From Octopus sinensis (taxonomy: Eukaryota): DNA of 32,049 nucleotides. Made by a program: the position numbers and the translations under genes. Below the pieces are notes generated by a model. The model did not search any database. It was not told the origin of the DNA and saw nothing but the letters and a program-made list of their open reading frames with translations. Position 1 is the stretch's first letter; every line of letters begins with the position of its first letter. Location of the stretch: NCBI RefSeq assembly GCF_006345805.1, contig NW_021832202.1, forward strand, positions 1 to 32,049, written 5' to 3'. Below are positions 1 through 32,049 of the stretch, piece by piece.

Positions 1-400
1 AAAGACTTCCTCACGCGCATGGGACAAGCCTGGGATGTCTGTTACAAGTTTTAAATCAAGGATACCAAATTCAACAACGTTGGTCATTTCAAGGCATGTG
101 TAGTGAAATCCTTCTGTATGGATTTGAAAGTTGTGCAATGAAGAGAGCGTTTGAATATCCTCTTTATAGTACATACACCTGGCTTTCCATCAGAGCTCAC
201 GACACAGTATGAATACAAGAGCAATGAGATTTGCAGACACATTCCACTCATCTCCACTGTTGTTGCTCAACGCAAGATAGGCTTTCCTGGCCATTGCTAT
301 CTTGCTGACATCAGCACCTTTATATTTTGGAGACATCAGCACCTTTATAGAAAATGAAGACCGCTCAATGACGTTGATGTTATTGGCAGAGGCACAAAAC
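1..400 (+). mobile_element. Degenerate RTE-clade LINE, fragment from the C-terminal end of the RT ORF
   Basis: Broken frames give KDFLTRMGQAWDVCYKF, ILLYGFESCAMKR and RHIPLISTVVAQRKIGFPGHCY. These resemble the RTE motifs RKA.AW..C.KL, VLLYGSETW and RRLRFAGHC. Stops and frameshifts are present. Confidence 0.7.
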
Positions 401-539
401 ATGAAACTGTAGCTACCAAAAGTAATGGGGGACAGATATGCCTGAAAAAACTTAACTCAATTCAGTCCACTGAAAAACAAAAACGAAACTTTTCCTTTTT
501 ACTTTCTATAATTTCTAATGCAGAAAGCCCTAAATAGTG

Positions 540-735
540 ATTTCAAATTTTGGTACAAGGACAGCAATTTTAGGCGAGTGAGTAAGTCGATTACATCCAC
601 CCCAAAGTTCAACTTGTACTTACTTTATCGACCCCACGAAAGAATGAAAGGTAAAGTCAACTTCGCCGGCATTTGAACTCAGACGGACGAAATGCTGCTA
701 AGCTTTTTTGCCCGGGGTATTAACGACTGTGCCGA
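540..735 (-). mobile_element. tRNA-derived SINE with Nin/Deu-like central domain (family B)
   Basis: Reverse complement of gagttcaaat..ccg.cgaggtcgactttgcctttcatcc.ttcggggtcgataaa..aagtac, shared with many copies in the window. Confidence 0.75.
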
Positions 736-739
736 CTTT

Positions 740-892
740 GTATGTATGTATGTATGTATGTATGTATGTATGTATGTATGTATGTATGTATGTATGTGTG
801 TGTGTGTATGTATGTATGTGTGTGTGTGTATGTATGTATGTATGTATGTATGTGTGCATGTGTATATGTATGCATACATGTATGTAAGTATA
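740..892. repeat. (TATG)n/(TG)n microsatellite
   Basis: Directly visible. Confidence 0.95.
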
Positions 893-1704
893 TGTTAATT
901 TTTGGGTTATTTAAATTAATGTTAAAGATACCAATTTACTATTCTGTTTCCTTCAAAGTCGATTATGATGAGTTCTAAGAGCTTACTTGATAAGCTAAAA
1001 ACAGTAGCTATATCTCCTCTCTTAATTCAACCCTGCTCGCTCAAAGAATGAAAAGCACATTTGATAACGTTGGTCTAAATACCCCCTAAAAGACTGAATA
1101 GTAGTTGATGCTGTGATTTTATTGATTTTATTTATTGATTATTTATATTTATTTTTAATATATATATAGGAATCTAAAGGATGATAATATTAAGTATAAA
1201 ACAAATTGGTTTTATAGTTATAAAACACGCGTTTTCCAGTGTTAATGGTTGTAGAAGATGTAATTTTAGTCTCCCAGAAAAGTACGATATTCTCTTATAG
1301 CAATTTTGAACAAAAAGCTGGTGTTAGTGAAGTCGTGCAGACACTTCTATCGATATTTGCTGAGGAATTTCCAACAACCAATTGGCCGAAATAGAATATC
1401 GTTCATATGAAAAAAGAAAAGAAAAGAAAAACTGGAAATTACAATGTACTAGAAATCAAAGACAGCTGTAAAACATTAGTAAAAAGAACATGATAGAAAC
1501 ATTATATACGAAATTCTTTTTAATCAATAATTTTTTCCAATCGCTGATCATTGAATCCTGTTGGTGTGATGCTTTCACGATCATCCAGGTCTTCGTTGGC
1601 GGTTAATCAAACTAAACCTCTGTATGTTTGTTGAAAGGATGCGCTTCCAAGCAGTTCTACAAGTGCAATTCAAAATATTTTACACGAAGTAGATGAGCGT
1701 ATGT

Positions 1705-1891
1705 ACACACACGCACACAGACACAGACACACACACACACAGATAAAGATATACATATATATACATATAATCATGTATATGTGTATGCGTATGTCTGTGC
1801 ATGCATGTATGTATGTACATGTCTCTCTATATATATACATTTATATATATATATATATACTATATATATAATATATATATATTAATATATA

Positions 1892-1939
<48 letters not shown>

Positions 1940-2145
1940 TATATAATACGTCTCTCTACAACCGCACACACACATATACAGACATATATATATATATATA
2001 TTACACAAATGTATACTGAAATGTATACATGCATACACACAAACATAGGGAAAGAGAGATGATGAGTGAAAGATAGATAGATAGAGAGAAAGACAGAGAG
2101 GGTGAGAGAGGGAGAGAGGGAGAGAGAGAGTGAGAGAGAGAGGCA
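1705..2145. repeat. Compound (CA)n/(TA)n/(GA)n microsatellite cluster
   Basis: Directly visible. Confidence 0.9.
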
Positions 2146-2286
2146 GGCATGGGTGTCTGTTTAAGAAGTTCGTTTTGCAACCATGTGGTTTCGGGTTCAG
2201 TCTCATTGTGTGGTACTTTTACTTGCGCTCTGGGCTACCAATGCCTTTTCAGTGAATTTGGTTGCTGGAAACTGTGTAAAAGCCCG

Positions 2287-2329
<43 letters not shown>

Positions 2330-2484
2330 CATACATACATACACACACAGGCACACACACACATTATATGTGTGTATGTGTGTGCATGTTTGTCCCCACC
2401 ACGGCTTGACAGTTCGGCAAAAGACACCGAAAAATAAATACTACACTTAAAAAAAATATGCACTGTGGGGGTCGATATACATAG

Positions 2485-2522
<38 letters not shown>

Positions 2523-2805
2523 TATATTATATATATATATGAATGTGAAACTGTATTTATATGTGTCTGCGTGTCTTTGTATTTTTGTTTTCCACCAGCT
2601 CCCCCACACGCACACACACACACACTGCTTGAAACTGCTGTTGGTTTATTTACATCCTCACACTTAGCGTTTCGGCAAAGAGCCCTATAGAATAAGTACC
2701 AGACATTAAAAAAATAGTAAGTACTGGGGTCGATTTTTGGGGGGTAAACCCTTGAAGGTGGTGGCCCAGCATGGCTGCAGTCCAATGACTGAAACAAGTA
2801 AAACA
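2144..2805 (+). mobile_element. Degenerate family A SINE copy or copies, broken by microsatellites
   Basis: Remnants of caaccatgtggtttcgggttcagtc, ggaaactg..aagcccgtc, cggcaaaaga..ccga and cagcatggc.gcagtc.aatgactgaaacaagtaaaa match the full-length copy at 10578. Confidence 0.65.
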
Positions 2806-3009
2806 CACACACACACATGAGCATTTATACACACACACACACACACCACACGCACTCATACACACATGTATACACACACATGTATACACACACATGTATA
2901 CACACACACACAAACACACATACAGGTGCTTACGCATGTATGTTCTCATATTTCTGGGTCAATTTCTTTCCAAGAATCGGTCATTGACTCAAAACAAATC
3001 AAGCCCGAA

Positions 3010-3033
3010 AGGTCTACTAAGTAATAATAATAA

Positions 3034-3083
<50 letters not shown>

Positions 3084-3116
3084 TAATAATAATAATAATA
3101 ATAATAAATAATAATA

Positions 3117-3154
<38 letters not shown>

Positions 3155-3215
3155 TAATAATAATAATGATAATAATAATAATAATAACAACAACAACAAC
3201 AACAATAATAATAAC
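3010..3215. repeat. (AAT)n microsatellite
   Basis: Directly visible. Confidence 0.95.
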
Positions 3216-3224
3216 AATCCTTCC

Positions 3225-3424
3225 TACAAGACCTGAAATTTTGGGGTGGGGGGTCAGTCGATTACATCGACCTGTGTTCAACTGGTACTTATTTTATCGA
3301 TCTCGAAAGGATGAAAGGCGAAGTCGACCTCGGTGGAATTTGAACTCAGACCGACGTAGCGACAGGCGAAATACCGTTGAGCATTTCGTCCAGCGTCCTA
3401 ACGATTCTGCCAGCTTGCCTCCTT
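3225..3424 (-). mobile_element. Family B (Nin-domain) SINE
   Basis: Contains atcga..ccgaaaggatgaaaggc.aagtcgacctcgg.ggaatttgaactcag, with the tRNA-like head at the right end. Confidence 0.8.
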
Positions 3425-3443
3425 AATAATAATAATAATAATA

Positions 3444-3477
<34 letters not shown>

Positions 3478-3553
3478 TAATAAAAAAATAAAAATAATAA
3501 TGATAATAATAATAATAATAATAGTAATAGTAATAATAATAATAATAATAATA

Positions 3554-3589
<36 letters not shown>

Positions 3590-3590
3590 A
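3425..3590. repeat. (AAT)n microsatellite
   Basis: Directly visible. Confidence 0.95.
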
Positions 3591-3594
3591 ACAA

Positions 3595-3725
3595 TCGTTT
3601 CGAATTTTGGTTACGTGTCTGTTTTAGGAAGAGGGAGTTGGTCGACCCCAGTTCTTGAATGGTACTTTATTCTATCGACCCCGAAAGAATAAAAGGCAAG
3701 GTTGACCTCGGCGAGATTTGAGCTT
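3595..3725 (-). mobile_element. Family B SINE fragment
   Basis: ggtactttattctatcgaccccgaaagaataaaaggcaaggttgacctcggcg. Confidence 0.7.
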
Positions 3726-3754
3726 AGTACGTAATGAGCCGGAAAAAAATGATA

Positions 3755-3824
3755 AAAACAACAACAATAACAACAACAGCAGCAGCAGCAGAAGTAGTGG
3801 TAGTAATAGTATTAATATTAGTAT

Positions 3825-3876
<52 letters not shown>
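3755..3876. repeat. (CAA)/(CAG)/(TAG)n compound trinucleotide repeat downstream of the GPCR stop codon
   Basis: Directly visible. Confidence 0.9.
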
Positions 3877-3877
<1 letters not shown>

Positions 3878-4123
3878 AAAATAATGAAGATGGTGAAACA
3901 ATGGGCGATTGTTATGGTCTGATATAGAACAACACACAAACATGAAATGAAGGAGTTGTGTTGGAAAAAAGGGGAGAGGTTAAGGTTAAATCTTTTAAAC
4001 TCCTTTTCCCGGCCTTAGGCCTTAGTTTCCAACGTGTCATGGGGCTTGTGCTCATTTTTGCTTTATGCAAGAAATCATTATAATTGTTAATTTTACTATT
4101 CATATTTTCTCTCCCTTTTCATA

Positions 4124-5263
4124 TCATGTACCTGAGGCTGAAAAAGAAGCAATTTCGTCAGCTTTCGGCTGTTCTTTGGAGGTTTTTCTGCAGAAGTTTA
4201 TGGTAATTCTGAACCTTTCGTTGATGAATACGTAGACAAATGGGTTGACACAAGTATTTGCGAAAGCAAAGTAGGAAGACGTGATTAACATCCAAGAATG
4301 CATCTGGTGATATTCGTAAGCGCCATCATACTGAATGACTATGAAAGCGATGAAAATAGGTAACCACATCAGGAAAAAGAGTAGGACGAGCAGAACAAGA
4401 ATCCTGATGACACGTAAACTGCGGAGGCTTCGTACTTTCATATTATGTGAAACGAGTTTGCTGCTATGAGACCGCAACGTGCTGGCGGCTGGTTGAACGG
4501 CCATATTAACAGTTGGTTGACTAGAACTACATTCCTTCTTTATGATTGTCTGTCGGGAAATCCAGAATGTTCGGAAGACGCGGTAATAGTTGTGGGTCAT
4601 TAAGGCCAATGGTACGATGAAACCCACCAAAACCAGACAGGAAACGAAAACTATGGAAACTTGGACTGTAGTATTTGAAGGCCACACCAACGTACATATT
4701 TGAATTGTGTCGTTGCCGAAGGGAAATGCGTAAATGTTGAAAAATGTGGCCATTGGTAAGAAACCGGCGAATGCAATGACCCAGATCAGGATGACAATAA
4801 CAATAGCCATCGTCAGAGATATACGACAGCAGTTTGGTTTTACAATACAGAAAAAACGCTCGATGCTAATCACAGTCATGGTCCAAATGACAGCAAACAT
4901 ACATACAAACTCTAGATAGATGATAATATGACAAAAGAAGCCACCCAGCACCCATGTGCCGGTGATTCGAACCACTGCAATGAATGGGCAGCCGGAACTG
5001 AACAGCAAATCGGCCATTGCCAAGTTTGCTATGAAACAGTTTGTGACAGTCTTCAGTTGTCTTACTCGTAAAACACGTATAATAATTAGAATGTTAGCGA
5101 CAACAGATATCAAAAAGATAACGATGTAGATGAGTGCTTCAATGACTCCGATTCCATTCCAAGGACGGTTAAATTCTGAAAAGAAGGTAAAGTAACTTCG
5201 GTTTCCCCAATTATAAACTGTGTCCATTCCATAAAAATAAGAGGAATTTAAAGAATTCGCCAT
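4124..5263 (-). CDS. FFAR4: Rhodopsin-family (class A) GPCR, free fatty acid receptor 4 (FFAR4/GPR120)-like, 379 aa, intronless ORF
   Basis: Seven hydrophobic segments; GN-equivalent (AN) in TM1; LAxADL in TM2; ECL1 W-x6-C; ERF at the DRY position; ICTLVWP in ECL2; FFLMWLP in TM6; NPFVY in TM7. Matches to human FFAR4 as recalled: NRSYFTFFSE vs NRTRFPFFSD, ADLLF..P...VR..W.LG...CH...Y, ERFFCIV vs ERMVCIV, ICTLVWP vs ICTLIWP, FAFANTCVNP vs FTFANSALNP. Confidence 0.88.
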   Translation of the reverse strand: MANSLNSSYFYGMDTVYNWGNRSYFTFFSEFNRPWNGIGVIEALIYIVIFLISVVANILIIIRVLRVRQLKTVTNCFIANLAMADLLFSSGCPFIAVVRITGTWVLGGFFCHIIIYLEFVCMFAVIWTMTVISIERFFCIVKPNCCRISLTMAIVIVILIWVIAFAGFLPMATFFNIYAFPFGNDTIQICTLVWPSNTTVQVSIVFVSCLVLVGFIVPLALMTHNYYRVFRTFWISRQTIIKKECSSSQPTVNMAVQPAASTLRSHSSKLVSHNMKVRSLRSLRVIRILVLLVLLFFLMWLPIFIAFIVIQYDGAYEYHQMHSWMLITSSYFAFANTCVNPFVYVFINERFRITINFCRKTSKEQPKADEIASFSASGT

Positions 5264-5491
5264 TTTAAAATTTTTTGTTGTCTGTATACTCCTAAGGTTT
5301 TATTATTTTTATAATACTGTGTTTTGCGACCAAACATCAATCAACAGACAATCCCATCCATAATTTAAATAAGGCGGTTTTCCTTCGTTTTGTTTATCAC
5401 TTTCCTGTCTTCTGTTTTCTCCTGTTAGTTCTCTGTCGTCTGCTTCAAAGTACTTCGATTCATTTTCCTCTTACTGTCGTCTGCAGCAAAT
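5264..5491 (-). other. Probable 5'UTR part of the GPCR coding exon, with a splice acceptor at 5492-5493
   Basis: The minus strand reads ...atgatattttgtctctttcAG|atttgctgcag, a polypyrimidine tract plus CAG about 230 nt upstream of the ATG. Confidence 0.5.
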
Positions 5492-5579
5492 CTGAAAGAG
5501 ACAAAATATCATTTTAGATATACGCTTTCTCTTTTTAGGAAACGCCAAAATATTATATTATACACGATGAAAGCACAAG

Positions 5580-5654
<75 letters not shown>

Positions 5655-5655
5655 G
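5580..5655. repeat. (GATA)n microsatellite
   Basis: Directly visible. Confidence 0.95.
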
Positions 5656-6076
5656 AGGTGGTGGAAAGAGGGAAGGAGGGAAGGAGGGAGGGATCTGTAG
5701 TAGTGGTAGAGGACGGTACTAGAAAAAAAGAATCTTACTGTATTTGATTTCGTCTTTCAAGGATTTTTGGTTTTGAAATACCCAATCCCTCGAGAGCTGA
5801 CTGAGTTTGACAATCAAATCAAAGGAAGTGATTATAATATGAATCATGATACATGTTCTTTTTACACATTCATACATACATACATGTGTGTGTATATGTG
5901 TGTGTGTTGGGAGTGGTGCCTGGTATTTCAGCTGGGGCGTACAATTATTATATGGATAATATTACTCCATATACATTACATACTTATTTCAATAAATTTT
6001 GAAAAATAATCAAGAAAATTTTCAGCTTTTATCATTCACGCGTCTGTGTGAGCGTGCAAATATTGTTTCACACACA

Positions 6077-6115
<39 letters not shown>

Positions 6116-7002
6116 CACACACACACACACAAACTCACACACACACGTATGCAGACATACACACACCGCATAGGAGCAGAGAAAAGGAAACTCGTTTGTC
6201 ATGTATCTGAAAACGGCAAAAACGATAAAAGCAATAAAAATAGCTTCAAATATATCAAAAAAGACAATAAAATAACAATACAGATAACAAAAGAAACAAT
6301 ACAGAAATGAAGCTGTGAACAGAACACGAGGTATTACGTTGTAAACAAGCAACAAGCAGGACGCGTGGTTAGTGACGTAAGGAAACTGGATATGGCAAAA
6401 GTTTGTTTTATTCTGCAGCGAAAGAGTGAATGCGAAGGGAGATAAGCAAGTGTAAGAGACTAATTCCTATATTTTCAAAATTCCGTCTTTTGATCGTCCA
6501 TCATAATAATGTTCATATATGTGTGTAATGAAAGAAAGAAAATATTCAATAAAGAGTGGATTTAGAAAACGGAAAAAATATGCTTCTGATATTCTGCCCC
6601 CGTTAATACCCACGAAGACACTTCTCAGGAAAGACAGAAAATACAGTGAGTTGGTTGAACTGTGTGGAAAGAAGTTCAACAAGGGAGGTAATATGTATTT
6701 CTCCAGAGATAGGTGTTAGAGGATTTGTTGTAACCAGGGTTCACTCGATGCTTGAAAGTCTTGTGTCTAGCTGCGAAAGAGAGAAATGTTGCCAGAAAGT
6801 TGTCGGACGTTGTTAAGAGAGTAAACCAATTATATCTGGTTCCACAGAAAGGACGAATGGTGCATCTGGCCTAATGTAACATTTGTTTCAACAAAACTCG
6901 GGCTGTTGTGTAGGAGTTTTCTTACCTACATTGGTGGGTGGTCCGTGGTTAGCTCTGATGTCACAAGTGACAGGGGACGAAACATCTGCAGAAATACATT
7001 AT

Positions 7003-7122
7003 TTACATTTGACGGATATTTGTCCTCATCTTGTTTGTTGATAAGACAACGTTTCGGCTGATGTACTCAGGTGTCTTAGGAAAATTTCGAACCTGGGTTC
7101 TCATTCCTAAGGTATTTTTCGA

Positions 7123-7193
<71 letters not shown>

Positions 7194-7270
7194 TCACTGC
7201 CTGGAATCGAACCCGGAATCTTGGGGTTAGTAGCCCGTGTTCTTAACCACTACACCATATGCCCGTGGGC
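7003..7270 (-). mobile_element. tRNA-derived SINE (family C): tRNA head, (AAT)n, then a body with a hammerhead-like remnant
   Basis: The minus-strand head reads tggtgtagtggttaag...ggttcgattcc (A and B boxes). It is followed by (AAT)n at 7124-7189 and then gacacCTGA..cagccGAAACGTTgtctt. Confidence 0.75.
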
Positions 7271-7294
7271 ATATTACAATAACGTTACTCAACA

Positions 7295-7678
7295 GGGTGG
7301 GTAGCTCGGAGAGCAAAGATCCTCACCAGATCGAGCCGCTATTTCTACGCATTGACCCAGGACATATTCTTTGTAAGCCTGCTACTTATTCTATCAGTTA
7401 CTTTTGCCGAACCGCTAAGTTACGGGGACGCAAACACATCAACATTGGTTGTAAAGTGATGGTGGGGGTGGAGGACAAACACATCCACACAAATATATAT
7501 ATATATATATATACGACGGACTTATTTCAGTTTCCGTCTACCAAATCCACTCACAAGGCTTTGGTCAGCCCGCGGCTTTAGTAGAAGACACTTGTCCAAG
7601 GTGCCACGTAGTGAGACTGAACCCAGAACCATGTGGTTGGGAAGCAAGCTTCTTTTAACATAGATATGCTTGCACCTA
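7295..7678 (-). mobile_element. Family A SINE
   Basis: Reverse complement of the 10578..10995 copy (tttcagtttccgtctaccaaatccactcacaaggctttggtc; aaggtgccacg; gaaccatgtggttgg). Confidence 0.85.
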
Positions 7679-7719
7679 TAGTAGTCTAACTATAGTCCAA
7701 CTGCGCCTTTGTCTAACTT

Positions 7720-7960
7720 TGTGTACAAACGTTGCCTCGAGCTGGCTTGGTCTCGCAATACGACTCCCACGTGAAAGACTCGCCAACGAGGCTCTTCAGT
7801 GGAAAACCGACGGAAAGAGACGGAGAGGACGCCCAATGATGAACTGGCACGATCAACAAGGACCATACGGCTGATTGAGGGGACGTGGAGCCGCGATCAC
7901 TGGCGCAATTCCACTGCCTTGAGCAGTTGAAGGCCTCAACACGTGGGACCTTCTGCTTTT
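7720..7960 (+). mobile_element. RTE-clade LINE 3' fragment
   Basis: Translates SWLGLAIRLPRERLANEALQWKTDGKRRRGRPMMNW, matching the RTE C-terminal WLGHV.R......AL.W...GKR.RGRP..TW. Confidence 0.75.
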
Positions 7961-8239
7961 AAGAAGTAAAAACAATCCTAAACTGCCGTCGGTTTAACCG
8001 GGGCCGCCGCAAACAATGGCCACTTGTTTGGTTTTTACTGATCTCTTCAACGCCAGCCCCCATTCTAGTCATAAAATAAGGAAGTGATCTCACTTTAAAT
8101 TAGTGTTCCTTCTTAATGGGACCACGTGGTGGTGGAGGAGGGTTAGTGCGAGGAAAAGGGTTAGTGGGGATGGTGGTCGTGTTGTGGAGTAGGGGCTGGA
8201 GAAAGAAAAGGAGGTGATGCTACTGTAGTATCACTGTCG

Positions 8240-8357
8240 TTCAGATTGCTACCAGTGATGGCGGCGGCGGCGGTGGTGGTGGTGGTGGTGGTGGTGAAGA
8301 AGTAGGGATAAGAGAAAGGTGGAGGTGGCAGTGGTGGTACAGCTGTTGTTGTTGTTT

Positions 8358-8390
<33 letters not shown>

Positions 8391-9490
8391 ATGGTGGTGG
8401 CGGCAGTGGTAGTTTTAGAGTAGGAGCAGGAAAAGGGGTGGTGGTGGGAGTGGTGATAGTGTTGCTGTTGTAAGTGGTAATGGGGGCGGCGGCGACGGTG
8501 ATGAAAGTGTAGGGGTAAAAGTACGAGAAATGACAATGGTGGAGTACTGGGAGGGGGATGGCATTACGGTTTTGCTGTTGTTCATATTAATGTTAATTAT
8601 AGTGGTGATGATGGTGGTGATGATGGTAGTGGTGGTGGCGGTGATGATGGAGGTGATGATGGTAGTGGTGGTGGCGGTGATGATGGTGGTGATGATGGCA
8701 GAGGTGGTGGTGGTGGTGATGGTGGTGATGATGGTAGTGGTGGTGGTAGTGATAGTGGTGATGATGATGGTGGTGTGATGATGGTAATGGTGGTTGAGGT
8801 GATGATGGTGGTGATGATGGTAGTGGTGGTGGCGGTGATGATGGTGGTAATGATGGTAGAGGTGGTGGTGGTGATGATGGTGGTGATGATGGTAGAGGTG
8901 GTGGTGGTGATGATGGAGGTGATGATGGTAGTGGTGGTGGCGGTGATGATGGTGGTGATGATGGCAGAGGTGGTGGTGGTGGTGATGGTGGTGATGATGG
9001 TAGTGGTGGTGGTAGTGATGGTGGTGATGATGATGGTGGTGTGATGATGGTAATGGTGGTTGAGGTGATGATGGTGGTGATGATGGTAGTGGTGGTGGCG
9101 GTGATGATGGTGGTAATGATGGTAGAGGTGGTGGTGGTGATGATGGTGGTGATGATGGTAGTGGTGGTGGTGGTGATGGTGGTGATGATGATGGTGGTGT
9201 GATGATGGTAATGGTGGTTGAGGTGATGATGGTGGTGATGATGGTAGTGGTGGTGGCGGTGATGATGGTGGTAATGATGGTAGAGGTGGTGGTGGTGATG
9301 GTGGTGATGATGGTAGTGGTGGTGGTAGTGATGGTGGGGTGATGGTGGTGGTGGTGGTGGTGGTGATGGTAGTGATGATGGTGGTGGTGATGGTGGTAGT
9401 GGTGGTAATGGTGATGGTGTTGGTGGTGATGATGATGAGGATGGTGGTGGTGGTGATGGTGATGGTGGTGGTGGTAGTGGTGGTGAGATG
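8240..9490. repeat. (GGT)/(GAT)/(AGT) compound trinucleotide array with higher-order units
   Basis: Directly visible; the marker gtgatgatggtaatggtggttgagg recurs at 8775, 9041 and 9199. Confidence 0.9.
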
Positions 9491-9584
9491 GGCAGTTAAA
9501 GTGGTCAGTCTTTAAATAACTAAATAGCATACAACTTGACCCTATTACTTTAGTGAGTTTACAAGTGGTGTTTACGTGTGTAAA

Positions 9585-9954
9585 AATGTGTGTGTGTGTG
9601 TGTGTGTGCGTATGTATATGTGTGTATGTGTGTGCGTATGGGCACTTAAGTATTTGTGTGGATGAGTAGGTATGGATATGTGTGCGCGTATAGCATGAAT
9701 GAAGCATGATGTTCAGACAAGAGGTAAGACAGAGAAAGAGCGAGAGAGAAGAGAAAGGGAGAGAGAGAGAGGGAGAAAGAGAGAGGTGGAAAAGAGAGAA
9801 AGAGAGGAAAGAGAGAGAGAGAGAGAAAGAAAGAGGAAAGAAGCAGAAAGATAGATAGACAGTGAGAGAAGGGGTAGAGAAAGACAAAAATACAGAGAGG
9901 GGAGCGAAAGAGAAAGATAGATAGATAAAGATAGATAGATAGATAGATAGATAG

Positions 9955-9995
<41 letters not shown>

Positions 9996-10050
9996 GCAGA
10001 GAGAGGGGGCAGAGAGAGGGGGCAGAGAGAGGGGGCAGAGAGAGGGGAAG
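9585..10050. repeat. (TG)n, GA-rich, (GATA)n, (AG)n and (GAGAGGGGGCA)n tracts
   Basis: Directly visible. Confidence 0.85.
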
Positions 10051-10129
10051 AATGGTTCAGAAGTGGTGGGGGTTGGGGAAGTTGTCAGGGGTGATTATAA
10101 AATAAAGTACACGTATTAATATATAGATG

Positions 10130-10355
10130 TCAAATTTTGGCACAAGGCCGGCAATTTCGTGTGGAGGGGGGTGATGTGGTTAAATCGATTTCATCGACCC
10201 CCGCCAGAGTTTAACAGGTACTTGTTTTATCGACCTCGAAAGGGGGAAAGGCAATTTCGACATTCGGTGGAATTTGAACTCAGAACGCAATGACGGACGA
10301 AATGTCGTTAAACATTTTGCTCGGCATGCTAAATAAAGATTCTGCCATGCTCGCC
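10130..10355 (-). mobile_element. Family B SINE
   Basis: Nin-domain reverse complement, with 3' end caaattttggcacaaggccggcaatttc. Confidence 0.75.
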
Positions 10356-10430
10356 ACTTTCACATATTGATATACATCGACAGATTGAGATTTTGTCAGA
10401 AAAACAGATGCATTGATGTATACGTAGCAC

Positions 10431-10477
<47 letters not shown>

Positions 10478-10577
10478 TTATTATTATTACGGATCTAGTT
10501 TTTTTTCATTTTCAAAATATGAGTTTTTTAAAAGACAGTAAAAAAAATATGAAAATCGGCTATAATAATAAAGTTTT

Positions 10578-10995
10578 CCAGAGTGGCTGTGTGGTAAGTA
10601 GCCTGTCTACCAACCACATGGTTCCGGGTTCAGTCCCACTGCGTGGCACCTTGGGCAAGTGTCTTCTACTATAGCCCCGGGCCGACCAAAGCCTTGTGAG
10701 TGGATTTGGTAGACGGAAACTGAAAGAAGCCCGTCGTATATATGTATATATATATATATGTATGCGTGTGTGTGTTTGTGTGTCTGTATTTGTTCCCATA
10801 GCATTGCTTGACAACCGATGCTGGTGTGTTTGTGTCCCCGTCGCTTAGCGGTTCGGCAAAAGAGACCGATAAAATAAGTACTGGGCTTACAATAGAATAA
10901 GTTCCGGGGTCGAGTTGCTCGACTAAAGGCGGTGCTCCAGCATGGCCGCAGTCAAATGGCTGAAACAAGTAAAAGAGTAAAAGAGAGAGTAAGAG
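10578..10995 (+). mobile_element. Full-length family A tRNA-derived SINE (~400 bp with an internal TA/TG microsatellite)
   Basis: A-box-like tggctgtgtggtaag; B-box-like ggttcagtccc; a ggcaccttgggcaagtgtctt core resembling CORE/V/Meta-type SINE domains; (AAAGAGT)-like tail. About ten copies occur in the window. Confidence 0.9.
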
Positions 10996-22789: not shown

Positions 22790-23365
22790 AGAATAGCAAG
22801 TTCTGGGGAAGGGGAGGAGTCGATTACATCGACCCTAGTGTGTAACTGGTACTTATTTTATCGACTCCAAAAGGATGAAAGGCAACGTCGACCTCAGCGG
22901 AATTTGAACTCAAAACATAAAGACAGATGAAATACCTATTTCTTTACTACCCGCAAGGGGCTACACACAGAGAGGACAAACAAGGACAGACAAACGGATT
23001 AAGTCGATTATATCGACCCCAGTGCGTAACTGGTACTTATTTAATCGACCCCGAAAGGATGAAAGGCAAAGTCGACCTCGGCGGAATTTGAACTCAGAAT
23101 GTAGCGGCGGACGAAATGCCTATTTCTTTATTATCCATAAGGGGCTAAACATAGAAGGGACAAACAACGACAGACATAGGTATTAAGTCGATTATATCGA
23201 CCCCAGTGCGACCCTCAGTGTTTCACTAGTACTTATTTAATCGACCCCGAAAGGATGAAAGGTAAAGTCGACCTCGGCGGAATTTGAACTCAGAACGTAG
23301 TGGCGGACGAAATACCGCTAAGCATTTTCTCCGGCGTCCTGGCGATTTTACCAGCTCGCTGCTTT
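22790..23365 (-). mobile_element. Family B SINE as a head-to-tail trimer
   Basis: The Nin-domain block occurs three times. The linker tatttcttta starts at 22937 and 23121 (184-bp period), and only the rightmost unit has the 5' head. Confidence 0.85.
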
Positions 23366-23574
23366 GGACTGTATCAATATAATAAGACTGAATTCTTTTG
23401 GGGATTTTTAAAATCAAATTCGTTAAGAATTTTCATTAATTAAAACGAAATACTTATTAAAAAGAAGCAATGATACAAAACAACGAAAGAATTATTATTT
23501 GTAAACCAAGTAATTTTTTTATTAGTTATACTTTTTAATTCATAAATTGATCAACAATTCCATGAAGGGCTCAA

Positions 23575-24209
23575 GGATGTAAGAAGTGTTCCTATGCACT
23601 TCTTTGATTCGTATTTTACTCTACTGAACCTCCGTAGCCATTCAATCCTACTGTACTTTTATAATTAAACTAGCAGTATCGCCTGGCGTTGCTCTGGTTT
23701 GTAAGGGAAATAACTATATAAGCATTTTTAGAGAGTTATAGCCCCAAAATAGCAAAAAAATGCATTAAAAATGGAAAAAAATTATGGTAAATTTTTTTTA
23801 AAATCGTTGACTCATCGTAGACATTTTTAGAGAGTTACTTCCCTTATATAATAGCGAAAAAATGCATTAAAATGGAAAAAATTGATGGTAATTTTTTTTT
23901 TAAATCGTAGACTCATCGTAGACGCGCGGTAATACCCAGAAGGGCTCGATATGAATCACGACTATAAGATACCTGGTTTTGGTTAAACTGCACCGCAAAA
24001 TGTGGGAGTAGTTAGGAATCTAAATCGTAGGAGACAGACACACAACTTGACTTTTATATATAAAGATAATATTTAGAAATTGTATTAAAAAATTGTTAGA
24101 ATATTTTGTGTATTGTAGAATTATAACCAAATTATTGCAGATAAATTTAAGCAAAAAACTCTGATATGGACCTCTAAGGGCCATATGGACCCCAACTGAG
24201 AACCACTGG
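23575..24209 (-). mobile_element. hAT-like MITE split by a Helitron insertion
   Basis: The minus-strand start CAGTGGTTCTCA (24209) is typical of hAT/Charlie-type termini. The left piece (..gtagccattcaat) is similar to 24313-24360. Confidence 0.5.
23670..24066 (-). mobile_element. Non-autonomous Helitron, copy 1, with a duplicated internal block
   Basis: The minus strand begins A|TC, ends CTAG|T and has a degenerate GC-rich hairpin just upstream of the 3' end. It is near-identical to 30422..30708. Confidence 0.85.
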
Positions 24210-24280
24210 TTCAAACCACTGCAGAAAGATCGTAGCAGGGAACTGATTCCACCTGGTTTTACTACATTCTCTGTCAAACT

Positions 24281-24508
24281 CCGTAGTTCTCAACCATTTT
24301 CTGCCTCTGGACTCCTTTCGTTCTTATTTCACTCTACTAGATTCCCACAGCCATTCAATGTACATAAAAAAATACCCTTTTATATTTTTATGATAAAATA
24401 TTAGGAAATGTATAAAAAAAATTAGTGTATATAAATTTATAGCACATAAATGTTAACAGCAATTATGTAGACCCCACAAGGGCCAAAGGGACCTCGGTTG
24501 GGCACAAG
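24281..24508 (-). mobile_element. Second degenerate copy of the hAT-like MITE
   Basis: gttctcaaccatttt terminus, plus similarity of 24313-24360 to 23602-23646. Confidence 0.4.
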
Positions 24509-24707
24509 AAGTTTAAATGGTTGAAATGCGACAGATTCAGCTCAACTCACTTACAGGCCTCAAATGGTGGTGGTAAACAAGGCGACTGATTAGGTCGTTT
24601 ATTTTTATTGTTACTTAGCTCGAAGCCAGTTCCGATTTAAATAAACCTATGATCAAAATCCGGTATACGCAGCTGAAGCAATGTTTAATCAAAATAGCCA
24701 TCTATAA

Positions 24708-24825
24708 CCGTGGTTGTGTGGTAAGCGGCTCGGTTACTAATCACATAGTTCCGGGTTCAGTCCCACTGTGTGGCACCCTGGGCAAATGTCTTCTACAATA
24801 ACTTCGATCCGACAAAAGCCTTGTG
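24708..24825 (+). mobile_element. Family A SINE, 5' part
   Basis: gtggttgtgtggtaag..ttccgggttcagtcccactgtgtggcaccctgggcaaatgtctt. Confidence 0.8.
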
Positions 24826-24900
24826 TGTGTGTGTGTGTGTGTGTGTGTGAGTGTGTTTGTGTGTGTGCACGCGCACGTATTAAAATTAGAAGAGAGTATA

Positions 24901-25117
24901 CAGGGTGTCCATAAATTTACCTTTAGAATTTGAAAAATTCAGAAAATGGAGGATAACTCGGCAGAGTTTATTGGGAAACATAGGCAAACGAATAAAGTTT
25001 TATTAGAAACTACCAGAGCGCATCCACGTGGGCGCCATTGGATGCATGCAACACATCGAGACAATACAATGCAATAGATTGTGAAAGTTGTAGTAAAGAT
25101 AATTTATGAGTACCCTG
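24901..25117. mobile_element. Tc1/mariner-type MITE (217 bp) with TA target-site duplication
   Basis: TA|CAGGGTGTCCATAAATT ... AATTTATGAGTACCCTG|TA: imperfect TIRs with TA on both sides. Confidence 0.8.
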
Positions 25118-25166
25118 TAGAACTACGAGTTATGAACACACACACACACACACACGCGCGCGCACA

Positions 25167-25209
<43 letters not shown>

Positions 25210-25951
25210 ACACATACACATATACAGAGCTCGTGTTTTTTATTTTTCTCTTCTTAATTTGTCTACTTTTCTGATTCATTATTTTTAATGTTCTTCTCTT
25301 CGAGGTGACCCGTATCAGAACAAGATTACTCTTAATTGAGGTCAATCTCGTATCTGAGTCATTTTGACATAAATTATAGCATAAATAATTTCTTAGAACC
25401 TCTTTTGTCATTTTGTTTTTCTCTTTCTATGACTATTATAAATATTTACTTTCCTTTCTTTCTCTCATATTTTCTTGTTATCTTATCATTTCTTTTCTTT
25501 CCATTTTCCACTGTTATTGTTCGTAATATATATGTACAGACACGTTGTTTTGTTCTTCGCACAGAATTCTGTTTATTCTTCTATTCCTAGCCAACCACCG
25601 TCATCAGAAAACTCCTGCTCAGAATCTAACTGTTTATCTTTATATTTAAAACACAAACGACCATGCTTTGTTCAGTTTTTTTTCCACCCTTCTTCTAACA
25701 AATCGTTGTTACTTGGCTGTTTTTTTTCCTTTAACATGTCTGTTTTATCATACCATTTCCAGAAGAAAATAAAAAGCAAACCCCAGAACCACCCCCAAAT
25801 CAAGGAGGCCACTGCCATGGGGTTTGCAGTGGTGAGAACAGCCAACGAGGATCGCCATGTGAAGGGAGAACGGAATTGAGTTGTTGCTTTGCGAAATGAT
25901 GAGGACTGGATGGCACGAATAATCGACTGCTTGAATATTCGACTAAAAAAG

Positions 25952-26133
25952 GCCCTCATAGAGAAAACTGTCTATAGACTAAAAAAGGCCCTCATAGACA
26001 AAACTGTCTATAGACTAAAAAAGGCCCTCATAGAGAAAACTGTCCCTGTTTCCACTGCAGACGACACACACACAGCATTACAAACACGACCCGCAGATGA
26101 CACACACACAGCATTACAAACACGACCCGCAGA
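25952..26133. repeat. Two adjacent 36-bp minisatellites (about x3 and x2)
   Basis: gactaaaaaaggccctcatagagaaaactgtctata x~3, then gcagacgacacacacacagcattacaaacacgaccc x2. Confidence 0.9.
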
Positions 26134-26382
26134 CCCACCTTCACATTCCATGACTACCATTGAGATCGATCAGGTGTCGGACAAGGATTCTAAATTATTT
26201 TTCCATTTGTTTTTACTTAATTTTTGAGAGCGGTCGGGTTCATTTTTAGTATTCTTGTCTGTGAGAGCAGTCGTGTTTATTTCAGATATTCTCATTTAAA
26301 AAATCATCTCCGGCTAATCGTTGAGAGGACGTTGGTGTTGCCTTGGCGGAGGTTTGCTCTCTCTGAGTTCTCTTGTTATTAT

Positions 26383-26762
26383 TAAGGTGGCGAGTTGACA
26401 GTGTCATTGGCAGGCCGGGAAAAATGCTTAGCGGCATTTCGTCCATCATTACGTTCTGAGTTTAAATTCCGCCGAGGTCGGCTTTGTCTTTCATCCCTTC
26501 CGGGGTCGATAAAATAACTACTTACTACTTGTGGCGATATTCACCCTGAGCGAGTTGAGTCGGCTTCTTCTACCGCCCTCGAGGCATCTCGAACCATGGC
26601 AGCCCACGCACGACGGTCCTGCGCCAGTTCACTGGAGATAGCGAGCCAGTCACGGTTCCATCGGTGCAGGTAAAATAAGTACCAGTTGAACACTGAGGAG
26701 GGGGTCGATATAATCGACTTTATCCCTACCCCGAAATTCTGGACTTGTGCCAAAATTTGAAA
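26383..26762 (+). mobile_element. Family B SINE interrupted by an RTE insertion
   Basis: Head ggtggcgagttg..; Nin domain up to ggggtcgataaaataa; the SINE resumes at taaaataagtaccagttg. Confidence 0.85.
26522..26670 (-). mobile_element. 5'-truncated RTE LINE 3' end (149 bp) with a 12-bp TSD
   Basis: Encodes WLAISSELAQDRRAWAAMVRDA (RTE C-terminal AQDR..W motif) and has a short gtaag-type tail. The flanking repeats are taaaataactac (26510-26521) and taaaataagtac (26671-26682). Confidence 0.85.
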
Positions 26763-27234
26763 CCGATATAACGATACAGGTTGATAAATATATTTGGAAA
26801 ATCAATTAAATTTTAGTGAGGTCATCGCCTACACACGTAACCTTCTTCACATTGTGAAGATTCTAACATAAGTATACAACTAATCACCACATTAAACGCC
26901 CCTACAACAAAACATATCCGTAGGTGTTTTATTAGGTGGACGTTGCTGGCAAATAAAAAAAGGACAAGAATCATTATATTCTATTTTGAATTGTCTTATT
27001 TTTATTTCGTACTTTCACACCGCACCTGAGTGTGTCTATCTCTGTGTGACTTGGCTATGTGAAGTATTTTGTTTTAGTTTCGTAATTCTTATTGTAATGA
27101 ATATACTTTATGCTATGTGTGTGTGTGAGAGAGCATGTGTGTGAGAGCATGTGTGTGTATGTGTGTGTGTGTGTAGTGTTTTGTAGTGTTAGTATATTGG
27201 CAAAACTCTACGTAACATTATTGGGTTGCCAGTA

Positions 27235-27655
27235 AGGTGGCGAGCTAGCTGAGTCATTAGTAGGCCGGATAAAATGCTTAGCTGCATTTCATCCGAATTT
27301 ACGTTCTGAGTTGAGATTCCATTTGTCACCCTTTCGGGGTTGATGAAACCACTTGAATCCTGGGGTCGATGTAGTCGACTTACCTACTCCCCCAAAATTG
27401 CTGGCCTGGTGCCAAATGTGAAACTAATATCAAGAGATAATACAAAATGGCGTGCTGGCGGAATCGGCAGCACGCCGGAGAAAATGCTTGGCGGCATTTC
27501 ATCCGTCTTTACGATTTGAGTTCAAACTCCGCCGAGGTCGACGTTGCCTTTCATCCTTTCTGGGTCGATAAAATAAATACCAGTTGGGTTCTGGGGGAGA
27601 TCGATGCAATCGTCTACCCCCCTCCCCGAAATTGCAGGCCTTGTGCCAAAATTGG
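27235..27655 (+). mobile_element. Two adjacent family B SINE copies (27235-27425 and 27447-27655)
   Basis: Both have the head, a B box (gagttcaaactcc in the second copy), the Nin domain and the 3' end ggccttgtgccaaa. Confidence 0.8.
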
Positions 27656-27794
27656 ATTGTCAGACAAATTTGTTGGTTTTTTTTCTATTTAATTTTTTCC
27701 CCAACTTGGCACCCCATGGGTATATCTCTGAAGGAAAGAGGTAGAATTAATTCGAATTTCAAAAACGATGAACCATAGTTGTAGAAGAGGTATA

Positions 27795-28098
27795 ACTGGC
27801 ACTCCGTCGGCTGCGACGACGAGGGTTCCACTTGATCCGATCAACGGAACAGCTTGCTCATCAAATTAACGTGCAAGTGGCTGAGTACTCCACAGACACG
27901 CGTACCCTTAACAGGGGAGATTCAGCGTGACACAGAATGTGACAAGGCTGGATCATTTGAAATACAGATACAACTCATTTTTGCCAGCTGAGTGGACTGG
28001 GGCAACGTGAAATAAAGTGTCTTGCTCAAGGACACATTGCACCACTGGAAATTGAACTCACGATCTTACGTTCATGAACAGAATACCCTAACCACTAT
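27795..28098 (-). mobile_element. tRNA-derived SINE with a Meta/V-like domain (family E)
   Basis: The minus strand reads tagtggttagggtattc...gtgagttcaatttcc...tgtgtccttgagcaagacactttatttcacgttg. Confidence 0.7.
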
Positions 28099-28244
28099 AG
28101 AGCTACAAAGCAAAACAAAAAAAACACTATAAAACACTACAACCATAGGCGCAGGCGTGGCTGTGTGGTAAGAAGCTTGCTGTCGTATATATGTATGTGT
28201 CTTTCTGACTCTGTTTCCCCCACCCCTCCACTCCACCACTACAC

Positions 28245-28530
28245 GGGCTCGATAAATTAGGTACCAGTTGCATACTGGGGTCGATCTAATCGACAGGCAC
28301 CCCTACCCCAAAATTTCGGGCCTTGTACCTAGAGTAGAAAAAAATATTGCTAGCTAGTGTATTGACAGAGAGCTTATCAGTATTTTGCCTGGATTGATAA
28401 TCCTTCACTAATCCTCACTTTGACTTTTATCCTTTCTGGGTCGATAAATTAAGTGCCAGTTACGTACTGGGGTCGATCTAATCGATGGCACCCTCCCCCG
28501 AAATTTCGGGCCTTGTGCCTAGAATAGAAA
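28245..28530 (+). mobile_element. Two family B SINE 3' fragments
   Basis: A duplicated block cgataaatta.gt.ccagtt...tactggggtcgatctaatcga...aaatttcgggccttgt.cctaga. Confidence 0.75.
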
Positions 28531-28974
28531 ATTATATATATATACTTTTAATAATAAATATTAGGGAATAAATCCAAACTTAATTTATGTATTGGCTTAA
28601 GTCTTTCTTTGTTTGATTTGCATAATAGTGGTTTTGTCTCTAATTTAATATAATATATATACTTTTATATAATCTATATCCATGTCTGTCTGTCTACCTG
28701 TCTACCTGCCTGTCTGCCTACCCGTCTGTCTGTCTGTTTGTCTGTCAGTCTGTCTGTAGAAAAGAGTAGAAAAGAATAGATCTTAAGCACTTTCAATTCC
28801 TCTTTCCTATGAATACATCGTGTTCATTTATATCAAAGTTTACAGCCTAAAACCAGCTTTGTTTGGGTCAGTGCTGATTTATCTGCACCCGGATATGCAA
28901 TCATAATACATTATGCGCAGTATTAAATATACGTCACCAGGATTTATTTGGAAGAAAAGTGACGTAACTTTTCT

Positions 28975-29388
28975 AGGCGCAGGAGTGGCTGTGTGGTAAG
29001 TAGCTTACTAACCAACAACATGGTTCCGGGTTCAGTCCCACTGCGTGGCACCTTGGGCAAGTGTCTTCTGCTACAGCCCGGGCTGACCAATGCTTTGTGA
29101 GTGGATTTGGTAGACGGAAACTGAAAGAACCTGTCGTATATATGTATATATTGTATATGTATGTGTGTGTGTGTTTGTTGTGTGTCTGTGTTTGTTCCCC
29201 CCAATATCGCTGACAACCGATGCTGGTGGTTTACGTCCCCGTCACTTAGCGGTTCGACAAAAGAGACCGATAGAATAAGTACTGGGCTTACAATGAATAA
29301 GTCCCGGGTTCGATTTGCTCGACTAAAGGCGGTGCTCCAGCATGGCCGCAGTCAAATGGCTGAAACAAGTAAAAGAGTAAAGAGTAAA
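28975..29388 (+). mobile_element. Full-length family A SINE
   Basis: Highly similar to 10578..10995. Confidence 0.9.
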
Positions 29389-29424
29389 TGAAAGTTTGGA
29401 CGAGCGGTTAGGATACTTGACACT

Positions 29425-29634
29425 TTCTTTTTCTTTTCTCTTTAACTTGTTTCAGTCATTTGACTGCGGCCATGCTGGAGCACCGCCTTTTTTAATCGAG
29501 CAACTCGACCCCGGGACTTATTCTTTTGTAAGCCCAGTACTTATTCTATCGGTCTCTTTTGCCGAACCGCTAAGTAACGGGGACATAAACACACCAGCAT
29601 CGGTTGTCAAACAATGCTAATGGGACAAACACAG

Positions 29635-29665
<31 letters not shown>

Positions 29666-29830
29666 CATATATACGACGGGCTTCTTTCAGTTTCCGTCTA
29701 CCAAATCCACTCACAAGGCTTTGGTTGGCCCGAGGCTATAGTAGAAGACACTTGCCCAAGGTGCCACGCAGTGGGACTGAACCCGGAACCATGTGGTTGG
29801 TAAGCAAGCTACTTACCACACAGCCACTCC
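29425..29830 (-). mobile_element. Full-length family A SINE, inverted relative to the preceding copy
   Basis: Reverse complement of 28975..29388. Confidence 0.9.
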
Positions 29831-29959
29831 ATGGACTGCGGCCATGCTGGAGTACTACCTTGAAGGATGGTTTTAGTCGAGTAGAGCCACCCCGGTACTT
29901 CTTTTTAATCGCGGTACTTGTTCTATCAGCTACTTATAACCGAACTGCCTTGTAACTGG

Positions 29960-30315
29960 AACACTGCCTTTGGTCGAACAAATAGACTCCCACCCAGGAC
30001 TTATTCTTTGTAAGTCTAGTACTTTTTCTATCCGAAATTTTTGCCAAACCGCTAAGTTACGGGGATGTAAACACACCAACATCGGTTGTCAAGCGATGGT
30101 GGAGGACAAACACAGACACACAAATACACACGCGCGCGCGCGCACATACGACGAGCTTCTTTCAGTTTCCGTCTCCCAAATCCACTCACAAGGCTTTGGT
30201 CGGCGTCCGTAGCTATAGCAGAAGACACTTGCCCAAGGTACCACGCAGTGGGACTGAACCCGGGACCATGTGGTTGGGAAGCAAGCTTCTTACCGCACAG
30301 CCACTCCTGCGCCTA
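29960..30315 (-). mobile_element. Family A SINE with the tail missing
   Basis: cagccactcctgcgcct head at the right end; same internal blocks as the other copies. Confidence 0.85.
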
Positions 30316-30341
30316 TATATATATATTATATTTGTAATACA

Positions 30342-30822
30342 TAGGAAGGGGTGCTGAAAAGCTCCTGGCTTTGCGTAAAAGAAAATACAGAAGGATCAGT
30401 TAATTATGATTTTATTCACCACTAGCAGTATCGCTCGGCGTTGCTCGGGTTTGTAAGGGAAATAACTATATAAGCATTTTAGAGAGTTACTTCCCTTATA
30501 TAATAGCAAAAAAATGCAATAAAAATGGGAAAAAATTATGGTAAATTTTTTTTTAAATCGTAGACGCGCGCTAATACCCAGAAGGGCTCGATATGAATCA
30601 CGACTATAAGATACCCGCTTTTGGTTACACTGCACCGCAAAATGTGGGAGTAGTTAGGAATCTAAATCGTAGGAGACAGACACACAACCTCTCTTTTATA
30701 TATAAAGATATTCCCCTCTTGGATTCATACAGTTATTGCCGCGGTCCTTCAGTTTTTCTAAGCTCTCCAAAAGAACCTGGAAGGTTGATCCTCCAGCCAG
30801 GCCCTTCACGATACCCTTAACG
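30342..30822. mobile_element. Mariner-like MITE remnant hosting Helitron copy 2
   Basis: The left end ta-ggaaggggtgctgaaaagctcctggc resembles mariner TIRs (TACGAGGG..CTGAAAAGT). The right TIR is not clearly present. Confidence 0.5.
30422..30708 (-). mobile_element. Non-autonomous Helitron, copy 2 (287 bp)
   Basis: A|TCTTTATATATAAAAG ... cccgagcaacgccgagcgatactgCTAG|T. Confidence 0.88.
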
Positions 30823-30844
30823 CCAATATATGTACATATATTAG

Positions 30845-31025
30845 TTTCTAATTTTGGCACAAGGCCAGTATGTTTGGGGAGAGATAAAGTCGATTACAGC
30901 GACCCCAATGTCTCAACTGGTACTTAATTTATTCTCAAAGTTTAAAAAACAAAGTTGACCTCAGCGGAATTTGAACTCAGATCGTAAAGACGGACGAAAT
31001 GCCGCTTAGCACTTTTGTGGTCCGG
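30845..31025 (-). mobile_element. Family B SINE
   Basis: aattttggcacaaggccag...gttgacctcagcggaatttgaactcag. Confidence 0.75.
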
Positions 31026-31244
31026 CACCATCCTTCCCCACAGTCATCTGTAACTCCAGGAGAACTTTTTTTCTTTTATTGAAACACTAACAATCAAACT
31101 AGAATAGATAAAATGCAAACATATTTCTATGCAATAAAAAAATATCTGAGGTTCGAACTTCGTTTTGTATCCGAAGAAGGTAAAAGGGGATGGACGCTCG
31201 AAATTTCGGGGACTGTTTATAACAACTACATCAACAGCAACGCC

Positions 31245-31368
31245 AACTGCCTCCTCCTCCTCCTCTTCCTCCTCCTCCTCATCATCATCGTCATCGTCAT
31301 CGTCATCGTCGTCGTCATCATCGTCATCATCACCACCATCACCACCACCACCACCACCACCACCACCA

Positions 31369-31407
<39 letters not shown>

Positions 31408-31429
31408 GTCGTCGTCGTCGTCGTCGTCG

Positions 31430-31461
<32 letters not shown>

Positions 31462-31520
31462 ATCATCATCATCTGCAACAGCGGCAATAACGACGACAAC
31501 AACAACTACAGCTACGACTA
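31245..31520. repeat. (TCC)/(TCA)/(TCG)/(CAC) compound trinucleotide array
   Basis: Directly visible. Confidence 0.9.
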
Positions 31521-31534
31521 CCTTTTAAACTTTC

Positions 31535-31735
31535 CCAAAAGTACACATTTTGTGAGGAGTGAACAGTCGATTAACTCGACCTTAGTACATAACTGGTATT
31601 TTACAAATAAGGAACCTAGGAGAACGAAAGGCAAAGTTGACCTCCGTAGGATTTCAATAGAGAACGCAAAGGGCTGTAACTCAGTACCACAAGGTATTCT
31701 ATCCGATGCTCTGCAAATTTTGCGTATCCAATAAC
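31535..31735 (-). mobile_element. Degenerate family B SINE
   Basis: aactggtatttt...gaaaggcaaagttgacctcc. Confidence 0.55.
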
Positions 31736-31998
31736 TCTTCCTGGAATAATTTGATTTCTAACATAGATACATGGCCAAATATTTTATGGTGAATTGTAGA
31801 ATGAATAAAGAATATAACTGGTACTTTGTTTTAAGATGGCCAAAAGAAAAAGGAGGAGAAGAAAGCAGAAAAGAAGACAAAAGCGACGAAAACAAAATGA
31901 CGTCGGATGGTTTAATTAAAATGAGGAGCAGCGAGCAGCAAATTATGAATAAGATATTAGATAATTAGCTAAATGGTGAATGAGAAATTGAAACGATA

Positions 31999-32049
<51 letters not shown>

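What the first reader, a model, noticed from the sequence alone, without database searches (positions are those of the whole stretch)
4124..5263. Invertebrate FFAR4/GPR120-like receptor retaining the fatty-acid-binding residues at identical positions
The protein lines up with human FFAR4 (sequence recalled) without gaps and with the same numbering: N21 sequon (NRS vs NRT), R22, F25, F27, F28, S29, R99 (codon 4969-4967), W104, C111, H112, Y116, E135 and R136. It also has ICTLVWP in ECL2 and MWLP in TM6. R99 is the established carboxylate-binding residue of FFAR4, and the N-terminal Phe residues help cap the pocket. FFAR4 is usually discussed as a vertebrate long-chain/omega-3 fatty acid sensor. 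A mollusc copy with the pocket intact would imply ancient bilaterian lipid sensing, possibly in taste or gut.
Basis: partly seen in the sequence, partly recalled or inferred. Interest (0 to 1): 0.7.

Follow-up and report, generated by a model that had tools for sequence, protein, structure and literature searches.

The report
Octopus member of FFAR4 receptor family
This is an intact octopus gene for a cell-surface receptor of the same family as the human omega-3 fatty-acid sensor FFAR4; public databases already label it that way, the family occurs across bilaterian animals, and nobody has yet tested what the octopus receptor binds.

Summary
The window is from Octopus sinensis. NCBI already names the product 'free fatty acid receptor 4-like isoform X2'. 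Membership of the FFAR4 family is well supported. A profile of 30 lophotrochozoan homologs hits human FFAR4 best among solved structures (213 bits against 185 for NPY2R). Human FFAR4 scores mollusc members (103-140 bits) above any other solved human GPCR (81 bits or less). A neighbour-joining tree puts the octopus protein and vertebrate FFAR4 in one clade with 96-99% bootstrap, apart from KISS1R-, NPY2R-, NPFFR- and GPR83-like receptors. Family-only residues are all present: N-terminal Phe lid, E1.35, R2.64, M6.47, ECL2 CTLxWP. Two corrections apply. Cryo-EM shows R99 does not bind the carboxylate; it pins the lid through D30 and E43, and octopus keeps that triad (E30, E42, R99). The pocket is only partly kept: 7 of 15 DHA-contact residues are identical, and Glu replaces Met at 3.32. 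The family also occurs in amphioxus, a crinoid, a brachiopod, a nemertean and insects. The ligand is untested.

The parts
4124..5263 (-). Uninterrupted 379-aa ORF, stop codon TGA at 4126-4124 included, encoding the whole seven-helix receptor. The start ATG at 5263-5261 sits in an AAAATGG context.
4132..5263 (-). First coding exon of the NCBI-annotated isoform X2 (393 aa). It ends at G4132, followed by a GT donor at 4131-4130. Reading through the donor gives the 379-aa form that ends ...SASGT.
1607..1656 (-). Second small coding exon of isoform X2. The AG acceptor is at 1658-1657. It encodes (E)LLGSASFQQTYRGLV plus a stop, so only the end of the C-terminal tail changes.
5161..5203 (-). N-terminal 'lid' segment, residues 21-34 (NRSYFTFFSEFNRP). 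It holds the N21 glycosylation sequon, F25/F27/F28 and E30, and is equivalent to human N21-D30.
5138..5140 (-). Codon for E42 (position 1.35), the partner of R99. Glu in 90% of family members and 0% of the nearest non-members.
4967..4969 (-). Codon CGA for R99 (position 2.64). Arg in 97% of family members and 0% of non-members.
4910..4912 (-). Codon for E118 (position 3.32), a charged residue where human FFAR4 has the ligand-contacting M118. Glu in 5 of 6 cephalopod sequences.
4679..4699 (-). ECL2 motif ICTLVWP (residues 189-195). C190 is the disulfide Cys and W194 corresponds to human W198.
4358..4378 (-). TM6 switch region FFLMWLP (residues 296-302). M299 at 6.47 is family-specific, W300 is 6.48 and P302 is 6.50.

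Best explanation
[quoted passage not shown] The gene is intact and under purifying selection. The whole receptor lies on one coding exon, and an optional small 3' exon alters only the tail.

Inferred mechanism, by homology to the human FFAR4 cryo-EM structures. The N-terminal segment (residues about 20-35) folds down over the helix bundle as a lid. R99 (2.64) is salt-bridged to E30 in the lid and E42 (1.35) at the top of TM1, and this pins F25/F27/F28 over a largely hydrophobic pocket lined by TM2, 3, 5, 6 and 7. A hydrophobic, lipid-like agonist, most simply a long-chain fatty acid or a close derivative, reaches down to F215 (5.47), F296/F297 and W300 (6.48). TM6 then moves and a G protein is engaged through the ERF (3.49-3.51) and NPFVY motifs.

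Not known: which lipid, which G protein and which tissue. My graded confidence is about 0.9 for family membership, about 0.6 for a lipid-like ligand and about 0.4 for long-chain free fatty acids specifically.
For: Identity: the ORF is 100% identical to the NCBI protein 'free fatty acid receptor 4-like isoform X2 [Octopus sinensis]'.

Profile search: a profile of 30 lophotrochozoan homologs hits human FFAR4 first among 177,635 PDB sequences, at 213 bits (E 4.9e-62) against 185 bits for NPY2R. The alignment starts at residue 20 in both proteins.

Reverse search: human FFAR4 scores 103-140 bits against mollusc members and 103.5 against the octopus protein. Its best score against any other solved human GPCR is 80.8 bits, for OX2R.

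Phylogeny: a neighbour-joining tree of 142 sequences has an 88-member clade that contains octopus, human, caecilian, teleost, lamprey, amphioxus, crinoid, mollusc, brachiopod, nemertean and arthropod sequences. Bootstrap support is 98%, and 96-99% when the N-terminal columns are removed or a different distance is used (names).

Family-only residues, all present in octopus: E1.35, R2.64, M6.47, F25 and CTL in ECL2.

Structural role of these residues: PMC10780892.

Pocket character: positions that are polar in the neighbouring peptide receptors (6.52, 6.55, 6.59, 7.39) are F, F, Q and S in octopus.

Structure model: AF2 gives pLDDT 80.9 and pTM 0.79, with an unusually well-ordered N-terminus (pLDDT about 83 for residues 11-40).

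Selection: dN/dS is 0.13 against a congener.
Against: With the single octopus sequence as query, CCKAR (120.9 bits) and OX2R (115.9) score slightly above FFAR4 (108.6) in the PDB. Foldseek does not separate FFAR4 from peptide receptors.

Overall identity to human FFAR4 is only 28%. Only 7 of 15 DHA-contact positions are identical. A Glu sits at 3.32, deep in the pocket, where human has Met, and F303/F304 are Leu/Ile.

Branching inside the family is poorly resolved (bootstraps 4-56%), so one-to-one orthology is not shown.

No invertebrate member has a published ligand in the library searched. One insect homolog is labelled 'Orphan Neuropeptide Receptor 2'.

I could not inspect the model coordinates to confirm that the lid is inserted.
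Confidence: 0.6

Rival explanations
1. It belongs to the FFAR4 family, but its ligand is not a free fatty acid. The buried Glu118 at 3.32, together with Gln311 at 6.59, has retuned the cephalopod pocket for a lipid with a polar or cationic head (for example an N-acyl amine, a lysolipid or a sphingoid-type molecule) or for another amphipathic small molecule.
For: E118 is present in 5 of 6 cephalopod sequences, where vertebrates have Met. The other invertebrate members carry Q, M, L or E at this position. Eight of the 15 DHA-contact residues differ. In human FFAR4 binding is driven by hydrophobic contacts and the carboxylate makes no specific contact, so head-group preference could drift easily.
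Against: The lid network and most of the hydrophobic lining are conserved. A buried Glu can simply be protonated or structural. There are no functional data either way.
Confidence: 0.22
2. It is an orphan neuropeptide receptor. The sequence neighbours of the family are all peptide receptors, and the invertebrate branch may have kept an ancestral peptide ligand while only vertebrate FFAR4 switched to lipids.
For: The closest non-family sequences are KISS1R/GPR54-like, NPY2R, NPFFR2-like and GPR83. The best single-sequence PDB hits are CCKAR and OX2R. Q at 3.32, typical of those peptide receptors, is the commonest residue in the non-cephalopod invertebrate members. Some homologs are auto-named NPY2R-like, or 'Orphan Neuropeptide Receptor 2'.
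Against: The lid-pinning triad and the aromatic lid that closes the pocket from the outside are conserved from octopus to human. The peptide-receptor hallmarks are absent in octopus: acidic 6.59, His 7.39 and polar 6.52/6.55. The clade separates from the peptide receptors at 96-99% bootstrap.
Confidence: 0.15
3. It is a decaying or non-functional gene copy that resembles FFAR4 only by general GPCR similarity.
For: The gene sits alone in a 32-kb stretch dominated by microsatellites and SINE-like repeats.
Against: The 379-codon frame is intact and all class A microswitches are present. dN/dS is 0.13 against a congener. Orthologs at 64-88% identity exist in other cephalopods. The FFAR4-specific residues are conserved.
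Confidence: 0.02

Closest known systems
Human FFAR4 / GPR120 (omega-3 / long-chain fatty acid receptor; PDB 8T3Q, 8T3O, 8ID3, 8G59, 8H4L and others)
   Same: It falls in the same clade (96-99% bootstrap). It has the same N-terminal motif N-R-S/T-x-F-x-F-F-S-D/E at the same residue numbers. The R2.64 / E1.35 / acidic residue 30 triad is the same, as are F2.53, the ECL2 motif ICTLxWP, TM6 FF(I/L)MWxP with Met at 6.47, and an E-R-x variant of the DRY motif. Seven of the 15 DHA-contact residues are identical.
   Different: Identity is 28%. The pocket substitutions are F115I, M118E, T119F, G122M, W207F, F211L, I284F, L288Q, F303L and F304I. ICL3 is longer. There are no functional data. R24, modelled near the carboxylate in human, is Tyr.
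Invertebrate 'FFAR4-like' orphan receptors named by automatic annotation (oysters, scallop, abalone, chiton, Lingula, nemertean, amphioxus, crinoid, many insects)
   Same: The octopus protein is one of these. It shares 35-45% identity with the mollusc and brachiopod members, and all carry the motifs WGN(R/T)(S/T)YF(T/S)(F/Y)FSEFNRPW and ICTLxWP.
   Different: The cephalopod branch has Glu at 3.32 and ERF rather than DRY at 3.49-3.51. None of these receptors is characterised, so nothing known is being compared at the level of function.
Kisspeptin (GPR54), NPY2, NPFF, GPR83, orexin and CCK type peptide receptors
   Same: These are the nearest non-family class A receptors by score. They share the fold and the ECL2 beta-hairpin.
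   Different: They lack the N-terminal lid motif, E1.35, R2.64 and M6.47. They carry Cys at 6.47, acidic 6.59, His 7.39 and polar 6.52/6.55, which the octopus protein does not. They lie outside the clade.
FFAR1-3 (GPR40/43/41)
   Same: The only overlap is nominal, in ligand class (fatty acids).
   Different: They are unrelated in sequence (stated in PMC10780892) and absent from the best 60 PDB hits listed in each search. Their carboxylate-binding Arg pair at 5.39 and 7.35 is V207 and L326 in octopus.

Membership tests
FFAR4 / GPR120 family | Class A seven-helix receptor fold | tested here: met
   Pfam 7tm_1 at 5e-48. The AF2 model has pLDDT 80.9 and seven helices plus helix 8.
FFAR4 / GPR120 family | Closer in sequence to FFAR4 than to any other characterised receptor, in both directions | tested here: met
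   The family profile scores FFAR4 at 213 bits against 185 for the next hit. Human FFAR4 scores octopus at 103.5 and molluscs up to 140 bits, against 80.8 or less for other solved human GPCRs. Caveat: with the single octopus sequence, CCKAR and OX2R score 7-12 bits above FFAR4.
FFAR4 / GPR120 family | Falls in one clade with vertebrate FFAR4, apart from other receptor families | tested here: met
   The 88-taxon clade has 98% NJ bootstrap, and 96-99% without the N-terminal columns or with a gamma distance. This is a distance method only, and the outgroups are the top database neighbours rather than the full human repertoire.
FFAR4 / GPR120 family | N-terminal aromatic lid (F25, F27, F28) preceded by the N21 sequon | tested here: met
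   NRSYFTFFSE at residues 21-30, against human NRTRFPFFSD at 21-30.
FFAR4 / GPR120 family | R2.64 bonded to an acidic lid residue and to E1.35 | tested here: met
   R99, E30 and E42 are present. R2.64 occurs in 97% and E1.35 in 90% of family members and in 0% of neighbours. The bonding itself is inferred from PMC10780892 and was not seen in a structure of this protein. The third partner, F304 (7.36), is Ile.
FFAR4 / GPR120 family | Met at 6.47 (MWxP rather than CWxP) and CTLxWP in ECL2 | tested here: met
   M299-W-L-P and C190-T-L-V-W-P.
FFAR4 / GPR120 family | Ligand-contact residues of the DHA / TUG-891 pocket conserved | tested here: inconclusive
   Of 15 positions, 7 are identical, 6 are hydrophobic replacements and 2 are polar or charged (E118, Q311).
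FFAR4 / GPR120 family | Activated by long-chain fatty acids, signalling through Gq/11, Gi and arrestin | not testable with these tools
   This needs heterologous expression and assays. No invertebrate data were found in the literature searches.
RFamide / NPY / kisspeptin / orexin / CCK type peptide receptors | Polar peptide-binding residues (Q3.32, acidic 6.59, His 7.39, polar 6.52/6.55) and an open extracellular vestibule | tested here: not met
   Octopus has E118, Q311, S330, F304 and F307, together with the lid motif. It lies outside those clades.
FFAR1-3 (GPR40 family) | Arg 5.39 and Arg 7.35 carboxylate clamp, plus sequence similarity | tested here: not met
   V207 at 5.39 and L326 at 7.35. 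The clamp residues are taken from PMC10780892. No FFAR1-3 chain appears among the best 60 PDB hits listed in each search.

The most novel reading that the evidence does not exclude
FFAR4 would not be a vertebrate invention. It would be the surviving vertebrate member of a pan-bilaterian family of lid-closed lipid receptors whose invertebrate members (molluscs, brachiopods, nemerteans, echinoderms, amphioxus, many insects) are all still orphans. In cephalopods the pocket has acquired a buried Glu at 3.32, so the octopus receptor may sense a different, polar-headed or cationic lipid rather than a free fatty acid. Deorphanising it would define an ancient lipid-sensing GPCR axis outside vertebrates.
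Probability: 0.3. Interest if true: 0.6.

Novelty: new member of a known kind. Interest (0 to 1): 0.35.

Why it matters
If the octopus receptor and its relatives in insects, molluscs and echinoderms do respond to fatty acids, then GPCR-based sensing of dietary or signalling lipids dates to the bilaterian ancestor. A whole set of invertebrate 'orphan' receptors would then gain a ligand class. The conserved R99-E30-E42 lid clamp gives a simple mutational test that carries over directly from the human structures.

The limits are these. The gene is already annotated as FFAR4-like, the family's wide distribution is visible in public databases, and nothing here shows the ligand. It is a sound lead for deorphanisation rather than a surprise.

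Tried and rejected
- **Single-sequence search of the PDB.** It ranked CCKAR and OX2R slightly above FFAR4. I did not take this as placement with peptide receptors, because the profile search, the reverse search, the tree and the signature residues all disagree with it.
- **Foldseek of the AF2 model against the PDB.** All class A receptors score alike (E about 1e-14; FFAR4 is at ranks 4, 6, 7 and 10). It is not informative for family assignment.
- **Checking whether the lid is inserted into the bundle in the model.** The tool returns no coordinates, so only pLDDT and secondary structure could be used.
- **Literature searches for invertebrate FFAR4/GPR120 (one search failed on term length).** Nothing relevant was found. 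The Drosophila gut review mentions only the mammalian receptor.
- **Resolving one-to-one orthology inside the family.** Internal NJ bootstraps are too low.
- **Other long ORFs in the window.** They are translations of microsatellites or repeat fragments, not genes.
- **Neighbouring genes.** The Argonauta ortholog locus has no other called gene within 10 kb on either side, so synteny gave nothing.
- **Non-bilaterian members.** I did not search for them.

Full report
**What is there.** Window 4124..5263 on the minus strand is a single open frame of 379 codons plus a stop. It matches the rhodopsin-family 7TM profile at 5e-48.

The ORF is 100% identical over its length to a 393-aa NCBI protein named 'free fatty acid receptor 4-like isoform X2 [Octopus sinensis]', seen on a contig of exactly 32,049 bases.

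The annotated isoform differs only at the very end. It leaves the ORF at G4132, using the GT donor at 4131-4130. It resumes at 1656, after an AG at 1658-1657, and adds 16 residues before a stop at 1609-1607. The receptor core lies on one exon.

**Check of the observation.** I took human FFAR4 residues 20-344 from the alignment printed by the PDB search and aligned it with the octopus protein.
- The result is 28% identity, 105 bits and E 4e-30.
- N21, R22, F25, F27, F28, S29, R99, W104, C111, H112, Y116, E135 and R136 are identical and carry the same numbers in both proteins.
- ICTLVWP and MWLP are present.
- 'Without gaps' is not exact. Two compensating one-residue indels lie between residues 38 and 73, so octopus E42 equals human E43, and more gaps follow residue 138.

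**Is it really FFAR4-like, or a peptide receptor?**

*Single-sequence search.* Against all PDB sequences the picture is ambiguous: CCKAR 120.9 bits, OX2R 115.9 and FFAR4 108.6. Only FFAR4 aligns from residue 20 onward.

*Profile search.* I collected 30 homologs from cephalopods, bivalves, gastropods, a chiton and a brachiopod and searched with their profile. Human FFAR4 becomes the clear best hit at 213 bits (E 4.9e-62). NPY2R follows at 185 bits, and orexin, NPFF, somatostatin, CCK and galanin receptors are at or below 174.

*Reverse search.* Human FFAR4 scores 80.8 bits or less against every other solved human receptor. It scores 103.5 bits against the octopus protein and up to 140 against other molluscs.

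*Exhaustive profile search and tree.* A search of 1.84 billion representatives gave 150 top hits. I aligned the 141 of them between 300 and 530 residues with the octopus protein and the human FFAR4 fragment (143 sequences; 142 after one gappy sequence was dropped) and built neighbour-joining trees with 200 bootstraps.
- An 88-member clade contains the octopus protein and human FFAR4 with 98% support.
- Support is 96-99% when the N-terminal columns are removed or a gamma distance is used.
- Named members include a caecilian FFAR4, a teleost, two lamprey genes, amphioxus, a crinoid, molluscs, Lingula, a nemertean, a bryozoan, a centipede and a bed bug.
- A further search from the bed-bug protein shows the family in many insect orders. 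Most are auto-named FFAR4-like, and one is called 'Orphan Neuropeptide Receptor 2'.
- The excluded neighbours are GPR54/kisspeptin-like, NPY2R, NPFFR2-like and GPR83-like receptors.

*Limits of the tree.* Only a distance method was available. The outgroups are the nearest database neighbours rather than the full human repertoire. Branching inside the family is unresolved (bootstraps 4-56%), so I claim family membership and not strict one-to-one orthology.

**Family signature.** I compared the 88 members with the 54 non-members column by column. The following residues are common inside the family and essentially absent outside it. Human and octopus share every one.

| Residue | Family members | Non-members |
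|---|---|---|
| E at 1.35 | 90% | 0% |
| R at 2.64 | 97% | 0% |
| M at 6.47 | 85% | 0% (they have Cys) |
| F25 | 84% | 9% |
| T and L after the ECL2 Cys | 86% and 78% | 13% and 7% |

The N-terminal motif N-x-S/T-x-F-x-F/Y-F/Y-S-E/D recurs in the vertebrate representatives and in the invertebrate family. It does not occur in the other top hits.

**What these residues do.** The open cryo-EM paper on FFA1, FFA2 and FFA4 (Sci Adv 2024, PMC10780892) reports the following for human FFAR4.
- The N-terminal segment folds into the helix bundle and closes the pocket.
- DHA is held by F27, F88, F115, W198, W207, F211, W277, F303, I280, I284, I287 and L288, with M118 and T119 also in contact.
- Contrary to earlier models, R99 does not touch the carboxylate. 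It bonds D30, E43 and F304 and so stabilises the Phe lid (F25, F27, F28, F115, F303).

Octopus keeps R99 together with both acidic partners (E30, E42) and all three lid phenylalanines.

**The pocket is only partly kept**. Of the 15 ligand-contact positions:
- Seven are identical: F25, F27, F88, W194 (human W198), W300 (human W277), I303 (human I280) and I310 (human I287).
- Six are hydrophobic replacements: F115I, T119F, W207F, F211L, I284F and F303L.
- Two become polar: M118E and L288Q.

In addition, F304, the cation-pi partner of R99, is Ile.

Glu at 3.32 is present in five of six cephalopod sequences. Other invertebrate members carry Q, M, L or E there, and vertebrates carry Met.

Positions that are polar in the neighbouring peptide receptors are F, F, Q and S in octopus. 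In those receptors 6.52 and 6.55 are Y, N or H, 6.59 is D or E, and 7.39 is His. The pocket therefore looks lipid-like rather than peptide-like, but its exact specificity cannot be read from sequence.

**Is the gene functional?**
- The frame is intact. All class A microswitches are present: D85 at 2.50, ERF at 3.49-3.51, the FFLMWLP segment in TM6 and NPFVY in TM7.
- Against the ortholog of another octopus species (P0002, 88% identity, locus L001), dN is 0.057 and dS is 0.43, a ratio of 0.13.
- An AF2 model built on the 30-sequence alignment has pLDDT 80.9 and pTM 0.79. Residues 11-40 reach about 83, which is unusually ordered for a GPCR N-terminus and fits a packed lid. I could not inspect the coordinates.
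- Foldseek ranks FFAR4 structures among the top hits but does not separate them from CCK, orexin or NPY receptors.

**Most likely mechanism.** This is an FFAR4-family receptor in which an N-terminal aromatic lid closes a hydrophobic pocket. The lid is clamped by R99 bonded to E30 and E42. A lipid-like agonist reaching the F215 / F296-F297 / W300 cluster triggers the usual TM6 movement and G-protein coupling.

Family membership and conservation of the clamp and lid residues are shown. The clamp geometry, the ligand class and the coupling are inferred from the human structures. [quoted passage not shown]

The rivals are:
- an FFAR4-family receptor retuned to a different, polar-headed lipid, because of E118 and Q311 (0.22);
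- an orphan peptide receptor that kept an ancestral ligand (0.15);
- a dead gene (0.02).

**Novelty.** The identification is already in NCBI and UniRef, and the same label is attached to homologs across invertebrate phyla. I found no paper in the searchable library on the function or evolution of invertebrate FFAR4.

This analysis adds three things. It gives a tested case for family membership. It shows that the lid clamp (R2.64, E1.35, acidic lid residue) and M6.47 define the family from octopus to human. It notes that the cephalopod pocket carries a buried Glu. This is a new, uncharacterised member of a known kind and a reasonable deorphanisation target.

**Surroundings.** No other convincing gene lies in the 32 kb. 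The other long ORFs are translations of simple repeats. The Argonauta ortholog also stands alone within 10 kb on either side.

Noticed in passing
window 13925-17328: A 3.4-kb trinucleotide array, (TAT)n with about 1145 copies at 86% match. G+C is 13-15% and GC skew is about -1. It produces several spurious ORFs of 500-800 codons.
   Followed up: partly
window 8602-9491: A G-rich GTG/GTGATG microsatellite organised in 36-nt and 158-nt higher-order units. GC skew is +0.7 to +0.86. It reads as a false 490-aa His/Thr/Ile-rich ORF on the minus strand.
   Followed up: partly
window 20328-20553 and 20841-21729: Tetranucleotide arrays, (GATA)n with 56 copies and (TATG)n with 223 copies. They give many overlapping false ORFs on both strands.
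   Followed up: partly
window 22818-23316, with core copies at 3332, 10266, 22896, 23080, 23276, 26452(-), 27512(-) and 30963: A 184-nt unit repeated 2.6 times in tandem. Its core, GGCGGAATTTGAACTCAGAACG, occurs 8 times in the window where 0 are expected by chance. It looks like a dispersed SINE-like element with a tRNA-like arm. The family was not identified.
   Followed up: partly
window 13117-13761 (-): A 214-aa ORF with a weak match (E 0.003, below the Pfam cut-off) to the zinc-binding tail of reverse transcriptases. It is probably a fragment of a non-LTR retrotransposon lying next to the (TAT)n array.
   Followed up: partly
loci L001-L003 (Logan assemblies of runs SRR11869390, SRR11869391 and SRR11869394): Three independent contigs of about 1.6-1.7 kb from another octopus carry the complete 379-aa ortholog. 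It ends ...SGT, as the read-through form does here. The contigs are colinear with window 5543..3849 at 83% identity. If those runs are RNA-seq, this would be evidence that the unspliced 379-aa isoform is expressed. The run type could not be checked.
   Followed up: no
protein hits: The insect branch of the family covers Hemiptera, Hymenoptera, Coleoptera, Orthoptera, Blattodea, Phasmatodea, Thysanoptera, Psocodea (a louse) and Ephemeroptera. No Diptera or Lepidoptera appeared among the 87 hits. This may be a lineage loss, or it may be an effect of the word-index search.
   Followed up: no
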